From Acidobacteriota bacterium (GTDB lineage Bacteria > Acidobacteriota > Vicinamibacteria > Vicinamibacterales > UBA2999): a stretch of DNA of 64,000 bases. The DNA lies in assembly GCA_021730945.1 (NCBI GenBank), contig JAKFYH010000049.1, positions 19,855-83,854 on the forward strand, written 5' to 3'. The notes below the pieces were generated by a model that made no database searches, had not been told where the DNA came from, and saw only the letters and a list, made by a program, of their open reading frames with translations. The position numbers and the translations under genes are program-made. Shown one piece after another: positions 1 through 64,000 of the stretch. Numbering within the stretch: the first letter of the stretch is position 1; each line of letters begins with the position of its first letter.

Positions 1-555
1 CGTGCCCCACAGGACATAGGCGATGCCGCCGAAGTAGAGCAGGCCGAGGCCGACGACAACCTGCGGTACCCAGTGCCACTTGCTCATGAAGACGTGGAAG
101 GGGTCCTTGCAGAGGTCCGGCGCGTAGCGCTTCAGCACCTCGGTGTCGTGGTGCATGCCCTTGCCCATGAGGATCCAGCCGATGTGCGCCCACAACGCGC
201 CTTCTTTCGGCGTGTGCGGGTCGCCGTCCTGATCCGAGTACTGGTGGTGAATGCGGTGCGTGGCGACCCAGAAAATGGGCCCGCCCTCGAGCGCCAGCGT
301 GGCGCAGGTGGTGAGGAAGTATTCCATCCACTTGGGCGTCTTGTAGCCGCGGTGCGTCAGCAGGCGGTGATACGCCATGCCGATGCCCAGCGAGCCGGCG
401 ACCCACCAGAGGATGACCGCCGCCATGATGGCGCCGAAGTCGATGTACCAGAACGCCGCGACGGCGCCGATATGGAACGCCGTCATGGCAATGAAGGTGA
501 TCCAGTTAATGCCCGTGGCGGCCTTGCGGCCATAAATCTCAGTGACAGGAATCAT
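1..555 (-). CDS. Delta-9 type acyl-CoA/acyl-lipid fatty acid desaturase (N-terminal part; 3' end beyond window start)
   Basis: Own reverse-strand translation from ATG at 555 gives MIPVTEIYGRKAATGINWITF... It has the membrane-desaturase histidine boxes HRLLTHR and HRIHHQYSD. It is absent from the ORF track because it runs off the edge. The + ORF 73..594 is its antisense shadow. Confidence 0.85.
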   Translation of the reverse strand, partial: MIPVTEIYGRKAATGINWITFIAMTAFHIGAVAAFWYIDFGAIMAAVILWWVAGSLGIGMAYHRLLTHRGYKTPKWMEYFLTTCATLALEGGPIFWVATHRIHHQYSDQDGDPHTPKEGALWAHIGWILMGKGMHHDTEVLKRYAPDLCKDPFHVFMSKWHWVPQVVVGLGLLYFGGIAYVLWGT

Positions 556-643
556 GGGCCAGACAGTAACAGGCCTCAAACAGGCGCACTGTAATAGTTG
601 TGTCATTGCTTCAAGTCTTGATTATGCAACGTCTTAATGATAT

Positions 644-1036
644 TTGTTATATCCATATATGGCTATGACTTCTCTTGAGCGCGAGCTGAAGCGCGGTACC
701 GCCGGGCTGTTGATCCTGGCGCTACTGGAAGAGGAGGAACGGCACGGCTACCAGATCGCACAGCTCATCGCCGCGCGAAGCGGCGGCGTCATCACCTTTC
801 ACGCCACCTCGCTCTATCCCACGCTCTATCGCCTCGAAGACAAGGGGCTGATCGAGGGCCGGTGGGTGGAAAAAGGCCGGCCCCGCCGCGCCGCGGCCAC
901 CGCCGGCGCGCGCCGCCGCCGCTACTACCGGCTGACGCCGGGCGGCCGCGGCGTCCTGGCCAAGCAGCGATCTGTGTGGGAGAGCTTCTCGACCGCACTG
1001 ACGCGGATCGCGGGAGGGACAGGAAACGACGCCTAG
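644..1036 (+). CDS. PadR family transcriptional regulator
   Basis: ORF track 644..1036. It has the winged-helix PadR signature LLILALLEEEERHGYQIAQLI...SLYPTLYRLEDKGLIEGRWVE...RRYYRLTPGG. The true start is probably ATG 659 or 665. Confidence 0.85.
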   Translation: MLYPYMAMTSLERELKRGTAGLLILALLEEEERHGYQIAQLIAARSGGVITFHATSLYPTLYRLEDKGLIEGRWVEKGRPRRAAATAGARRRRYYRLTPGGRGVLAKQRSVWESFSTALTRIAGGTGNDA

Positions 1037-3892
1037 CTACTTCAGCACGAACCGTCGCCACGTCTCGACGATCGCGCGGTCGGGGCCGCCAAGTGCCTGG
1101 TGGCGCTCGACGTAGTTACGGAATCGGGCCAGGTTGTCCGGACTGAGGCCCTTGTCCTGCCCGTGCATGCGATACAGCACCTGGACGGCAATGAACAGCA
1201 GTGGCTGATCATCGGTGCTCCCGCTGTCCAGCAGGTCGACCAGTTTCGGCAGCGCGCCGCGGTAATCGCCCAGCATGGCCAGGGCCGTGGCCTCGCGACG
1301 GAGCCGCGCATTGTCACTGGCCCATGCCGACGGCGCCTCTTCGAGCAGGTCCACGGCCTGGCGGCCGTCGCCCAAACGCAACAACGCATCCACCAGCGCG
1401 GGATAGACCGCACCAGGATTCTCACTGAGCAGCGCCAGTTGCCACGCCCCCACCGCGTCCTTGTCTCGGCCGAGCGCGGCGTGGGTCGCACCGAGATAGA
1501 ACGCCGCGCCCAGGAAGTCGGACGCGCCCTTCAAGGTTTGCTGGAACCACGCCGCGGCCTGGGGCACCTCGCCCTTGTTCAACGCCTCGAGGCCGCGCAG
1601 GAACGCCAGGTTCAACTCATCATCAGCGGTGCCGCCGGTCTCCAGCGGTGCGGCGTACTGGCCGCCGCGCGCCTTCTCGATCAGCTCTTCCACCTCCGGC
1701 GACGGCGGGTGCAGGGACGCCAGGCCATCGAGGAACGGCGTGACGACCGACGGAATCAATACGCTCTCGCGGACGAACCGCGGCACCGGTGCGAAGATCT
1801 TGACCTCGGCCAGCGGCGCCGGTGGCGCATCGGGATCGAGTGGCACCAGGGTATCGATCGAGACGGCGGTGGTGTCGGCCACGACCGGCGCCATCAGAAA
1901 GGGACGCACCAGGCGCAACTCGGCCAGGCCCGGGGTCCTGATCACCGCGCGGGCGATGTATTCGCCGGGCGGCAACACGCCCAGTCGCAGCGTGGCGGCG
2001 AACGCGCGCAGGTTGTTCGCCCGCATGGCCTGCCGCGCCTCGACGCTCACCAGCGCGTTGCCGTTCTCGGCGTCGGCAATCTCCACGGTCGCTCGCGACC
2101 GCGCCAGCAAGCCGGCGTCGGTGCCGCTCATTTCGACCAAAGCGGTCAGCGTCTCGCTGTCGATGATGCCGGAGGGCCGCGGCCGGGGGAGGTCGCCGCC
2201 GCTTGGCGCCTGCGGCACCAGCATCAGGTCCGACACGCTCAGGCCGCCGCCGGTGCGCGTGAGGCGGGCGTTGATGGTGTGGTGCACGCTGCCGGCGCGT
2301 CCGTGCTCGTCGACGGCGGCAAGTCGCAGCGTGTACTCGCCCGGATCCAGCAGCAGCGAGGTCAGGATCAGCCGCGGCGACTCGCCGCGCACGCTGGCCG
2401 GCGACAACGTGCTCATGCCGGCGCGGTTGAAGACGGCGCGGTCGTTCTTGTCGAGGATGACGATGCCGATCGGCAGCTCCATCTCGGTGCCGGCCGGATC
2501 GCCGAACTCGGCGCTGATGACCACGCGCACCTTCGCGGCGGAGTCCGCATCGATATTGGTGTAGGTGGCCACGCGCATCGGCAGGCCGCGGCTGGGCAGG
2601 GGCTGGCGCAGCACGTCGGTGAGCTGCTCCATCGGGGTCATGGCCGCCGCCGCCGTGTCGGCGGCCGCCTCGGCGTCGCGCAGGACGAAGGTCGGCCGCG
2701 CCCGCACCGTCAGGCCGCGCGGCTTGACCTGCACTTTGATGCGGTGCTCCTTGCCACGGCGATCGGCTTCAGTCGGTTCGAAGCCGAGCAGGTAGTATCC
2801 CGACAGTTCGCGGCCGAGGCGATCGAAGGCGCCGGCGGCCGACGCGTTCACCGTCGCCAGGGTCCCACGGGTTTGTGCCGCCAACTGCTCCAGTCCCTCG
2901 CTCAGCAGCCCATCATCGAAGAACCGCGACACGCCAGGCGAGGCGTTGTCGTCCATGTCGAAGTACGACTGGCCGGGGCGGATGACGTGGATGGTGGCGC
3001 GCGCCTCGGCGGCGCGGCGGCCGAGTTCGCGCATGTTGTTGCGATCGCGAGCGACGAACATGCCCTCGGAGATCATCACGATGTTGATGGGGGTCCTGAG
3101 CTGGGTGAGGCCGGTCAGCAGTCCCTCGAGAGCGCCGATGGTCATGCGCGTGCGCGAGCTGGCGTCGAGCAGCAGGCTGCGGCCATCGGCCTCGACCGCG
3201 CTGCTGCAGGCGTCCAGGCTGGGGCCGGTTTCCCCCGCGCACTCCCGGTCGATGGCCTGTTGCCAGGTCGCGGTGTCGTTGTTCTCAAGCGCCCACGCCT
3301 CGCTGATGTTGACCTTGGTCATGCCGGCGCGGTTGGTGACGCTGCCGGTGACCTTGAGCAGGGCATCGGTGACCCGCTTGCGGTCGGTCGTGAACTCGAC
3401 GCCGCCGACCCCGGTCGGCAGGCGGGCCAGGCCGACCAGGTCGCCCGGCGCCAGCCGGTCGAAGAGCGACTGCGCCGTGCGCAGCACCGAGCGCGACGAG
3501 CCCACCCGGAGATTGCTTTCATCCACGACAAACAGCAAAAGGCGGCCGGTGGTGGCGGTGTCGTTGGCCGAGTAGCCGGTTTCCCGAGGCGTGGCCGGGC
3601 TGACGTTGGTCGGCACGGTGGAGATGAACTGCACCGACTGAATCGGCCGCGGCTGGCCATTGACCTCCAACTCGAAGTCGGCCGCCGTCAGTGTGGCTAC
3701 CGGCCTGGTGTCGCGATCGACAACGTTGACGTCGACCAGGACCAGTTCGGCCCTGGTATCGAAACTTGGCCGCGGCAACTGCGGCGTCGCCTGCGCGGCG
3801 AACACCGTCGCCGCCGCCATTGCCACGATCACCGTCGCCAGGGTCGCGACGCCTCTCCCACCGCCCGCCGCCCGCTTCCCGGCTGCCATCAC
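1037..3892 (-). CDS. Secreted VWFA (acidobacterial VWFA-related type) protein with long middle region and C-terminal TPR-like repeats
   Basis: 951-aa ORF with an N-terminal hydrophobic anchor. The family-typical N-domain reads ELVLVDVNVVDRDTRPVATLTAADFELEVNGQPRPIQSVQF. A VWA core (LLLFVVDESN) is followed by HRIKVQVKPRGLTVRARPTF. The helical-repeat tail reads AAWFQQTLKG...LGDYRGALPKL. Confidence 0.8.
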   Translation of the reverse strand: MMAAGKRAAGGGRGVATLATVIVAMAAATVFAAQATPQLPRPSFDTRAELVLVDVNVVDRDTRPVATLTAADFELEVNGQPRPIQSVQFISTVPTNVSPATPRETGYSANDTATTGRLLLFVVDESNLRVGSSRSVLRTAQSLFDRLAPGDLVGLARLPTGVGGVEFTTDRKRVTDALLKVTGSVTNRAGMTKVNISEAWALENNDTATWQQAIDRECAGETGPSLDACSSAVEADGRSLLLDASSRTRMTIGALEGLLTGLTQLRTPINIVMISEGMFVARDRNNMRELGRRAAEARATIHVIRPGQSYFDMDDNASPGVSRFFDDGLLSEGLEQLAAQTRGTLATVNASAAGAFDRLGRELSGYYLLGFEPTEADRRGKEHRIKVQVKPRGLTVRARPTFVLRDAEAAADTAAAAMTPMEQLTDVLRQPLPSRGLPMRVATYTNIDADSAAKVRVVISAEFGDPAGTEMELPIGIVILDKNDRAVFNRAGMSTLSPASVRGESPRLILTSLLLDPGEYTLRLAAVDEHGRAGSVHHTINARLTRTGGGLSVSDLMLVPQAPSGGDLPRPRPSGIIDSETLTALVEMSGTDAGLLARSRATVEIADAENGNALVSVEARQAMRANNLRAFAATLRLGVLPPGEYIARAVIRTPGLAELRLVRPFLMAPVVADTTAVSIDTLVPLDPDAPPAPLAEVKIFAPVPRFVRESVLIPSVVTPFLDGLASLHPPSPEVEELIEKARGGQYAAPLETGGTADDELNLAFLRGLEALNKGEVPQAAAWFQQTLKGASDFLGAAFYLGATHAALGRDKDAVGAWQLALLSENPGAVYPALVDALLRLGDGRQAVDLLEEAPSAWASDNARLRREATALAMLGDYRGALPKLVDLLDSGSTDDQPLLFIAVQVLYRMHGQDKGLSPDNLARFRNYVERHQALGGPDRAIVETWRRFVLK

Positions 3893-5046
3893 TTGGGCCC
3901 CGGCGCGCGATAGCCCTGGCGGGCGCGCACCGAGTAGTTGGTGCCAGGCACTTCGATCCTGACTTCACGCCAGGCCCCGTCCCGCTTGGGATTGTTCGAT
4001 TCGTACCCCAGCATGTACTGGTTCGACAGTTCTTCGAGGATCTCGGCGAACGGCTGGTCGAGTTGATCGCTGCGGTCCACGAACAGGGCGCGTCCGCCGC
4101 TCAGGTTGACCAGGCGTTCGATGCCGGACTTGAGCTGCGCCTCCCGCACGCCGCGGCCAAGCGCCACCATGAACAGCGTGGCGTCGTTGGCCCGCACCGC
4201 CTTTTCGACCGCGCTGATGGTGGCGTGGCTCGAACGGTCGTCGCCGTCGCTGAACACCACGAGCACCCGCCGGCCGGCGGCGCGCGACAGTTGCTGCACC
4301 CCGCGGACGATCACGTCGTAGAGGGCGGTCCCGCCCCACGGTGCCAGTCGATCGACCGCGCGCGTCCGTTGCACGACGCTGGTTTCCTGCCGGGTGAGGG
4401 TGAACATGTTGTCGTTGAAGGCGACCAGCGTGACCTGATCCTTCGGCCCGAGCGCGCCGAGGAACTTCTTCACCGCATTCTTCAACTGTGGCATCGACGC
4501 GGTCATGCTCTCGCTGACATCGATGGCGACGACGATCTCGAGTGGTGACCCTTCGGCGGAGAAATGGCCGACCACCTGCGGCTTGCCGTCTTCGATCAGG
4601 CGGAATGCCGTCGGCGGCAGCCCGGACACGAAGCGATTGTTCTCGGTCACCACCGCGGTCACCTGCACCACCTCGACACTGACCTTCTCGACCTGCTCCA
4701 GGCCCCTGGTGCGCGCGCTGGCGACGATGCGGCCGCCGCCGATCAAGTTGGCGACCACCCGGAAGACGTGGGGGCGGACGTCGGCGCCGGCGTCCCAGGT
4801 GCATTCGGCGGCAATCGGATCCAGCACGTTGCACACCTGCTTGCCATCGGCGAAGAACAAGAGTTGCGCCACGCGCGTGGCCAGCATGCGCGGCAGGATC
4901 TCGGCCTTGAGCAGGGTGACGCCGCTGACATAGAAATCCGGCTCCGGTGAAACAATGCGAAGTTCGAGCCCGGCCGGCGGTGGCGGCGGTTCCTGCGCTG
5001 ATGCGACCAACGAGAACGCCGTGAGCAAGACAATCAGTCGCAACAT
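3889..5046 (-). CDS. Secreted VWFA (acidobacterial VWFA-related type) protein
   Basis: The ORF track gives 3889..5115. I prefer ATG 5046 (MLRLIVLLTAFSLVASAQE signal peptide), because the upstream 69 nt are a palindromic repeat. It has the MIDAS-like IVVAIDVSESM motif and a C-terminal WREVRIEVPGTNYSVRARQGY. There is a 4-bp ATGA overlap with the downstream gene. Confidence 0.85.
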   Translation of the reverse strand: MLRLIVLLTAFSLVASAQEPPPPPAGLELRIVSPEPDFYVSGVTLLKAEILPRMLATRVAQLLFFADGKQVCNVLDPIAAECTWDAGADVRPHVFRVVANLIGGGRIVASARTRGLEQVEKVSVEVVQVTAVVTENNRFVSGLPPTAFRLIEDGKPQVVGHFSAEGSPLEIVVAIDVSESMTASMPQLKNAVKKFLGALGPKDQVTLVAFNDNMFTLTRQETSVVQRTRAVDRLAPWGGTALYDVIVRGVQQLSRAAGRRVLVVFSDGDDRSSHATISAVEKAVRANDATLFMVALGRGVREAQLKSGIERLVNLSGGRALFVDRSDQLDQPFAEILEELSNQYMLGYESNNPKRDGAWREVRIEVPGTNYSVRARQGYRAPGPK

Positions 5047-5064
5047 AGCAAAGACAACCAGTCC

Positions 5065-5109
5065 ACGGTGTCTGACACCGGCCGTCTGACCCCCGGTGTC
5101 AGACACCGT
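5065..5109. repeat. Pair of inverted 17-bp copies of the palindromic motif CGGTGTC-N-GACACCG (REP-like hairpin inside an operon)
   Basis: ACGGTGTCTGACACCGG (5065-5081) and CCGGTGTCAGACACCGT (5093-5109) are exact reverse complements separated by 11 nt. The same motif occurs twice at 43083-43165. Confidence 0.8.
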
Positions 5110-5111
5110 TG

Positions 5112-7700
5112 TCACTGGGGGCGCAGCGGACCGTTGCCGGCCAGCGCCGCCACGTAATCTTCTACCCGCGAGGGCGAAAGCGCCAGTGCTTGTCTGGCCA
5201 TGGCCGGCCAGTCATCGGGGAAGCGGGCCGCCACATCGTGCCAGTAATCCTGGGCGGCAAACGTCAGTAGCGACGGCACCAGTTGCGCCGGCAGCCCAAG
5301 GCGGGCCGTCTCGTCGATCAGCCGCAGGATCAGGTCGGGCGCCTGGGTGCCGATGACGCCGCCTTCGGGCCGGCCGCCGAAGTCCTCCCAGGGGGCCGAC
5401 CTCGGCATGGCGGTCACCAGCCGGCCGGTCAACCCTTCGCTGTAGACGCCCCATCGGTCGAGCACGGCCGGCGTGAGATCCGGCGCGCCCAGCCATAGCA
5501 AGTCCCGCAATGAAAAAAGCTCCGGCAGCACCTCCGGTGCTCGCGCCGCCAGCCACGACAGCGACTCGCGAACGGCGGCCGCCAGGTGCGCCTCGGCGGC
5601 CAGCGCGGCCATTGCCGGCATGTCCCCTGCAGCATCGGCCACCCGGCGGCGGCCGCGCGCCAGCGCAAGGACGATGCGGTCGCGATCGGCATTGTTCAAC
5701 TCGCGGGGATTGAGCGCCGCCGTGGTACGCGCGATCGTCAGCTGATCGTTCAGGTTGATGGTGGGCTCCACCGGCATCTCGTTATCGGCGAGGCGGCGCA
5801 ACGACAGCCGGGCCAGGCCCAGATCCAGACCGAGCAGTGCGCCCTCCACTCGCCAGGGCAGGCCGTCGCCTACCAGGTCGCGCGGCGGCCACCAGGCCAG
5901 TTCGGTCCGGCGCGACACCACCGGCGAATTGAGCCCAAAGTCGTGACGGGCGACGATGTCGGCGCCGAGCATCGCCGGTCCGGCGGGGTCGCCGAGCGCC
6001 GCCGCGTAGATCAGGGCGAGCAGGGCCTCGGCGATCTGCGGCGGTTGCCCCGACGCGAGCGCCGCGTCAAGCCCGGGTGACTCCAACTGCTCGCGCACCT
6101 CCTTGATGCGTTGATGCTCGGCGGCGGTCAGGTCGAGCCGGTACGACAGTCCCTCCCACTCCACTTCGGGTCGTCCGTCTTCTTCACCGGGACCGGCCAT
6201 GGCCTGCAGGAACTTCGACTCGTATGCGGTCTGGCCGGTCCACTGGTCGGGCCGGGTCAATGGCGGCAGCGCGTCTGACAGCGTGGTGGTGAGCCACCGC
6301 GCCACTGCCGGCATGGACGGCGCATCGCGGTCGACGGCGTCGGCCAGCGACACCACCAGCTGCTCGGCGGTCGCGGCGCTGATGGCGCGTGAGACACGCG
6401 CGCGTTCGACGATGGCCAGCGCCCCCTGGAAGGCGATGAGATCGATCCGGCGTTCGCGGCCTGGCCGTTGGTTGATGCGCCGGGCCGCTTCGATGGCCCG
6501 CGCATAGGTTCGCGGCGCGCGAATGTCGAGGCGGTCGAGCGTGACGATCAGCGCGTGATACCGCCGGTAGCCCGCAATCGTCACCAGCACGTCGGTGGCA
6601 TCGGCCGCGGTCGCGCCGCCGAAGACGAGTTGCGCGAAGCGCACCGATTCGAATCGATCGCGGCGCTCGCGTGGCGGCACCGCGGCGATCTTCACGGCCA
6701 GCCAGGTCAGCGTCACCGGCGTGTCGGGTTCGCGGCGCACGCTGGCCGCCTCGCGGCGCGACAGGTCCGGCCGCTCGAACACTGCCTCCCACAACCACTG
6801 CCAGTTCGGCGCCGCGACCTCGCCGCCGCTCAGGGCGACCTGGGTGGTGACCATCCAGGCGTCGGCGACGCTGCGCAGGAACGGGTGATCCTCGATCTTC
6901 CAGTTCTGATCGCCGATGCGAAAGGCACTGAGCATCGTGCGGGTCTGCTCGATCTGCAACTCGATCGGGCCGGGACCGAAGACCGCCGACATGCGATCGG
7001 GCGTCATGGTGGCGACCGCGCCGTAAAGCCAGGCCAGGCGCCCGGCGTCGCGCACCACCAGCGCGCGCACGAAGTCTGCCGGCCGCGTGACCTTCTCGGC
7101 GACGAGGGCCTCCCAAATCGGCACCGCCGGCAGGCCGCCGGGGACCGCGATGCGATCGTCTTCAATACGCAGGCCGCGCGCCGCCGCCAGAAACGCGCCC
7201 GGCGCCGTGCGCACCAGCCACTTGAGCAGTCCGCGATCGCGATCGAGCAGCCGTCGCATGGAGGCATCGGCCGACATGGTGGCGGCCGCGACCAGCAGTG
7301 CCGGCCGATCGGCGACCAGAGCGGGGAAGAGCTCGGTGCCGCCCTTCAGATCCAGAACATCACGCCAATGATCGGCGGTGAGTGGCGCGGCAATCGTGAG
7401 CGGCTGCGACCCGTCGGGCAGCGCCAGCGGTGCGCCGGAGGGAGTCAGCGCCGCGTCGATGACCCGCGTCACGCGGGCGCGATCGGTCCCCTGGCCGTGC
7501 AGCGCGCGCGCCAGGATCGCTAGCGCCGTGCCCCGTTCTTCAGGCGCCAGCCCGAGGGCGCGATAGGTCGCGGTGCCACCGGTGACTGGCAGGTCGAAGA
7601 AGCCGGGGACCGGCGTGGTCACGGCCGTGACCTCGGCCGCCTGCGGGAACCAGGCGCCAGACAGCAACAGGGCAGCCAGCAGCAGGCGAATCAAGGCCAC
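5112..7700 (-). CDS. Large secreted hypothetical protein (862 aa), first gene of the VWFA operon
   Basis: Long ORF with a signal peptide (MALIRLLLAALLLSGAWFPQAAE). I recognise no motif in it. It is co-directional with the two VWFA genes downstream. Confidence 0.6.
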   Translation of the reverse strand: MALIRLLLAALLLSGAWFPQAAEVTAVTTPVPGFFDLPVTGGTATYRALGLAPEERGTALAILARALHGQGTDRARVTRVIDAALTPSGAPLALPDGSQPLTIAAPLTADHWRDVLDLKGGTELFPALVADRPALLVAAATMSADASMRRLLDRDRGLLKWLVRTAPGAFLAAARGLRIEDDRIAVPGGLPAVPIWEALVAEKVTRPADFVRALVVRDAGRLAWLYGAVATMTPDRMSAVFGPGPIELQIEQTRTMLSAFRIGDQNWKIEDHPFLRSVADAWMVTTQVALSGGEVAAPNWQWLWEAVFERPDLSRREAASVRREPDTPVTLTWLAVKIAAVPPRERRDRFESVRFAQLVFGGATAADATDVLVTIAGYRRYHALIVTLDRLDIRAPRTYARAIEAARRINQRPGRERRIDLIAFQGALAIVERARVSRAISAATAEQLVVSLADAVDRDAPSMPAVARWLTTTLSDALPPLTRPDQWTGQTAYESKFLQAMAGPGEEDGRPEVEWEGLSYRLDLTAAEHQRIKEVREQLESPGLDAALASGQPPQIAEALLALIYAAALGDPAGPAMLGADIVARHDFGLNSPVVSRRTELAWWPPRDLVGDGLPWRVEGALLGLDLGLARLSLRRLADNEMPVEPTINLNDQLTIARTTAALNPRELNNADRDRIVLALARGRRRVADAAGDMPAMAALAAEAHLAAAVRESLSWLAARAPEVLPELFSLRDLLWLGAPDLTPAVLDRWGVYSEGLTGRLVTAMPRSAPWEDFGGRPEGGVIGTQAPDLILRLIDETARLGLPAQLVPSLLTFAAQDYWHDVAARFPDDWPAMARQALALSPSRVEDYVAALAGNGPLRPQ

Positions 7701-7744
7701 ACTTTATACTGAACCCTGCGAGGTTCCATCCCGTCCAACCTCCC

Positions 7745-10294
7745 ATGAGCATGGATACCCTTCGCCAGGACCTTCGCCACTCTCTGCGGAGCCTGCTCGG
7801 CGCGCCGGCCTTCACCGTCATCACGATCCTGACGCTCGGCTTGGGGATTGGCGCCAACACCGCGATCTTCTCGATCGTCAATGGCGTGATCCTGCGGCCG
7901 CTCGGCTATCCGCAACCTCAACAGCTGATGTATTTGACGACGCAGTTTCCGGCGTTCGGGTTTGAACAGTTCTGGGTCTCGCCGCCCGAGTACATGGAGT
8001 TTCGCGAGCTCAACCAATCGTTTGCCTCGGTCGGCGCCTACACGACCGGCGAGGTCAACCTGACCGCCGGTGACCGCCCGCTGCGGGTCCGCTCGGCATC
8101 GGTCGACGAACACCTGCTGCGCGCGCTCGGTGTGCAGGCGGCATCCGGACGGCTGTTTGGCGACGGCGAAACCAACGTGACCGCTCCGCCGCCGGCGCCG
8201 GGGCCGTCGACGTTGCCACCGCCGCTGCCGCCGCAGATCGCCCTGCTCTCGCACGAACTCTGGCAAAGCGCGTTCGGCGGCCAGGCCATGATCGGGCAGA
8301 CGGTTGAAGTGAACGGGCTTCGCCGCGAAGTGATCGGCATCATGCCGCCGGGCATGGATGTGATGGACAACCGCACCGAGATCTGGCTGCCGCTCGGGTT
8401 GAATGCGGCGAACCGGCTGAACCGCGGCAACCACTACCTCTACCTGGTCGGCCGTCTGAAGGACGGGGTCACCCCGCAGGCCGCGCAGACGGAGTTAACC
8501 GCACTGATCCAGAACTGGGGCGAACGGGTCGGCGCGAAGAATCACGTGTTTGCGCCGCCGCCCAAGGACGAGGCGGCGCGGCGCGCCTTTCCCGGCGCCG
8601 GGCACATGCTGCAGATGAAGCCGGTGCAGGACGAGATCGTCGGCGCCGCGAGCCAGTCGATCTGGGTGTTGCAGGCCGCGGTGGGCTTCGTGCTGCTCAT
8701 TGCCTGCGCCAACCTTGCCAACCTGCTGTTGGCGCGGGCCGAGACGCGGCATCGCGAGTTCGCGGTCCGCACGGCGCTTGGCGCCGGTCGCGGCCGCTTG
8801 CTTCGGCAATTCATGACCGAGGGCGTGCTGTTGTCGCTGGCCGGTGGCGCGTTGGGGCTGCTGCTGGCGCAAGCGGGTGTTGCGGCCCTGCTGCGGGCAT
8901 ATCCCATCAGCCTGCCGCGCACGAGCGAAGTCACCGTCGATCCGCTCGTGCTGGTCTTCACCTTTGCCGTCTCGATTGCGACCGGCCTGGTATTTGGCCT
9001 TGCGCCGATCATGCACACGCGGGTCGCGGGTCTGGTCACGGCGCTCAAGGAAGGCGGCGCCCGCGGCGCGACCGGCGCGGCGCGGCATCATGTGCGCCGC
9101 GGCCTGGTGATGGCGGAAGTGGCCCTCGCGGTGATGCTGGTGATTGGCGCCGGACTGTTGCTGCGGACCGTCTACAACCTGTCGACCGTGGATGCCGGCT
9201 TTGACCGCTCGCGCCTGGTGACCTTTTCCATGACCCTGGCGCAAGCCAACTACCCGGCGGCCCCCGCCCGCGCCCAGATGTTCCAACGGCTGCTGACCCG
9301 CATGCGATCCGTGCCGGGCGTGCAATCGGTGTCGGCAATGTCCGGCCTGCCGCCCAACCGGCCGCTCAATGCCAACGACACCGAGATCGACAACTACACC
9401 GCGCCGCCCGAAGGGCCGTACGAAAACGTCGACTACTACCAGAACGTGATGTCGGACTATTTCGAGACCATGGGGATTCCGATCGTGCAGGGCCGCGGCT
9501 TTCAGGCGACCGACGCCACCGCGACGGGCATGGTGGCAGTGGTCAACGAGACGCTGGTCAATACGTTCTGGAAAGGCCTGAACCCAATTGGCCAGCGGCT
9601 GCGCCCGTGTTGCGGCGACCAGGTGCCGTGGTTCACGGTGGTGGGAGTGGCCAAGGACGTCAAGCAGGGCGGGGTCGATCAGAAAACCGGGACCGAGTTC
9701 TACGTCCTCACCGACCAGACGGCCAACGTGCCGCCGCCGATGGCGCTGGCGCCATCGACCATGAACATCGTGCTGCGCTCGACGCTGCCGCCGGCCGCGC
9801 TCGCCTCGACCATCGAAAGCGTGGTGCGCGAGGCCGACCCCACCGTGCCGGTGGTCCGCCTGCGCGACATGGACGGCGTGTTCGACGAATCGATCCGCCG
9901 GCCGCGGCTGCTGGCGCAGCTACTGGGCGCCTTCGCCGGTCTCGCCCTGTTGCTGGCGGCGATCGGCACCTACGGCGTGCTGTCGTACATGGTCACCGAG
10001 CGGCGCCGTGAAATCGGCATCCGCATGGCGCTTGGCGCCGATCAGTCGAGTGTGCTCGCGCAGGTCATGCGGCAAGGGCTGACGCTGACCACGGTGGGCG
10101 TGGTGGCCGGCCTGGCCGGCGCCTTCGCGCTCAACCGGTTGATCGCGTCACTCCTGTACGGCGTGCAGCCCACCGACCCGGTGACGATGGTGGCGGTGAT
10201 TGCGACGATTACGCTGGTCGCCGCCGTCGCGTGCTGGATACCGGCGTGGCGCGCCTCGCGGGTGGATCCCAACGTGGTGTTGCGGGACGATTAG
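7745..10294 (+). CDS. Duplicated MacB/FtsX-type ABC permease (ADOP-like orphan permease)
   Basis: 849 aa. The N-terminus LRQDLRHSLRSLLGAPAFTVITILTLGLGIGANTAIFSIVNGVILRPL is typical of the family. It has two MacB-periplasmic plus FtsX-like halves. No ATPase gene is adjacent. Confidence 0.85.
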   Translation: MSMDTLRQDLRHSLRSLLGAPAFTVITILTLGLGIGANTAIFSIVNGVILRPLGYPQPQQLMYLTTQFPAFGFEQFWVSPPEYMEFRELNQSFASVGAYTTGEVNLTAGDRPLRVRSASVDEHLLRALGVQAASGRLFGDGETNVTAPPPAPGPSTLPPPLPPQIALLSHELWQSAFGGQAMIGQTVEVNGLRREVIGIMPPGMDVMDNRTEIWLPLGLNAANRLNRGNHYLYLVGRLKDGVTPQAAQTELTALIQNWGERVGAKNHVFAPPPKDEAARRAFPGAGHMLQMKPVQDEIVGAASQSIWVLQAAVGFVLLIACANLANLLLARAETRHREFAVRTALGAGRGRLLRQFMTEGVLLSLAGGALGLLLAQAGVAALLRAYPISLPRTSEVTVDPLVLVFTFAVSIATGLVFGLAPIMHTRVAGLVTALKEGGARGATGAARHHVRRGLVMAEVALAVMLVIGAGLLLRTVYNLSTVDAGFDRSRLVTFSMTLAQANYPAAPARAQMFQRLLTRMRSVPGVQSVSAMSGLPPNRPLNANDTEIDNYTAPPEGPYENVDYYQNVMSDYFETMGIPIVQGRGFQATDATATGMVAVVNETLVNTFWKGLNPIGQRLRPCCGDQVPWFTVVGVAKDVKQGGVDQKTGTEFYVLTDQTANVPPPMALAPSTMNIVLRSTLPPAALASTIESVVREADPTVPVVRLRDMDGVFDESIRRPRLLAQLLGAFAGLALLLAAIGTYGVLSYMVTERRREIGIRMALGADQSSVLAQVMRQGLTLTTVGVVAGLAGAFALNRLIASLLYGVQPTDPVTMVAVIATITLVAAVACWIPAWRASRVDPNVVLRDD

Positions 10295-10319
10295 GGCGGC
10301 CCCGCAGTATCGCTGGGCC

Positions 10320-10490
10320 GAAGGGCGAGCTCGCTTCGCTCGCTCGTGGGGCTCGCGCCTGCGGCGCTCGTTGGGCTCGGGCGCTTAGCGCCCTCGTGGG
10401 GAATACCCACGTGCGATGCGAGCCCCAGGAAGCGAGCGTAGCGAGCGACCCCCACGAGGCGGCGGAGCCGCCGAGCCCCACCGCCGCTGT
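10320..10490. repeat. Composite GC-rich palindromic intergenic element
   Basis: Direct copies ending in CTCGTGGGG or CTCGTTGGG occur three times. An imperfect inverted copy also exists: GAGCTCGCTTCGCTCGCTCGTGGGGCTC at 10327-10353 versus GAGCCCCAGGAAGCGAGCGTAGCGAGCGA at 10420-10448. No credible ORF lies within it. Confidence 0.6.
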
Positions 10491-10495
10491 ATGAT

Positions 10496-11642
10496 GTGCG
10501 GCAAATGGATCGACGTTCCCTGCTGAAGTTCGGCGGCCTGGCCGCCGCCGGTTTTGCCGCGCAGGCCTGCGCGCCGAGGACCGCTGCCCGGCCGCAGGCG
10601 GCGGCGCCAAGCCGGCCGCCCGTGCGCCTGCCGCCGGTTCACGCCGCGTGGGACCGGGTGATTCGCACCACGATCGGGCTCCGGCCGCATCGCCCCTCGG
10701 GCTTTGTCCTCAAGGCCGGCAAGCTCGACGCCAAGACCATCATCCACAACTTCGGCCACGGCGGTTCCGGCATGTCACTGTCGTGGGGCACCGCGTCGAT
10801 GGCCTGCGACCTGGCGCTGCCGCACGGCGAGCGGACGGCGGCGGTCATGGGGTCTGGGGTCGTCGGGCTGACCTCGGCGCGCGAACTGCAGCGGCACGGA
10901 TTCGCCGTGACGATCTATGCGGCCACCGTACCGCCCGACACGACCTCGAACATGTCGCTGGCGGGCTGGACGCCAACCTCGGGCCTGGTCGATTTCAAGA
11001 GCCGCACGGCCGAGTGGGACGAACAGTTTCGCACCGCGGTTCGCATTGCCTACCGGCGCCTGCAACTGCTGACCGGACCGAAGTACGGCATCACCTGGAT
11101 CACCAACTACGCGCCGACCGACAACGAGGCAGCCGCGCGTGGTGGCAACGTGCTGATGCCGGACGATATCGCCAACCCGCGGGTATTGCTGCAGCCGGGC
11201 GAGCACCCGTTTCCCACCAAGTACGCGATCGAGCGGCCTGAAATGCGCATCGAACCGTCGATCTATCTCGACGCGCTGACCAACGATTTCCTGCTGTGGG
11301 GCGGCAAGGTGGTGATTCGCAAGTTCGAGACGCCCCAGGATGTCGCGAGCTTGCGCGAGAACGTGATCATCAACTGCACGGGCCTCGGTTCGAAGGCGCT
11401 GTTCAACGATCCGGAGCTGATGCCGCTCAAGGGCCAGTTGACGATCCTGGTGCCGCAATCGGAGATTACCTACTCGACCAGCGGCGGGGCGCGGGCGCCG
11501 GTGACACCAGAGGCCGGCTTCATCCACATGATGCCGCGCTCGGACGGCATTGTGCTCGGCGGCACTTCGATCCGCGACGATTGGTCGCTGACCATCAACG
11601 AAGCCGAACGTCAACGCATCGTCGAGACCCACATCGAATTGT

Positions 11643-11668
<26 letters not shown>
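10496..11668 (+). CDS. Tat-exported FAD-dependent oxidoreductase, D-amino-acid-oxidase-like
   Basis: It has a twin-arginine leader (MDRRSLLKFGGLAAAGFAAQACA), a dinucleotide fold (AVMGSGVVGLTSARELQRHGFAVTIYA) and a DAO-family length. Confidence 0.75.
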
Positions 11669-13763
<2,095 letters not shown>

Positions 13764-13818
13764 CTTCGTGATCGAACCCTCGTCCTTGAACCGTCGTGGT
13801 TGAACCGTCGTCCTTGCC

Positions 13819-15225
13819 CTACTTCGCCCTCGCCAAATCGACGACGGCGTCCCAGGTGAAGCGGACGAAGCGATGTAGCTCGCTTTCCAGGATCCGCTCC
13901 TGATCGCTGTGCGCGCCGTAGCCCTTGGGGCCGTCCTCGCTGTCGAGCGCCGGGCCGATGCCGTAGCACTGCATACCCTTTTGGCGCAGGAACGCCATGT
14001 CGGTGGCACCGGTGCTCATGGTCGGCAGCGTGACGGTCTTGTAGTGCTTGGTGATGTTGGCTTCAATGATCTTGAAGGCGTCGGAGTCGAGCTTGGCGGT
14101 GGGCGTCGGCGGCCGGGTATCGCGCGCGCCGTAGCTCACGGCGACCTGGGGGTCGTTGACCACTTGCTGGACCAACTCGAGGAACTTCGTCGGGTCCTCA
14201 TCGGGCGCCAGCCGCGTGTCGATGGTGGCCGTGCCTTCCGACGGGATCACATTGGTGCGATAGCCGCCGCTGATCATGGTCGGCGACAACGACGTGCGCA
14301 GCATCGACCAGTGACTCGGTTCGTTCTTGCGCAGATAGGCATCGGCCGGTCCCGAGATCTTCGGATCGGGATTGAGGATGTCGCGATAGCGCGCGGCCTC
14401 TTCCGGCGTCGAGACGGTGGCCAGCCGCTTGAAATAGGCGGCGGTGGTCTCGTTGATGCGCATGGGTGGTGTCCACGCCGCGATGGCGCCGACCGCCTCG
14501 CCCAGATGCGCGAGGGCGTTGGTCTCGAGCGGCACCGAGCCGTGGCCGGCCACGCCCTTGGCCGTCACCGTGATCGCGCGCGGAATTTTCTCAACCGTCT
14601 GGACGCGGGCGAACTTCACCTCGCCGCCCGTGCGGGTGACGCCGCCGCCCTCGGCGTAGCAGAACTCGGCATCGATCTCCGGCCAGTGCTGGTTGGCCAT
14701 GAACTGGATGCCGAGCCGGGACGAACCCTCTTCACCGGCTTCGATCAGCAGGATCACGTCGCGATCCAGCTTCACGTTCATCCGCTTCAGCATCAGCATG
14801 GTCACCACGTTGGCGACCACGTTGTCCTTGTCGTCGACCGTGCCGCGGCCGTAAACGTAGCCGCCGTCACGCGCGGCGCCGAAGGGTGGATGGGTCCACT
14901 TCGCGGGATCGACGTTGACGGTGTCGCTATGCGCCATCAACAGCAGCGGCCGCTGCTTGCCGCTGCCCTTGAGGCGGGCCACCAGATTGGGGCGGTGCGC
15001 CTCCATCGCGTAGGTCTGGACAGCAATGCCCTCGGCCTCGAGCACCTGCTTCAGGTAGGCGACCACGTGGTCTTCCTTCCCCGGCGGATCGGTGGAGTCC
15101 ATCCTGAGGATGGCCTGGAAGTGACGCAGGGTCTCTTCCTCGATCTTCGCCCAGTCGGGCTGGGCCGGCGTCTGGGCAAGAAGCGAGGTGGACAACAGGC
15201 TGGCGATCAGGAGGGATGCGCGCAT
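13819..15225 (-). CDS. Secreted M20 family metallopeptidase
   Basis: It has a signal peptide (MRASLLIASLLSTSLLAQTPA). The metal-binding motifs are LLMAHSDTV, GRGTVDDKD and LLIEAGEEG. Confidence 0.85.
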   Translation of the reverse strand: MRASLLIASLLSTSLLAQTPAQPDWAKIEEETLRHFQAILRMDSTDPPGKEDHVVAYLKQVLEAEGIAVQTYAMEAHRPNLVARLKGSGKQRPLLLMAHSDTVNVDPAKWTHPPFGAARDGGYVYGRGTVDDKDNVVANVVTMLMLKRMNVKLDRDVILLIEAGEEGSSRLGIQFMANQHWPEIDAEFCYAEGGGVTRTGGEVKFARVQTVEKIPRAITVTAKGVAGHGSVPLETNALAHLGEAVGAIAAWTPPMRINETTAAYFKRLATVSTPEEAARYRDILNPDPKISGPADAYLRKNEPSHWSMLRTSLSPTMISGGYRTNVIPSEGTATIDTRLAPDEDPTKFLELVQQVVNDPQVAVSYGARDTRPPTPTAKLDSDAFKIIEANITKHYKTVTLPTMSTGATDMAFLRQKGMQCYGIGPALDSEDGPKGYGAHSDQERILESELHRFVRFTWDAVVDLARAK

Positions 15226-15252
15226 GGCGGTAGCCTAACACGGGGGTTCAAG

Positions 15253-15300
15253 CCCGTGATCGCTCCCCCGTGATCGCACCTCCGCGATCGGACCCCGTCA
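15253..15300. repeat. 14-bp tandem repeat (about 3.4 units)
   Basis: The sequence CCCGTGATCGCTCC CCCGTGATCGCACC TCCGCGATCGGACC CCGTCA lies between the sigma-factor stop and the M20 start. Confidence 0.7.
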
Positions 15301-16932
15301 CTTCCGCACCTGCCACGCCCTTCGCAGCAGCAGCCCGATTGGAACGATGATGGCGAGCAACACGATGCCGGGAATGGCGGCGGTGAACCAACCAACCGGG
15401 GCCGTGAACCACTGCGCCGCGAACCAATCCACGGCGGCCTGGGTGTTGGCCTCGGCCGCTTGCGCCATGCCGCCGACGGCAAACTCCCGGGCAATGGCGG
15501 CGCCGCCGGCCGCTGCCTGCCAGCCGACCGCCGCCACGCCGAAGGCCCACCAGCCGGCGGCCAGGCTGCCGAAGGCCAGACCGCCGACGGCGACGCCGGC
15601 AATGCTCAAGCTCAGCAGCCCGATGGTGACTCCGCCGATTGCGATCGGCGCGATCGCGATGCCGCCGATTGCGATCAGCGGGCTGATCGCCAGGTCGCCG
15701 ACGGCCACCCACGCGCGCACCGCGCGCGAGGGCGCCGCGCCCATGTCCATGCCGCCGCTGCCATAGGCGAAAATCGGCCAGCCGAGCCACCGCCGGCCGG
15801 ACTCGTATCGCTTGCCGCCGGCCAGGCTCAGGCCGCGCGCGGCCAGGTGGGCGGCGTAGGCCGCATCCTCGGTGCCGGTTTCCTGGCGAATCCTGGCGAT
15901 GGTTCTCTGCGATCGCTGGCCCAGCCGGATCAAGTAGGTCAGCAGGACTGCAGTCCATGCCGATGGCACGATCACGAAGTACCACGGCGATGGTTCGATT
16001 GCGGTGCGCCCGAAGTAAATCAGGCCGAGCAGGATCACGACCGCGGGAATTACGAACTGCATCGCCGAGCGGAAGCTGCGCGCCACCTCCCGCCGTTCGG
16101 GTTCCGAGCGTGCCGTCTTACCAACGGCCTTCGATGCGATCCACGCGATCGACAGGCCGGTCGCGGGACCGGCAATGGCCGCGGCGCCAAGGCCGGCCGC
16201 GCCCGCGGCGCCCTTGCCCGCCGCGCCACCCGTGACGGCGGCGCCGGCAAACGCGGCCGCCGGTGTGGTGACGGCGATGGCGCCGAGGACCGCGGCGGTG
16301 AAGGCGGCGTTTGGCCGGCTTCTCGCGAGCGTCGACTCCAGCATCGCGGCCACTTCGTCGCGCAGCAAGGCTCGCCCGCGCGACAGACGCTGCTTCACCG
16401 CGTCGGCCGACAGGTCCAGGCCGGCCGCGACCTCAGCCACCGACTGATCCTCGCGATAGAAGAGGACCATGGGCTCCCGGTACTGCTCGGGCATGCGCTC
16501 GAGCGCCCGCCACAGCAGCGACTCCTCCTCGTTCGAGACCGCCTGCTGTTCGGGGTTGTCTTCCTGCGCCGCCGGCTCGGCGATCTGCGCCAGGTCTTCC
16601 GCTGGACCGCCGCGGCGGCGCTCGACGCGCACTGCGCTGGCCGACAGGTTGCGGACGATGCCGCACAGCCAGGAGCGCAACAAGGCGGGATCACGCAGGT
16701 CGCCAAGTTGCCGCCAGGCAGTCACGAAGGTTTCCTGCGCCAGATCCTGGGAGCCGGCCAGGTTCCCGGTCCGGCTGTAGGCCAGTGAACAGACCAGGTT
16801 CTGGTAGCGGCTCACAATCTGGCCGAACGCGTCGCGGTCGCCGCGCCGCGACGCCTGCCACAGGGCTTCGTCCGGGGTGGTGAGGTGATCCATCAAGGTG
16901 TTCATGCACTCCAAGTGGTCGCGAGTGCGCAA
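15298..16932 (-). CDS. ECF (sigma-70 family) sigma factor fused to a roughly 350-aa polytopic membrane domain
   Basis: The sigma-2 region is FGQIVSRYQNLVCSLAYSRTGNLAGSQDLAQETFVTAWRQL and the sigma-4 region is EQYREPMVLFYREDQSVAEVAAGLDLSADAVKQRLSRGRALLRDE. These are followed by many Gly/Ala/Ile-rich hydrophobic segments in the same ORF. The start may be ATG 16905. Confidence 0.8.
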   Translation of the reverse strand: MRTRDHLECMNTLMDHLTTPDEALWQASRRGDRDAFGQIVSRYQNLVCSLAYSRTGNLAGSQDLAQETFVTAWRQLGDLRDPALLRSWLCGIVRNLSASAVRVERRRGGPAEDLAQIAEPAAQEDNPEQQAVSNEEESLLWRALERMPEQYREPMVLFYREDQSVAEVAAGLDLSADAVKQRLSRGRALLRDEVAAMLESTLARSRPNAAFTAAVLGAIAVTTPAAAFAGAAVTGGAAGKGAAGAAGLGAAAIAGPATGLSIAWIASKAVGKTARSEPERREVARSFRSAMQFVIPAVVILLGLIYFGRTAIEPSPWYFVIVPSAWTAVLLTYLIRLGQRSQRTIARIRQETGTEDAAYAAHLAARGLSLAGGKRYESGRRWLGWPIFAYGSGGMDMGAAPSRAVRAWVAVGDLAISPLIAIGGIAIAPIAIGGVTIGLLSLSIAGVAVGGLAFGSLAAGWWAFGVAAVGWQAAAGGAAIAREFAVGGMAQAAEANTQAAVDWFAAQWFTAPVGWFTAAIPGIVLLAIIVPIGLLLRRAWQVRK

Positions 16933-16962
16933 AAGGTGACACCGCCGGGTCGGCCCGCGGGT

Positions 16963-17850
16963 TTAGCGGACGACGCCCCTGCGGGCGCGCACGCGGTAAG
17001 AGGTGTCTGACACCTTGACCCGGATGGTGTGCAGTTTGCCGTCGCCCCGGGTGGCCGGGGTGTAGCCAATCATGTACTGGTGATTGAGCTCCTCGGCAAT
17101 CCGCTCGGTGGCCGGCCCCAGCTCGGCGGCGCTGCCGATGATCTCGGTATAACCGCCGCCCTGGCTGGTGAGCTCGTTCAAGGTATAGGGGTTGATGCGC
17201 GTGGAGTTGCGGGCGTCGAGTGAGTTGATGCCAATCGCGTAGAGAAAAACGTCGCTGCGCATGAGCTTCGGCTTGAGTGCCGTCGGCGAGATGTCGCTGG
17301 CGGTGTCGGCGCCATCCGAGACCAGCAGGATCGCCGCGCGCGGACGCAGGCGCGATTCAAATAGCGGCAGCGACACGTCGATCGCGTCGTAGAGGGCGGT
17401 GCCGCCTGAAGGCGTGATCTGATCCAGCTTCTGGCGCATGCCGCCCCGCTCGGTGGTCCACGGCCCCAGCATCTTGGTCTCGTGATTGAAACCAAGCAGC
17501 GCCGCTTCGTCGTCCACCGCCAGCAACGTGTCGAGGAAGTTGGCGAGCGCGCCGCGGGCGTCGGCCATGCGCTGGCCGCGCATGCTGTCGCTGATGTCGA
17601 GCGTCAGCGCCAGGCTTACCGGCACCCGCTCTTTCGTGAACTGCGTGATCGGCTGCGCCACGCCGTCTTCTTCGATGGTGAAGTCTTCCTGCCGCAGGGT
17701 GGTCACGAGCCGGCCGTCGGCGTCGCGCACGGTCACCGCCGTCGTGACCAGTTCCGAGGCGGCGCGGAAGTTGTTGTTGCGCAGATCGATTGGCCGCTGC
17801 ACCAGCGCCAGCGGAAACAGCAGCAGCGTGGCAAGCAGCTTACTCAGCAA
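16963..17850 (-). CDS. Secreted VWFA (acidobacterial VWFA-related type) protein
   Basis: The family N-domain is ELVTTAVTVRDADGRLVTTLRQEDFTIEEDGVAQPITQF. The VWA core is LALTLDISDSM and the C-terminus is HTIRVKVSDTSYRVRARRGV. Confidence 0.85.
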   Translation of the reverse strand: MLSKLLATLLLFPLALVQRPIDLRNNNFRAASELVTTAVTVRDADGRLVTTLRQEDFTIEEDGVAQPITQFTKERVPVSLALTLDISDSMRGQRMADARGALANFLDTLLAVDDEAALLGFNHETKMLGPWTTERGGMRQKLDQITPSGGTALYDAIDVSLPLFESRLRPRAAILLVSDGADTASDISPTALKPKLMRSDVFLYAIGINSLDARNSTRINPYTLNELTSQGGGYTEIIGSAAELGPATERIAEELNHQYMIGYTPATRGDGKLHTIRVKVSDTSYRVRARRGVVR

Positions 17851-17856
17851 TTCCTA

Positions 17857-17887
17857 TCCCAAGTCCCAAGCCCCAAGTCCCAAGCCC
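17857..17887. repeat. Heptamer tandem repeat (YCCCAAG) x4 filling an intra-operon spacer
   Basis: The sequence TCCCAAG TCCCAAG CCCCAAG TCCCAAG CCC lies between the propeller-gene stop (17887) and the VWFA start (17850). Confidence 0.8.
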
Positions 17888-19383
17888 TACTTCACGAAGT
17901 TGTAGAGCGCGCTGCGCGTCCGTACGAACAGTTCGCCATCGGCCGGAATCGGCGTGGCAAACACCTCGTCATCGAGCGTGTTCACTTGCACCATCTCCCA
18001 GTCGCCCCTGGCGGTGACGATCGAGATGGTGCCGTCCTGGCTGGCCAGCCAGATCTTGCCGTCGGCGCCAATCGGCGAGGCGAAGTACTTGTCGATGGCG
18101 CCCTTTAAGCGGCCCTGCTTGAGCACGTCGCCGGTCACGGGGTCGAACGACAGCAGGATGCCGCTGTCGTTCACCATGTAGAGCACGCCCTGGTAGAGCA
18201 CCGTCGAGGGCACCTGCGGCACCGGCCGCAGGTACTTCCATTTCACCGCGGTGGCCGTCATGTCGCCCGAGCCGCCCAGCTTGATGGCCATCAAGCCGTT
18301 TTCGGCGGCCAGCATGGCGCGAAAGACGTCCCAGTCCTTGGCGTCGAGCCGGCCGTCGCGGTTGCCGTCGAAGGCATCGAAGCCGACTTCGGGCCGCAGC
18401 ATGCGGTCCATGCGGTCGGTCGACGCCGGGTTCACGACTTCGTCGCGACCGACGAAGCCGTCGCCGTTCTTGTCGAACCGCTTCAGCCCGGTGGCAAAGT
18501 CGACGGTGGGAATCTGCGTGCCGGCCTGGTTCTGGCCGAAGCCCCAGCCGTTCACGTAGAGCGTGTCTTCGTCCAGGCTCGCCACCGACTTCATCTCGCA
18601 GGCGAGTCCCCGGACCCACCACAACTGCGAACCATCAACCAGCGAATAGGCGGTCAACTGGAAGGACTCGGGAATGAGAATCTGCGCCGGGCCGCTCTTC
18701 GGCCGCCAGATGGTCGGCGTCGAATACCCCGAGATCACGTGCGGACGCGAGACCCTCCAGCGCTGCTTGCCGGTGTTGGCATCGACCGCGAGCAAATACG
18801 GATCGACGTCTTGGTCGACCGGCAGGATGATCAGGCCATCCTCGAGGATCGGCGAGGCGCCGAAGCCGTAGAACATGCTGAATGGCCCGAGCGGCAGGCG
18901 CCAGCGCTCCTTGCCGTCGGCGGTGTAGCTGATCAGACCGAAGTCCTGGAAGAAGAAGTAGACGTTGGTGCCGTCGGTGACGGGGCTGGGCGACGCCGGC
19001 CCGTTCACGTTCTCGCGGCGGCCGTGCTGCAGGCGCGGCACTTCGTGCTGCCACAACTGCTTGCCGGTCTTGCGATCGAGCGCCAGCACGAACAGCTTGT
19101 AGTCGTCCTTCTCGGCCGAGTGCCCCGTGAGGAAGATGTGCGTGTCGGTCAGCACCGGCGACGAGTGCCCGTTGGGCAGCGGCGCCTTCCACTTCACGTT
19201 CCGGGTGGGGCCGAAGTCCACCGGCACACCGGTCGCGTCCGACACGCCCAGCCCGTTGGGGCCACGGAAGCGGGTCCAGTTTTCTGCCGTCGCCACGGCG
19301 GACAGGTTCGCCGTGCTGAGCGCCCCCCCCAGCACCGCGAGCAACCCGACCGCCGCCACGAACATCAGACGCCTGTTGAACAT
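17887..19383 (-). CDS. Secreted PQQ-like (BamB-type) beta-propeller repeat protein with inserted EF-hand-like loops
   Basis: It has a signal peptide and repeated W/G propeller blades (KQLWQHEV, KERWRL, KQRWRV, SQLWWV). Calcium-loop-like motifs are FDKNGDGFVGRDE and FDGNRDGRLDAKDW. Confidence 0.7.
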   Translation of the reverse strand: MFNRRLMFVAAVGLLAVLGGALSTANLSAVATAENWTRFRGPNGLGVSDATGVPVDFGPTRNVKWKAPLPNGHSSPVLTDTHIFLTGHSAEKDDYKLFVLALDRKTGKQLWQHEVPRLQHGRRENVNGPASPSPVTDGTNVYFFFQDFGLISYTADGKERWRLPLGPFSMFYGFGASPILEDGLIILPVDQDVDPYLLAVDANTGKQRWRVSRPHVISGYSTPTIWRPKSGPAQILIPESFQLTAYSLVDGSQLWWVRGLACEMKSVASLDEDTLYVNGWGFGQNQAGTQIPTVDFATGLKRFDKNGDGFVGRDEVVNPASTDRMDRMLRPEVGFDAFDGNRDGRLDAKDWDVFRAMLAAENGLMAIKLGGSGDMTATAVKWKYLRPVPQVPSTVLYQGVLYMVNDSGILLSFDPVTGDVLKQGRLKGAIDKYFASPIGADGKIWLASQDGTISIVTARGDWEMVQVNTLDDEVFATPIPADGELFVRTRSALYNFVK

Positions 19384-19475
19384 GAGGTGATCTTAGCGAA
19401 TGTCCACCGGCTCCCATCAGGGAAATGCACTTTGGGCGTGACCGGCGGCGTGACCAGTGCTGAGCCGGCTGTGGT

Positions 19476-20702
19476 CTACGGCAGCCGGCCGTACTTTCGC
19501 ATCGCGTCCAGCATGCGGTCGACCGGCATGGCGTAGATGCGCAGGTCGTTGGCGCCGGTCATGGTCTCGGCCGCGAGCAGTGCGTTGGTGATGGCGGCCT
19601 CGGTGGCCTGCGCGGTCGCCTGGAATAGCGGCGAGAGGCGATCGTTGGGCAACATCTTCACGTCCGTGACCGGCTGGTCATTGAACCAGGCCCGGGCGTT
19701 GGCGGTGGAAAAGGCGATGAAGATATCGCCGGAGCTGTTGCCGCCGAACCCGCCTTGCCGCCCGATGCCCAGCGACACTCGCGTCGCGATGCGCTTCAGC
19801 TGATGCGGCAGGACCGGCGCGTCGGTCGCCACCACGACGATGATGGATCCTTGTTCCGGCGCCTCGTCTTGAGCGGCGCCGCGCACGTCGTCGCAGCGGC
19901 GGCGTGGCGAGTCCGCCGGCAGCGGCCTGCTGTGGGCGATGCATCCGGCCAGGTCGGCAATCTCCTCGCCCACGGGAACGCCGGCAATGCGCAGGTCGCG
20001 CCGCGATCCGTAGTTGCACTGCACCAGTACACCCACCGTGTAGCCACCTTGCTCGGCCGGGAGGCGGCGAGACGCCGTGCCGATGCCGCCCTTGAAGCCA
20101 TGGCACACCATGCCGGTGCCGCCACCCACCGAGCCCTCCTGCGGCAAGCCCCCGGCGGCGTTGTCGAGCGCCGCGAAGACATGCTCCGGCTTCACATGGA
20201 ACCCGTTGATGTCGTTCAAGCCGCCATCGTAGGTCTCAGCCACCACCGGCAGCCACCACGGCTGCAGTGCGTTCTGCTGTGCCACTTCCCACTGGACGAT
20301 CGCGTCGCGCACGACGCCGACGCTGTGGGTGTTGGTGATTGCCACCGGCCCTTCGAGCAGCCCGCTCTCCTGGACCCAGGTGGTTCCCGTCATCTCGCCG
20401 TTGCCGTTCAGCGTGAACCAGGCGGCAAAGACCGGGTCGTGGTTGGCCTTGCCTCGTGGGTGAATCACCGTCACGCCGGTGCGCACCGGTCCCTTGCCGG
20501 CCACTACCGTGCCGCTGCCCGCGATCAACGTGGTGTGTCCCACTTCGACGCCGGCGACGTCGGTGATCGCATCGAGCGCGCCTGGCGTTCCGCCGATTGG
20601 CAGCTTGAGGTCACGCTCCCTCGGCTTCTGGGCCTGCAGCGCGACGGAGAAAAAAACAACGGCGGTCAGCAGGGCGATTGATGTGCGCATCCCAGGCTCC
20701 AT
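19476..20702 (-). CDS. P1/S58 (DmpA-type) aminopeptidase
   Basis: The motifs are ITDVAGVEVGHTTL, GVTVIHP, NGNGEMTGT and GGGTGMVCHGFKGGIGTAS, which contains the self-cleavage/nucleophile region. It has a signal peptide. Confidence 0.85.
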   Translation of the reverse strand: MEPGMRTSIALLTAVVFFSVALQAQKPRERDLKLPIGGTPGALDAITDVAGVEVGHTTLIAGSGTVVAGKGPVRTGVTVIHPRGKANHDPVFAAWFTLNGNGEMTGTTWVQESGLLEGPVAITNTHSVGVVRDAIVQWEVAQQNALQPWWLPVVAETYDGGLNDINGFHVKPEHVFAALDNAAGGLPQEGSVGGGTGMVCHGFKGGIGTASRRLPAEQGGYTVGVLVQCNYGSRRDLRIAGVPVGEEIADLAGCIAHSRPLPADSPRRRCDDVRGAAQDEAPEQGSIIVVVATDAPVLPHQLKRIATRVSLGIGRQGGFGGNSSGDIFIAFSTANARAWFNDQPVTDVKMLPNDRLSPLFQATAQATEAAITNALLAAETMTGANDLRIYAMPVDRMLDAMRKYGRLP

Positions 20703-20759
20703 GTGGTGACGGTGACGGCCCTACTCTAGCAGGCTGCGGCCTCGAGCCACTGCCGGGCC

Positions 20760-22235
20760 CTACCAGGGCGTCGTCTTGTAGTCCTTCAGGAACTGTCCCC
20801 ATACGTGGGTGCCGGTATTGAAGCCGGTGACGATCGGGGCGACGATGCGGGCGCCGCCGTCGACAATGTCGAGCGGGGGATGGAAGCGGTGGTCGGCGGT
20901 CTTGCGCATGGCGATCTCGATCGGGTCCTCGTCGGTCACCCAGCCGGTGTCGACGCTGTTCATGTGGATGCCGTCGTTGACGTAGTCGGTGGCCGCCGTG
21001 CGCGTCATCATGTTGAGCGCCGCCTTGGCCATGTTGGTGTGGGGATGGCGGGTCGTCTTGAACGTGCGGTAGAACTGTCCCTCGACCGCCGAGACATTCA
21101 CGATGTGCTTGTCGCGTTCGGGCGTGCGCAGCATCAGCGGCTTGAGGCGCGCGTTGAACAGGAACGGCGCCATCTGGTTGACGAACTGCACCTCGAGCAT
21201 CTCGACCGTCGGCACCTCGGCCAGCAGCATGCGCCACGAGTTGCGGTCGCGCAGGTCGACCTGCTGCAAATCGTTGTCGTAGCGGCCGCTGGGGAACAGG
21301 TGCGATCGCGCGACCAGTTCTTCGTCGAGCAGTGGCACTTGCGACAGTTGGGCGGCGGCCACCACGCCCTGGCCCTGATCGACCAGCGCCACCGCGTGGC
21401 CGGCCTCGCCCAGCAGCCGGCGCACATGTTCCGGCTGATCCTTCGACGAGGCCAGTTCGGCCGCCATCATGTGGGTGTAGAACTCGGGCGGCCGCCGGAC
21501 GGTCTGGCAGGCGTTGTTGATGATGAAGTCGAGCCGCTCGCGAGAGGCGTTCAGGTCGCGGCAGAACGCCTCGACGCTGGGGATGTGCCGCAGGTCGAGC
21601 CCGAAGATCTCCAGGCGGTGGCCCCAATCACCGAAGTCGGGCTCCTGGGCGTAGCGGTCGGCGGCATTGCGCGGAAACCGCGTCGTCACGATCAGGTGCG
21701 CGCCGCAGCGCAGCAGCTTGAGACCGGCCTGGTAGCCGATCTTGACTCGCCCGCCGGTGAGCAGCGCCACGCGCCCACGCAGGTCGGTCAGTTCGGTGCG
21801 GGCGGCGTAGTTGCTGTCGCCGCAGGCCGGGCAGAGCTGATCGTAGAAGTGATGCAGCTCGGTGTAGGGCGTCTTGCACACGTAACAGACACGATCGACC
21901 GGCGGGGGAGGCACGCCATCAGGCTTGCCTGAGTTGTCGATCGGCTCGATCACGGGAGGGAACACGTTGGGGGTCGTGACCATCGGCCGCCGCCGCATGG
22001 AGCGGATGCCGGTGGTGTTCAGGACCGCCTCTTCCTGCCTGGCCGCCGCGGCCTTGGCGGCTTTCTGGCGCTTCCGCTTGGCCTGGGGGTCGACGGCCGA
22101 CAGCTCGGCGATCGCCCGGAAGAAGCGGTGGCGTTCTTCAGTGGGCAGCGACCGCAAGAGGCTGCGGTCGCGCGCGACACGCTCCAGCCAGTCGATCGCG
22201 CTCACGTCTTCAGTGGGAACGTCCTTCGTCGCCAT
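20760..22235 (-). CDS. SDR family oxidoreductase with about 190-aa N-terminal extension containing a 4-Cys ribbon
   Basis: The Rossmann motif is ALLTGGRVKIGYQAGLKLLRCGAHLIVTTR, followed by NNA. The cysteine motif is CYVCKTPYTELHHFYDQLCPAC. The start is set at ATG 22235 because the track ORF (to 22508) reads through the heptamer array as GSGIRDQ repeats. Confidence 0.8.
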   Translation of the reverse strand: MATKDVPTEDVSAIDWLERVARDRSLLRSLPTEERHRFFRAIAELSAVDPQAKRKRQKAAKAAAARQEEAVLNTTGIRSMRRRPMVTTPNVFPPVIEPIDNSGKPDGVPPPPVDRVCYVCKTPYTELHHFYDQLCPACGDSNYAARTELTDLRGRVALLTGGRVKIGYQAGLKLLRCGAHLIVTTRFPRNAADRYAQEPDFGDWGHRLEIFGLDLRHIPSVEAFCRDLNASRERLDFIINNACQTVRRPPEFYTHMMAAELASSKDQPEHVRRLLGEAGHAVALVDQGQGVVAAAQLSQVPLLDEELVARSHLFPSGRYDNDLQQVDLRDRNSWRMLLAEVPTVEMLEVQFVNQMAPFLFNARLKPLMLRTPERDKHIVNVSAVEGQFYRTFKTTRHPHTNMAKAALNMMTRTAATDYVNDGIHMNSVDTGWVTDEDPIEIAMRKTADHRFHPPLDIVDGGARIVAPIVTGFNTGTHVWGQFLKDYKTTPW

Positions 22236-22259
22236 CCACTTCCAGCGTAGCCGAAATAT

Positions 22260-22336
22260 CCCTGATCCCTGATCCCTGATCCCTGATCCCTGATCCCTGA
22301 TCCCTGATCCCTGATCCCTGATCCCTGATCCCTGAT
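22260..22336. repeat. Perfect heptamer microsatellite (CCCTGAT) x11
   Basis: I counted 11 units directly. The array occupies 77 of the 112 bp between divergent start codons 22235 (-) and 22348 (+). On the minus strand it reads (GGGATCA)n. Confidence 0.95.
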
Positions 22337-22347
22337 ATATACACTCC

Positions 22348-23148
22348 ATGAAACGCCGCGAATTCCTCGCCACCTCCGTGCTTGCTCCCTTGGCCACCAC
22401 CCTGGCGGCTTCGACCGCTGACGCCGCCACCGCCGAGGGCCGACAGGCCCGGCCGGCGCCCGGCCGAAAGATCCTGATCGCCGGCGGCGGCTTCAACACC
22501 GCCTTCATCCGCTACATGGCGGAGTTGACCGGTAAGCCGCGGCCCAAGCTGTTGTACTTGCCCACTGCCTCGGCCGACTCGCCCAACGGCGTCATTACCT
22601 GGTATCGCAACTGCGCACCGCTCAACGTCGAGCCGTCGCACCAGAACAGTTTCATTGCCAGCACGCAGCAGGCCCGGAGCTGGGAAGAGGTGTTCCTCTC
22701 GGTGGACGGCATCGTGTGCTCGGGCGGCAATACGCTGAACCAGCAGGCCATTTGGAAGGCGCAGGGCATTGATGTGATCCTGCGGCAGGCGTGGGACCGC
22801 GGCATTGTGCTCGGCGGCGCCAGCGCCGGATCGCTGTGCTGGTTTGAAGAGGGCACCACCGACTCGCGGCCGAAGGAACTCTCGACCGTGCAGTGCCTGG
22901 GCTTCCTGAAGGGCAGCCACTCGCCGCACTACGACGCCGAGCCGGGCCGCCGGCCCTTGTATCAGAAGTTGATCGGTTCGGGCCAGATGAAGCCGGGCTA
23001 CGCCTGCGACAACGACGCCGGCATCTACTTCGAGGACAACACCGTCAAGCGCGTCGTCTCGGCGCGCGTGGGCGCCAAGGTCTACTACGTCAGCGTCGAC
23101 GGCGGGAAAGTCGTCGAGAAGGTGATGGAGCCGGAACGGATCGCGTAG
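22348..23148 (+). CDS. Tat-exported S51 (peptidase E-like) family peptidase
   Basis: The leader is MKRREFLATSVLAPLATTLAASTADAA. Family motifs are LLYLPTASADS, SGGNTLNQ and LGGASAGSLCWFEEG. Confidence 0.75.
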   Translation: MKRREFLATSVLAPLATTLAASTADAATAEGRQARPAPGRKILIAGGGFNTAFIRYMAELTGKPRPKLLYLPTASADSPNGVITWYRNCAPLNVEPSHQNSFIASTQQARSWEEVFLSVDGIVCSGGNTLNQQAIWKAQGIDVILRQAWDRGIVLGGASAGSLCWFEEGTTDSRPKELSTVQCLGFLKGSHSPHYDAEPGRRPLYQKLIGSGQMKPGYACDNDAGIYFEDNTVKRVVSARVGAKVYYVSVDGGKVVEKVMEPERIA

Positions 23149-23193
23149 CGCAGGCGGTTGCTAACGTCGAGGCGCACAGACAGTCGCCCATGA

Positions 23194-23403
23194 GATGTTG
23201 CGGCTCAACGGGAGCTCGTCACCAAGGTGCGCAAGAGCGTGACCATCGACTGGACCCTGCGCGAAAGCGCCCGCGCGCGCATCCGTGTGATGGTGAAGCG
23301 CATTCTGAAGAAGTACGGATACCCGCCCGACCTGCAGGATGAAGCAACCAAGACAGTGCTGGCGCAGGCCGAGTTGTTGTCGGCCTCCTGGTCCACGGTC
23401 TGA
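23194..23403 (+). pseudogene. hsdR: Orphan C-terminal fragment of a type I restriction enzyme R subunit (HsdR, DUF3387-type tail)
   Basis: Own translation of 23194-23403 gives [69 protein letters not shown]. It matches the conserved HsdR C-terminal signature (TIDWT.RES.RA..RV.VKRIL.KYGYPPD...AT..VL.QAEL). An in-frame TGA lies at 23191, there is no start codon, and no helicase domain lies upstream. Confidence 0.7.
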
Positions 23404-23453
23404 GCAGCGCAGCTCCGATCCTGCTATCCTTTCGTGCCTTGAGGATTTCGAAC

Positions 23454-24050
23454 ATGAAACTGACGACGCTGATCAGGTCGAGTCTGGCCACCATGGCCGC
23501 GACCATGCTCATCACCAGCCCTGCTGCCGCGCAGGCACCCGCCGGCGGCGCGCCGCCGCGTCCGGCGATGACGCTTACCACCACGGCGTGGCCGGACGGC
23601 GACCCGATCCCGGTGAAATACACGCAGGCCGGCGAACAGGTGTCGCCGGAGTTGAAGTGGACCAACACGCCGCCCGGCACGATGTCGTTCGTGCTGCACA
23701 TGCTCGACCCAGACGTCGCCCGCAACAAGACCACCGATACCCAGGTGCACTGGCTGGTCTGGAACATTCCCGCCACCGCCACCGGGTTGCCCGAAGGCGC
23801 GCCGAAAGGGGAGAAGCTGGCCGACGGCAGCCTGCAGACCAGCGCCAGCGGCCCGGTCTATCGCGGCCCTGGCGCACCGGCCAGCGGGCCCCTGCACCAC
23901 TACACGTTCGAGATCTATGCGCTCGACACCACGCTGACTGTCGGCCACGGCGCCGACGCGTTCGAGACCCGCGCCAACGTGATGAAGGCCATGCAGGGGC
24001 ACATCCTGGGCAAGGCGGTCTACGTCGGATTGTTCAAGCGGCCACAATAA
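23454..24050 (+). CDS. Secreted YbhB/YbcL (PEBP, Raf-kinase-inhibitor-like) family protein
   Basis: ATG 23454 is preceded by GAGGA. It has a signal peptide. Family motifs are SPELKWTNTPPGTMSFVLHMLDPD, HWLVWNIP and GPLHHYTFEIYALD. Confidence 0.85.
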   Translation: MKLTTLIRSSLATMAATMLITSPAAAQAPAGGAPPRPAMTLTTTAWPDGDPIPVKYTQAGEQVSPELKWTNTPPGTMSFVLHMLDPDVARNKTTDTQVHWLVWNIPATATGLPEGAPKGEKLADGSLQTSASGPVYRGPGAPASGPLHHYTFEIYALDTTLTVGHGADAFETRANVMKAMQGHILGKAVYVGLFKRPQ

Positions 24051-24079
24051 GAAGGGGCCGGTTTCCCTCGGGGGCTGTC

Positions 24080-24523
24080 CTACCCGGGCTTGCCCGCGTC
24101 CTCAAGCCAGCGCTGCATGTCGGTGTGGCGCGCGACGCCGGCCTGCTGGAAGCGGACGACGCCGTTCTTGAGAACGACGAAGTTGGGAATGCCCTGGACA
24201 CCGTACCGTGCGGCGATTTCGGGATAGCGCTCGGTGTCGACCTTGAGGACGACGGCCTTTCCCGCCATGCCAGCCGCCGTGCGCGCCACTTCCGGTGCGG
24301 CGGTTCGGCAGGGGCCGCACCACGCGGCCCAGAAATCAACCAGCACCGGCAGCCGACTGTCGCGCAGGACTTCGTCAAACGTAACCGGATCAACATCCAC
24401 TGGCTCAGCGAGCGGCCCCAGCGGTTGCTTGCACTTGCCGCAATTGGCCGGCGAACCGAGCCGTGCGGCCGGCACGCGGTTCTTCTGCTGACAGTGCCGA
24501 CAGGTTCGAATCATGTTGACCAT
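24080..24523 (-). CDS. trxC: Thioredoxin 2 (zinc-finger thioredoxin)
   Basis: The N-terminal zinc motif is CRHCQQKNRVP...CGKCKQPL. The active site is VLVDFWAAWCGPCR. Confidence 0.85.
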   Translation of the reverse strand: MVNMIRTCRHCQQKNRVPAARLGSPANCGKCKQPLGPLAEPVDVDPVTFDEVLRDSRLPVLVDFWAAWCGPCRTAAPEVARTAAGMAGKAVVLKVDTERYPEIAARYGVQGIPNFVVLKNGVVRFQQAGVARHTDMQRWLEDAGKPG

Positions 24524-24542
24524 CCCGGGATCGGGCCGGTTC

Positions 24543-24989
24543 TCACTTGCCGATCACGATCCGTAACTCGCCCCAGTAGGTGACGCTGCCCGACGCCATG
24601 TCGACATGCTCGGCGTAGGTGATCCGGTCGCCCACCTGCCGCAGCCGGACGTAATGACCAGGTTCGGTCGCGGACGACAGGTAGGTGAATCCTCCGCTCG
24701 AGCTGAGCGTCAGTGGCCGGTCGTCCCGGCTCCCCCAATAGTAACGGCCGTCGACGATGCGGACTTTCAGTGCGCTGTTGATGGCTTCGCCGCTACCCAG
24801 TTGCCGCCTGGTGGCCTGGTCTTCGGCAGCGTCCACTCTCACCGTCGGCAGGCCTTCCAGGCCCGATGCGTTGTCGGGAATCTTGACGGGCTCCGGCTTG
24901 GCCGGCTGTTGCGCGGCCGCCCCAAGCGCCGCCACGCCGAGACAGGCCACGACGGCGAAGGTCGCGACAATTTGTCTTTGGAGCGTCAT
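24543..24989 (-). CDS. Small secreted hypothetical protein (148 aa)
   Basis: The start is set at ATG 24989 (MTLQRQIVATFAVVACLGVAALGAAAQQ signal peptide). The track ORF to 25529 overlaps the molybdoenzyme gene and is over-extended. Confidence 0.55.
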   Translation of the reverse strand: MTLQRQIVATFAVVACLGVAALGAAAQQPAKPEPVKIPDNASGLEGLPTVRVDAAEDQATRRQLGSGEAINSALKVRIVDGRYYWGSRDDRPLTLSSSGGFTYLSSATEPGHYVRLRQVGDRITYAEHVDMASGSVTYWGELRIVIGK

Positions 24990-25236
24990 GGCTCGTACCT
25001 CTCCCAACAGTGCGAGCAAGAAGCTGGCCATGTCAGCGGCGACGGCCCTCCCATGGGACGGCGCAGCCCACCATTTCCCGATGGGAAATATCGCGAGTCG
25101 CCGTGGGTTTTTCGCCACCGGTGCGGCCGAGCCATCTAGATTGTGCCCAGAATTCGAGCCGTGAACTTCTGGGAGGCGCTCGATCGCGCGGGCTGACGAT
25201 CGCTGGCGCCCGTTCTCGCTGGAGGGTACCTGGTAA

Positions 25237-27273
25237 TCAACCGGTCGCACGGGCCGGCGCGACTTCCACGAAGGTGTCGTAGAGGCCGCTTCCTCCGCCC
25301 CAATCGGTTGGCTCCTCCGGCGTGAGGGCGTTGACGCCCTGGCGAGTGCCGCGCGCGTCGGTGAGGGCGCCGAAAGGCATCCACGCCACGCCAGGCCGTA
25401 GCCGATCGGACACCCGGCAGATGGCGTGCAGTTCGCCGCGCTCGCTCGACACCCGCACCACATCGCCTGTCGCCACGCCACGCTGCCGCGCATCGTCGGC
25501 ATGCAGTTCGATGAACAGCTCCCCCTCACGGCGCCGGTGACGATCCATGTGGCTGTAGCCGGAATTGAGGAAGTGCAGGGTCTTGCCGGTGATTAACTGC
25601 AGGCCGTCGCCGGTGGCCAGGTCGCCGGACGATGGCAGTGGATCGAGGCCGGCTTCGCGCAGCGGCTCCGAGTAGAGCTCGGCCTTTCCCGACCGGGTCG
25701 GAAAGCCGCCGGCTGCGAACGGGCGCCAGTCGTCGCCGCAGTTGAGTCGCACGTGCCCTTCCTCCCAGAGCCGTTCGTAGGTAATGCCTGCGAGCCAAGG
25801 GTGCCCGCTGGCCAGCGCCGCGCGCAGCATCGACTCGTCGCTTTCGAACAGGTACGGCTCGGTGCGCCCGAGGGCGGCGGCCAGGCGGCGAAACAGCTCG
25901 GTGTTCGACACCGACTCGCCGCACGGGGCAATGGCCGGGCGATTGAGCGCAAGATACAGATGGCCCCATGCCGGCGACAGATCCAGGTGTTCGATCTGGC
26001 TGGTCGCCGGCAGCACGTAGTCGGCGTAGCGCGCGGTGTCGGTGATGAACAGGTCGTGAACCACCGTGAACAAGTCGCCGCGCAGCAGCCCCTGGCGGAT
26101 CCGGTTCTGGTTCGGCATCGAGACCATCGGATTTGCGCCGTAGACCATCAAGGCCCGCACCTGCGGCCGCAGGTCCTGGTTGCACAGATCGTTGCCGATG
26201 TCGCGCATGTTCAACACGCGCGCCGGTTTGTGCACTTCGGGCATGAGGACGCGGTCCATGGCCAGGGTGGCGAAGTGGAGGGCGTGGGTGGACCGCGCCA
26301 GTCCGCCGCCGCGATGCTTCCACGCGCCGCTCAGGACCGGCAGGCACGCGAGCGCGCGAAATTGCATCGCGCCATTGCGATGGTGCTCGATGCCGATCAG
26401 CGGCCGCAGCAACGACGGCTGCGTGGTGGCGTATTCCCGCGCGAAGCGCTCGATGTCTTCCGGCGGCAGTCCGACCACCGCGGCCATCGTCGCGGGCGAG
26501 TACTCGCGTGCGCGCTCGACCAGCGCGTCATAACCGACCGCGTAGTGCGCGACGTAATCGCGATCGACCAGGCCGTCGCGAATCATGACGTGCATGACCG
26601 ACATGGCCAGCGCGGCATCGCTCGCGGGCTTAATCTGCAGGTGCCAGTCGGCCTCCTGGGCTGTGCGGGTGCGAATGGGGTCGACCACCACCAGCCGGGC
26701 GCCCCGGCTGCGCGCCTCGCGCACGAGCGGCCAGTAGTGCAGGTTGGTGTGAATCGTGTTCGTGCCCCACAGGACGATGTAGCGGCTGTGCACGACCTCT
26801 TCGGGATCGATCCCGGAGCCGACGCCGATGGTGGCCGACATGCCGGCGGAGGCGACCGCACCGCAGATGTTGCGATCGAGGTTGCTGCAGCCCATCGAGC
26901 CCAGCAAGCGGGCGTCGAGAGACGAGGTCTGGATTAGTCCCTGCACACCGGCCGAGCTGTGGGGGAGGATGGCTTCGGGACCCGATTCGGCGGCGATCGT
27001 GTTCCAGCGCGAAGCGATGTCGGCGAGCGCCTCGTCCCAGGTGACGCGGGCGAAGTGGGCCTCGCCCTTCGGGCCGATGCGCTTCAGTGGATGCTGGACT
27101 CGGTCTGGGTGATAGACGCGCTCGAGATAGTGGTTGACCTTGGCGCACAAGGTGCCGCGGGTAAACGGATGCGTGGGGTCGCCGGCCAGCGTCTCGGCTT
27201 TGCCGTCGCGCACGTCAACCACCCATGCGCACGTGTCGGGACAATCATGTCCACAGGCGCCGCGGATCTCCAC
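25237..27273 (-). CDS. Molybdopterin (bis-MGD) oxidoreductase family protein
   Basis: The N-terminal 4Fe-4S motif is CGHDCPDTCAWVV. The length (678 aa) and internal blocks (TNTIHTNLHYW, VVDPIRTRTA, the C-terminal RGVATGDVVRV barrel) fit the DMSO reductase superfamily. Confidence 0.8.
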   Translation of the reverse strand: MEIRGACGHDCPDTCAWVVDVRDGKAETLAGDPTHPFTRGTLCAKVNHYLERVYHPDRVQHPLKRIGPKGEAHFARVTWDEALADIASRWNTIAAESGPEAILPHSSAGVQGLIQTSSLDARLLGSMGCSNLDRNICGAVASAGMSATIGVGSGIDPEEVVHSRYIVLWGTNTIHTNLHYWPLVREARSRGARLVVVDPIRTRTAQEADWHLQIKPASDAALAMSVMHVMIRDGLVDRDYVAHYAVGYDALVERAREYSPATMAAVVGLPPEDIERFAREYATTQPSLLRPLIGIEHHRNGAMQFRALACLPVLSGAWKHRGGGLARSTHALHFATLAMDRVLMPEVHKPARVLNMRDIGNDLCNQDLRPQVRALMVYGANPMVSMPNQNRIRQGLLRGDLFTVVHDLFITDTARYADYVLPATSQIEHLDLSPAWGHLYLALNRPAIAPCGESVSNTELFRRLAAALGRTEPYLFESDESMLRAALASGHPWLAGITYERLWEEGHVRLNCGDDWRPFAAGGFPTRSGKAELYSEPLREAGLDPLPSSGDLATGDGLQLITGKTLHFLNSGYSHMDRHRRREGELFIELHADDARQRGVATGDVVRVSSERGELHAICRVSDRLRPGVAWMPFGALTDARGTRQGVNALTPEEPTDWGGGSGLYDTFVEVAPARATG

Positions 27274-27389
27274 TCCGGCAGTCTACTCCCCGCGATTCTT
27301 GCCGGTCCATCGACTTGCGCTGCCCTTCAGCAGCGACCGTTGGCGTTGATCATATGATTCCATATGTATTTCGTGGTGCTGCCCCGCGC

Positions 27390-28985
27390 ATGAGCCTCGC
27401 CGAGATTGTCGCCGCCGCACTCACTGCCTTCCTGGCATCAGCGGCGGTCGTGCCCTACCTGATGGACGCGGCCGGTGTCGGCCTCATGCCGGGAGCCGTG
27501 CTGGCGGCGTCGGCGACGATCGCCGGCGCCGTGGCCTGGCGACTGGCGGCGAGCCCGGGAAGCGTGGCCAGCGACCTGGTGCCGTGGGCCGGTGTCGTGC
27601 TGTTGATGCTGGCGTGGCTGTTGCGACTGGCGTGGCCGTCGCTACTGCTCCCCGGCGGCGGCTCTGACCTTGCACATCACCTGCTGCTGGTCGACTACAT
27701 CGAACGGTCGGGACACCTCGTGCACGATCGCGCGCTCGACGGCGCGATGGGCGAGATGGCGCACTACACACCGGGCGCGCATCTTCTCGCCGTGATGGCC
27801 GGCGCCTGGACCGGCACCGACGGCTTTCGCGCGTTCTACAGCGTGGTCAGCGGCGCCATGGCCCTGGCCGCCGGCTTCGTGTTCCTCATCGTCCGCCGCC
27901 TGCGCCTGCCGACGCCCTTCGCCCTGGCGGCCGTGATGCTGCTGATGTTGCCGCTCGACTATTTCGTTGGGGCGTTTACTCACGATGCCTTCCTGGCGCA
28001 GGCCGTGTGCGTGTGCTTCAGTGTGGCGGCCTGGTGGGCGCTGGTGGCGTGGGAGCGGCACCCGACTCCGGAAATAGCCGCGGTGTTCGGCTTGTTCACT
28101 GCCGCCGTGTTTCTGGCGTGGCCGGTGTGGGTGGGTCCGCCGCTGCTGGTGTTCTTCGGTGTGTTGCTGCGCCGGCATGTCTCGATTGGGTGGCGGGTGC
28201 GGCACCTGATGCTGGGCGTCGCGCCACTCGCGGCCGTCGCGGTCATCCACACCTCGGGGCGCCTGGGCTGGGCGGCAATTGTGCGGACGAGCGGAGCGGT
28301 GCTCCAGCCGACGCTCTCGACCATCGGCTGGGCGTTTCCGTTGCTGGCAGCGATTGGCCTGCTGGCCGTGACCCGCAATCGCCGCGCTCGTGTGACCGTC
28401 GCGTTCCTCCTGGCGAGTGCCCTGCAAGCCTTCACGCTCGGGTTGATGTCGATGGCCAACGGCGCCGAGACTCCGTACATGGCCTACAAGATGGGCTACC
28501 TGGCGATCTACCCGATGGCGGCTCTTGGCGCACTGGCCCTTCACGGCATCGTGGTTCGGGCGGCGGCACCGGTGCAGACGGTGGCCGGGTGGGTGATGGC
28601 GACCTTCATGGTGCTGGCGATTGTGCGCCCGGCCATCAACGTGCCGCGCCAGATCTCGACGGTCACGCGCGATCTCTACGATGCCGGACGCTCGATGCGC
28701 GAAAGCGTCGGCCCTGCCTGCGCCGACTACCTGGTGGGCAGCGCCGACACTGCGTATTGGCTGCACCTGGCCGTGCTTGGCAATCCCAGAAGTTCGGCCC
28801 ACACCGCCGAAATTGACCGCTTCGATCCGCGGCAAGTCATGGGCCAATGGGTCGCCTCGCAGGGCCGCGGCTATGCCGTCGCCGACCTCGACCTGCTACC
28901 CGCTGAAATCCGTCCCAATGTGCAGATCCTGAAGCAGTTCGGCCGCGCCGCCATTGTCCACCGCCCCGGCGCGACCTGCCCCTGA
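27390..28985 (+). CDS. Polytopic integral membrane protein, function unknown
   Basis: It has at least 10 hydrophobic segments. The start could be ATG 27390 (MSLAEIVAAAL) or 27354. The track start 27225 overlaps the molybdoenzyme gene. Confidence 0.6.
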   Translation: MSLAEIVAAALTAFLASAAVVPYLMDAAGVGLMPGAVLAASATIAGAVAWRLAASPGSVASDLVPWAGVVLLMLAWLLRLAWPSLLLPGGGSDLAHHLLLVDYIERSGHLVHDRALDGAMGEMAHYTPGAHLLAVMAGAWTGTDGFRAFYSVVSGAMALAAGFVFLIVRRLRLPTPFALAAVMLLMLPLDYFVGAFTHDAFLAQAVCVCFSVAAWWALVAWERHPTPEIAAVFGLFTAAVFLAWPVWVGPPLLVFFGVLLRRHVSIGWRVRHLMLGVAPLAAVAVIHTSGRLGWAAIVRTSGAVLQPTLSTIGWAFPLLAAIGLLAVTRNRRARVTVAFLLASALQAFTLGLMSMANGAETPYMAYKMGYLAIYPMAALGALALHGIVVRAAAPVQTVAGWVMATFMVLAIVRPAINVPRQISTVTRDLYDAGRSMRESVGPACADYLVGSADTAYWLHLAVLGNPRSSAHTAEIDRFDPRQVMGQWVASQGRGYAVADLDLLPAEIRPNVQILKQFGRAAIVHRPGATCP

Positions 28986-29011
28986 GCGCAGACCCCGGAC
29001 CCCGGGAGGAA

Positions 29012-30634
29012 ATGCTAGAATCGTGGGTTGTGATTGCCGTTAATAACGTCTCCATGCGCTTCGGGTCGAAGGTCTTGTTCGACGAAGTAACCACATCCTT
29101 TCTGGCCGGCCGCCGCTACGGCCTGACCGGTCCCAACGGATCCGGCAAGTCGACCTTCATGAAGCTGCTGACCGGCGAGAACCAGCCGCAAAAGGGCGAC
29201 GTCGTGCGCCCGAAGAAGCTGGGCGTGCTCAAGCAGGACCAGTTCGCCTTCGATCGGCTGCGCGTGATCGACACCGTGATCATGGGCAACCAGCGGCTGT
29301 GGAGCGCGCTCGAAGAGCGCGAGTTGCTCTACGGCAAGGCCGACATGACCGAAGCCGACGGCATGCGCCTTGGCGAGCTCGAGGGCATCGTCGGCGAGGA
29401 AGACGGCTACGAGGCCGAGAGCAACGCGGCCATCCTGCTGCAGGGGCTCGACATTCCGGACGAGGTGCACCACCGCGCGATGAGCGAACTGCAGGGCGGA
29501 CAGAAGGTCCGCGTGCTGCTGGCGCAGGCGCTGTTCGGCAACCCGCAGGCGCTGCTGCTGGACGAGCCGACCAACCACCTGGACCTCGACTCCATTCACT
29601 GGCTGCGCGACTTCCTGCTGCGCTATGACGGCACGTTGATCGTGATTTCGCACGATCGCCACTTCCTGAACGCGGTGTGCACGCACACCGCCGACATCGA
29701 CTACCAGACCATCATCACCTATACCGGCGGCTACGACGACATGGTGATGGCCAAGACACAGATTCGATCGCGGCTCGAGGCGCAGAACGAGCAGCGCGAC
29801 AAGAAGATCGCCCAGTTGCAGGACTTCATCCAGCGCTTCTCCGCCGGCACGCGTTCCAGCCAGGTGCAGTCGCGGCGCAAGGAAGTGGAGCGCCTGCAGA
29901 CCACCGAACTGGCGCGCTCGAACATTCAACGCCCGTACATCAAGTTCACCAGCCTGCGGCCGTCAGGCCGGACCGCGCTCGAGTTCGAGGGCATCTCGAA
30001 GTCGCACGGTGCGCTCGAGGTCATCGACGACTTCAGTGGCATCCTCAGTCGCGGCGAGAAGGTCGTGCTGGTCGGCCGCAACGGCACGGGCAAGACGACG
30101 ATGCTGAAGGCCCTGTTGTCCGACGCGCCGGGCCTGCCGCCATCGCCGGGTGACATCGACGCCGGCAAGTTGAAGTGGGGGCACGAGGTGTCGATTGGCT
30201 ACTTCGCGCAGGACCACACCGGCGAAATCCAGAAGGGCCTGACGGCGGCGGCGTGGCTGCACCAGTTCGACCCCGACGCCTCACGCCAGGACATTCACGG
30301 CCTGCTCGGGCAAATGCTGTTCACCGGCGAAGAGGGCTTGAAGCCGACCGAGGCGCTGTCGGGAGGCGAGACCGCGCGCCTGTTGTTCTGCCGCATCATG
30401 CTGCAGAAGCCGAACGTGCTGGTGCTGGACGAGCCGACCAACCACCTGGACCTCGAGGCCATCAACGCCCTGAACATCGCATTGCAGAAATTCGAAGGCA
30501 CCGTGCTGTTGGTGACCCACGACCAGGACTTGATGGAGGAAGTGGGCACGCGCGTGTGGCACTTCGACCACGGCGTGATCACCGACTTCAAGGGGACCTA
30601 CGAAGAGTACGAGGCATCGCTGCCGAAGGCGTAA
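29012..30634 (+). CDS. ABC-F family ATPase (YbiT-like)
   Basis: It has two ABC cassettes (GLTGPNGSGKST and LVGRNGTGKTT Walker A; LQGGQKVRVLLA and LSGGETARLL signature) joined by a charged linker. It has no TM domain. The N-terminus NVSMRFGSKVLFDEV resembles YbiT. Confidence 0.85.
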   Translation: MLESWVVIAVNNVSMRFGSKVLFDEVTTSFLAGRRYGLTGPNGSGKSTFMKLLTGENQPQKGDVVRPKKLGVLKQDQFAFDRLRVIDTVIMGNQRLWSALEERELLYGKADMTEADGMRLGELEGIVGEEDGYEAESNAAILLQGLDIPDEVHHRAMSELQGGQKVRVLLAQALFGNPQALLLDEPTNHLDLDSIHWLRDFLLRYDGTLIVISHDRHFLNAVCTHTADIDYQTIITYTGGYDDMVMAKTQIRSRLEAQNEQRDKKIAQLQDFIQRFSAGTRSSQVQSRRKEVERLQTTELARSNIQRPYIKFTSLRPSGRTALEFEGISKSHGALEVIDDFSGILSRGEKVVLVGRNGTGKTTMLKALLSDAPGLPPSPGDIDAGKLKWGHEVSIGYFAQDHTGEIQKGLTAAAWLHQFDPDASRQDIHGLLGQMLFTGEEGLKPTEALSGGETARLLFCRIMLQKPNVLVLDEPTNHLDLEAINALNIALQKFEGTVLLVTHDQDLMEEVGTRVWHFDHGVITDFKGTYEEYEASLPKA

Positions 30635-30658
30635 TCGGCGGCCAACCTGCGGCCGTGC

Positions 30659-32062
30659 CTACCGCCGCAGGAATCGCAGGTCCCACACCCGATCCTGCTT
30701 GATGCTCAGCTCGTTGATCCGGCCGGCCGCATCGCGCCGGAACGTGACCGTGCCAATCGAGCCACGGAAGGTGTCTCGACTGATGGCGATCAGCGCAATC
30801 GTGGTGTCGGGCCGGCGTTTCAGGACGAGTCCGCCATCCACCACGGCGGCGGCGAAGCTCACTTCCGCCTCGTCACTCCGATAGGTGCCGCTGAACTGCG
30901 CCAGTTCGGCGGCGGTCGGCGGCGGTGTCATCGCCGCCACCGGCGTTGCCGGCGTCGTCGGCGTCACTGGTTTCAGCCCCGCCAGGTATAGATCCGACAC
31001 CAGGTTGGCCGATCGCGTTGCGTCACCGGTGGCGACGTTGCACAACACCGCCACCGACGTGTGTCGCTCGGGGAAGCGATTGAGGTGCGCGCGATAGCCC
31101 GCGGTCGAGCCACTGTGGTTGATGTTGCGCTGTCCCCGGTAGTCGTGCACGAACAGCCCGAGTCCGTACTCCAGCGGCCGGCCGTCGTTGAAGCGGCCGG
31201 CGGTCATCTGGGTCGTGACCAGCGCGCGGTCGCCGACCACCGGCGTCACGAAGTTCTCATTCCACTTCAGCAAGTCGCCCACGGTGGTGAGCAACCCGCC
31301 GTTGCCGTGCACGTTTTCGAAGGGCATCTCGATGTGGTATCCGTCGCTCTGGCTCGCGTAGGCGATTGCCCGGCGCTTGACGATGCGCGTGTGGTCGTCG
31401 CGCCAGGCCGTGTGAGTCATGCCAAGCGGTGTGAAGATGCGCGTCTGCGAGAACTGCGCGAACGACATCCCGCTGACCCGCGACACGATGATGGCGGCCA
31501 GGTTGAAGCCCGTGTTGCTGTACGACCACTCGCTGCCGGGCGGAAAGTTCAACGCCTTCTGCCGCGACACGATGTCGAGCACGTGCGCATGCGTATATTC
31601 GCGCGTGGTTCGTGGCGCCCCGGCGATGCCGGCGACGCTGCCCCAGTCGCGCAGGCCGCTGGTGTGGTTCAGCATGTGACGGATGGTCAGCGACCCGCCA
31701 TAGTCGGGCAATTCAGGGAGGTACTTGCGCGCCTCGTCGTCCAGCGAGAGCTTGCCGTCCTGGACCAGCAACAGCACCGCCATGGCCGTGAACTGCTTGG
31801 CCACTGAGCCTGATTCGAAAACAGTGTCGGGCGTGTTCGGGATGTCATGCTCCAGGTCGGCCATGCCGTAGGCCCTGGTCAGCACGGTCTTGCCGCCGAT
31901 GGCCACACCCACCGCGCACCCCGGCGTGGCCGGCGTCCACTTGGCGAAGATCTTGTCGACGGCCGGGACCGGCACGGCCGCGCCGGCCTGGGCGTTCACG
32001 CCGATGGCCGCGCCGGACAGGACGAGGGCCGAGCAGGCGGCGATCGCAATTCGGATGGTCAT
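30659..32062 (-). CDS. Secreted serine hydrolase of the beta-lactamase/transpeptidase fold
   Basis: It has a signal peptide, the SxxK motif SGSVAKQFTA and the Y-x-N motif YSNTGF. A C-terminal extra domain is present. Confidence 0.8.
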   Translation of the reverse strand: MTIRIAIAACSALVLSGAAIGVNAQAGAAVPVPAVDKIFAKWTPATPGCAVGVAIGGKTVLTRAYGMADLEHDIPNTPDTVFESGSVAKQFTAMAVLLLVQDGKLSLDDEARKYLPELPDYGGSLTIRHMLNHTSGLRDWGSVAGIAGAPRTTREYTHAHVLDIVSRQKALNFPPGSEWSYSNTGFNLAAIIVSRVSGMSFAQFSQTRIFTPLGMTHTAWRDDHTRIVKRRAIAYASQSDGYHIEMPFENVHGNGGLLTTVGDLLKWNENFVTPVVGDRALVTTQMTAGRFNDGRPLEYGLGLFVHDYRGQRNINHSGSTAGYRAHLNRFPERHTSVAVLCNVATGDATRSANLVSDLYLAGLKPVTPTTPATPVAAMTPPPTAAELAQFSGTYRSDEAEVSFAAAVVDGGLVLKRRPDTTIALIAISRDTFRGSIGTVTFRRDAAGRINELSIKQDRVWDLRFLRR

Positions 32063-32210
32063 ACGTCGGGATCCTAAGCCGAACGGGGACCATTCTCCAC
32101 ACGTTGCGGCGATCGCCCGAATCGGCGTTCAAATCTGCCGCTGGCCGACAGCAATCCGAAGCTGTGATCATCGGCGGCGCTTATAATCCGTCGGGGCGAG
32201 GATCGCGCAG

Positions 32211-33560
32211 ATGACACAGATGACACAGTTCTCACGAGTTTCACGGGTGCTGCTGATGGTGCTGGGGCTGGCCTCCATTGGGGTGGCCGCGCAGCAGAAC
32301 CGGATTGATACCGTCACGCCGAATGCGCCTGAGTTGGCTGGGTATGGCCCGCTCAGTATCGGCGTACGGACCATTCAGGTCACTGACAAGAACCGGCCCG
32401 ACATCCTCAACACCAAGGAGGGCGCGCCGCTGGCGCGTTACGACCGTACCCTGACGCTCGAGGTCTGGTATCCGGCCTCACTGGCGGCGGGGCAGCAGCC
32501 CGGCGGCGAGTATCGCGTCATCACCCGCGATCCCGCCGTAACGGCCACCATCCTCGGCAAGGCCGTGCGTGACGCCGCGCCGCTCGCCCCCGGCCAGCAG
32601 AAGCCTGGCGAAGGCGGCTATCCACTCGTCGTGATCTCGCACGGCTATCCCGGTAATCGCTACTTGATGAGCCACATCGGCGAGAACCTGGCCAGCAAGG
32701 GCTTTGTCACCGTCTCGATCGATCACAAGGACAGCACCTACGACGACCAGAAGGCGTTTGGCAGCACGCTCTACAACCGGTCGTTCGATCAGCTATTCGT
32801 GATCAACGAGATCGAGCGTCTGGGCAGGCCCGGCGCGGGCAGCTTTCTGAGCGGCCTGGTCGACGCCAGCCGCACCGGCATTGTCGGCTACTCGATGGGC
32901 GGCTACGGTGTCGTCAATGTCATTGGCGGCGGCTATAGCGATGCCAGCGTGAACGGCGCGCAGGCGCCGCCGAACAAGCTGCTGGCCGAACGCGCGGCGT
33001 CGAATCCGGTGTACCGGCAGGGACGCGATCCGCGGATCAAGGCGGCGATTGCCATCGGCCCGTGGGGTATGCCGGCCGGGTTCTGGGACGCCGAGGGATT
33101 GCAGGGCATTCGCACACCCGTGCTGTTCGTGGCCGGGAGCGCGGATGACGTGTCGGGGTACGAGAAGGGCACGCGCGCCATCTACCAGGGCGCGGTGAAT
33201 GCCGATCGCTACCTGCTGACGTTCATCAACGCGGGCCACAACGCCGCCGCGCCGATGCCGGCGCCGGTCGAGGCCTACCGTGGCACGGGATCAGGCGCGC
33301 CAGGATTTTCCCACTACGCCGATTCGGTGTGGGACACCGCGCGGATGAACAACATCTTCCATCACTTCGCGACGGCCTACTTCGACCGCTACCTGAAGGG
33401 CGAATCGGACAAGCAGGCCTACTTCGACGTGGTGCCGAATGGGAAAGATGGGGTCTATGCGATGGACCGCGAGAGCAAGCCCCTGCCGACGCACACCTAC
33501 TGGAAGGGCTTCAAGCGCGGGACCGCGGTGGGCCTGATCCTCGAGCACGCGCAGCCCTAA
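32211..33560 (+). CDS. Secreted alpha/beta hydrolase (PAF-acetylhydrolase / dienelactone-hydrolase-like)
   Basis: It has a signal peptide, the nucleophile elbow VGYSMGGYG and the motifs VISHGYPGN and GHNAA. The first codons (MTQMTQ) overlap a copy of the CAGATGACA repeat motif, so the start could be slightly later. Confidence 0.7.
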   Translation: MTQMTQFSRVSRVLLMVLGLASIGVAAQQNRIDTVTPNAPELAGYGPLSIGVRTIQVTDKNRPDILNTKEGAPLARYDRTLTLEVWYPASLAAGQQPGGEYRVITRDPAVTATILGKAVRDAAPLAPGQQKPGEGGYPLVVISHGYPGNRYLMSHIGENLASKGFVTVSIDHKDSTYDDQKAFGSTLYNRSFDQLFVINEIERLGRPGAGSFLSGLVDASRTGIVGYSMGGYGVVNVIGGGYSDASVNGAQAPPNKLLAERAASNPVYRQGRDPRIKAAIAIGPWGMPAGFWDAEGLQGIRTPVLFVAGSADDVSGYEKGTRAIYQGAVNADRYLLTFINAGHNAAAPMPAPVEAYRGTGSGAPGFSHYADSVWDTARMNNIFHHFATAYFDRYLKGESDKQAYFDVVPNGKDGVYAMDRESKPLPTHTYWKGFKRGTAVGLILEHAQP

Positions 33561-33561
33561 A

Positions 33562-33724
33562 AAAGGGGTCGGGGATCTTTTCCCTTCAATAGCCCATGAA
33601 GCAACGATGGCCAGGCTGGATGATGGGGTCAGTCGGGCTCTCGTATACGCGACCATCTTGAAAACATGGTAGAAACTGCCACCCGGCAATCGGCCGGCCA
33701 GCGTAAAAGATCCCCGACCCCTTT
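33562..33724. mobile_element. 163-bp element with perfect 20-bp terminal inverted repeats (MITE-like, or giant-loop bidirectional terminator)
   Basis: AAAGGGGTCGGGGATCTTTT (33562-33581) and its exact reverse complement AAAAGATCCCCGACCCCTTT (33705-33724) flank 123 bp. That interior looks to have lower G+C and contains no credible ORF. The element sits exactly between two convergent stop codons, and T-tracts follow the stem in both directions. Confidence 0.6.
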
Positions 33725-33726
33725 AT

Positions 33727-34629
33727 TTACGGTGACCCCAGGCGCGCGGTAATCAACTGCGCCATGCGCGCAGCTGAGCCATCGACGATGGTGAAGTAGA
33801 GTTCGGGCTCGATCAGTTCCAATTCCATCAACAACGGGCCGCGCGCGCTGTCGACGACATCGACTCGGGCGTAGACACACGACGCCGGCACCTGCGCCAT
33901 CACGCGCTCGCCGAATGCCAGCAGGGCAGGCGAGGGCGTCGCCGGCTCGACCACGCCGCCAAAGTCCTTCTGCACGCGGAAGTCGCCGCTACTGGCTCGT
34001 TTCACAACCGCGTGGCTGAACGAGCCGCCCGCATAGACCATCGACACTTCACCCTGCGTGATGATCTCCGGGATGAACTCCTGGATCAGCGCGCCAGAGG
34101 CGCGCGCCGGCGCCAGCTCGTCGTCGGCAGGCAGGCGGCCTTCCGAAATGAGGAACGTGCCGTAGGCGGTGGCGGCGATGCGCGGCTTGAGGACCGCCTG
34201 CGTCCACCGGGCCTCGCGCAGGAGGGCCACCAGGGCTTCCGGCGTAGCTGCGTCCATCCAGTGCGTTGCAGGGATGGCGATGCCCGCGCGTTCAAGGTCT
34301 TGGAGGTAGATCTTGTTGATATTGCCGCGAGCGACGTCGGCGGGATTCAAGAGCGTCCGGCCCGAGTCGGCCATCGCCGCCAGCCAGGCGGCAAACATCG
34401 TCGGCACGCGGTGATAGTCCCAGGTCGAACGAAGAATGACCGGCTCGGCGCCGATGGTGGTTTCCGGATCGATCTCGGTCCAGGGTTCAGGCTCGACCGG
34501 ATAGCCGAGCGCCGCCAGGGCGTCGGCGAGCGGCTGGTCGTCAGCGGTAATGAACGGCTGGTGCGAACAAGTGGCGAAAACGATGGTCACCCGGGAAGTG
34601 TACCGCCGGCAGAGGCTGCTCACCGCCAC
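33727..34629 (-). CDS. ATP-grasp fold protein (RimK/glutathione-synthetase-like ligase)
   Basis: The motifs AVLKPRIAATAYGT, LIQEFIPEI..GEVSMVY and ARVDVV...LLMELELIEPELYF fit the ATP-grasp nucleotide-binding core. The start is possibly GTG near 34590. Confidence 0.6.
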   Translation of the reverse strand: MAVSSLCRRYTSRVTIVFATCSHQPFITADDQPLADALAALGYPVEPEPWTEIDPETTIGAEPVILRSTWDYHRVPTMFAAWLAAMADSGRTLLNPADVARGNINKIYLQDLERAGIAIPATHWMDAATPEALVALLREARWTQAVLKPRIAATAYGTFLISEGRLPADDELAPARASGALIQEFIPEIITQGEVSMVYAGGSFSHAVVKRASSGDFRVQKDFGGVVEPATPSPALLAFGERVMAQVPASCVYARVDVVDSARGPLLMELELIEPELYFTIVDGSAARMAQLITARLGSP

Positions 34630-34679
34630 CGGCGAGGCCCGCTTGGGTGCCAGTCCCCCGTCGGTTATAATTCTGATAC

Positions 34680-35915
34680 GTGACGCAGATGTACTTTCAG
34701 AAGGGTTTCGGCCTGAAATCTGAGGTCGGGCCCATTCTGGCGCGTACCTACGAGAGCCCGGTGATCGAACGGCTCAAGGCGCTCGGGTACCAGGCCGAGG
34801 CCGGCGGTTTGCGCTTCAAGCTGGCCAGGGAATTCGGGTTTTGTTACGGCGTCGACCGCGCGGTCGACTATGCCTACCAGACCCGTCAGCAGTTTCCCGA
34901 CCGCCGCGTCTTCCTGTCAGGCGAGATCATCCACAATCCGGACGTGAACCGGCGTATTCGCGACATGGGGATCCAGATTCTCGAGGACTCGCTCGATCCC
35001 GAGTCGCGGTTTCGCGAAGTGGCAGCCGGCGATGTCGTCATCCTGCCGGCGTTCGGCGTGAGTGTGCCCGAGTTGACGCACCTGAAAGCCAAGGGCTGCG
35101 TCCTGGTCGATACCACCTGCGGCAGCGTGCTCAACGTCTGGAAGAAGGTGCACTTCTACGCCCGCGATGGCTACACCGTGATCATCCACGGCAAGCATCA
35201 CCACGAAGAGACGCGCGCCACCGCCTCGCAGGCGCTCACCCATCCGGGCGGCCAGTACCTGTGTGTGCGAGATGTCGCCGAGACCGAGCGGCTGTGCGAG
35301 TTCATCCTCGGCCGGCGATCGGCCGCCGACTTGATGGCCGAGTTCGGCGAGGCCGCCAGTCCCGGGTTCGATCCCGAGCGCGACTTGCAGCGCATGGGCC
35401 TGGCCAACCAGACGACCATGCTGATGAGCGAGACGCTCAAGGTTCAGGCCACCCTGCGCGCCGCGCTGGTGGAGCGCGAGGGCACCGCCGAGATCGAGGC
35501 GTGTTTCCGTGCCTTCGACACGATTTGCTCGGCGACCCAGGAGCGCCAGGACGCCGTGCTCGACATGCTGAAGGACGGCGGCCTCGACCTGATGATCGTG
35601 ATCGGCGGCTACAACAGCAGCAACACCCAGGCGCTGGCGCGGATGTGCGCCCCGCGCGTCGCCACTTTTTACATCGACAACCCAACCTGCATCGAGGACA
35701 CTTCCATCCGCCACAAGCTGGTCGGCGCGGCCGAGGAAACCCGCACCGGCGGCTGGTTGGCCACGGGACCCCGGACCATCGGGATTACGGCGGGGGCGTC
35801 GACCCCGGACAGCGTGGTGGGCGAAGTACTGGAACGCATTCTCGCCACCCGCGGATGCACGGCAGACCAGCTGGCCGCCCCTGACGGGGCCGCGGCCGGC
35901 GCGCAGATGAGCTGA
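34680..35915 (+). CDS. ispH: 4-hydroxy-3-methylbut-2-enyl diphosphate reductase (long, cyanobacterial/plant-type)
   Basis: The motifs are FGFCYGVDRAV, IIHNPDVN, VDTTCGSVLNVWK, IIHGKHHHEET, ANQTTM, FDTICSATQERQDA and VIGGYNSSNTQAL. Confidence 0.9.
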   Translation: MTQMYFQKGFGLKSEVGPILARTYESPVIERLKALGYQAEAGGLRFKLAREFGFCYGVDRAVDYAYQTRQQFPDRRVFLSGEIIHNPDVNRRIRDMGIQILEDSLDPESRFREVAAGDVVILPAFGVSVPELTHLKAKGCVLVDTTCGSVLNVWKKVHFYARDGYTVIIHGKHHHEETRATASQALTHPGGQYLCVRDVAETERLCEFILGRRSAADLMAEFGEAASPGFDPERDLQRMGLANQTTMLMSETLKVQATLRAALVEREGTAEIEACFRAFDTICSATQERQDAVLDMLKDGGLDLMIVIGGYNSSNTQALARMCAPRVATFYIDNPTCIEDTSIRHKLVGAAEETRTGGWLATGPRTIGITAGASTPDSVVGEVLERILATRGCTADQLAAPDGAAAGAQMS

Positions 35916-36982
35916 TGGCCACACAGCCGACCGAACTCACGTTGACCCTGGCGCCGCAGCGGCGTTTCGAGGCCATTGACGTCAACTCGCGCATCAACCA
36001 GGAGGCGTGCGAGTTGCTGCGCCAGCACAAGCGCGCGTTCTACACCTCGTTCCACACCACCGCCGGCTACCTCGACCAGAGTCTGTCGGTGCGCCTGCAT
36101 CATCGCCAGGACCTGCTGTCGCAGTTCTTCAGCGCCTTCCACGCGCTGTTTCCGCAGGGCGGCGAGTATCGCCACGACCAGATGGACCTGCGCTCGGAGT
36201 TGAGCGACGAGCAGAAGGTCGTCGAGCCGCGCAACGGCGACTCGCACCTCACCTTCATCGGCGCCGGCATGCGCAACTGCGTCACCTATCGCACGCGCCC
36301 CGACTCGCCGGTCTACTTCATCGAGCTCGACGGCAAGAGCGAAGCGCTGATGCGCAAGCGCAAGACCACCGTGGTCGCCTACGATCATGAGGAGGTGGTG
36401 GCGCGGACCTCGATTCGCATCCCGGTCTCGAAACACCCGATCGACTCGGTCAACCTGGCCGATCCGCGGCTCGGCGTGCTGGAGCAGGTCAACGACCTGG
36501 TCACCAGCACCGGCATCGATCGCGCCCGCGTCGACCTGGTGGTCAACCCGGCCGAACGCAACGTCGGCATCACCGTGAACGAATACGAAACGCTGCTGAT
36601 GCAGCACGACCTGGTCGAAGTATTGCGCGATCCGCTGCGGTTCGCGCGCGCCAAGGCCAGCCACATGGTGGCCGACCCGTTCTCCATTCCCGGCAAGACG
36701 CTCAACTACGCCAAGTACGACGCCGTCCGCGTGCTCAACTCGCTGATGGAAGCGCTGCGGCTCGACGCCGGTTCGTTCGAACGGCTGATCGCCAAGGTGA
36801 TGTCGCTGCCGGCGCGCCGGTTCGTGCGGTCGCGGCGGGTCAGCTTCCTGGCCGGCACCGATCCTGACACCGGCCAGCCGCGGGTACTGCGCGGAACCTA
36901 CCAGAGCCCGATCCTGGTGCAGTGGCAGCCGGCCGAAAAACAGGAACGCCACATCGACGTGGTCGTCACGAAGTTCTCCTGA
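35915..36982 (+). CDS. Hypothetical protein with two YjbQ/UPF0047-like halves (tentative)
   Basis: Its ATG overlaps the ispH TGA (ATGA). The first half (FYTSFHTTAGYLDQ...YRHDQ...NGDSHLTFIGAGMRNCVTY...VYFIELDG) follows the YjbQ pattern. The second half ends in GTYQSPILVQW...IDVVVTKF. Confidence 0.45.
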   Translation: MATQPTELTLTLAPQRRFEAIDVNSRINQEACELLRQHKRAFYTSFHTTAGYLDQSLSVRLHHRQDLLSQFFSAFHALFPQGGEYRHDQMDLRSELSDEQKVVEPRNGDSHLTFIGAGMRNCVTYRTRPDSPVYFIELDGKSEALMRKRKTTVVAYDHEEVVARTSIRIPVSKHPIDSVNLADPRLGVLEQVNDLVTSTGIDRARVDLVVNPAERNVGITVNEYETLLMQHDLVEVLRDPLRFARAKASHMVADPFSIPGKTLNYAKYDAVRVLNSLMEALRLDAGSFERLIAKVMSLPARRFVRSRRVSFLAGTDPDTGQPRVLRGTYQSPILVQWQPAEKQERHIDVVVTKFS

Positions 36983-37685
36983 TGCCGGAAGGACGGCGCT
37001 TTAGTGCCGCCCCGACCCGTCGTTTCAGCCCCACCAGCACCGCGAAGCTGTCTTTGCGAAACGCGACCTCGACCTCGAATCCTGCCCGCCGCATCAGGCC
37101 GGTCTCCTCGGCCAGCGTGAAATAGACGTCCTCCTTCGCCCACGTGCGCAGGTAGCCCTCGGCCTTGGCGCGCGAGAAGCGGGTCTGCAGGTGGCGCAGC
37201 CACGCGGCGCGATGCTGCTGCTGCAACGGCCTGGCCGTGGCCAGCACACAATCGGCGCTGACCACCAGGCCGCCGGGCCGCAGCGCGGCAAACGCGCGTC
37301 GGTAGAGCGCCGCCTTGGCGCGCGCGGTCCGGATGTGATGCAGCGCGAACGACGCCGAAATCACGTCGCACTTCGGGATCGCGGTCCGTTCGAAGTTGCC
37401 CTCGATGCCCGTGATCCGCCCGCGCAGGCGCTTGCGCGCCATCAGCAGCATGCCGGGATCCTCGTCGATGCCGGTCAGCCGCGCCTTGGGACGGACCTTC
37501 AGCAACGCCTGGGCCAGCGCACCTGATCCCGTGCCGAGATCCACCACCGCCGGCGCGGTGACCGCCAGTGTGTCGACGGCCTCGGCCGCCGAAAGAATCA
37601 ACTCGTCGTAGTGCGGAATCAGCCTCCGGATGACCGTGTCATAGTCGGCGAGGTTGATACCCAGATGTGTTGCCGCGCCCATCAC
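36966..37685 (-). CDS. Class I SAM-dependent methyltransferase
   Basis: Motif I is VVDLGTGSGALAQALL, followed by LTGIDEDPGML. It has a 4-bp overlap with the upstream PLP-enzyme gene. Confidence 0.8.
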   Translation of the reverse strand: MMGAATHLGINLADYDTVIRRLIPHYDELILSAAEAVDTLAVTAPAVVDLGTGSGALAQALLKVRPKARLTGIDEDPGMLLMARKRLRGRITGIEGNFERTAIPKCDVISASFALHHIRTARAKAALYRRAFAALRPGGLVVSADCVLATARPLQQQHRAAWLRHLQTRFSRAKAEGYLRTWAKEDVYFTLAEETGLMRRAGFEVEVAFRKDSFAVLVGLKRRVGAALKRRPSGIRRTS

Positions 37686-39010
37686 CTACTCCATGCGCTC
37701 GCACGCTGTTGTTGCCAGTCGGCCAGATCACCCGCACTCAAGGCATCGCCGTGGTGCAGCGTCCAGTTTAGCGCGGCGATCACGTCGTTGGCCTCTTCCA
37801 TGCCGAGCGCCAGGCGAATCAGGCGATCGAATCCGTTGCGCTTGAGTTGATCGAGGGCGGTGAAGTACTCGGATACCGTGCGGTGATGATTGACCTTGGT
37901 GGCAAGGCCGTCGAACGACAGTGCGTAGCGGACGATGATGCAGGTGGCGAGGGCGTCGGCCAGGTGCTGGGTCCGCGCTTCGTCGGCGTCCTTGACCCGG
38001 AACGAGAGCAGCGATCCGGGTCGCGTGTAGTGCCGGGCGATCGCCGCCCGGTCGGCGTGCGCCGGCAATGAGGGATGAAAGACCTCGCTGACACGCGGAT
38101 GCGCTGCCAGGAACGCCGCGACCTTGGCGGCCGACGCCGATCGGCGGGCGTGCGCGCCGGCGGCATCGTCGAACGACCGCAGAATCGCCTCGGCCCGGCG
38201 CCAGTCGAGCATGCCGCCGCGCATGGCCATCAGGTCCATCACCGCGTTGGCGACCTGCGAGTCGTTGGTGGCGAGGTATCCCCAGAGGTCGCGGTCGTTG
38301 CCGCCGAGTGACTTGGTGCCGCTGGCGACGACCACGTCGACCCCACTGGCCAGCGGCGGCACCGCGAAGGCCCACGGCGAGGCGATCGTGGTGTCGAGCA
38401 CCAGCCGGACGCCCGGTGCGCGCGCCCGTGCCTCGGCCATCACCGCGCGGAGCAGGTCGAAGTCCTGCGCGCGGACCAGCGGGTTGGTGAAGGTCTCCGC
38501 GAACACGAAGCGGGTGGCCGGCGTGATCGCCGCCGCCAACGCCGCCCCGTCGCCATCGTCCACCACGGTGACGCTGCCGCCAAGACGGGCCGCCAGCCAT
38601 TCAAGGTAGCTGCGCGTCTTGTTGTAGACCTGCCGCATGATCACCGCGTGGCCGCCCGGCCTGCCCTGCGCGTGGTCGAAGGGCTCCATCAACACGTCAA
38701 ATACGAGGGCGGTCGCCTGCATGCCGGAATCGCACACCACGGCGCTCGTTGCGTGTTCCAGGGTCTTCAGTTTGGCAATCAGTGCGGCGGTGGCAGTGGT
38801 CCCGTAGCGGGCGTACAGGTGGGGCAGCTCCGACCAGCAGCCCTCGCTCGCGAACAGGAACGCGGCCTTGGCTTCCTGCCACGCGATCACTTGCGCCGAA
38901 CCGAGCAGGTCGAGCTGTACGGTTGGCTCGTCGGGATGCAGATAAGGAATACCAGTGCGCCTGGCGTGATCATCGATCGCGCGATGAATGCCCTGCGTCG
39001 CCTCGGCCAT
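37682..39010 (-). CDS. Divergent Cys/Met-metabolism PLP-dependent enzyme (trans-sulfuration / sulfhydrylase family)
   Basis: Family blocks are YARYGTTATAALIAKLKTLEHA, FAETFTNPL, the PLP-lysine block ASGTKSLGG, and LSFDGLATKVNHH. The start is set at ATG 39010. The track ORF to 39298 reads through the heptamer repeat. Confidence 0.7.
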   Translation of the reverse strand: MAEATQGIHRAIDDHARRTGIPYLHPDEPTVQLDLLGSAQVIAWQEAKAAFLFASEGCWSELPHLYARYGTTATAALIAKLKTLEHATSAVVCDSGMQATALVFDVLMEPFDHAQGRPGGHAVIMRQVYNKTRSYLEWLAARLGGSVTVVDDGDGAALAAAITPATRFVFAETFTNPLVRAQDFDLLRAVMAEARARAPGVRLVLDTTIASPWAFAVPPLASGVDVVVASGTKSLGGNDRDLWGYLATNDSQVANAVMDLMAMRGGMLDWRRAEAILRSFDDAAGAHARRSASAAKVAAFLAAHPRVSEVFHPSLPAHADRAAIARHYTRPGSLLSFRVKDADEARTQHLADALATCIIVRYALSFDGLATKVNHHRTVSEYFTALDQLKRNGFDRLIRLALGMEEANDVIAALNWTLHHGDALSAGDLADWQQQRASAWSR

Positions 39011-39082
39011 GACGGCCAACGGCGGCCGCGTGGCCGGACAGCCGCGCGGATCAAGCCAGTCGGCAATCGACGACTCTCCAAT

Positions 39083-39110
39083 CCCCGATCCCTGATCCCC
39101 GATCCCTGAT
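39083..39110. repeat. Heptamer tandem repeat (CCCCGAT CCCTGAT) x2, same family as 22260-22336
   Basis: I counted the units directly. The array lies between the stop of the metX-hom fusion (39112) and the start of the PLP enzyme (39010). Confidence 0.85.
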
Positions 39111-39111
39111 T

Positions 39112-41460
39112 TCAATCCATCACCCCAAGACAGAGCCGCTGCTCGACCCGGGCCAACTGGCCCACGGCCTCGGTGACCGCCGCAATCGTGGTATCGGTGC
39201 TCGCCGAAATCATGAAGGCGACGTGCACGCGATCGCTTTCGACGCGGGTCGCGCGATTCTGCACCGTCAGGCCGTGCCGGCGCACCAGCCCCTCGCACTT
39301 GCGTTCGAGACCCGGATGCGGCTGACCCGTGATGCGCAGGTAGTGACGCCGCGGCGCCGGCGCGGTCGCCGAACCGTCGCGCGCCACCGGCAGCGCGCGC
39401 GGCACCGGCCAGCGGACCGAATTGTCCTGGGCCAGGTCGATCAGATCGCCAAGGATCGCGGTGGCGGTTGGCAGCGCACCCGCGCCCTTGCCGAACAGAC
39501 TCAAATCTCCCGAGGACACGCAGCGCAGGTAGACGGCGTTGTATTCCTCCTCGACCGAGGCAAGCAGGTGCCAGGCCGGCAACAGCAGCGGTTCCACCGC
39601 CATGTCGAGGGCGCCGTTGATCCGCACGGCGCGCGCGATCTGCCGGATGCGGCAGCCCATCGACTCGGCCAGGTCGCAGTCGGCGGGATCGAGTTCGCGG
39701 ATGCCGCGCACCAGGAAGCCGTCGGGCCGGACCCAGGCGCCAAACGCCCGATATGCCAGGATCGACAGCTTCGCCGCTGCGTCGTGACCATCGAGGTCCG
39801 CGTCAGGCTGTGCTTCGGCGAATCCCAGCCGCTGTGCCTCGGCCACGGCGTCGGCCAGCGTGAGATCCCCTTGCTCGAGCCGGGTCATTACGAAGTTGCA
39901 GGTGGCATTGACGATGCCCCACAGGCTGTCGACTTCGTCGGCGCGGTGACTCAGGTGGCGGACGATCGGGATGGCGGCGGCGGCCGCCGCCTCACAGTAG
40001 AGCGGTGTCTCGGTACGCTGGGCGAGCACACCGAGGTCGGCCAGCTTCGATGCCAGTAGCGCCTTGTTCGCGGTCACCACCGGCTTGCCGGCGGCCAGCG
40101 CGGCGCGCAGGATCGGCTCCATGGCAGCGCCCCCCGCGACCTCGACCACCACGTCCACTTCCGGGTCGCTCACCAGTTCGAGCGGCCGGTCGCCGATGGG
40201 AATGCCCGCCGCCCGCGCGCCGCGGTCCCGGGTCAGGTCGCGCACGGCAATGCGCGACACGCGGAAGCGGACACCGTAGCGCTCGGCCACCGCCGCGCTC
40301 TGGCGATCGATCATCTCGAGCACGCCCTGGCCGACGGTGCCGCATCCCACCAGGCCGATCCGGATGTCGCGCACGGGCTCGACGCCCACGCCCTCAAAGC
40401 GTGGCCGCGCCGCGGCGCGCAAGGCGCCGCCAAACGCCTGCGCGTCGCGCAGCACGCTGGCGAGCTTCTCCTGGTCGGCCAGGAACGCATCGTGGCCAAA
40501 CACCGAGTCGAGCTTCCACAACGACGAGTCGGCGCCGGCGGCCTGCAGTGCCCGGTGCAACTCCACCTGGAGCGCCCAGGGGAACAGCATGTCGCCGGGC
40601 ACGCCGATCACCAGCGTCTCGGCGCTGACGTGCTGGATGGCCGCGTTGACCTCACGCGGATCGGCGATCCAGCCGCGATCGATGGCCTCACTCAGCAGGA
40701 GAAAGGTCTGGACCGGAAACTGTTCGGCGAAGCGGCGGCCGTGATGGTCCAGGTACTCGGCCACCGGCGGCCGATCGAACCCTGGCTGCAGGGTGCCGAA
40801 CCGGGTATCCAGTTCATCGCGCCCGCGGTAGGTGAGCATGCCCAATTGCCTGGCGCGGCTCATGCCGGTGGCTACATCGCCGTTGCGCAAGCCGTCGCGC
40901 ACCAGTTCCCGCTGCAGGTGCCGGGTGGCGGTGCCCCATCCGTCGGGACGCAGGCCGCCGGAGATCGTGATGAGCTTCGCGCATCGGCGCGCATGCCGCG
41001 CGGCGAAGGCCACGCCGACCATGCCGCCGAGACTGGCGCCCACCCAGGTCACCGGCGTCGTGCAGCCGCACCCGTCCAGCCAGGCCGCGACCAGGTCGGC
41101 CAGGCCGGCGATCGACAGCGCGTCAGCACCGCGGCCGTCGAACCCGTCCCAGGTGGATCCATTGCCCGGCCAGCACGGGCACAGGACCGTGTGCCGGGCG
41201 GGATCAATCAGGTCGGGGGCGCACAGGGCCGGCCACCACGCGGCGCGCGGTTGGCCGTCGCCCGCCTGCCCGTCGCCGAAGGGAAACGGCGACGCGGTGA
41301 TGCCGCCGACGATCACAATGACCGGGGCGGTGCCCAGTTCCGGCCCGTAGACCCAGCCGCCCAAGTGCACGCCGGTCAAGACCCGGCCTTCAATGGTGAT
41401 GGAGCGATGGTCGATGACCAGCCGGCGTGGATTGAGGCCGGCGGCCGACAGAGTGGCCAT
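39112..41460 (-). CDS. Bifunctional fusion: homoserine O-acetyltransferase (MetX-like alpha/beta hydrolase) + homoserine dehydrogenase with C-terminal ACT-like domain
   Basis: The N-terminal half has VIVGGITASPF, the nucleophile GASLGGM and the catalytic-His block FGHDAFL. The C-terminal half has IRIGLVGCGTVGQGV, VVTANKALLA, IVNATCNFVMTRL and DLDGHDAAAKLSILA. Both halves sit in one uninterrupted ORF. The start is set at ATG 41460 (MATLSAAGL). Confidence 0.8.
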   Translation of the reverse strand: MATLSAAGLNPRRLVIDHRSITIEGRVLTGVHLGGWVYGPELGTAPVIVIVGGITASPFPFGDGQAGDGQPRAAWWPALCAPDLIDPARHTVLCPCWPGNGSTWDGFDGRGADALSIAGLADLVAAWLDGCGCTTPVTWVGASLGGMVGVAFAARHARRCAKLITISGGLRPDGWGTATRHLQRELVRDGLRNGDVATGMSRARQLGMLTYRGRDELDTRFGTLQPGFDRPPVAEYLDHHGRRFAEQFPVQTFLLLSEAIDRGWIADPREVNAAIQHVSAETLVIGVPGDMLFPWALQVELHRALQAAGADSSLWKLDSVFGHDAFLADQEKLASVLRDAQAFGGALRAAARPRFEGVGVEPVRDIRIGLVGCGTVGQGVLEMIDRQSAAVAERYGVRFRVSRIAVRDLTRDRGARAAGIPIGDRPLELVSDPEVDVVVEVAGGAAMEPILRAALAAGKPVVTANKALLASKLADLGVLAQRTETPLYCEAAAAAAIPIVRHLSHRADEVDSLWGIVNATCNFVMTRLEQGDLTLADAVAEAQRLGFAEAQPDADLDGHDAAAKLSILAYRAFGAWVRPDGFLVRGIRELDPADCDLAESMGCRIRQIARAVRINGALDMAVEPLLLPAWHLLASVEEEYNAVYLRCVSSGDLSLFGKGAGALPTATAILGDLIDLAQDNSVRWPVPRALPVARDGSATAPAPRRHYLRITGQPHPGLERKCEGLVRRHGLTVQNRATRVESDRVHVAFMISASTDTTIAAVTEAVGQLARVEQRLCLGVMD

Positions 41461-41550
41461 CGCGGCATTGTGCCCGGATCCGTGGTCATGATGCAAACAT
41501 ATCCACATACGTAGATATGAATCACGGCTGGTCGGCTATACTGCAGGGAC

Positions 41551-42387
41551 ATGAGCGCCGTTCGCACCATCTCCCATGCCGACGCCCTGGCCCTGCTCGC
41601 CACCGACGGCGCCGTGATGCTCGACGTGCGCACGGCCGGCGAGCACGACGGGCTCGGCCACATCCCCGGTTCCTGGTTGCTGCCGCTGGACCTGGTCGTC
41701 TCGGCGCCGGCGGTGTTGCCCGCCGATGGCCGGCCGGTCGTGGTCTACTGCGAGCACGGCGTCCGCAGCGTCGCGGCGTCGCGCCTGATTGCCGAAGCGG
41801 GCGTGCCGGACGTGCTGAATCTGGCCGGTGGCCTGGCGGCGTGGACCGGGCCTCGCCAGTTCGGCGCCAGTCCGCTGCGCGGACCGTCCGCGTGGTTGAT
41901 TGACAACGCCGATCTGCTGCCGCGCGGCGGAACGGTGTTGGACGTGGCCTGCGGCCGGGGAAGACATGCGTTGTTGCTGGCCAGCGCCGGCTTTGACGTG
42001 CACGCCATCGATCGCGACCCCGCGGCGGTGGCATTCCTGCAGGAGACAGCGGAACGGCTCCGCCTGTCACTTACCTGCGAGCAGGTCGACCTGGAAACCG
42101 AACCGCCGCCGGTGCTGCCGGATGGCTGCGATGTCGTGCTGGGTTTCAACTACCTGCACCGGCCGCTGATGCCGGCGCTTGGTCGCGCCCTGAAGCCGGG
42201 CGGCCGGCTCTTCTACGAGACGTTCACTGTGCAGCAGGCCGAGCGTGGGCATCCCAGGAACCCGGCGTTCCTGCTCAACCCTGGCGAACTGCCGGTCCTG
42301 GTGGCGCCGTTGACCTCGATTCGCTCGCGCGAGGGGGAGGTCGACGGCCGTTGCATCGCCTCGATCGTGGCCGAGCGCCCGCGGTAG
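41551..42387 (+). CDS. Rhodanese domain fused to a class I SAM-dependent methyltransferase domain
   Basis: The rhodanese part has MLDVRTAGEHDGLGHIPGS and the active-site loop VVYCEHGVRS. The MTase motif I is VLDVACGRGRHALLLASAGFDVHAIDRD. Confidence 0.75.
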   Translation: MSAVRTISHADALALLATDGAVMLDVRTAGEHDGLGHIPGSWLLPLDLVVSAPAVLPADGRPVVVYCEHGVRSVAASRLIAEAGVPDVLNLAGGLAAWTGPRQFGASPLRGPSAWLIDNADLLPRGGTVLDVACGRGRHALLLASAGFDVHAIDRDPAAVAFLQETAERLRLSLTCEQVDLETEPPPVLPDGCDVVLGFNYLHRPLMPALGRALKPGGRLFYETFTVQQAERGHPRNPAFLLNPGELPVLVAPLTSIRSREGEVDGRCIASIVAERPR

Positions 42388-42409
42388 CCGGCGGCGGTAT
42401 GCTGAACAG

Positions 42410-43078
42410 GTGAGCGGAACGCGGCCGGCGGGCGCAGTGCTGTGGTCGATCGTCGTGACGCTGGCCGCCTGTACCGGATCACCAACTGATCCGTCTCAGC
42501 AGCCGCCGACGCCACTAACCGTGTCGCTGCAGAGCGGCTCGTGGCAGACCATCAGTACGCCGTCGCCCTACCCGCTGGCCAACAACGGTGAGGGACATCT
42601 GACCTTCGGCTTTCCGCTGCTGCAGGGGTCGATGCACTATCTGTACACCCCAAGTGCGCTGGCGGTGATCAACGGCACCGTGATGGTGACGCTGCGCATC
42701 AACACGGCGGGACCGGCGGTCTTCAATTCCCTGGACCCGATTAGCGGCACCTGCACCATTCCGGTGTCGGTGCGTCCGTTCTTCTGGGCGAATGACAACG
42801 GCAATGGGTCCTACGACCGCTGGTGGTCGAACCCGCGCTCGGCGCCGCTCGCCGCCGGCACCGCGACCATTACGGTGCCGTTACTCCCCGAGTACTGGTC
42901 GAGCGTCAATGGCCAGTTTGCCTCTGCTGACGACGCCACGCGATTGGCGTTTGCCCGCGCGAAACTGAGCGTGTCGCGGCTGGGGCTGACCTTCGGCGGC
43001 GGTTGTTCATTTGGCCACGGGATCAACCTCGCCAGCGGCGAGGCAGACTTCGTCCTGAGCGACTACTCCATCCGTTAG
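42410..43078 (+). CDS. Hypothetical lipoprotein
   Basis: It has a lipobox (VVTLAACTGSP). I recognise no domain in it. Confidence 0.55.
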   Translation: MSGTRPAGAVLWSIVVTLAACTGSPTDPSQQPPTPLTVSLQSGSWQTISTPSPYPLANNGEGHLTFGFPLLQGSMHYLYTPSALAVINGTVMVTLRINTAGPAVFNSLDPISGTCTIPVSVRPFFWANDNGNGSYDRWWSNPRSAPLAAGTATITVPLLPEYWSSVNGQFASADDATRLAFARAKLSVSRLGLTFGGGCSFGHGINLASGEADFVLSDYSIR

Positions 43079-43082
43079 CGGA

Positions 43083-43165
43083 ACGGTGTCAGACACCGTG
43101 CCAGAATCTGCGTACTGGACTTCGGACTTCGGACCCGCAGATTCTGCCGCGGTGTCAGACACCGT
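43083..43165. repeat. Composite palindromic element: two direct copies of CGGTGTCAGACACCG flanking an 11-bp inverted repeat
   Basis: ACGGTGTCAGACACCGT (43083-43099) and GCGGTGTCAGACACCGT (43149-43165) are the two copies. The inner stem pairs CAGAATCTGCG (43102-43112) with CGCAGATTCTG (43136-43146), and its loop contains (GGACTTC)x2. The element lies between convergent genes. Confidence 0.8.
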
Positions 43166-44047
43166 CTACGGCGTCACCGTCACCCGGACCATGGCAGTGG
43201 TAAAGCAGCACACTTCGCCGCCGCCCCCGCGCCCCGACAGATCCTCGGCATCCAGGTGCAAGACGTATTCGCCCGGTGCGCTGAACCTGGCCAGCACCGT
43301 CGCCTTGCCGTTGAAGACCCCCTCGCCCGCGATTTTCTCAAACACCGGCGGCGTCTTGTCGAAGGTCACGCTGCCGGGGCCGCGATACTTCGACCAGTGC
43401 AGGATCACCGGCGGCGGTGGATTGCGCAGCGGCGCATTCGATCCGCTCGAATACTTCGCATCGTCGGTGGCCCAGACCGGCAACGAGAGTCCGGCCGATA
43501 CCGTGGCCGTGCGGGCGATCGCTTTTGCCAACAGGCCGATGGGCCCCTGGGTGGCCGGTCCCGCCGGGTCGAAGCGGATCAGCGGCGGCTGGTTGCCGAC
43601 TGCGACGTCGTTCCACGGATTCACTTCGTAGGGCTCGTTCATCCAAAACGGCACGCTGTGGGTTTCACCGTTGGCCGTGATCGACCAGGTCAGACGGGCC
43701 TTCCGGTCCACGTCTTTCGGCAGCGTGATGGTGAACGCGCCGACCTGCCGTCCCGGCTGGAACACCGTCGGCTGGCCGAGGTCCGGGCCGCCGGGCTCGA
43801 AGCGGTTGCCGGCGCCAATCGGCACCTCGATGGTCTGCTGGGTGTTGCGATTCAGGTAGCCGATCAGCAAGGTGTGGGTGCCGTCGGCGTTGGTGAACCA
43901 GCCTTCGTACGCCGGCGTAACGCTGGCGCCGGACTTGCGAAAGGGCTCGCTGATCTGCTGCGCCGCGAGCGAAAGGGAAGTGGTCGAGGTCAGGGAGAGG
44001 ACCCCCGCGCCCGCCAGGAGCGCGAGGGTCGGCAGGAATGGACGCAT
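43166..44047 (-). CDS. Secreted hypothetical protein (293 aa)
   Basis: It has a signal peptide (MRPFLPTLALLAGAGVLSL). It lies 2 nt downstream of the cytochrome c gene, so it is probably co-transcribed. Confidence 0.55.
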   Translation of the reverse strand: MRPFLPTLALLAGAGVLSLTSTTSLSLAAQQISEPFRKSGASVTPAYEGWFTNADGTHTLLIGYLNRNTQQTIEVPIGAGNRFEPGGPDLGQPTVFQPGRQVGAFTITLPKDVDRKARLTWSITANGETHSVPFWMNEPYEVNPWNDVAVGNQPPLIRFDPAGPATQGPIGLLAKAIARTATVSAGLSLPVWATDDAKYSSGSNAPLRNPPPPVILHWSKYRGPGSVTFDKTPPVFEKIAGEGVFNGKATVLARFSAPGEYVLHLDAEDLSGRGGGGEVCCFTTAMVRVTVTP

Positions 44048-44049
44048 GG

Positions 44050-45429
<1,380 letters not shown>

Positions 45430-45492
45430 GCGAGCCTCCCCCACCAGTAGGTAGGCGGATTTTGCCATAAATCAGCCTCGCCGTGAGGGGCT

Positions 45493-46002
45493 CTATTGGT
45501 CGCCCAGTGGACCCGTGCCTCCTTTGTATTTGACGTCCTGCAATTGCACACGAATGCCGTCCGGATCGGTGAAATACAGCTCTTTCGTGTTGCCGCGCAG
45601 CCGGATGCTGGCCTTGATGCCCTTGCCGGCGAGGGCCGTGAGCACCGCGTCAGCGTCGAAATTCTCCATGCCGAAGCAGACATGGTTGATGGAGCCGGTG
45701 GTCGCCCCGGCCTGGGCCGGGTAGATGCCGAGAAATCCCGCTCCGGTGCTGAGGTTGATGCCGGGGTCCTGGCGGGTGAGCAGGGGCAGCCCGAACACCC
45801 CCTGGTAGAAGTCCACCGACTTCTGCACGTTGGGCACAAAGACGCTGACATGGTTCATCGACTTGACCGCGCCGATCGGCGAAGTCTGCGCGGCCTGCGC
45901 CGCCGCCCCGGGAGCCGCCACCAGCAGGGCGAGCGCGCCCAGCAAGTCGCGGCGCGTCAGGCGGCCGGATTCGTATTGCTGCAAGAGGCTGTCAAGGTTC
46001 AT
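45493..46002 (-). CDS. Tat-exported VOC (glyoxalase/bleomycin-resistance/dioxygenase) family protein
   Basis: The leader is LTRRDLLGALALLVAAPGAAAQA. The VOC fold blocks are MNHVSVFVPNV and INHVCFGMENFD. Confidence 0.75.
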   Translation of the reverse strand: MNLDSLLQQYESGRLTRRDLLGALALLVAAPGAAAQAAQTSPIGAVKSMNHVSVFVPNVQKSVDFYQGVFGLPLLTRQDPGINLSTGAGFLGIYPAQAGATTGSINHVCFGMENFDADAVLTALAGKGIKASIRLRGNTKELYFTDPDGIRVQLQDVKYKGGTGPLGDQ

Positions 46003-46042
46003 AAGGACTCCTGCGGGGAACGATAGATCACTTGGGGCGGGT

Positions 46043-46128
46043 GTTGAGAGTTGAAAGTTGAAAGTTGAAAGTTGGCAGTTTCAGTTTCAGTTTCAGTTTC
46101 AGTTTCAGTTTCAGTTTCAGTTTCAGTT
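46043..46128. repeat. Left inverted arm: (GTTGARA)x5 followed by (GTTTCA)x8
   Basis: I counted the units directly. It is the reverse complement of the 46671-46762 arm. Confidence 0.9.
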
Positions 46129-46148
46129 GTGAGTGGTGAGTTCACGCC

Positions 46149-46562
46149 TTAGGGTTTGGAGCGGCGGCGGGGGTTCCCCTCTTGCTGTAGCCGGTTGGCG
46201 ACCTTGATCGCGATCGCTGCGAAGATCGCGCACAGCTGGCCGGCTTCATCCTCGGCCGCGGCCAATGGCTCGAATCCGTCGAGCTTCCCGAGCCGAAGCT
46301 TGACCAGGCACATCCGGGACTCCTTCGCTTCCCTCAGCGTGAGTTCGATTTTGTACAGGAAGTCGGCGGTGCTTGAGGCGTCCTCTGCTTCAACCAGATT
46401 GTTCGAAACCGAATCCGCCGCCCGCACCAGCTGACCCCAGACGGTGGCACTCGGAAGGTTGCTGAACTGGCCTGGACACGCCAGATTGACGCTGGTCGTA
46501 AACTTGAGCGCACGCTCCTGCAGAGCGAGGGTTCGCTGGCGGGCTGCGGTTATTGGTTTCAT
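46149..46562 (-). CDS. Four-helix-bundle protein (23S rRNA intervening-sequence protein family)
   Basis: The sequence ERALKFTTSV...VWGQLVRAADSVSNNLVEAEDASSTADFLYKIELTLREAKESRMCL fits the family pattern (QL.RAA.S...NI.EG......DF...L.IA.GS..E). The start is set at ATG 46562. The track ORF to 46736 reads into the repeat arm. Confidence 0.8.
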   Translation of the reverse strand: MKPITAARQRTLALQERALKFTTSVNLACPGQFSNLPSATVWGQLVRAADSVSNNLVEAEDASSTADFLYKIELTLREAKESRMCLVKLRLGKLDGFEPLAAAEDEAGQLCAIFAAIAIKVANRLQQEGNPRRRSKP

Positions 46563-46670
46563 GCTCTGGCATAAAGCAAACCAGGATCCAGCCGAAATCG
46601 CGAGAGAATGGCAGAACCGGCCACCACAGGTACGCACTTTCCGAGCAAGCCGCTGCCGTCCGACTGCGTA

Positions 46671-46762
46671 AAAACTGAAACTGCAACTAGAACTGCAACT
46701 GAAAACTGAAACTGAAACTGAAACTGAAACTGCCAACTTTCAACTGCCCACTTTCAACTCCT
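46671..46762. repeat. Right inverted arm: (CTGAAA/CTGCAA)n ... CTGCCAAC TTTCAAC TGCCCAC TTTCAAC
   Basis: It is the reverse complement of the left arm, with unit-number differences. Confidence 0.9.
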
Positions 46763-47763
46763 TGAAGTTCCTCTGGCTCAGCTTCCACCGTGGTTACGCC
46801 TGCCGCCACAGCGGCGCGTGCTGTTCGTCTGGCTGGCCGATTCCGGTCGAAGTCGAACGCGTCATTCCCATTCGACTACTGGCGGCTCGGCCAGACGCCG
46901 CGTGGCTGGCGCCGGTCGCAGACGCGCCCGATGACGTGGCCGGCACGCTGGCCGTCCGGCCAAATGGCGAGTGCACCTTCTTCCGCCTCCCGACAAGTAG
47001 TTCCCTCCCGACAAGCCGTGCCCTCCCGACAAGCCGTGCCCTCCCGTCAGGCTCCGGCTGTGACGTGTATCCCGCCCGCCCGTCAAGTTGTGCGCATTTC
47101 CCGTTTGTCTGCCTGATCGATCCGCGCGGCGTGCACGTCACCTTGTCGCACTACTGCCCGACGGCGGCCGCGATGCTGGTTGCGCACGACGGGCCGGTCG
47201 AGATCGTCGAAGGCCCGTCTCCGGTCGCCGGTTTCGAGATCCCGGAAGGACTTGACGCGCGCGAGTCGTTGCCACCCCTCGTCGCCGACGGCCCGGCGAG
47301 CGGCGCAGTGCCGCGTCTCATGTCGTGGGACGAGTTCAGCGCGTGGGAGCGAGCGGCGATCGGTGCCGGCGCGGTGACCGCTGATCCGCCGGCGATTGCG
47401 CTCTTTGCGCAGGCGCGCGCGGCGGTGCCGGCACCGTGGTCGTGGGCCGAAGCGCCCGCCGATCTCGAGCGCACCTGGCGGGCGCTGGTGGCGCCGGCCT
47501 GGTCCGTGCTGGCGCCGGTGGCAGAACGCTATCGCGCCGCCAAGGTGTTTGCGTCGTGGGCCGCCTACACCGACGAAGGCCTGGCGGCCGTGCTGCGGGT
47601 GGCCGACATCGCCGATGCGGTGCTGAAGGTCGAGGCGGTTCGTCAATGCGCGACCGCCGGCCGGGTGCTTGATGTCGAGCTGCTCACGGCAGCCATCCGG
47701 CAAAGCGACCTGCTGCTCGTTCATTACGCCGACGGCTGGGTGCTATCATCCGGCGCATTGTGA
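46762..47763 (+). CDS. YkgJ-like cysteine-cluster (CxxCxxCC-type) protein with C-terminal extension and internal 6-aa repeat
   Basis: The N-terminal motif is ACRHSGACCSSGW. Further on come CTFF and CDVYPARPSSCAHFPF. An 18-bp in-frame repeat lies at 46987-47058. The TTG start comes from the track and is uncertain. Confidence 0.6.
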   Translation: MKFLWLSFHRGYACRHSGACCSSGWPIPVEVERVIPIRLLAARPDAAWLAPVADAPDDVAGTLAVRPNGECTFFRLPTSSSLPTSRALPTSRALPSGSGCDVYPARPSSCAHFPFVCLIDPRGVHVTLSHYCPTAAAMLVAHDGPVEIVEGPSPVAGFEIPEGLDARESLPPLVADGPASGAVPRLMSWDEFSAWERAAIGAGAVTADPPAIALFAQARAAVPAPWSWAEAPADLERTWRALVAPAWSVLAPVAERYRAAKVFASWAAYTDEGLAAVLRVADIADAVLKVEAVRQCATAGRVLDVELLTAAIRQSDLLLVHYADGWVLSSGAL

Positions 47764-49667
47764 TGAGTGCGTGCCGGATCGCGATCGCCGTTGTTCTGCT
47801 CACCGCCCTCGGCCAGGCGCAAGCGCCGCGCTTCGACCTGATCGTGCGTCACGGCACCATCGTCGATGGCACCGGCAATCCGCGCTACGACGCCGACATC
47901 GGCGTGCGCAACGGGTTCATCGTCGCGATCGGCGACTTGGCCGGGGCGAGCGCCGGGACCGAGATCGAGGCGCGCGGGCTGTTCGTCACACCCGGCTTCA
48001 TCAACATTCACAGCCATGCGTCGCCGGATGCGCTGCCGACCGCCGCCAACATGCTGACGCAGGGGGTCACCACCGAGATCTTCAACGCCGACGGCAACGG
48101 CCCGCTCGACCTCGAGCACCAGATGGCCGTACTCGCCGCGCCGGGGCTGGCTGTCAACATCGGCGGCTACATCGGCTTCAACGCCGTGTGGCAGTCGGTG
48201 AACGGTGCCGCCGACAAGCGCCCGACCCCGGCCGAGATCGAGCAGATGCGCGCGCTCGTGGCCAGGGGGCTCGAGCAGGGGGCCTGGGGCGTGTCGGCCG
48301 GCCTCGACTACAAGCCCGGCTACTTTGCCCGCACCGAAGAGGTGATCAAGGTGGTCGAGGTCGCGCGATCGGCGCGCACCAACTTCACCAATCACGATCG
48401 GATTACTCCCGAGTCGAACTACAGCTCGAAGGCCGGCGTGGCCGAGACCGTCGCCATCGGCCAGAAGTCGGGGCTGGTGCCGGTGGTCACGCACATGAAG
48501 GCGCAGGGCATCGAGCAGGGAACGGCCGGCGCCCTGCTCGCCTCGATGGACGAGGCGACCCGGCGCGGTGCCTACACCGCGGCCGATGCCTATCCGTATC
48601 TCGCCGGGCAGTCGGGACTCGGTTCGCTGATCATTCCCGGCTGGGCGCAAGAGGGCGGCCGCGGCGCCATGCTCAAGCGCTTTGCCGATCCGGTCCAGCG
48701 CGCGCGAATCATCACCGAGGCGGAGCAGACGATGGCGGCGCGCTTCGGCGGGCCGCGCGGCGTCTACCTGCCGCGCACACAGCAGGAGCTGACCGCGGTG
48801 ATGCAGGAGATGAACGCGGGTGGCGGCGAGACCATCCTGAGGATTCTTGAGACCGGCGACCCGGGCGCCATCCTGCGCTTCGGCGCCGAGGCCGATCTCA
48901 TCAAGATCCTCCAGCATCCCGCCACGTCGATGGCGTGCGACTGCGGCGCGTCCACTGCCACGCGCGTGCACCCGCGTTTCTACGGCTCGTTCCCGCGCGT
49001 GCTCGGCCGCTACGTCCGCGAGCAGAAAATCATGTCGTGGGAAGAGGCGATCCGCAAATCGTCCGGCCTGCCGGCGGCCACCATCGGCCTGATCGATCGT
49101 GGCCTGCTGGCGGTCGGCATGGCGGCGGATCTCGTGGTGCTCAATCCCGCGGCCGTGATCGATCGCGCCACCTACGAAGAGCCGGCGTTGACGTCGGTCG
49201 GCATCGAGTTTGTCGTCGTGAATGGCACGGTGGCACTGGCGGAAGGGAAGCCGACGGGCGATCACGGTGGGCGCGCGTTGTTGCGTGGACCGAACATGCC
49301 CAGTCGGCCGATGACCGCCGGCGCGCGGAGTGTGTCTGCTGGTCTCAAGTTCGCCAACACGCCGACCGTGATTGATATCGATGTCACGCAGCGGGCCGGC
49401 GCGCGCCGCGCCAGTGGCCGGGTGGCGTTGGGCCTGCCGGAAGGCCGGCTGTCGATGACCGCCTCCCAACTGGGTGTACTCCAGACGGCACCGGGCTGGG
49501 CCGGCGTCACCGGTGTCGGGACTTTCACCGACGGCACCGAGCGCGCTTTTGTGGCCACCATCGATCAACATGAGGCGCCGCGAAGCATGGCGATGCTCAC
49601 GATGACGGTTGAAGGCGAGCAGATCTGGCGCGCGGCGATCACCCTCAACCGGATCACAGCCCCATGA
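47760..49667 (+). CDS. Secreted D-aminoacylase (N-acyl-D-amino-acid deacylase) family amidohydrolase with C-terminal extension
   Basis: The N-terminus is FDLIVRHGTIVDGTGNPRYDADIGVRNGFIVAIGDL followed by TPGFINIHSHA. It has a signal peptide. Confidence 0.8.
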   Translation: MMSACRIAIAVVLLTALGQAQAPRFDLIVRHGTIVDGTGNPRYDADIGVRNGFIVAIGDLAGASAGTEIEARGLFVTPGFINIHSHASPDALPTAANMLTQGVTTEIFNADGNGPLDLEHQMAVLAAPGLAVNIGGYIGFNAVWQSVNGAADKRPTPAEIEQMRALVARGLEQGAWGVSAGLDYKPGYFARTEEVIKVVEVARSARTNFTNHDRITPESNYSSKAGVAETVAIGQKSGLVPVVTHMKAQGIEQGTAGALLASMDEATRRGAYTAADAYPYLAGQSGLGSLIIPGWAQEGGRGAMLKRFADPVQRARIITEAEQTMAARFGGPRGVYLPRTQQELTAVMQEMNAGGGETILRILETGDPGAILRFGAEADLIKILQHPATSMACDCGASTATRVHPRFYGSFPRVLGRYVREQKIMSWEEAIRKSSGLPAATIGLIDRGLLAVGMAADLVVLNPAAVIDRATYEEPALTSVGIEFVVVNGTVALAEGKPTGDHGGRALLRGPNMPSRPMTAGARSVSAGLKFANTPTVIDIDVTQRAGARRASGRVALGLPEGRLSMTASQLGVLQTAPGWAGVTGVGTFTDGTERAFVATIDQHEAPRSMAMLTMTVEGEQIWRAAITLNRITAP

Positions 49668-50107
49668 GAGAGAACGACACCGTCAGGCAGATGCTGCTCG
49701 GTATTTTCCTGGTCGGTGCTGGCGGCATCGCGGCCGAGCTGTGGCTGCTCGGGCACTACGAGGAGCTGGACCAGATCATTCCGCTGGGCCTGGCGGCCGC
49801 CGGCACCATCGCCATCCTGGCGTCGGCTTTCCGGCCCACCGCGGCCACGGTGCGCGCGCTGCAGGCCATCATGCTGATGTTCGTGGTGAGCGGCCTGGTC
49901 GGCGTATGGTTTCACTACCGGGCGACCACCGAATTTCAGCTCGAGATGGACCCGTCGCTCAGCGGCTGGGCGCTGTTTCGCAAGGCGATTGTCGCCAAGG
50001 CGCCGCCGGCGCTGGCGCCGGGGGCGATGATTCAACTCGGCCTGATTGGGCTAGCCTATACGTTCAAGCACCCCGCGCTTCGGGGGCAGACCCCGAAAGG
50101 GGATTAA
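49664..50107 (+). CDS. Small integral membrane protein (4 predicted TM)
   Basis: It has an ATGA overlap with the D-aminoacylase stop. It has four hydrophobic segments. Confidence 0.55.
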   Translation: MRENDTVRQMLLGIFLVGAGGIAAELWLLGHYEELDQIIPLGLAAAGTIAILASAFRPTAATVRALQAIMLMFVVSGLVGVWFHYRATTEFQLEMDPSLSGWALFRKAIVAKAPPALAPGAMIQLGLIGLAYTFKHPALRGQTPKGD

Positions 50108-50136
50108 CCGTGGGGTCAACCCCTCTGGAGTTCACC

Positions 50137-50763
50137 ATGTTTCGCACCATCGTCTTTTTGCTCGCGCTCGTCGTCGCCGTCCCCGGGTTCGCCCAGGTCG
50201 GCAAGTCGCTCGGCGTCGTCGATGCCAACACCGTGGCCGAGGCCGATCTCGCCAAGATGCCGGGCATGACGCCGGCTCTCGCCAAGGCGGTGGTGGCCGC
50301 CCGGCCGTTCGACAGCATCGTCGCCTTCAACACGTTCCTGCTCGGCCAGAAGCTGACGCAGGAGCAGGCCAACGAGCTCTACAAGAGCGCCTTCATCCAC
50401 ATCAACCTGAACACCGCCACCGGCGAGGAGATTCTGCTCGTGCCCGGCGCCGGCAAGCGGATGGCGCGCGAGTTTGCCGAGTACCGGCCGTGGAAGTCGT
50501 ACGCGCAGTTCGACAAGGAAATCGGCAAGTACGTGGACGCCAAGGAAGTAGCGCGGCTGGCGCAGTACACTTTCATCCCGGTCAACATCAACACCGCGAC
50601 TGATGCCGATGTGCTGAGCATTCCCGGCGCCGGCGCCCGCATGGTGCGCGAGTTCAAGGAATACCGCCCGTGGAAGGCGCAGGCGCAGTTCGAGAAAGAG
50701 ATCGGCAAGTATGTCGACGCCAAGGAAGTGAAACGCCTCTGGCGCTACGTCACGATCCAGTAG
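50137..50763 (+). CDS. Secreted protein with three helix-hairpin-helix (ComEA-like) repeats
   Basis: The start is ATG 50137 (MFRTIVFLLALVVAVPGFAQ). The repeat NTAT..E.LL.PGAG.RMAREF.EYRPW...AQF.KEIGKYVDAKEV.RL occurs twice, after a related first copy. Confidence 0.7.
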   Translation: MFRTIVFLLALVVAVPGFAQVGKSLGVVDANTVAEADLAKMPGMTPALAKAVVAARPFDSIVAFNTFLLGQKLTQEQANELYKSAFIHINLNTATGEEILLVPGAGKRMAREFAEYRPWKSYAQFDKEIGKYVDAKEVARLAQYTFIPVNINTATDADVLSIPGAGARMVREFKEYRPWKAQAQFEKEIGKYVDAKEVKRLWRYVTIQ

Positions 50764-50773
50764 GACGCCGGCG

Positions 50774-51223
50774 ATGTTCACCAACCGCGCGAAGACCGTC
50801 CCCGAATACCTCGCGGGGTTGCCGGCCGACCGCAGGAAGCTGGTGAGCGCCACCCGGGCGCTGGTGCGCAAGCACCTGCCGAAGGGCTACAAGGAAGAAA
50901 TCGGCTGGGGCGCCATCACCTGGGTGGTGCCCCTGTCGAAGTTCCCCGACACCTACAACAAGCAACCGCTCTGCTACGTCGCGCTGGCGGCGCAGAAGCG
51001 ATACGTGTCGCTCTACTTGATGATGGCCTACGGCAATCCGAAGCAGTACGCCTGGCTGAAGGATCAGTTCAAGCAGGCCGGCCAGAAGATGGACATGGGC
51101 AAGTCCTGCCTGCACTTCAACAGCCTCGACGATATTCCGGTCGACGCCGTCGCGAAGCTGATTGGCAGCCACACGCCGGCGCAGTGGATCGCGATTTACC
51201 AGAAGAGCCGGAAGAAAAGGTAG
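50774..51223 (+). CDS. DUF1801 (YdhG-like) domain protein
   Basis: The sequence VPEYLAGLPADRRKLVSATRALVRKHLPKGYKEEIGWGAITW is typical of the family. Confidence 0.7.
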   Translation: MFTNRAKTVPEYLAGLPADRRKLVSATRALVRKHLPKGYKEEIGWGAITWVVPLSKFPDTYNKQPLCYVALAAQKRYVSLYLMMAYGNPKQYAWLKDQFKQAGQKMDMGKSCLHFNSLDDIPVDAVAKLIGSHTPAQWIAIYQKSRKKR

Positions 51224-51230
51224 CGACGCC

Positions 51231-51794
51231 ATGTCCACCAGCGCCCGGCCCGACTCTCGCCTTACCTACGACGACTTCCTGCTGTTCCCGGACGATGGGC
51301 AACGGCACGAGCTCATTGGCGGGGAGCACTACGTAACTCCCTCACGCAATCGGCGTCACCAACAGCTATTGGGACGGCTCTATCTGGCCGTGGCTGACTG
51401 CCTTCGCGTGGACCCCGCACTCGGCGAGGTGTACTTCGCCCCGTTTGATGTCATCTTTTCGAAATGGGACATCGTCGAGCCCGATCTGCTCTTCGTCGCC
51501 GGTGACCAGTTGGGCATTCTCACCGAGAAGAACATCGTCGGCGCACCCGCGTTGGTCGTTGAAATCCTGTCGCCGTCCACGCGGCGCCGCGATCAGCAGC
51601 TTAAACGTCAACTCTTCGAGGTTGGCGGCGTACGCGAGTACTGGATGGTCGACCCGGATCTCGAGACTGTCGCGGTCGAGCGTCGTGATGAGACGGGACG
51701 GTTCTCGAGCGCAATCCCGATCGTCGATGCGACGCTCACCACACCACTGTTGCCGGGATTGACACTCCGGCTGGACCAGCTGTTCGCCCCATGA
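51231..51794 (+). CDS. Uma2 family (DUF820) PD-(D/E)XK endonuclease-like protein
   Basis: The start is ATG 51231. The sequence YDDFLLFPDDGQRHELIGGEHYVTPS...VEPDLLFV...PALVVEILSPST....D...K...Y...GV.EYWMVDP matches the family. Confidence 0.8.
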   Translation: MSTSARPDSRLTYDDFLLFPDDGQRHELIGGEHYVTPSRNRRHQQLLGRLYLAVADCLRVDPALGEVYFAPFDVIFSKWDIVEPDLLFVAGDQLGILTEKNIVGAPALVVEILSPSTRRRDQQLKRQLFEVGGVREYWMVDPDLETVAVERRDETGRFSSAIPIVDATLTTPLLPGLTLRLDQLFAP

Positions 51795-52282
51795 AACTGA
51801 TTCCCCTGTTCGTCTTCAATCGCCACGGCCAGCTCGTCGGGCCGCTCTCCATTCCCCGGATCGAGAAGAGCGATGCCGAGTGGCAGGACGTGCTCACGCC
51901 CGAGCAATTCGCGGTCGCCCGCGCGCACGGCACCGAGCGGCCGTTCTGCGGCACCTTGCTCGACAACAAGCGCTCCGGCGTCTACTCGTGCATCTGCTGC
52001 GGATTGCCGCTGTTCTCGTCGAACGCCAAGTTCGAGTCGGGCACCGGCTGGCCGAGCTTCTTCCAGCCGATTGCCGACGAGAACGTGACCACGATTACCG
52101 ATCGCAGCTACGGCATGGTGCGGGTGGAGATTCTCTGCGCGCGCTGTGACTGCCACCTCGGGCACGTGTTTCCCGACGGCCCGAAGCCGACCGGCCAGCG
52201 TCACTGCGTCAACTCGGAGTCGCTGAAGTTTACCGACGACGACCGGCTGGCGCTGCTGGCTGATCCCGCCACCGATCTGTAG
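51791..52282 (+). CDS. msrB: Peptide-methionine (R)-S-oxide reductase
   Basis: The motifs are CICCGLPLFSSNAKFESGTGWPSF and CARCDCHLGHVFPDGP.PTGQRHCVNS. It has an ATGA overlap with the Uma2 gene. Confidence 0.9.
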   Translation: MKLIPLFVFNRHGQLVGPLSIPRIEKSDAEWQDVLTPEQFAVARAHGTERPFCGTLLDNKRSGVYSCICCGLPLFSSNAKFESGTGWPSFFQPIADENVTTITDRSYGMVRVEILCARCDCHLGHVFPDGPKPTGQRHCVNSESLKFTDDDRLALLADPATDL

Positions 52283-52319
52283 CGAGGCACGTGTAGCGAG
52301 GCACCCGCTGCGGGTTGCC

Positions 52320-52688
52320 CTACAGGCCCGCCGCAATCGGATGCTTCGGCTCGTACATCATCACCCTGCAATTACCCGGCAGGTTCAGCGTCACGGTGAT
52401 GCCGTAGCGCTCTTCCTTCCGATCGTCGAGCACTTCAACGCCTTTGCCTTTCAGGTCGGCGATGGTCTCGTCGATCTTGTCGCACATGAACGTGAACTGG
52501 TGGCGGGTGCCAGAATCCCACGTTGGGCCTTCGTCGGGGTGGATGCCCATCTCCGCCGGTGGCAGCGCGAAGATCAACCAGCCGTGGCCGGCGTCAACAT
52601 ACTTGAAGTCGAACACATCGCGCAGCATCGCGCGAAGGTCCTCGGGCTTCGACGTGTAGAGCAAGACGTGCGAGCCGTTGATTGCCAT
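52320..52688 (-). CDS. VOC/glyoxalase-like small protein
   Basis: The start is ATG 52688 (MAINGSHVLLYT...). It is a 122-aa single VOC module. Confidence 0.6.
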   Translation of the reverse strand: MAINGSHVLLYTSKPEDLRAMLRDVFDFKYVDAGHGWLIFALPPAEMGIHPDEGPTWDSGTRHQFTFMCDKIDETIADLKGKGVEVLDDRKEERYGITVTLNLPGNCRVMMYEPKHPIAAGL

Positions 52689-52704
52689 CAATCCCCCTTG
52701 TGAA

Positions 52705-54261
52705 TCAGCGCAGCGGCGGCGTGCTCTCGGGCGCGCGGCGGTGATGGGTGGCCTGCTCGTAAGCATACGCAAGTTTGATCAACGCCGGCTCCGACCACGC
52801 CCGGCCGAAGAACGTGATGCCGGCCGGCAAGCGGCCGCCCCGCGTGTAGCCCATCGGCACCTGGATCGACGGGAACCCCGTCGTCGGCGAAAAGAACTGA
52901 CTGTTGTCGCCGCCAGGAGTGTTGAGGTCGCCGATTAGCCGTGGCGGGTTGCTCCAGGTGGGGTAGACCCAGGCGTCCAGCTTCTGTGCGTCCATGGTCT
53001 TGTTGACGGCGTCGCGCACGCGCTGGCGATACTCGGCGTCGGCCTTGCATTCGGGTGAGTCGGGCCCGTTCTCGGGTCCCTGCTCGCCCTGCTCGAGCTG
53101 GCGCCGGACGGTGGGGTGGAACTTGCCGGACTTGACGATCTCGGCCAGGCTCTTCACCGGTACGCGGTCGCCGTGCGACGCGAGGTAACGGTTGATGTCG
53201 TACTTGAATCCGCCACAGGCGCCCATGCCCGGCGTGCGCCTGATCTCAGCGAGAACCTCGACCACGCCGGGATCGATGATGGTAGCGCCTTGCGCCCGAA
53301 GGTCATCGACCGCGCGCATGAACACCTGGACGATCTCGGGGTCGGTGCTGTCGCGCTCGTAGGCAAAGCGCAGCACGCCGATGCGGGCGCCCTTCAAGCC
53401 TTCGCGGACGAGCGACGCCGCGTAGTCCTGGGGCAGGTGCGCCGCGGCCGCCGCCGTGACCGGATCGGCCGGGTCGCTGCCGACCACCACCTGGAACACC
53501 TTGACCGCATCTTCCACGGTGCGCGCCATCGGCCCGGCAATATCGGCCAGCAGGTTGAGCGGCATCACGCCGCCGCGGCTGGTCAAGCCCATGGTCGAGC
53601 GAATGCCGACCAGCGCCTGATGCGATGACGGACCACGAATGGAGTTGCCGGTGTCGCTGCCGAGGCCGACCGCGCCGAAGCTGGCGGCCACCGATGCCGC
53701 CGTGCCACCGCTCGATCCCGCGGTGACCCGATCGAGCGCATAGGGATTCCTGGTGTAGCCCGGCAGGATGGAGCTGAGCGTTTCGTTCGGCGTGAACGCC
53801 CACTCGGCCATGTTCGACTTGGCCAGCACGATGGCGCCGGCCGCCTTGATGCGCGCCACCTGGAAGGCATCCTTGTTGGAGACGAAGCCTTCGAGCGCGA
53901 GCGAGCCGTTGGCGCTTTGCAGGCCGATGGTCTCGAAGTTGTCCTTCACGATCATCGGCACGCAGTGCAGCGGACCGGTGAGGCCGCCTTGCGTAAACCG
54001 CCGGTCGAGATCGTCGGCCTGCGCCAGCGCCTGCGGGTTGGTCAGGATGATGGCGTTGACGGCGGGCCCGTTCTTGTCGAACACGTCGATGCGTCGCAGA
54101 TACTGCTCGACCAGCCCTCGACAGGTGAGCTGCCTGGCCTGCATTGCCGCATGGATCTGCGCGATGGTGGCTTCGTGCACCTCCCACACCGATGGGGCCT
54201 GGCCAGAGGCAGGGACGACGACAAGGACGGCGAACAGGGCGGAGAGAAGGCGAGTAGTCAC
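52705..54261 (-). CDS. Secreted amidase (amidase-signature family)
   Basis: The AS signature is TAGSSGGTAASVAASFGAVGLGSDTGNSIRGPSS. The start is set at GTG 54261 (VTTRLLSALFAVLVVVPASGQA), because the track ORF continues into the 58-bp repeat array. Confidence 0.85.
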   Translation of the reverse strand: MTTRLLSALFAVLVVVPASGQAPSVWEVHEATIAQIHAAMQARQLTCRGLVEQYLRRIDVFDKNGPAVNAIILTNPQALAQADDLDRRFTQGGLTGPLHCVPMIVKDNFETIGLQSANGSLALEGFVSNKDAFQVARIKAAGAIVLAKSNMAEWAFTPNETLSSILPGYTRNPYALDRVTAGSSGGTAASVAASFGAVGLGSDTGNSIRGPSSHQALVGIRSTMGLTSRGGVMPLNLLADIAGPMARTVEDAVKVFQVVVGSDPADPVTAAAAAHLPQDYAASLVREGLKGARIGVLRFAYERDSTDPEIVQVFMRAVDDLRAQGATIIDPGVVEVLAEIRRTPGMGACGGFKYDINRYLASHGDRVPVKSLAEIVKSGKFHPTVRRQLEQGEQGPENGPDSPECKADAEYRQRVRDAVNKTMDAQKLDAWVYPTWSNPPRLIGDLNTPGGDNSQFFSPTTGFPSIQVPMGYTRGGRLPAGITFFGRAWSEPALIKLAYAYEQATHHRRAPESTPPLR

Positions 54262-54273
54262 GGCGAGATCATA

Positions 54274-54655
54274 GCCCCAGACACAGATGCCGGGGCCGCA
54301 GACACAGACCGGGGCCGCAGATGACACAGATGACGCAGATCAGGGGCCTGGGGCCGCAGACACAGACCGGGGCCGCAGATGACACAGATGACGCAGATCA
54401 GGGGCCTGGGGCCGCTGACACAGACCGGGGCCGCAGATGACACAGATGACGCAGATCAAGGGGCCCGAGGCCGCAGACACAGACCGGGGCCGCAGATGAC
54501 ACAGATGACGCAGATCAGGGGCCCGAGGCCGCAGACACAGACCGGGGCCGCAGATGACACAGATGACGCAGATCAGGGGCCCAGGGCCGCAGACACGGAC
54601 CAGGGCCGCAGATGACAAAGATGACGCAGATCAAGGGGCTCAGGGCCGCAGACCT
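54274..54655. repeat. 58/59-bp tandem repeat array, about 6.5 units
   Basis: The unit is GCCGCAGACACAGACCGGGGCCGCAGATGACACAGATGACGCAGATCAGGGGCCTGGG. Unit starts are at 54295, 54353, 54411, 54470, 54528, 54586 and 54645. The whole unit repeats, so there are no unique spacers. Confidence 0.95.
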
Positions 54656-54741
54656 GTCCCGCCGTAGCTGGCAGCGCGAAGGCGGATGACGCAAGTGACG
54701 CAGATATCACGGTGCAGGACCGGCGGCGCGGCGAAGCCGCG

Positions 54742-54819
54742 TCTGTAGACCGGTGAAGCTCGAGGCGAGCAAGCGGAGCGATCGGGGCTTGTTCGCCTCG
54801 GGCTTCCCCGGTCTACAGA
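54742..54819. other. Long imperfect hairpin (32-bp arms, 29/32 paired, 14-nt loop)
   Basis: TCTGTAGACCGGTGAAGCTCGAGGCGAGCAAG (54742-54773) pairs with CTTGTTCGCCTCGGGCTTCCCCGGTCTACAGA (54788-54819). Smaller hairpins flank it (GCGGC-GAA-GCCGC and GGGCCGC-TAC-GCGGCCC). Confidence 0.8.
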
Positions 54820-54848
54820 TCGGGCCGCTACGCGGCCCCGCCGGTCGC

Positions 54849-55244
54849 TCACCGTGTCTGAGTCAGGATGAACCGCTTGTACTCCAGCTTGGCAGAGCCG
54901 AAGTTGAGCAGCAGTCCGCACTGACACGCGGACGAGGCGAGGTAGCTCAAGACCTGCGCCTGCTCCGCCGGCCCGGTGCCGAAGCGGGCCTTCACCTCGA
55001 CCACGACCGAGTCGAAGCAGACAAAATCCATGCGGTAATGCCCACGTAACGGGTGGGTCTTGTAAGCGACCCGACAGGGCGCTTCGGCCACAAACGGAAT
55101 GTCGCGCAGGCCGAACTCGATGGCGAGCGCGTCGCGGTAGAAGACTTCGAGAAAGCCGGATCCCAGGACTCGATGCACTTCCATCGCGGCGCCAATGATC
55201 GCAAACGTCCGAGGGTCGCTCGGTGCCGAGAAGTTCGTCGTCAT
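54849..55244 (-). CDS. GxxExxY protein (small PD-(D/E)XK-like family)
   Basis: The start is ATG 55244. The sequence is IIGAAMEVHRVLGSGFLEVFYRDALAIEFGLRDIPF...YRMDFVCFDSVVVEVKA...QVLSYL...GLLLNFG. The eponymous motif is G-F-L-E-V-F-Y. Confidence 0.85.
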   Translation of the reverse strand: MTTNFSAPSDPRTFAIIGAAMEVHRVLGSGFLEVFYRDALAIEFGLRDIPFVAEAPCRVAYKTHPLRGHYRMDFVCFDSVVVEVKARFGTGPAEQAQVLSYLASSACQCGLLLNFGSAKLEYKRFILTQTR

Positions 55245-55372
55245 GCCCTCACAGACGCAAACGGCGTGCCCAACGGGGTCCCAGAGAAAGCGCTCGCAAT
55301 TGGGGAGCGACGGGCGGCCCGGTACTTGGCTTGGTGGCGGAAATTGCAATGGTGAAATGACCTCAACATGGC

Positions 55373-55468
55373 AAATCCCGCAATCCCGCAATCCCGCAAT
55401 CCCGCAATCCCGCAATCCCGCAATCCCGCAATCCCGCAATCCCTAAATCACCCAATCACCAAATCAAG
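55373..55468. repeat. Octamer tandem repeat (CAATCCCG) about x8 perfect, decaying into AAATCACC/CAATCACC units
   Basis: I counted the units directly. The array lies between divergent genes with starts at 55244 (-) and 55518 (+). It is followed at 55468-55500 by an inverted partial copy of the 58-mer unit. Confidence 0.9.
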
Positions 55469-55517
55469 ATCTGCGTAATCTGTGTCATCTGTGGCCCTGG
55501 TGTAGTTAGGATGTCGC

Positions 55518-56990
55518 ATGCTGAGCCGCGCGCTGATGCTTCTGTCCGTCTCTTCCGTCCTGGCGGCCGCCCAAATCCCCCAATCTGCGTTCGAGGCATT
55601 GCAGCCCGACCTGCTTGGCGCGCCATCGGCGTTCACCAATGCCTTTGCCGACTATGACAATGACGGCGACCTGGACTTGTTTGTCGGCTTCGACGGCCAA
55701 CCCAACCGGCTCTATCGCAACGACCGGGGCGTGTTCAGCGATGTCGCGCGGGTGGCCGGTGTGGCCGATGCGCGGCCGACGCGGGCGGTGGCGTGGGGCG
55801 ACTTCGATGCCGATGGCGATTCCGACCTCCTGGTCGGGTTCACGCCAAGCCCGGGCGCATCGGTGTTGCGGGTTTACCGCAACGATGCCGGCAAGTTCAT
55901 TGATGTCACGGCCGGCATCGGTTTGATGGTGGCCACCGGAGCGGTGCGGCAGCCGGCGTGGGTCGACGTCGATGCCGACGGCGATCTCGACTTGTTCGTC
56001 GCCTATCGCGATCGTGCCAATGCGCTCTATCGCAACGATGGGGGTACGTTCGCCGACGTGGCGCCCTCGTTGGGGCTCGCAGACACGCGGCGGACGGTGG
56101 GCGCGGTCTGGTTCGACTACGACGAAGACGGCGATCTCGACCTGGCCGATGCCAACATGGACGGCGACGCCAACGGTCTCTATCGCAACGACGCCGGACG
56201 ATTCACGGATGTTGCCGAAGCCGCCGGCGTGGCCTGGGGCGGCCGCGCGCCCAGGCTCCCGGGCAATGGCACCGTGCGAGTATGCGCGGCCGATGTCGAC
56301 AGCGATGGCCGCTTCGACCTGTTTGCCGCCAACTACGGCCCGCTCGGCTTCTTCAGCAATCGCGGCAAGGGTGTGTTCGAGGATCGCGGCGCGGCATGGC
56401 AGGTGGCCATCGACTCTCGCTACGACACCTGTGCGTTTGCCGACGTCGACCACGATGGCCGCCTCGACCTGTATGTCAACGGCACGGTCACCGGCGGCGC
56501 CAGTTGGCAGGACACCTTGTTCCGCAATACCGGCTCGGCGCTGGTCGATGTCACCCCGCCGTCGATCCGGCGCCTGCAGGCCGACCACGGCGTGCAGTGG
56601 GCCGATGTTGATGGCGACGGCGATCTCGATCTGGCCCTGACTGGAGCACGCGCCGATGGCATGCACCTGGTGATGCGCAACCTGTTGCCGGCCGCCGACG
56701 CGGCTCGGGGCCTCCACATCCGCGTGGTCGACGCACAGGGGCATGCCACCCTCGCCGGGGCCGAGGTGCGGGTGTATGCGGCCGGCACGACGCGCCTGAT
56801 CGGTAGCCGCTTAATGGACAGTGGTTCCGGCTACGACGCGCAGAACGACATGCCCGCGCACGTCGGCGTCCCCGCCGGCGTGGCACGCGTCGACGTGCAG
56901 GTGATCGCGCCGCGCCACGGCCGCCGCGTGCCGGTGTGGCAACGGGGCGTGGTGCCCGGCAAGACCGTGACGGTGCGGGTTTCTCGCTAG
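55518..56990 (+). CDS. Secreted FG-GAP/VCBS repeat protein (CRTAC1/ASPIC-UnbV-like)
   Basis: It has repeated DYDNDGDLDLFVG...NRLYRND.G.F.DVA modules, at least six of them. It has a signal peptide. Confidence 0.8.
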   Translation: MLSRALMLLSVSSVLAAAQIPQSAFEALQPDLLGAPSAFTNAFADYDNDGDLDLFVGFDGQPNRLYRNDRGVFSDVARVAGVADARPTRAVAWGDFDADGDSDLLVGFTPSPGASVLRVYRNDAGKFIDVTAGIGLMVATGAVRQPAWVDVDADGDLDLFVAYRDRANALYRNDGGTFADVAPSLGLADTRRTVGAVWFDYDEDGDLDLADANMDGDANGLYRNDAGRFTDVAEAAGVAWGGRAPRLPGNGTVRVCAADVDSDGRFDLFAANYGPLGFFSNRGKGVFEDRGAAWQVAIDSRYDTCAFADVDHDGRLDLYVNGTVTGGASWQDTLFRNTGSALVDVTPPSIRRLQADHGVQWADVDGDGDLDLALTGARADGMHLVMRNLLPAADAARGLHIRVVDAQGHATLAGAEVRVYAAGTTRLIGSRLMDSGSGYDAQNDMPAHVGVPAGVARVDVQVIAPRHGRRVPVWQRGVVPGKTVTVRVSR

Positions 56991-57049
56991 CCGGGTCGTG
57001 GCGCCTTTAGCGCCTGCACCCCTCGTAGAAAGACCATACTGAGAGACTA

Positions 57050-57247
57050 ATGGACACGTTCGTCGCCGCCGTTTTCCTCGGAATCATCGGTTCGGGATAT
57101 TTTCTGTACGGCAAGCGAGCCCAGCGGCCGGTGCCGCTGGTGTGCGGCGCCCTCTTGTGCGTATTTCCCTACTTCATTGACAGCTTCATCTGGACGCTGG
57201 TGATCGGCCTGGCGCTCGTGGCCGCGCCGTTCGTAATCACCTTGTAA
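57050..57247 (+). CDS. Small membrane protein (65 aa, 2-3 TM)
   Basis: It is hydrophobic throughout. Its stop lies 2 nt before the yaeQ-like start. Confidence 0.5.
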   Translation: MDTFVAAVFLGIIGSGYFLYGKRAQRPVPLVCGALLCVFPYFIDSFIWTLVIGLALVAAPFVITL

Positions 57248-57249
57248 CC

Positions 57250-57792
57250 ATGGCCCTGACTGCAACTGTTTACAACCTCGACACCGAGTTGGCAGATATC
57301 GATCGTAGTGTCTACGAGACGTTGGCGATCCGGATGGCGCGTCAGCCGTCTGAGACTGCGGACTATATGCTCGTGCGCTACCTGGCTTACTGCCTGGAGT
57401 ACGCCGAGGGCATCGCCTTCACCGAGGGTGTGGCCGCGGGCGGCGAGGAACCCGCCGTGCTGGTCCGCGACCTCACCGGCCGGATCACCGGCTGGATCGA
57501 AGTGGGCATGCCGGCCGCCGATCGTGTGCATCGTGGCATGAAGAAGGCCGGGCGCGTGGCGGTCTATACCCACCGGGCGGTCGGCCAGGTGCTGGCGCAG
57601 TTGAACGGCCAGGGAATCTACAAGGCCGGCGACATTCCGGTCTACGAGTTTGGCGCTGGCTTTATCGAAGAGGTCGCGGCTACCATCGACCGGCGCGCCA
57701 AGGTCTCGGTGTCGGTCACCGAGCGCCAGCTCTACCTCGACGTGGACGGACAGACGTTTACCACCAGCATCAACGAGCATCATTTCGCCTGA
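57250..57792 (+). CDS. yaeQ: YaeQ family protein
   Basis: The sequence MALTATVYNLDTELADIDRSVYETLAIRMARQPSETADYMLVRYLAYCLEY is collinear with E. coli YaeQ (MALKATIYKA...LARHPSET..RMM.RLLA). Confidence 0.85.
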   Translation: MALTATVYNLDTELADIDRSVYETLAIRMARQPSETADYMLVRYLAYCLEYAEGIAFTEGVAAGGEEPAVLVRDLTGRITGWIEVGMPAADRVHRGMKKAGRVAVYTHRAVGQVLAQLNGQGIYKAGDIPVYEFGAGFIEEVAATIDRRAKVSVSVTERQLYLDVDGQTFTTSINEHHFA

Positions 57793-57797
57793 ACCAC

Positions 57798-59426
57798 ATG
57801 AGAATTGCCGTCCTCGCCATCCTCGTTGCCCTGTGGCCGGTGTCGTCGCCGCTCGCGCAGTCTCCGGCCGCGCCGCGCGCACCCAGGCTTGTGGTGTTGA
57901 TCTCAGTCGACCAGATGCGCGCCGACTACGTCGATCGCTTCCAGCACCAGTGGTCCAAGGGGTTGAAGCGGCTGGTCACCGAGGGCGCGTGGTTTCGCCA
58001 GGCCAGCTACCCGTACTACAACACCGTCACCTGCGCCGGTCACGCCAGCCTCAGCACCGGCACCGTGCCCGCGGTTCACGGCATGGTGCTCAACCAGTGG
58101 TGGGAGCGCAATAACAGCCGGTTGCTCGGGTGCACGGATGACGACAACGTGCAATTGGTGACGTACGGCGCGCCGGTCAAGGGTGTCGGCAACAGCGCCC
58201 GATATCTGATGACGACGACCTTGGCTGACGAGCTGCGGTTGCAGGAACCGACGCCGCCGCGGGTGGTGAGCATTTCCCTCAAGGCCCGCTCGGCCATCAC
58301 CCTGGGCGGCAAGCGTCCAGACGCCGTGATCTGGCTGGACGAGGTCAACGGCGAATGGGTGACGTCCACCGCTTTTGCCACCGCGCCGGCGCCGTATTTC
58401 GCCGATTACATTGCCCGGCATCCGCTGCAGAACGAGATGGGCCGGCGCTGGGATCGCGCCCTGCCGAAGAATCAATATCTCTACGACGGCTCGATCGAAG
58501 GACGGCAGAAGACCGCGCTCATCACCAAGGACTTCCCTCACATCGTCAAGGGCGACGGCAGCGAGGTCGGGGGCGCATTCACCGATGCCTGGGAATCAAG
58601 CCCGCACTCCGATGCCTACCTGGCCGGCCTGGCCGGCGCCGCGCTCGACGGGTTGAAGATGGGACGCGGGCCGGCCACCGACTACCTGGGCATCAGCTTC
58701 TCGGCGCTCGACAAGGTCGGCCACGATTTCGGCCAGCACTCGCACGAAGTGCAGGACGTGATGATCCGGCTCGACGCCGAGCTCGGGCTGCTGCTCGACA
58801 AGCTCGACCGCGACGTTGGCAAGGGCAACTATGTAGTCGGGCTGACGTCCGATCACGGCGTGGCGCCGGTGCCCGAACGCATCAAGGCCCAGGGCTATGA
58901 TGCCGGCCGCATCAACACGGCGGCGATGGGTCGCCAGATCGACGAGGTGCTGGTCCGCACGCTCGGTCCTGGCGCCTACCGGACCCGTGTCATCTACAAC
59001 GACATCTACTTCAACGACGGTGTCTACGCGCAGTTGAACCAGAACGCCGGCGCGATGGCGGCCGTCCTCGACACCATTCGCAAGACCGAGGGCGTGTGGC
59101 GGGTATATCGCAAAGAGGACCTCTCGAACATCGATCCGCTCACGCGGCCATCGGCACTCAGTCATTTTGAGGGCCGCAGCGGCGACATCAAGATGCTGGG
59201 TCGCAGCTACTGGATCACCTCATCCAGTACCAGCACGCACGGCACCGGTCACCAGTACGACACCCATGTGCCGGTGATCTTGTTTGGCTACGGCATCAAG
59301 CGCGGCGAGTACCTGCAGCCGTCGATGCCGATCGATGTGGCGCCGACGCTGGCGTTTCTCACCGGGATCACCTTGCCCGACGCCACCGGGCGCGTGCTTA
59401 TCGAAGCGTTGACGCCGAAGCCATGA
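57798..59426 (+). CDS. Secreted alkaline-phosphatase-superfamily (nucleotide pyrophosphatase/phosphodiesterase-like) protein
   Basis: The motifs are VLISVDQMRADY, NTVTCAGHASLSTG, DKVGHDFG and SDHG. Confidence 0.8.
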   Translation: MRIAVLAILVALWPVSSPLAQSPAAPRAPRLVVLISVDQMRADYVDRFQHQWSKGLKRLVTEGAWFRQASYPYYNTVTCAGHASLSTGTVPAVHGMVLNQWWERNNSRLLGCTDDDNVQLVTYGAPVKGVGNSARYLMTTTLADELRLQEPTPPRVVSISLKARSAITLGGKRPDAVIWLDEVNGEWVTSTAFATAPAPYFADYIARHPLQNEMGRRWDRALPKNQYLYDGSIEGRQKTALITKDFPHIVKGDGSEVGGAFTDAWESSPHSDAYLAGLAGAALDGLKMGRGPATDYLGISFSALDKVGHDFGQHSHEVQDVMIRLDAELGLLLDKLDRDVGKGNYVVGLTSDHGVAPVPERIKAQGYDAGRINTAAMGRQIDEVLVRTLGPGAYRTRVIYNDIYFNDGVYAQLNQNAGAMAAVLDTIRKTEGVWRVYRKEDLSNIDPLTRPSALSHFEGRSGDIKMLGRSYWITSSSTSTHGTGHQYDTHVPVILFGYGIKRGEYLQPSMPIDVAPTLAFLTGITLPDATGRVLIEALTPKP

Positions 59427-60327
59427 AGCGGGTGACCTCGGCCAGGTTTGGCACGCCGTTCAATGCCCCAGCGCGCGTGCAACTGACGGCCGCGGCGGCG
59501 TTGGCGAATCGCAGGATCTCGCGCGGGGACTCGCCGGCGAGATAGCCGTGAATGAAGCCGGCGCGGAACACGTCGCCGGCACCGGTCGTGTCCACCGCCT
59601 CCACGGCCCAGCCGGGTTCGGCGACAAGATCGTTTCCCACCAGCAGCATCGACCCCCGCGGCCCCAGCGTGACGCACAGCCAACCGTCGTGTCTCTCGCG
59701 CAACTTGCGCAGCGCGTGTTCGAGGCCGGCCTCGCCGGTGGCGGCCGGCAGGACGTGCTCGGCGAAAATGGGAATGCTGACGGCGGCGACCAGGGCGGCC
59801 GTGCGATCGGTGACGCGATCGAGGTCGCTCGTGCAGGGCACGCCGGCCGCGCGGGCCAGGGTCGCGGCCCGGATCGCCGCTTCCTCGTCCACGTCGTCCA
59901 CGTGCACCAGCCGTGCGGACGCAATCAGCGCGGCTGGAATCTCGCCAGGGGCCAGCATCAGCCGATCGTCGCGATCCCACAGCACGATGCGGTCGCCGGT
60001 CCGCTCGTCCACCGTGATCACCGCGAACTGGTTGGCGCCGTCGCGGGTGACGAGGTGGCTCAGGTCGATGCCCCGGCCGGCCAGCTCGGCCTGGATTCGG
60101 CGGCCATTCTCATCGGTGCCGATTGCGCCGACATAGGCGGCGCGCAGCCCGAGCGCGGCGCATGCCGAGAGTGCCGTGGCCATCTGTCCGCCACCCGACA
60201 CCGTGTGGCTGGTGATCCGAAGCTTGGCGGTTGGGCTGTCGGCCCGTGGCGAAGCGGGCAGGCGATAGACGTAGTCAATCGAATTGGCGCCCACACCCAC
60301 CACGTCCCAAGTCTTTCCAGCCGGCAT
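59398..60327 (-). CDS. PfkB family carbohydrate kinase
   Basis: The start is ATG 60327 (MPAGKTWDVVGVGANSIDYV). The C-terminal motif is DTTGAGDVFRAGFIHG. It has a 29-bp convergent overlap with the phosphatase gene. Confidence 0.85.
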   Translation of the reverse strand: MPAGKTWDVVGVGANSIDYVYRLPASPRADSPTAKLRITSHTVSGGGQMATALSACAALGLRAAYVGAIGTDENGRRIQAELAGRGIDLSHLVTRDGANQFAVITVDERTGDRIVLWDRDDRLMLAPGEIPAALIASARLVHVDDVDEEAAIRAATLARAAGVPCTSDLDRVTDRTAALVAAVSIPIFAEHVLPAATGEAGLEHALRKLRERHDGWLCVTLGPRGSMLLVGNDLVAEPGWAVEAVDTTGAGDVFRAGFIHGYLAGESPREILRFANAAAAVSCTRAGALNGVPNLAEVTRFMASASTLR

Positions 60328-60343
60328 TGGCGTCGAGTATAGG

Positions 60344-62185
60344 ATGAGTACGATGATCAGGCACTCCGCATCGGTCGCGGCCGGGTTGCTGGCCCTCGGT
60401 GTGCTGGCGGCCGCCCAGCAGCCGCCGCCGCCGCAGCAGCCGATCTTTCGTGCCGGGACCGACCTGGTCCGAGTCGACGTTACCGCGACCGTGCGCGGCG
60501 ACGAGCCGGTCGCCGACCTCGATCTCTCCGACTTCGAGCTCACCGAAGACGACGTGCCACAGGTGATCGAGACCATGAAGTTCGTGCGCGTGGACGGTGC
60601 GCGCACCACGGATCTCAACGAACCGTTGGAGATCCGGTCGCGCGAGCACGCCCTGCTGGAGGCCGCGCGCGACGACGTGCGGTTGTTCGGGATTTTTCTC
60701 GACGACTACCACATCGACAAGCGGCCCGAGATCACGCTGCCCCTGCGCGCGGCGGTCAGCAGTTTCATCAACTTGCTCGGTCCCAACGACCTGGCGGTGA
60801 TCATGGAACCGCTCGAAAGCCTGCGCGACCTGAAGTACACGCGTTCGAAGTCCGACCTGCTGGCCCGGGTGCAGAAGTTCGAAGGCCGCCGTGGCGAGAC
60901 CTTTCCCCTGAAGAGCGTCGCCGAAGAAGCGCAGATGTCGCAGCGCAACTGGATGGAGTTGCGGGCCGGAGTGACGCTGTCGGCGCTCGGCGCCCTGGCC
61001 ACGCAAATGGGCGGGCTGCGCGAGGGCCGCAAATCGATTCTGTTCTTCAGCCAGGGGCCGCCGGTGCGGCCCGGTAGTCCGAACGACGTGGTGATGAAAG
61101 AGGCAATGGAGGCGGCCAATCGCGGCAACGTCACCATCCACGTGATCGACCCGCGGCCGCTCGGCTCGGTCGGGTTTGGCGGCGACGACATCCTGCGCCG
61201 GATTGCCTACGACACCGGCGGTCGCGCCATTGTCAGCACCAACGATCCGGAGCATCACCTGAAGTCGGTGATGGCCGATGCCAGCGCCTACTACCTGGTC
61301 GGCTATACGCCGACCCGCCGCGACAACGACGGCAAGTTCCACGAAATCAAGGTGCGCGTGAAACGCCGCGGCGTGAGGGTGACGGCGCGGCGCGGCTACT
61401 GGGCGGCGAGCGAAAAGGAAATGACGGCCGCGGCGGAGGCGGCCGCCACGCCGGTCAACGCGGCGCTGACGACCGCCTTGGCGGCGGTGGCCGACTCTTC
61501 GGCCTCGACCCGGGCAGTGAGCGTGTGGACCGGCGTGTCGAAGGGCGAAGGCGATCGCACCCGGCTCACGTATACCTGGGAGGCGACGCCTGGATTGCCG
61601 GCCGCCGATCGCCCCGTGCGCCTGGAGGTCGTGCCGGTAGACGAAGCGGGCAAGGAAACCATGCCGGCGCAGGTGATTGGCGGCGGCCCCGGTGAGTTGC
61701 CGATGATGGCGCGATTCGAGTGGCCGGCCGGGCGGCAGCGCCTAAGGCTCACCTCGATGACGGCAGCAGGTGAAACCCTCGATCGCTGGATCCAGACGCA
61801 GGCCGTGCCCGACCTCTCGAAGAGCGAACTGGTGCTGTCGACACCGCGGTTCCTGCGCGCCCGGACCATGATCGAACTGCGCGCGATCGAGGCCAACCCG
61901 TCGCCCGCGCCCACCGCCACCATGCGATTTGGCCCGACCGAGCGGGTGCTGGTGGACGTGGACTACGCGACCACCGACGGTGGCGTCCCGGTAATGAAGG
62001 TGGACCTGCTCAACGCCCGGGGCGATGTTCTGCGGGCGCTCGACGCGCCGCCGCCGGCCGACGGGCGGCTGCGGCTGCCGCTGCCGGTCTCGAGCCTGGC
62101 CAACAGCACCTACATCCTCCGAATCACGGCGACCGCCGGTGAGCACTCGGCGGAGCAGTGGGTGGCATTCCGGGTCGCGAGGTAG
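60344..62185 (+). CDS. Secreted VWFA (acidobacterial VWFA-related type) protein with C-terminal extension
   Basis: The start is ATG 60344. The N-domain is IFRAGTDLVRVDVTATVRGDEPVADLDLSDFELTEDDVPQVIETMKF. The later motif is FHEIKVRVKRRGVRVTARRGY. Confidence 0.85.
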   Translation: MSTMIRHSASVAAGLLALGVLAAAQQPPPPQQPIFRAGTDLVRVDVTATVRGDEPVADLDLSDFELTEDDVPQVIETMKFVRVDGARTTDLNEPLEIRSREHALLEAARDDVRLFGIFLDDYHIDKRPEITLPLRAAVSSFINLLGPNDLAVIMEPLESLRDLKYTRSKSDLLARVQKFEGRRGETFPLKSVAEEAQMSQRNWMELRAGVTLSALGALATQMGGLREGRKSILFFSQGPPVRPGSPNDVVMKEAMEAANRGNVTIHVIDPRPLGSVGFGGDDILRRIAYDTGGRAIVSTNDPEHHLKSVMADASAYYLVGYTPTRRDNDGKFHEIKVRVKRRGVRVTARRGYWAASEKEMTAAAEAAATPVNAALTTALAAVADSSASTRAVSVWTGVSKGEGDRTRLTYTWEATPGLPAADRPVRLEVVPVDEAGKETMPAQVIGGGPGELPMMARFEWPAGRQRLRLTSMTAAGETLDRWIQTQAVPDLSKSELVLSTPRFLRARTMIELRAIEANPSPAPTATMRFGPTERVLVDVDYATTDGGVPVMKVDLLNARGDVLRALDAPPPADGRLRLPLPVSSLANSTYILRITATAGEHSAEQWVAFRVAR

Positions 62186-62286
62186 GGCAGACGGTGCATG
62201 GACGCGTGCCGACCGACTGGACTGCCCGTAGAATGTGCCGACCCTGGGAATGCCGCCCAGCGGCGATCCGAGGAGCCGGATACCCG

Positions 62287-64000
62287 ATGAGACGAGTCAC
62301 GACGTTGCTGCTTTCGCTCGGCCTGGCAACAGTACTGGGGGCCCAGGCGCCAGTCGTGCACTCGACAGCCCTCGGTGAATGGCCAACCTACGGCGGTGAT
62401 CTCGCCAGCAGTAAATACTCGCCGCTCGATCAGATCAACGCCACCAACTTCGGCACACTCAAACCCGCATGGCGGGCCAAGTCGCCTGACGGATTCCTCA
62501 GTCTGACGCTCCCCGATGGCAGCGAGTGGTTCGCTGATTCCAAGCTGATCTTCGACGAGCTCAATCACCTCGATCCCAAGCGCTGGCGCGATGGCCAGCC
62601 CCCCTTCGTGCAGAACTTCAAGGCGACGCCGCTGATGGTCAACGGCACGCTCTACGTCAACACCGCCGCCTCGGTCGGCGCCGCCTTTGATGCCCGCACC
62701 GGCGCGCTCAAGTGGGTCTACAACCCCAAGAGCTACGAGGCCGGCACGACCACGCTGACTTTGCGCTGGAACCAGCGGGGTGTGGCGTATTGGAGCGACG
62801 GCAAGCAGGAGCGCATCTACTGGGGAACCGGCGACGGCTACTTGGTCGCAGTCGATGCCAGGACCGGTAAGCCGGTCGCGGGTTTTGGACAAAACGGCAA
62901 AGTGGACCTGATGCAGGGGCTGCCGCGAGCCAAGCGCGGCACGCGCGACTTCCTCAATGCCCTGACCTTTTCCGTGCAGTCGCCGCCGATCGTCGTCAAG
63001 GACGTGGTGATCACGCCGGCGTCGATTTCGTCGCTGGTGAAGGACAAGGAACAGATCCCCGGCTGGATTCGCGCGTTCGACGTGCGCACCGGGCAGGTGC
63101 GCTGGACGTTCCAGACGCTGCCGTCGAAGGGCGAGTTCGGCAGCGAAACGTGGTCGGACGGCTCGAACGAGTACGCCGGCAAGGTCACGGTGTGGACGAT
63201 GATGAGCGCGGACGAGGAGCTGGGGCACGTCTACCTGCCAACCAACACCACGGCACCCGACTTCTACGGCGCCCATCGGCTCGGCGACAACCTGTTCGCC
63301 GAAAGCATCGTCGCGCTCGATGTGGCGACCGGCAAGCGGGTGTGGCATTTCCAGACCGTGCACCACGGTCTGTGGGACTACGACAACCCGGCCGCGCCCA
63401 ACCTGCTCGACATCACGGTGGCCGGCCGGCGGGTGAAGGCGCTGGCGCAGATTACCAAGCAGGGCTACGTCTACACCTTCGATCGCGTTACCGGCATTGC
63501 GGTGTGGCCAATCGTCGAGCGGCCGGTGCCCGCCTCCGACGTGCCGGGCGAAAAGGCGTCGCCCACTCAGCCGATTCCGTCACGGCCCGCCCCCTATGAA
63601 TACCAGGGAGTGGCGGTGGAGGATCTCGCCGACTTCACGCCTGAGATCCGCGCGGCGGCAATCAAGGCGATCCAAGGGTTCCACTACGGCCCGCTGTTCA
63701 CGCCCCCGTCGGTGCAGGGCACGATCGTGCGGCCGGGTACCACCGGCGGCGGCAACTGGCAGGGCGCCGCGGTCGATCCCGAAAGCGGTTTCCTGTACGT
63801 GCCGTCGCGCAATGCTTACGGCGTGGTCAAGCTGGGGGTGCCCGAAGCAGCGGTGGGCAGCAACCTGCTCTACATGCAGCAGCCTGGACGCAGCCCGCAA
63901 ATGCCCGATGGCCTGCCGCTGTTCAAGCCGCCCTATTCGCGCATCACCGCTATCAACATGAACACCGGCGATCACGTGTGGATGACCCCGGCCGGCAACG
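62287..64000 (+). CDS. PQQ-dependent dehydrogenase (glucose/quinate/shikimate-type quinoprotein), 3' end beyond window
   Basis: Own translation from ATG 62287 gives MRRVTTLLLSLGLATVLGAQA...GEWPTYGGDLASSKYSPLDQINATNF. In frame at 63301 it reads ESIVALDVATGKRVWHFQTVHHGLWDYDNP. It is not in the ORF track because it runs off the edge. Confidence 0.85.
   Translation, partial: MRRVTTLLLSLGLATVLGAQAPVVHSTALGEWPTYGGDLASSKYSPLDQINATNFGTLKPAWRAKSPDGFLSLTLPDGSEWFADSKLIFDELNHLDPKRWRDGQPPFVQNFKATPLMVNGTLYVNTAASVGAAFDARTGALKWVYNPKSYEAGTTTLTLRWNQRGVAYWSDGKQERIYWGTGDGYLVAVDARTGKPVAGFGQNGKVDLMQGLPRAKRGTRDFLNALTFSVQSPPIVVKDVVITPASISSLVKDKEQIPGWIRAFDVRTGQVRWTFQTLPSKGEFGSETWSDGSNEYAGKVTVWTMMSADEELGHVYLPTNTTAPDFYGAHRLGDNLFAESIVALDVATGKRVWHFQTVHHGLWDYDNPAAPNLLDITVAGRRVKALAQITKQGYVYTFDRVTGIAVWPIVERPVPASDVPGEKASPTQPIPSRPAPYEYQGVAVEDLADFTPEIRAAAIKAIQGFHYGPLFTPPSVQGTIVRPGTTGGGNWQGAAVDPESGFLYVPSRNAYGVVKLGVPEAAVGSNLLYMQQPGRSPQMPDGLPLFKPPYSRITAINMNTGDHVWMTPAGN

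Follow-up and report, generated by a model that had tools for sequence, protein, structure and literature searches.

An Acidobacteriota four-helix-bundle gene between inverted short-tandem-repeat arms, and related cassettes across bacterial phyla

The S23p open reading frames (ORFs) of rRNA intervening sequences have been known since 1993, and their non-rRNA homologues number in the thousands; STRR heptamer repeats have been known since 1990. The intervening sequence of Coxiella, which is 428 nt long and cleaved by RNase III, carries an S23p ORF within a terminal stem of 28 bp, and the S23p protein of Xanthomonas is a homopentamer (PMC4990558). A 23S_rRNA_IVP gene is wedged between cmr3 and cmr2 (PMC3936711), and Avd of diversity-generating retroelements, which has a homologous four-helix-bundle fold, forms pentamers and binds nucleic acid (PMC10053308). 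Bacterial heptamer repeats (cyanobacterial STRR; TAACTGA of Beggiatoaceae, cyanobacteria and Bacteroidetes; TTCAAAA/GACYAAT of Nostoc) are intergenic, occur in 2-6 copies oriented to start codons, and show a patchy cross-phylum spread that suggests horizontal transfer (PMC4679880; bioRxiv 10.1101/2022.06.06.494920), and recent work on the Nostoc repeats seeks their missing binding partner (bioRxiv 10.1101/2022.06.06.494920).

The locus described here lies in a 64,000-nt stretch of an Acidobacteriota genome (Vicinamibacterales; contig JAKFYH010000049.1), hereafter called the window. The reading towards which we lean places the locus in a widespread class of portable, horizontally spreading mini-cassettes. 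These would be related to the ORF-bearing 23S rRNA intervening-sequence elements but stand free of rRNA, and their ends are family-specific repeat arrays and probably protein-recognition sites.

The four-helix-bundle gene and its inverted arms

The gene and its two arms were arranged as follows.

46671..46762, minus strand: 5' arm, upstream of the gene in the sense direction; the outer part GAGTTGAAAGTGGGCAGTTGAAAGTTGGCAG mirrors the other arm, and the inner part consists of degenerate CAGTTT/CAGTTG hexamers
46149..46562, minus strand: four-helix-bundle protein gene, 137 aa (TIGR02436; PF05635 / S23p / Avd-like family)
46043..46128, minus strand: 3' arm, beginning 20 nt past the stop codon; the plus strand reads (GTTGARA)x4.6, GTTGGCA, (GTTTCA)x8.8

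The 137-aa protein scored 39.4 bits against TIGR02436 'four helix bundle protein' (cutoff, 24) and 32.1 bits against PF05635, slightly below the gathering score of 33.8; a precomputed PF05635 match was present in 120 of 120 homologues among the matches listed. The family profile of the protein matched PDB 2rld, an entry of five chains, with E=5e-11. The gene thus belongs, as the sequence-only reading had proposed, to the family known from 23S rRNA intervening sequences, and the ORF survey found no second credible gene between the arms. Independence of rRNA was likewise borne out, since Rfam detected neither rRNA nor any other family over 45900-46900 and the cassette is flanked by a VOC/glyoxalase gene on one side and a YkgJ-family gene on the other, the nearby genes being VOC, YkgJ, an amidohydrolase and two proteins without a Pfam match. 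The GC content of the cassette (0.51-0.61) was below that of the whole window (0.67). Exact-sequence look-up with the 137-aa protein gave no identical entry, tblastn against plasmids gave no match for it, and a genome scan with this single protein as query returned one locus only. Neither cargo protein (four-helix-bundle or GxxExxY, see below) was matched by the PADLOC defence models.

The inverted arms of about 85-90 nt, made of 6-7-nt tandem units, were confirmed by Tandem Repeats Finder, which reported (GTTGAAA)x4.6 at 46043-46074 and (CAGTTT)x8.8 at 46076-46128 on the left, the latter with 100% matches, and degenerate (AAACTG)x10 at 46672-46732 and (CAACTTT)/14-mer units at 46728-46759 on the right. 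The best inverted pair, 46048-46105 with 46703-46760, was 58 nt long and 95% complementary at a spacing of 597 nt, and was the longest inverted repeat within 1.5 kb in the entire window. Alignment of arm against arm scored 122 (shuffles, 18.8 +/- 2.5; z about 41). The right arm had been described as the reverse complement of the left with a different unit number; this held for the outer ~30 nt, which are near-perfect mirror images, and failed for the inner parts, which slipped separately and are perfect GTTTCA on one side and degenerate units on the other. RNA folding gave the long terminal stem that had been expected, on both strands, with z about -10. Other heptamer/octamer microsatellites, unlinked to the cassette, were seen in the window at 17857, 22258 and 39081.

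A second cassette and recurrence across phyla

A second cassette with the same layout, carrying a GxxExxY gene as its cargo, was found in the same window.

55468..55501, minus strand: 5' arm CCAGGGCCACAGATGACACAGATTACGCAGATC, holding CAGAT-type 9-mers
55374..55457, minus strand: leader octamer microsatellite (GGGATTGC)x9, an expansion of a box-A-like TTGC motif
55257..55270, minus strand: predicted sigma-54 core promoter GGCACGCCGTTTGC, near-consensus (GGCACG-N4-TTGC), 12 nt before the ATG
54849..55244, minus strand: GxxExxY protein gene, 131 aa (TIGR04256, 121 bits; PF13366, PD-(D/E)XK-like)
54290..54653, minus strand: 3' arm, a 58-nt unit x6.2, each copy of which holds a 34-nt match (91%) to the 5' arm

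Arms were present at 56 of 72 loci of close relatives (Vicinamibacterales) of the four-helix-bundle gene, and at 58 of 69 distant four-helix-bundle genes from more than 15 phyla, where they were almost always heptamers in ~4.4 copies. Among GxxExxY relatives across phyla, arms of about three copies of the conserved 9-mer CGCAGATTA were found in 55 of 75 loci. In total, 169 of the 216 loci analysed showed the arm architecture, and arms were undetectable in 11-20 loci per set. Since other copies and distant relatives carry them at these frequencies, the arms are intrinsic and conserved, and the idea survived the objection, set beforehand, that other copies of the gene might lack inverted flanks. 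The sequence-only reading had also called arms built of such repeats unusual; they proved instead to be the rule for the family and no oddity of this locus, with period 7 in 53/61 and 62/66 arrays beside four-helix-bundle genes of other phyla (115/127 in total; median 4.3-4.4 copies), including arrays in Nostoc, Anabaena, Scytonema and Cyanothece. For GxxExxY the period was 9 in 43/53 and 51/57 arrays, with 2.9 copies (IQR 2.7-3.0). Typical arms were 26-31 nt long, and rRNA motifs were absent from all 266 related loci. The anatomy is therefore shown to be one small ORF between two inverted short-tandem-repeat arrays, with period and copy number characteristic of the protein family. In line with the sequence-only reading, no description of inverted microsatellite arms was found in the searchable literature; the searched literature likewise contained no paper linking heptamer repeats to four-helix-bundle genes, nor the GxxExxY arm sequence.

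Within a locus the two arms shared their unit at a mean of 6.0/7 positions, and arms were locus-specific, matched pairs having a median score of 39 vs 19 for mismatched loci. Outer arms were 0.91 identical within a locus vs 0.70-0.72 between orthologous loci; outer units stay mirror images, and inner units drift by slippage. Protein identity was 54.6% where the arm unit was shared vs 47.0% otherwise (0/2000 permutations), and identical arm units occurred in different phyla. Arm units follow the encoded protein rather than the phylum of the host, and ORF and arms travel together; shared descent alone could produce the unit-protein correlation. GxxExxY cassette ends read ...ATCCGCAGATT at both sides in 30 loci, and this end sequence and the 9-mer were kept from Acidobacteriota to Planctomycetota, Nitrospirota, NC10 and Verrucomicrobia with proteins only ~50% identical.

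The possible mobility proposed by the sequence-only reading gained support as portability, from arm units that follow protein similarity across phyla and from relatives that have no cassette at the YkgJ junction. The YkgJ-Amidohydro_3 pair was conserved in these relatives (55-70% identity), which have Aminotran_1_2 or AA_permease directly upstream; as the upstream neighbour had changed too, the junction comparison gave no clean empty site. The inverted ends of the cassette are sharply defined, with outer arm units as mirror images. No direct repeats of a target-site duplication were seen outside the ends, no transposase was recognisable, the sole ORF being the small cargo protein, and neither near-identical cassette copies within one genome nor inverted-orientation alleles were found.

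Leader, promoter and explanations of the arms

In Vicinamibacterales, the region from the inner end of the 5' arm to the ATG was found to carry the following elements.

46665..46678, minus strand: leader box A, candidate activator-binding site at the inner end of the 5' arm; clade consensus GCAGnnnnTGC(C/G)A from a 40-locus alignment, window copy degenerate TCAGTTTTTACGCA
46629..46643, minus strand: leader box B, candidate activator-binding site; clade consensus ..(C/T)TGCG(A/T)(A/T)C, window copy CGGAAAGTGCGTACC
46576..46589, minus strand: predicted sigma-54-type core promoter GGATCCTGGTTTGC (GG-N8-TTGC, GG and GC 12 nt apart), ending 13 nt before the ATG

GG was present at -27/-26 in 88% of clade loci, and TTGC at -17..-14 in 80-90%. 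Since a simple promoter weight matrix over the window was unspecific (35 matches vs about 31 in shuffles) and was set aside, the sigma-54 core was assessed by a fixed-pattern enrichment test, in which it was found in 91% of clade loci vs about 2-3% of control windows (2.2% in the comparison with the clade), in 7/7 Vicinamibacterales GxxExxY loci and, among loci of other phyla, in 1%. Three conserved candidate boxes (A, B and C) lay upstream in the leaders; box A (GCAGnnnnTGC) runs on directly from the arm units (GCAGTT), and the 5' arm, at -120 to -200, is within the usual range of activator sites. Neither a sigma-70 promoter nor an intrinsic terminator was predicted in the cassette. A structured RNA leader was rejected in favour of the sigma-54 reading, as RNAalifold on 40 aligned leaders gave zero consensus pairs; a start-codon hairpin (TTGCAcc...ggTGCATG) was weak, 72% paired and mostly via invariant bases; and at GAAACTGCGA, for which a local hairpin with the last arm unit had been considered, conserved boxes and not covariation were seen in the alignment. 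Rfam gave no match on the cassette and eight related loci. Because the core ends 13 nt before the ATG, the predicted transcript would be leaderless or nearly so, its start being deduced from promoter geometry, and because the promoter is downstream of the 5' arm, the main mRNA probably does not include that arm. Also unusual is this putative sigma-54 near-leaderless expression module, which the two cassette types share in Vicinamibacterales.

On the portable-cassette reading, the arrays would be sequence-specific recognition sites serving as terminal inverted repeats, most likely bound by the cassette's own oligomeric protein with one subunit per repeat, the solved homologues being pentamers; the median of 4.4 copies against a pentamer is so far a numerical coincidence and a weak argument. 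To our knowledge, no sequence-specific nucleic-acid binding or catalytic activity is known for the four-helix-bundle fold. Binding would serve spread and/or autoregulation, and not primarily the upkeep of an RNA stem. For a cassette embedded in a host transcript, which appears to be the case for most members outside the clade, pairing of the arms would in addition yield an RNase III-cleavable stem of the kind documented for the rRNA copies, so that insertion into the transcript would be harmless. In Vicinamibacterales, both cassette types would have gained a ~120-nt leader carrying conserved boxes and, next to the ATG, a sigma-54-type promoter, so that the gene would be transcribed alone as a nearly leaderless mRNA excluding the 5' arm, and the arms would have been enlarged by slippage to 85-90 nt.

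The main competing explanation, which we regard as rather unlikely, is that both arms are transcribed with the gene into a long dsRNA stem, that RNase III releases or stabilises the ORF RNA as in rRNA intervening sequences, and that upkeep of the stem is the selected function of the arms. On either strand the predicted stem is very stable, the arms are ~88% Watson-Crick complementary, and a typical arm of 26-31 nt suits an RNase III substrate, such as the 28-bp terminal stem at which the rRNA-borne homologues are cut (PMC4990558); outside the clade, moreover, co-orientation with the upstream gene prevailed (59 vs 15; 36 vs 34 inside), with little space for an own promoter. No sigma-70 promoter was predicted upstream, however, and in the clade the conserved sigma-54-type promoter lies inside the arms, so that the 5' arm should be untranscribed, and the arms were nonetheless retained and even enlarged. 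Arm mismatches showed no G·U excess on either strand in three sets (90 vs 70, 62 vs 56, 38 vs 35), the variable 9-mer positions differed between the two arms in loci compared by eye, and a structural stem leaves the cross-phylum unit sequence and the family-specific period unexplained. The RNA-processed stem suggested by the sequence-only reading is thus doubtful at the window locus, given the promoter between 5' arm and ATG (91% of the clade) and the lack of G·U enrichment; the arms may still pair as RNA or single-stranded DNA. The lack of wobble tolerance would fit pairing at the DNA level, by which the arms would pair as single-stranded DNA or extrude a cruciform for a host or cassette nuclease, or would drive inversion of the segment by homologous recombination. 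The concerted evolution of the outer arms and the nuclease-type fold of one of the two cargo families (GxxExxY, PF13366) agree with such a role, which is nevertheless improbable: extrusion of a hairpin or cruciform is unlikely with a spacer of ~500-600 nt, the four-helix-bundle cargo is devoid of nuclease features, inverted-orientation alleles were not observed, and the data nowhere require pairing over two identical binding arrays.

It is equally improbable that the arms are immobile local regulatory arrays, that is, half-sites for a host regulator such as a sigma-54 activator also binding boxes A and B, or an enhancer/insulator flanking the gene. The continuity of box A with the arm units (GCAGTT), the position of the 5' arm where activator sites usually sit and the octamer expansion of the second cassette, built on a box-like motif, would agree with such arrays, and heptamer repeats of Nostoc alter promoter behaviour, for which a binding partner was proposed (bioRxiv 10.1101/2022.06.06.494920). 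Arms were also found, however, in phyla and loci where the sigma-54 core is missing, cyanobacteria included (core in 1% of other-phyla loci), their units vary between lineages of one phylum and follow the cassette protein, and the mirror-image 3' arm, the sharp ends and the apparent presence/absence polymorphism are left unexplained. Chance flanking of the gene by intergenic slippage hot spots of a repeat-rich genome, as a by-product without function, would draw on the unlinked microsatellites at 17857, 22258 and 39081, and is hardly credible; it is effectively refuted by an architecture that recurs in 169/216 loci across phyla with family-specific period, copy number, orientation and position.

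The portable-cassette reading may be extended, speculatively and with little confidence, to the proposal that S23p/Avd-like pentamers are sequence-specific binders of bacterial tandem heptamers, with one subunit per heptamer, and GxxExxY proteins likewise of CAGAT nonamers. The gene of each paralogue would be flanked on either side by its cognate repeat, as a mark that serves autoregulation, mobilisation of the cassette or both, and solo arrays before ordinary genes (STRR, TAACTGA, those of Nostoc recF/recO and possibly the ATCCCTG-type of the window) would be targets in trans. If true, this would amount to a portable, programmable repeat-code regulon spread across bacterial phyla.

Comparison with known systems

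The analysis shows that four-helix-bundle genes are physically coupled to inverted heptamer arrays in more than 15 phyla, and the unrelated GxxExxY family to a conserved nonamer. This offers a concrete candidate ligand for each protein, a definition of the element ends, and an explanation of why only such genes are tolerated inside rRNA and operons; it is also a probable reason why CRISPR-discovery pipelines repeatedly flag PF05635 beside repeat arrays.

The cassette resembles the ORF-bearing 23S rRNA intervening sequences of Leptospira and Coxiella burnetii in its cargo family, in its size class of about 430-720 nt and in holding the ORF within terminal inverted repeats of about 28 bp or more. 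Both also have a GC content below that of the host, occur sporadically and are suspected of being selfish or mobile (PMC4990558). Unlike those elements, which are inserted in rRNA gene helices (h9/h25/h45) and transcribed within pre-rRNA, the cassette lies between protein-coding genes, outside rRNA; it has arms of tandem 6-7-nt units grown to 85-90 nt and its own predicted sigma-54-type promoter inside the arms, which makes excision by RNase III doubtful. With Avd it shares a homologous four-helix-bundle fold (PF05635/cd16375); we know of no description of inverted repeat arrays flanking Avd genes. A diversity-generating retroelement context was rejected because no reverse transcriptase lay nearby, and no template/variable repeat pair was seen near the cassette either.

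In TRAP, 11 subunits bind 11 spaced GAG triplets. As an analogy for mechanism only, this is likewise a homo-oligomeric toroid matched to a tandem repeat, here a pentamer and about 4.4 heptamers; unlike in TRAP, repeat binding by the present family is only proposed, and the four-helix-bundle fold is unrelated. Transposons and MITEs (Tn7 ends, subterminal motifs of plant Ac/En) are similar in their sharp inverted ends of several short-motif copies, in the covariation of cargo and ends and in an apparent presence/absence polymorphism, whereas the cassette has no recognisable transposase, target-site duplication or signs of recent multi-copy bursts.

Like the bacterial heptamer repeats, the cassette arms are intergenic tandem 7-nt units in few copies. 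The published heptamer sets differ in being direct repeats near ordinary genes, with no tie to four-helix-bundle genes or to an inverted pair that brackets an ORF. None of the arm units recovered was a classical STRR1-3 or TAACTGA unit; AAAATTC, a rotation of TTCAAAA, was the arm unit in cassettes of Scytonema, Nostoc and Planctomycetota and the sole type identical to published units. The cassette layout, in many bacterial phyla the usual form of these two small protein families first noticed within rRNA intervening sequences (four-helix-bundle and GxxExxY), may link them to the unexplained heptamer repeats of bacteria, and the S23p-type ORFs and the heptamer repeats, two old puzzles, merge into one testable question.

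Layout of the first cassette and its close relatives

The repeat layout proposed at 46043-46762 by the sequence-only reading was borne out by TRF and an inverted-repeat search, with a single credible gene between the arms.

46043-46074: (GTTGAAA)x4.6 (TRF)
46076-46128: (CAGTTT)x8.8, perfect (TRF)
46149-46562, minus strand: four-helix-bundle gene, 137 aa
46672-46732: (AAACTG)x10, degenerate (TRF)
46728-46759: CAACTTT-type units (TRF)

The top inverted pair (46048-46105 / 46703-46760; 58 nt, 95% complementarity) is the window's longest inverted repeat within 1.5 kb, and the arm-to-arm score was 122 against 18.8 ± 2.5 for shuffles. With TIGR02436 ('four helix bundle protein'; cutoff, 24 bits) the 137-aa protein scored 39.4 bits, and with PF05635 32.1 bits, slightly below the threshold of that model; the profile of the family matched PDB 2rld. 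The cassette, poorer in GC than the surrounding DNA, lies between a VOC/glyoxalase gene and a gene for a YkgJ-family Fe-S protein; neither rRNA nor any Rfam family was found at it. The N-terminal portion of the ORF for the YkgJ-family protein contains an 18-nt tandem repeat (3.4 copies of CCTCCCGACAAGCCGTGC, 46986-47046) that translates as LPTSRA repeats; the protein in the NCBI record starts later (232 aa), and homologues have ~307 aa.

For other copies of the gene, 96 loci encoding close relatives in Vicinamibacterales (the clade to which the window belongs) were fetched. Flanks sufficed for the arm test at 72 of them, and 56 of these showed significant inverted arms at the same positions, which makes the arms a family trait and not a local accident. 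The 5′ arm ends ~110-150 nt before the ATG and the 3′ arm starts at most ~60 nt past the stop codon. Clade arm units are AGTT-containing 6-7-mers that vary by locus (GTTGAAA, GTTCAAA, GTTACAA, GTTGACA, GTTTCA); the arms are near-perfect mirror images over the outer ~30-45 nt, and further in each has undergone its own slippage expansion (GTGGCA vs GTKCCA in locus L024). Among four loci sharing the YkgJ neighbour, identity over the outer 40 nt was 0.91 between both arms of a locus and 0.70-0.72 between orthologous arms, which shows concerted evolution of the two arms at a locus. The annotated C-termini of two homologous proteins, P0079 and P0092, run on into ...TETVKLETET and ...TET, the translated ACTGAA-type 3′ arm, a gene-calling artefact due to the repeats.

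Repeat-armed cassettes in other phyla and in the window

A profile search gave 4514 members of the four-helix-bundle family. A distant scan seeded with six representatives, 25-45% identical to the family in the window, yielded 80 loci from Cyanobacteria (Nostoc, Anabaena, Scytonema, Cyanothece), Bacteroidota, Chlorobi, Chloroflexi, Planctomycetota, Verrucomicrobia, Nitrospirae, Gamma- and Deltaproteobacteria and more. Of these loci, 69 had sufficient flanking sequence, and 58 of the 69 carried significant inverted arms. The arrays had a TRF period of 7 (53/61 upstream, 62/66 downstream) and a median of 4.3-4.4 copies (~30 nt), and within a locus the upstream unit matched the downstream one on average at 6.0 of the 7 positions. 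Arm-pair scores had a median of 39 for matched and 19 for mismatched arms, with 49 of 69 matched pairs above the 95th percentile of mismatched ones, so that the arms are locus-specific and not generic A-rich/T-rich flanks. Protein identity was 54.6% for loci sharing a unit and 47.0% otherwise (0/2000 permutations), and the unit AAAAGGC is common to Ignavibacteriota, Cyanobacteria, Verrucomicrobia, Deltaproteobacteria and Chloroflexia; ORF and arms thus move and evolve as one across phyla.

The second cassette carries a gene of another 'IVS protein' family.

54290-55501: second cassette, whole
54849-55244, minus strand: GxxExxY gene, 131 aa (TIGR04256, 121 bits)

It is flanked by a 34-nt inverted repeat (91%), the left copy of which has been multiplied six-fold in tandem units of 58 nt. 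Eighty loci of GxxExxY relatives were collected from Acidobacteriota, Planctomycetota, Nitrospirota, NC10, Verrucomicrobia, Armatimonadetes, Chloroflexi and others, and 55 of the 75 with enough flank had inverted arms. The arm unit is kept across phyla as ~3 copies of CGCAGATTA upstream and the reverse complement downstream (TRF period 9 in 43/53 and 51/57 arrays; 2.9 copies, IQR 2.7-3.0). Each cassette end reads ...(A/T)ATCCGCAGATTnCGCAGATT..., and the DNA beyond the ends is unrelated. Between the GxxExxY stop codon and the 3′ arm in the window lies a 54-nt imperfect hairpin (54721-54840; 78% complementary, 12-nt loop), and a similar sequence is found 3′ of the gene in the relative L098. Extra tandem arrays beyond the arms most commonly had period 7 (39) and then 9 (23) at four-helix-bundle loci (L187-L266), and period 9 (43) and then 7 (27) at GxxExxY loci (L097-L176), which suggests that the two kinds of cassette cluster or sit in tandem.

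Elsewhere in the window, a 30-nt inverted repeat (43083-43165; 90% complementary) lies between two convergent genes. Its 23-nt loop contains a (GGACTTC)x2.6 microsatellite, and each arm has CAGAATCTGCG / CGCAGATTCTG, similar to the GxxExxY arm unit and to box B, one of the conserved motifs of the clade leader; it could be an ORF-less cassette remnant or simply a bidirectional terminator. Three intergenic heptamer microsatellites stand alone, without a partner array across a small ORF.

17857-17887: solo (TCCCAAG)x4
22258-22336: solo (ATCCCTG)x11.3, perfect, immediately 5′ of a start codon
39081-39110: solo (ATCCCYG)x4

A GGGAT core is common to them and to the octamer in the leader of the second cassette, and they may be solo targets for a system of this kind.

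Predicted promoter, RNA pairing and possible mobility

The clade leader (~120 nt, 5′ arm to ATG) contains conserved boxes and a sigma-54-type core, with GG at -27/-26 in 88%, TTGC at -17 to -14 in 80-90%, and GC directly before the ATG. GG-N8-TTGC marks the start of 91% of the four-helix-bundle loci in the clade, as well as of 7/7 Vicinamibacterales and 9/20 other acidobacterial GxxExxY loci, and is rare elsewhere (1% of four-helix-bundle loci of other phyla, 2-3% of control windows); in the second cassette, a near-consensus GGCACG-CCGT-TTGC precedes the ATG by 12 nt. Neither a sigma-70 promoter nor an intrinsic terminator was predicted. Five loci (L107, L108, L110, L112, L113) have Vicinamibacterales-type cassettes with sigma-54 leaders, and several of their assemblies are labelled cyanobacterium, Acidimicrobiia or Bifidobacteriaceae, which suggests mis-binned or mislabelled contigs.

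Pairing of the arms in a transcript processed by RNase III had been raised as a possibility for the first cassette. The potential for a stem stood, as RNA folding of either strand gave a long terminal stem (z ~ -10), but arm mismatches, unit variation and the clade leader argue against pairing as the selected function of the arms at this locus. Arm mismatches were mostly of transversion type, without a G·U-compatible excess on either strand in all three locus sets (90 vs 70 in Vicinamibacterales four-helix-bundle, 62 vs 56 in GxxExxY, and 38 vs 35 in multi-phylum four-helix-bundle loci). In GxxExxY loci compared by eye, variable positions of the 9-mers were often unmatched between arms and the core was constant, as would fit a motif array and not a covarying helix. 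No consensus RNA structure was found in the ~120 nt from 5′ arm to ATG of clade loci. From the promoter geometry, transcription would start at the ATG or at most 2 nt from it, giving a nearly leaderless mRNA without the 5′ arm. Co-orientation with the upstream gene (outside the clade 59:15, and 51:24 for GxxExxY; inside the clade 36:34; neighbouring genes were called crudely in this high-GC DNA) is consistent with a predicted promoter of their own in clade cassettes. Outside the clade, host transcripts probably carry the cassettes, and the arms would be present in RNA there.

We favour, on sequence grounds, a mechanism in which the repeat arrays would be recognition sites serving as inverted termini, because of the unit-protein co-variation, conserved unit, tight copy number, sharp ends and lack of wobble tolerance. 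The binder would probably be the cassette's own oligomer, and RNA stem formation would be secondary, where a cassette is transcribed through.

Comparison of the YkgJ junction in relatives gave presence/absence polymorphism of the cassette but no clean empty site. The YkgJ-Amidohydro_3 pair is retained where YkgJ is 55-70% identical, with an aminotransferase or permease gene directly upstream and the cassette absent; the assembly of one such locus (L178) has a GxxExxY cassette elsewhere (L098). Target-site duplications were not seen. A diversity-generating retroelement was rejected, as no reverse transcriptase is nearby, and PADLOC had no match for either cassette protein.

Relation to known IVS elements

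PF05635 genes have been seen wedged within cas operons (PMC3936711), and a figure legend in another paper flags them as CRISPR-array-associated (PMC10910872); the genes' own repeat arrays would account for both associations. TAACTGA repeats of Beggiatoaceae, cyanobacteria and Bacteroidetes have been described with 'no mechanism evident' (PMC4679880). The papers cited here on IVSs, PF05635 and heptamers (for PMC10910872, the figure legend) do not mention a link of tandem heptamers to four-helix-bundle genes or to an ORF-bracketing inverted pair, and no description of the GxxExxY arm sequence was found in a literature search largely outside subscription journals. Within that search, three points appear new: the arms are tandem repeats of family-specific period and copy number, two unrelated 'IVS protein' families have this layout as a general feature, and it occurs across bacterial phyla.

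The Coxiella IVS (428 nt, GC below that of its genome) combines a 28-bp stem of terminal inverted repeats with an S23p (four-helix-bundle) ORF and is cleaved by RNase III. One published suggestion is that it represents a mobile element, still active or as a remnant, with the ORF serving mobility; the Xanthomonas S23p homologue is a homopentameric toroid (PMC4990558). Judged by its sequence features, the first cassette is of the same kind as these IVS elements, but a free-standing, arm-expanded member equipped with a predicted sigma-54 promoter.

Follow-up and report, generated by a model that had tools for sequence, protein, structure and literature searches.

The 23S rRNA intervening sequences (IVS) of Leptospira and Coxiella burnetii possess a small ORF of unknown function (S23p / 23S_rRNA_IVP) and terminal inverted repeats of about 30 bp. 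The terminal inverted repeats of the Coxiella IVS form a 28-bp stem which is cut by RNase III, and the ORF of rRNA IVS elements has long been hypothesised to encode a mobility function (PMC4990558). The origin and movement of ORF-carrying rRNA intervening sequences have been open since the early 1990s. According to a first-pass annotation made from the sequence alone, GxxExxY proteins are often found in rRNA intervening sequences or flanked by repeats. The locus described here lies in a stretch of 64,000 nucleotides of an Acidobacteriota genome (GCA_021730945.1, contig JAKFYH010000049.1), called the window, and carries a GxxExxY gene between inverted repeat arms. It shares with the rRNA IVS the small ORF of unknown function and the repeats of about 30 bp at the termini. 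Its sporadic distribution and suspected horizontal transfer are also IVS-like, as are the complementary termini, the arms in the window being 34 nt long, 91% complementary and conserved in relatives. A neighbouring cassette of the window encodes the same four-helix-bundle family as the rRNA IVS. The locus differs from them in being situated between protein-coding genes and not in an rRNA gene, in encoding a PD-(D/E)XK protein instead of a four-helix bundle, in having arms of 9-mer iterons which are tandemly amplified and also form a dispersed gene-less family, and in the absence of an RNA-pairing signature in arms of this type. The label 'IVS-type', given in the first-pass annotation, holds as an analogy only. 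Rfam search over the whole window gave no family, rRNA included, at the gathering score, and RNase III processing remains hypothetical.

The REP/REPIN sequences with their RAYT genes are similar in another respect (PMC3116915, PMC3337134). In both cases a short intergenic repeat is present mostly as hairpin-capable inverted pairs along with solo copies, the associated gene is placed between inverted copies of its own repeat, and purifying selection and long residence at a locus are observed. The enzyme of the window is, however, a 131-aa PD-(D/E)XK protein and not an HUH/Y1 (IS200/IS605-like) transposase. RAYT genes are described as single-copy and vertically inherited, whereas the GxxExxY gene and its arms are found at various loci in both orientations and decay frequently. 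Like IS elements and their MITE derivatives, the cassette has a single gene between terminal inverted repeats, is polymorphic for presence or absence, and has derivatives which keep these ends but lack the gene. No recognised transposase family or target-site duplication was seen, however, and the iterons in its terminal arrays vary in copy number. Homing endonuclease genes of the free-standing type also are small nuclease-fold ORFs which invade, decay and are lost in a cycle, and whose homologous site may be filled, empty or occupied by a decayed allele. In contrast to these, the window gene is not in an intron or intein, is not known to cleave an empty site, and its flanking homology is a dispersed inverted repeat and not unique host sequence.

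Organization of the cassette

The features of the locus, in window coordinates, are as follows.

52705..54261, minus strand: amidase gene, one border of the insertion site (domain search, junction comparison)
54274..54653, plus strand: left arm, tandem array of a 58-bp unit on the amidase side, 3' of the gene (Tandem Repeats Finder, repeat search, pattern scan)
54681..54706, plus strand: degenerate extra arm fragment GGCGGATGACGCAAGTGACGCAGATA between array and hairpin (54692-54705 matches at 2 mismatches)
54712..54850, minus strand: palindromic structured module directly 3' of the GxxExxY gene (fold and covariation)
54849..55244, minus strand: GxxExxY protein gene, 131 aa (HMM scores, invariant columns)
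55245..55373, minus strand: leader 5' of the GxxExxY gene (alignment of 11 loci)
55374..55457, plus strand: octamer microsatellite, 8.8 copies of AATCCCGC and a decaying tail (Tandem Repeats Finder, the 8.8 copies being 55374-55443)
55468..55501, minus strand: right arm, a single inverted long-repeat copy of the variant ...CAGATTACGCAGATC on the FG-GAP side, 5' of the gene
55518..56990, plus strand: FG-GAP repeat protein gene, other border of the insertion site (domain search, junction comparison)

The array, quoted strings, hairpin, gene and octamer array reported in the first-pass annotation were all confirmed at these positions. The 58-bp array was delimited by Tandem Repeats Finder to 54290-54653, with 6.2 copies and 95% matches. 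Each unit contains one short (GGGGCCGCAGACACAGAC) and one long (GGGGCCGCAGATGACACAGATGACGCAGATC) repeat copy, and the copies in the array read 5'-GGGCC...CAGATGAC-3' and all point toward the gene. The repeat is about 30 nt long and consists of a CCAGGGCC cap followed by 2-3 CAGATGACR 9-mers. It points inward on both sides, and its tandem amplification is common. A CRISPR-like reading of the array was rejected because the stretches between the cores are repeated too and not unique.

The 34-nt arm at 55468-55501 is complementary to each of six array units at 31 of 34 positions (91%). The annotation had also claimed that 54601-54636 matches the reverse complement of 55468-55500 at about 29 of 32 positions. 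This claim held (29/32 identical), and both shuffled sequence and random-position flanks were far exceeded. When the 30-nt core was searched with up to 3 mismatches, only the six array units and the inverted copy were found; the expected count in 100 dinucleotide-preserving shuffles was 0.00. As a flank control, the best inverted-repeat score around a 400-nt interior was recorded at 600 random positions. The control gave a mean of 9.0 (sd 1.5) and a 99th percentile of 13, against 25 for the window cassette and 15-31 for the arm-flanked copies of Acidobacteriota. The arms are real, non-random and far above chance, and a match no better than background, which the annotation had named as a ground for refuting its reading, was not what we found.

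The region 54700-54860 folds into a four-way junction (-113 kcal/mol, z = -10.9). Its outer stem is formed by ACCGGCGG and CCGCCGGT. In addition there are two small hairpins which are conserved, and a long central stem which varies; this central stem has about 30 pairs and corresponds to the '32-bp arm' of the first-pass annotation. In this lineage the module accompanies the cargo of leader and nuclease gene. In an alignment fold of 6 loci, 19 of the 53 pairs showed compensatory double changes and G.U pairs were nearly absent. No Rfam family was found for this module, for which only generic microRNA hairpin matches below threshold were obtained. The module is also present without the gene (L017, L013:1470-1650, L167, L117; L numbers designate loci).

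The GxxExxY protein

The 131-aa protein scored 121.3 bits against TIGR04256 (cut-off 35) and 113.7 bits against PF13366 (cut-off 22). PD-(D/E)XK / GxxExxY was its sole match in Pfam/NCBIfam, where no transposase domain was detected. The GxxExxY motif is represented by G30-F-L-E33-V-F-Y36, and D73, E83 and K85, the residues of catalytic type, do not vary among 32 homologues. The AlphaFold2 model (pLDDT 83) shows an alpha-alpha-beta-beta-beta-alpha-beta-beta topology. The best Foldseek matches were PD-(D/E)XK nucleases (lambda exonuclease, Cas4 and 3ijm), with E ~1e-3 and TM ~0.5. As these matches are weak and generic, they give no information on the substrate. Sequence search of the PDB with this protein gave no match, and no PADLOC or PHROG match was found for this protein or the four-helix-bundle cassette protein.

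The family is large, a search with this protein giving about 9,800 cluster representatives at 50% identity. Phmmer search over the 8,672 ORFs of the retrieved DNA revealed no further GxxExxY or four-helix-bundle paralogues, and an exact look-up of the GxxExxY protein of the window retrieved no contig. In the literature searched, GxxExxY proteins were mentioned few times, never in connection with repeats or mobility, and the function of the family is listed as unknown; nuclease activity, DNA binding or transposition was not shown there for any PF13366 protein. Selection on the gene is strongly purifying (dN/dS 0.06-0.14, dS ~1). The dS of about 1 between co-oriented copies at the junction indicates long vertical residence and hence rare movement.

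Polymorphism of the amidase/FG-GAP junction

Among the orthologous junctions of related Vicinamibacterales, some were empty and others filled, in either orientation; gene-less and partly deleted versions were also found. The filled junctions all possess the window's arms (L001-L007, L009, L010, L013, L130, L189), while the cassette-free junctions measure only 35-100 bp (L012, L014-L016, L020, L022, L023, L028, L064). The outgroups of the amidase tree are empty. L012 and L014, which are also empty, branch within a group of filled genomes, and one repeat remnant is left in the junction of L014. A series of decaying copies was also found, with C-truncated (L009), internally deleted (L010) and N-deleted (L191, L208) genes and a gene-less copy which has arms and hairpin (L017). 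The gene-less copies at this junction are probably deletion products and not unoccupied targets. The cassette is an accessory element inserted between the divergent genes for the amidase and the FG-GAP protein. Among related genomes, some have acquired it and others have lost it, and it has also been degraded or replaced by a copy of opposite orientation. No target-site duplication and no direct repeat around the arms were seen on comparison of filled with empty junctions, and no recombinase gene was present among the neighbours in any locus examined. The junction is a hot spot in which other inserts are also found (L011, L024, L026, L035). Most of the sequences compared are metagenome-assembled genomes, in which assembly is broken by repeats; the sequence of L008 stops at the junction.

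In L005/L006 and L094, the gene is in the opposite orientation at this junction and the arms are unchanged. These flipped copies are about 79% identical to the co-oriented ones and were positioned outside the co-oriented clade (131 residues, no support values). In L005, a hairpin remnant kept its orientation while the gene flipped. A simple inversion of the resident cassette is not favoured, given this tree position of the L005 and L094 genes and the unflipped hairpin remnant of L005. The window and L002 share 94% identity in the arms and about 80% in the coding sequence. The right arm of the window is 94% identical to the amidase-side arm of L002 and L003. L003 has the 58-bp unit on the FG-GAP side, so that the 58-mer-type and ATTAC-type arm variants are side-swapped compared to the window.

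Other junctions and dispersed copies of the arms

The window's arms were found with genes of 63-78% identity at about four other genomic junctions. Genes of 77-78% identity with the same arm arrays are situated at TPM-phosphatase/creatininase (L087-L092) and LptC/RecJ (L093) junctions, and the source genome of L087-L092 has an empty amidase junction (L015). More distant arm-bearing copies were found in L113 and L136. The recovered genes of this clade have arms on both sides in the same polarity at >=5 junctions, with the exception of L113, which has downstream copies only. The gene moves to other loci together with these arms. As the junctions are filled, empty or flipped in relatives and the same arms are present at other junctions, the arms belong to the gene and not to the insertion site. 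The first-pass annotation had stated that boundaries neither conserved nor mobile in related genomes would refute it; this was not the case, the arms being conserved, the junctions polymorphic and other loci occupied.

The arm sequence is also a dispersed REP-like family with palindromic pairs and solo copies that lack the gene. An exact 21-mer of it was found in at least 120 metagenome stretches. Only 6 of 120 contain a GxxExxY gene, and in the others the arm forms a tight palindrome, encloses a hairpin or stands alone.

Cassettes in other phyla and the four-helix-bundle cassette

GxxExxY genes tightly bracketed by inverted repeats were found on plasmids of Bacteroides, Bernardetia, Treponema, Sphingomonas and Gemmatirosa (two copies in the last). 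The 9-mer of Bacteroides and Gemmatirosa is CAGAGGACR compared to CAGATGACR in the window. In such compact cassettes the upstream arm is 2-33 nt from the ATG and the downstream arm 1-10 nt from the stop. They are found between co-oriented housekeeping genes, the Sphingomonas cassette between fabD and fabG and the Bacteroides cassette following radA.

The other cassette of the window contains a four-helix-bundle gene (46152-46562) of the IVS-protein family PF05635/TIGR02436. In >=2 loci with homologues of this gene, all in Acidobacteriota, inverted arrays of GTTGAAA/CAGTTT type are kept, and these are unrelated to the GxxExxY arms. No match was found for the four-helix-bundle protein against plasmids. 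GCA_001768615.1 possesses a GxxExxY cassette (L092) and a four-helix-bundle cassette (L217) with different arms in one genome, so that the type of arm follows the cassette family and not the genome. The first-pass annotation had proposed that two unrelated families share one architecture by a common mechanism. The shared architecture held, since the four-helix-bundle arrays are kept in relatives and GxxExxY genes of other phyla are bracketed. The common mechanism held only as a common design without a shared enzyme, because the arm sequences of the two families show no relationship.

Proposed mechanism and rival explanations

We propose that the encoded nuclease would recognise the 9-mer iterons of its own arms, either as duplex or as extruded hairpin, and would nick or cut there; no binding or activity data are available for these steps. 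Repair or recombination between arm copies may then move, invert, amplify or delete the unit. By analogy, the gene may be a PD-(D/E)XK counterpart of the REP-flanked RAYT transposase or of the ORF-carrying intervening sequence. RNA pairing of the arms may also insulate host transcripts, although the data do not require that. We consider a cassette whose nuclease acts on its own arms to be the best reading and slightly more likely than not, the mechanism being inferred. The same estimate applies to 54274-55501 as one copy of a gene cassette ending in inverted repeats when it is judged jointly with this mechanism.

The nearest rival, which remains possible, is an RNA-level module of IVS type. 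Here the arms would pair in the transcript into a long stem around the ORF, and host RNase III would cut this stem, thereby excising the cassette from operon or read-through transcripts, as happens to IVS elements in 23S pre-rRNA, or setting its mRNA ends; mobility would be incidental. The architecture is like that of ORF-carrying IVS elements such as the Coxiella IVS (PMC4990558), and the other cassette of the window encodes the PF05635/TIGR02436 family of IVS proteins. The arms of the compact cassettes are necessarily transcribed because they abut the ORF and sit between co-oriented housekeeping genes. Against this, there is no rRNA in the window, where the right arm is 223 nt from the GxxExxY ATG and transcript ends are unknown. 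Inter-arm mismatches showed no G.U wobble bias on the sense strand (18 were compatible with the sense strand and 17 with the antisense strand, and 51 were of other kinds), and the hairpin covariation is almost entirely of full Watson-Crick double changes. RNase III does not need a conserved 9-mer, yet it is kept across phyla, and the solo copies, gene-less palindromes and tandem amplification of the arms are left unexplained. A domesticated host gene, either a defence or repair nuclease or a regulator, with the 9-mer iterons as its own regulatory or binding sites and the polymorphism as ordinary gain and loss, appears unlikely. It is supported by the strong purifying selection, the long residence at one locus, the conservation of the 9-mers across phyla and the hot-spot nature of the junction, which takes other inserts (L011, L024, L026, L035). 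However, PADLOC and PHROG models found no match, the arms mostly occur without the gene, decay is frequent, and the gene moves with both arms to unrelated junctions in both orientations.

The remaining two explanations are very unlikely. In a chance neighbourhood, the gene would have come by accident to lie between two copies of a generic intergenic REP-like repeat. The repeat is indeed dispersed and mostly gene-less, with a solo copy in the window itself, but this explanation is already largely refuted by the same-polarity arms on both sides at >=5 junctions (downstream only in L113), by flank scores beyond the 99th percentile of the control, and by the same design with a related 9-mer in distant phyla. 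In a programmed invertible switch, the inverted repeats would be recombinase sites which flip the gene or a promoter in phase variation. Both orientations are seen at one junction, and the side-swapped arm variants of the window and L003 are as expected from repeated flipping. On the other hand, no recombinase gene is near any locus, the flipped copies are only about 79% identical and the L005 hairpin remnant is unflipped, and orientation gives the gene no obvious external promoter.

Under the preferred reading, a nuclease cassette acting on its own arms, this locus appears to be a mobile gene cassette of an undescribed kind, its mobility being inferred from the comparisons. A bolder reading takes PF13366 proteins as dedicated nucleases of widespread, multi-phylum iteron-arm mini-cassettes and of the REP-like repeats derived from them, PF05635 proteins as a parallel class with their own arms, and the rRNA IVS as the special case of a cassette which landed in an rRNA helix. 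We regard this reading with more doubt than belief. Both PF13366/GxxExxY and the PF05635 'IVS proteins' are large, and no function is known for either family. Cassettes with inverted repeats, arms that are family-specific and partly shared across phyla, and gene-less palindromes lead to the testable hypothesis that the protein acts on its own arms, and the 9-mer iterons provide defined substrates for biochemistry. If true, the REP/RAYT paradigm would gain a second enzyme class, and there would be an explanation for a class of short repeats, and of breaks in assemblies, among Acidobacteriota genomes.

Other sequence features

No consensus promoter or terminator, including any sigma-70 promoter, was found on scanning 54200-55600. 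The amidase gene has a -10-like TATGAT at 54268-54273, 6 nt 5' of its GTG start, and TAGGAT is found at 55507-55512, 5 nt 5' of the ATG start of the FG-GAP gene. The leader of the GxxExxY gene showed, in the 11-locus alignment, a conserved GGCAC...ATTGCGTC adjoining the ATG and a GCAnTTTCyGC block farther upstream. The ORFs running across the 58-bp array on both strands were discarded as repeat artefacts. A solo copy of the arm repeat is present elsewhere in the window at 32204-32231, and L013 has a second arm-repeat site. The octamer array inside the cassette is specific to the window, the orthologous cassettes having no octamers. Octamer-like runs were observed after the GxxExxY gene of L113.

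Organization of the GxxExxY cassette

The GxxExxY gene of the window lies in a cassette (54274-55501) bounded by inverted repeats, and these ends are part of the unit. The cassette is situated between an amidase gene (52705-54261, - strand) and an FG-GAP gene (55518-56990, + strand). Each end, or arm, is a repeat of about 30 nt composed of a cap and CAGATGACR 9-mers (iterons) reading inward. The profiled region (52-58 kb of the window) has a GC content of about 66%, and the nearest relatives of the window are metagenome-assembled genomes of Vicinamibacterales (Acidobacteriota).

Features of the two cassettes in the window
46152-46562, - strand: four-helix-bundle gene, matching TIGR02436 (TIGR02436 / PF05635 '23S rRNA IVS protein')
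54290-54653: 58-bp array, 6.2 copies, 95% matches
54712-54850: highly stable palindromic module (-113 kcal/mol, z = -10.9)
54849-55244, - strand: GxxExxY gene, 131 aa, scoring well over the curated thresholds of both TIGR04256 'GxxExxY protein' and PF13366 PDDEXK_3
55374-55443: (AATCCCGC) x 8.8 microsatellite between array and inverted copy
55468-55501: inverted single copy of the array core, 31/34 positions complementary to every array unit

A 30-nt core pattern (up to 3 mismatches) matched only the six array units and the inverted copy, where shuffles expect 0. The cassette reached a flank-to-flank inverted-repeat score of 25, whereas 600 randomly chosen positions averaged 9.0, with their 99th percentile at 13. 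The first-pass annotation had listed the array, inverted core copy, hairpin, gene and octamer array, and all of these held; the possibility that the inverted match is mere background, which would have refuted it, failed on both measures. It had also claimed that a second small gene family in the window shares this architecture, and this held, with arms differing per family. The four-helix-bundle gene is surrounded by inverted (GTTGAAA)n(CAGTTT)n arrays (46043-46760) with 58-nt arms, 95% complementary. The arrays persist in its homologues, both at the equivalent locus (L215, L216; L-numbers denote retrieved homologous loci or contigs) and, as GTTCAAA, at a different one (L217-L220). Both cassette types occur in GCA_001768615.1, each with its own arms, so the arms are specific to the cassette family.

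Gain, loss and movement of the cassette

The cassette is gained, lost and decaying, and is present at several junctions in both orientations. The amidase/FG-GAP junction, whose comparison had been proposed earlier as a check, was analyzed by tblastn and direct reading in the contexts of close homologues and in 80 genomes with an orthologous amidase. Nearly all these sequences are metagenome assemblies, and no complete genome was among those surveyed. Filled, flipped, damaged, gene-less and empty states were found, with boundaries kept in the filled loci.

Five states of the amidase/FG-GAP junction
Intact gene, same orientation as amidase: window, L001-L004, L007, L013, L130, L189
Intact gene, opposite orientation: L005/L006, L094
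Damaged gene: L009 (C-truncated), L010 (internal deletion), L191 and L208 (N-deleted)
Gene-less, arm arrays and hairpin kept: L017
Empty, only 35-100 bp: L012, L014-L016, L020, L022, L023, L028, L064

In the amidase tree the outgroups are empty while L012 and L014 are nested within filled genomes, so insertion followed by decay and loss is the simplest history. The empty junction of L014 still holds one CCAGGGCCACAGAC remnant. This junction is a general insertion hot spot: L011 (2447-3990) has a transporter-like membrane-protein ORF of 470 aa there, and L024, L026 and L035 have unrelated REP-like hairpins.

In all filled loci, CCAGGGCCGCAGATGACRCAGATGAC... runs toward the gene upstream, and its reverse complement is found downstream. 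The same arms surround genes 77-78% identical at a TPM-phosphatase/creatininase junction (L087-L092), in a genome whose own amidase junction (L015) is empty, and at an LptC/RecJ junction (L093). A gene 63% identical (L136) has arms on both sides, and one 67% identical (L113) has arm copies downstream only. In L136 (1740-1865) the downstream-arm 9-mer has grown to about 13 copies in tandem (CATCTGCGT/CATCTGTGT); the iterons thus themselves act like a microsatellite.

The flipped genes of L005 and L094 branch outside the clade of co-oriented copies, and a hairpin remnant in L005 retained its orientation. A simple flip of the resident cassette is therefore disfavoured, and replacement or re-insertion is the more probable source, within the limits of a tree on 131 residues. 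Between the window (54290-54653, 55468-55501) and L003 (4821-4895, 5559-5600), the 58-mer-type and ATTAC-type arms have swapped sides with gene orientation identical, which implies exchange between arms or two successive inversions.

GxxExxY cassettes in other phyla

The inverted-repeat design belongs to the GxxExxY protein family across phyla. Nine plasmid-borne GxxExxY genes (eight loci outside Acidobacteriota) were surveyed.

Arms of GxxExxY genes in the survey
Bacteroides finegoldii (L224): 30 nt, 90% complementary, CACCACAGAGGACGCAGAGGACACGGAG, 28 nt ahead of ATG and 9 nt past stop
Bernardetia (L225): 28 nt, 86%
Sphingomonas (L227): 25 nt, 92%, between fabD and fabG
Treponema (L222): 16 nt, 88%
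Gemmatirosa, two copies (L223, L226): full palindromes both sides, one copy made of CCGCAGAGGACGCAGAGG
Fusobacteria (L229): 17 nt, 88%, weak
Prevotella (L228), Persicobacter (L221): weak, about 72-81% complementary

CAGAGGACR of Bacteroidota and Gemmatimonadota is one base apart from CAGATGACR of the window. The cassettes of the Sphingomonas parapaucimobilis (L227) and B. finegoldii (L224) plasmids are compact (about 430-470 bp) and lie between co-oriented housekeeping genes, fabD-fabG in the former and radA, then a gene for an FAD-dependent protein, in the latter; their arms are only a few bases from the neighbours' stop and start codons. Some family members of 250-411 aa possess two tandem GxxExxY domains (protein matches P0254, P0259, P0302, P0332).

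The arm as a dispersed repeat

The cassette ends constitute a dispersed gene-less repeat family. An exact 21-mer of the arm occurs in at least 120 stretches of metagenome contigs; only six of these 120 adjoin the gene. The gene-less matches take the form of a tight palindrome (arm, loop of about 20 nt, inverted arm), of arms around a four-way hairpin resembling that of the window, or of solo copies and short arrays adjoining genes. Several of the 21-mer matches lie on separate large contigs from one sample, that of L002, and L013 carries a gene-less element on the far side of the FG-GAP gene. In the window, a solo 9-mer repeat copy (CGCAGATGACACAGATGACACAG, 32204-32231) overlaps the start codon (ATG) of ORF 32211-33560, and solo copies touching gene starts or ends are common among the metagenome matches too.

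Selection on gene, arms and hairpin

Intact GxxExxY genes showed dN/dS of 0.06-0.14 with synonymous sites close to saturation, and D73, E83 and K85 are invariant in the homologues. The arms of the window and of L002 share 94% identity, compared with about 80% for the coding sequence, so the arms are constrained or homogenised. Two small, conserved hairpins make up the four-way-junction module together with a central stem that is hypervariable yet perfectly complementary. The module was seen both beside the gene and in its absence, and also elsewhere (window 54712-54850; L013:1470-1650; L167:6385-6545; L117:3990-4090; L017:3821-3955). Compensatory double changes were observed in 19/53 pairs of the hairpin module, with nearly no G.U pairs, and arm-arm mismatches across 22 cassettes comprised 18 sense-wobble, 17 antisense-wobble and 51 other. 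Because covariation is nearly G.U-free and wobble mismatches are not in excess, complementarity is probably upheld at the DNA level rather than by selection on an RNA stem, an inference from sequence alone.

Possible mechanism and alternatives

The PD-(D/E)XK protein may recognise the iterons of its own arms. Nuclease cutting and recombination between arm copies would then account for how the unit moves, inverts, exchanges its arms, amplifies in tandem and is deleted. Both steps are inferred and not shown. Two known systems come nearest: REP/REPIN-RAYT (PMC3116915, PMC3337134) and rRNA intervening sequences that carry an ORF (PMC4990558). The former is defined by an HUH transposase, which the cassette enzyme is not, and the latter insert in rRNA, where the cassette does not lie; as each has one defining feature unmet, the cassette is not placed as a member of either. 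Prior description of such a cassette was not found in the open-access literature searched.

The main rival explanation, held less likely, is that the arm stem acts in RNA, via processing by RNase III, a reading with appeal for compact cassettes within operons. However, it is without any pairing signature, and leaves both the conserved 9-mer and the gene-less copies unexplained. It is compatible with the DNA-cassette reading, and both could hold.

Other features of the locus

The DNA cassette is placed exactly between two -10-like boxes, TATGAT (54268-54273, - strand) and TAGGAT (55507-55512, + strand), 5-6 nt ahead of the amidase GTG and the FG-GAP ATG, which would put any -35 region belonging to the amidase or the FG-GAP gene inside the arms. 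Both boxes are kept in empty junctions, which hints at leaderless mRNAs, again only inferred from sequence. Perfect short-unit microsatellites are present in intergenic DNA of the window (22258-22336, 39081-39110, 17858-17887, 55374-55443), their units being (ATCCCTG) x 11, ATCCCCGATCCCTG x 2, CCCAAGT-type runs and (AATCCCGC) x 8.8. Orthologous cassettes lack the octamer run. In L113, AATCCCGA/CCCAA runs downstream of its own GxxExxY gene resemble it.
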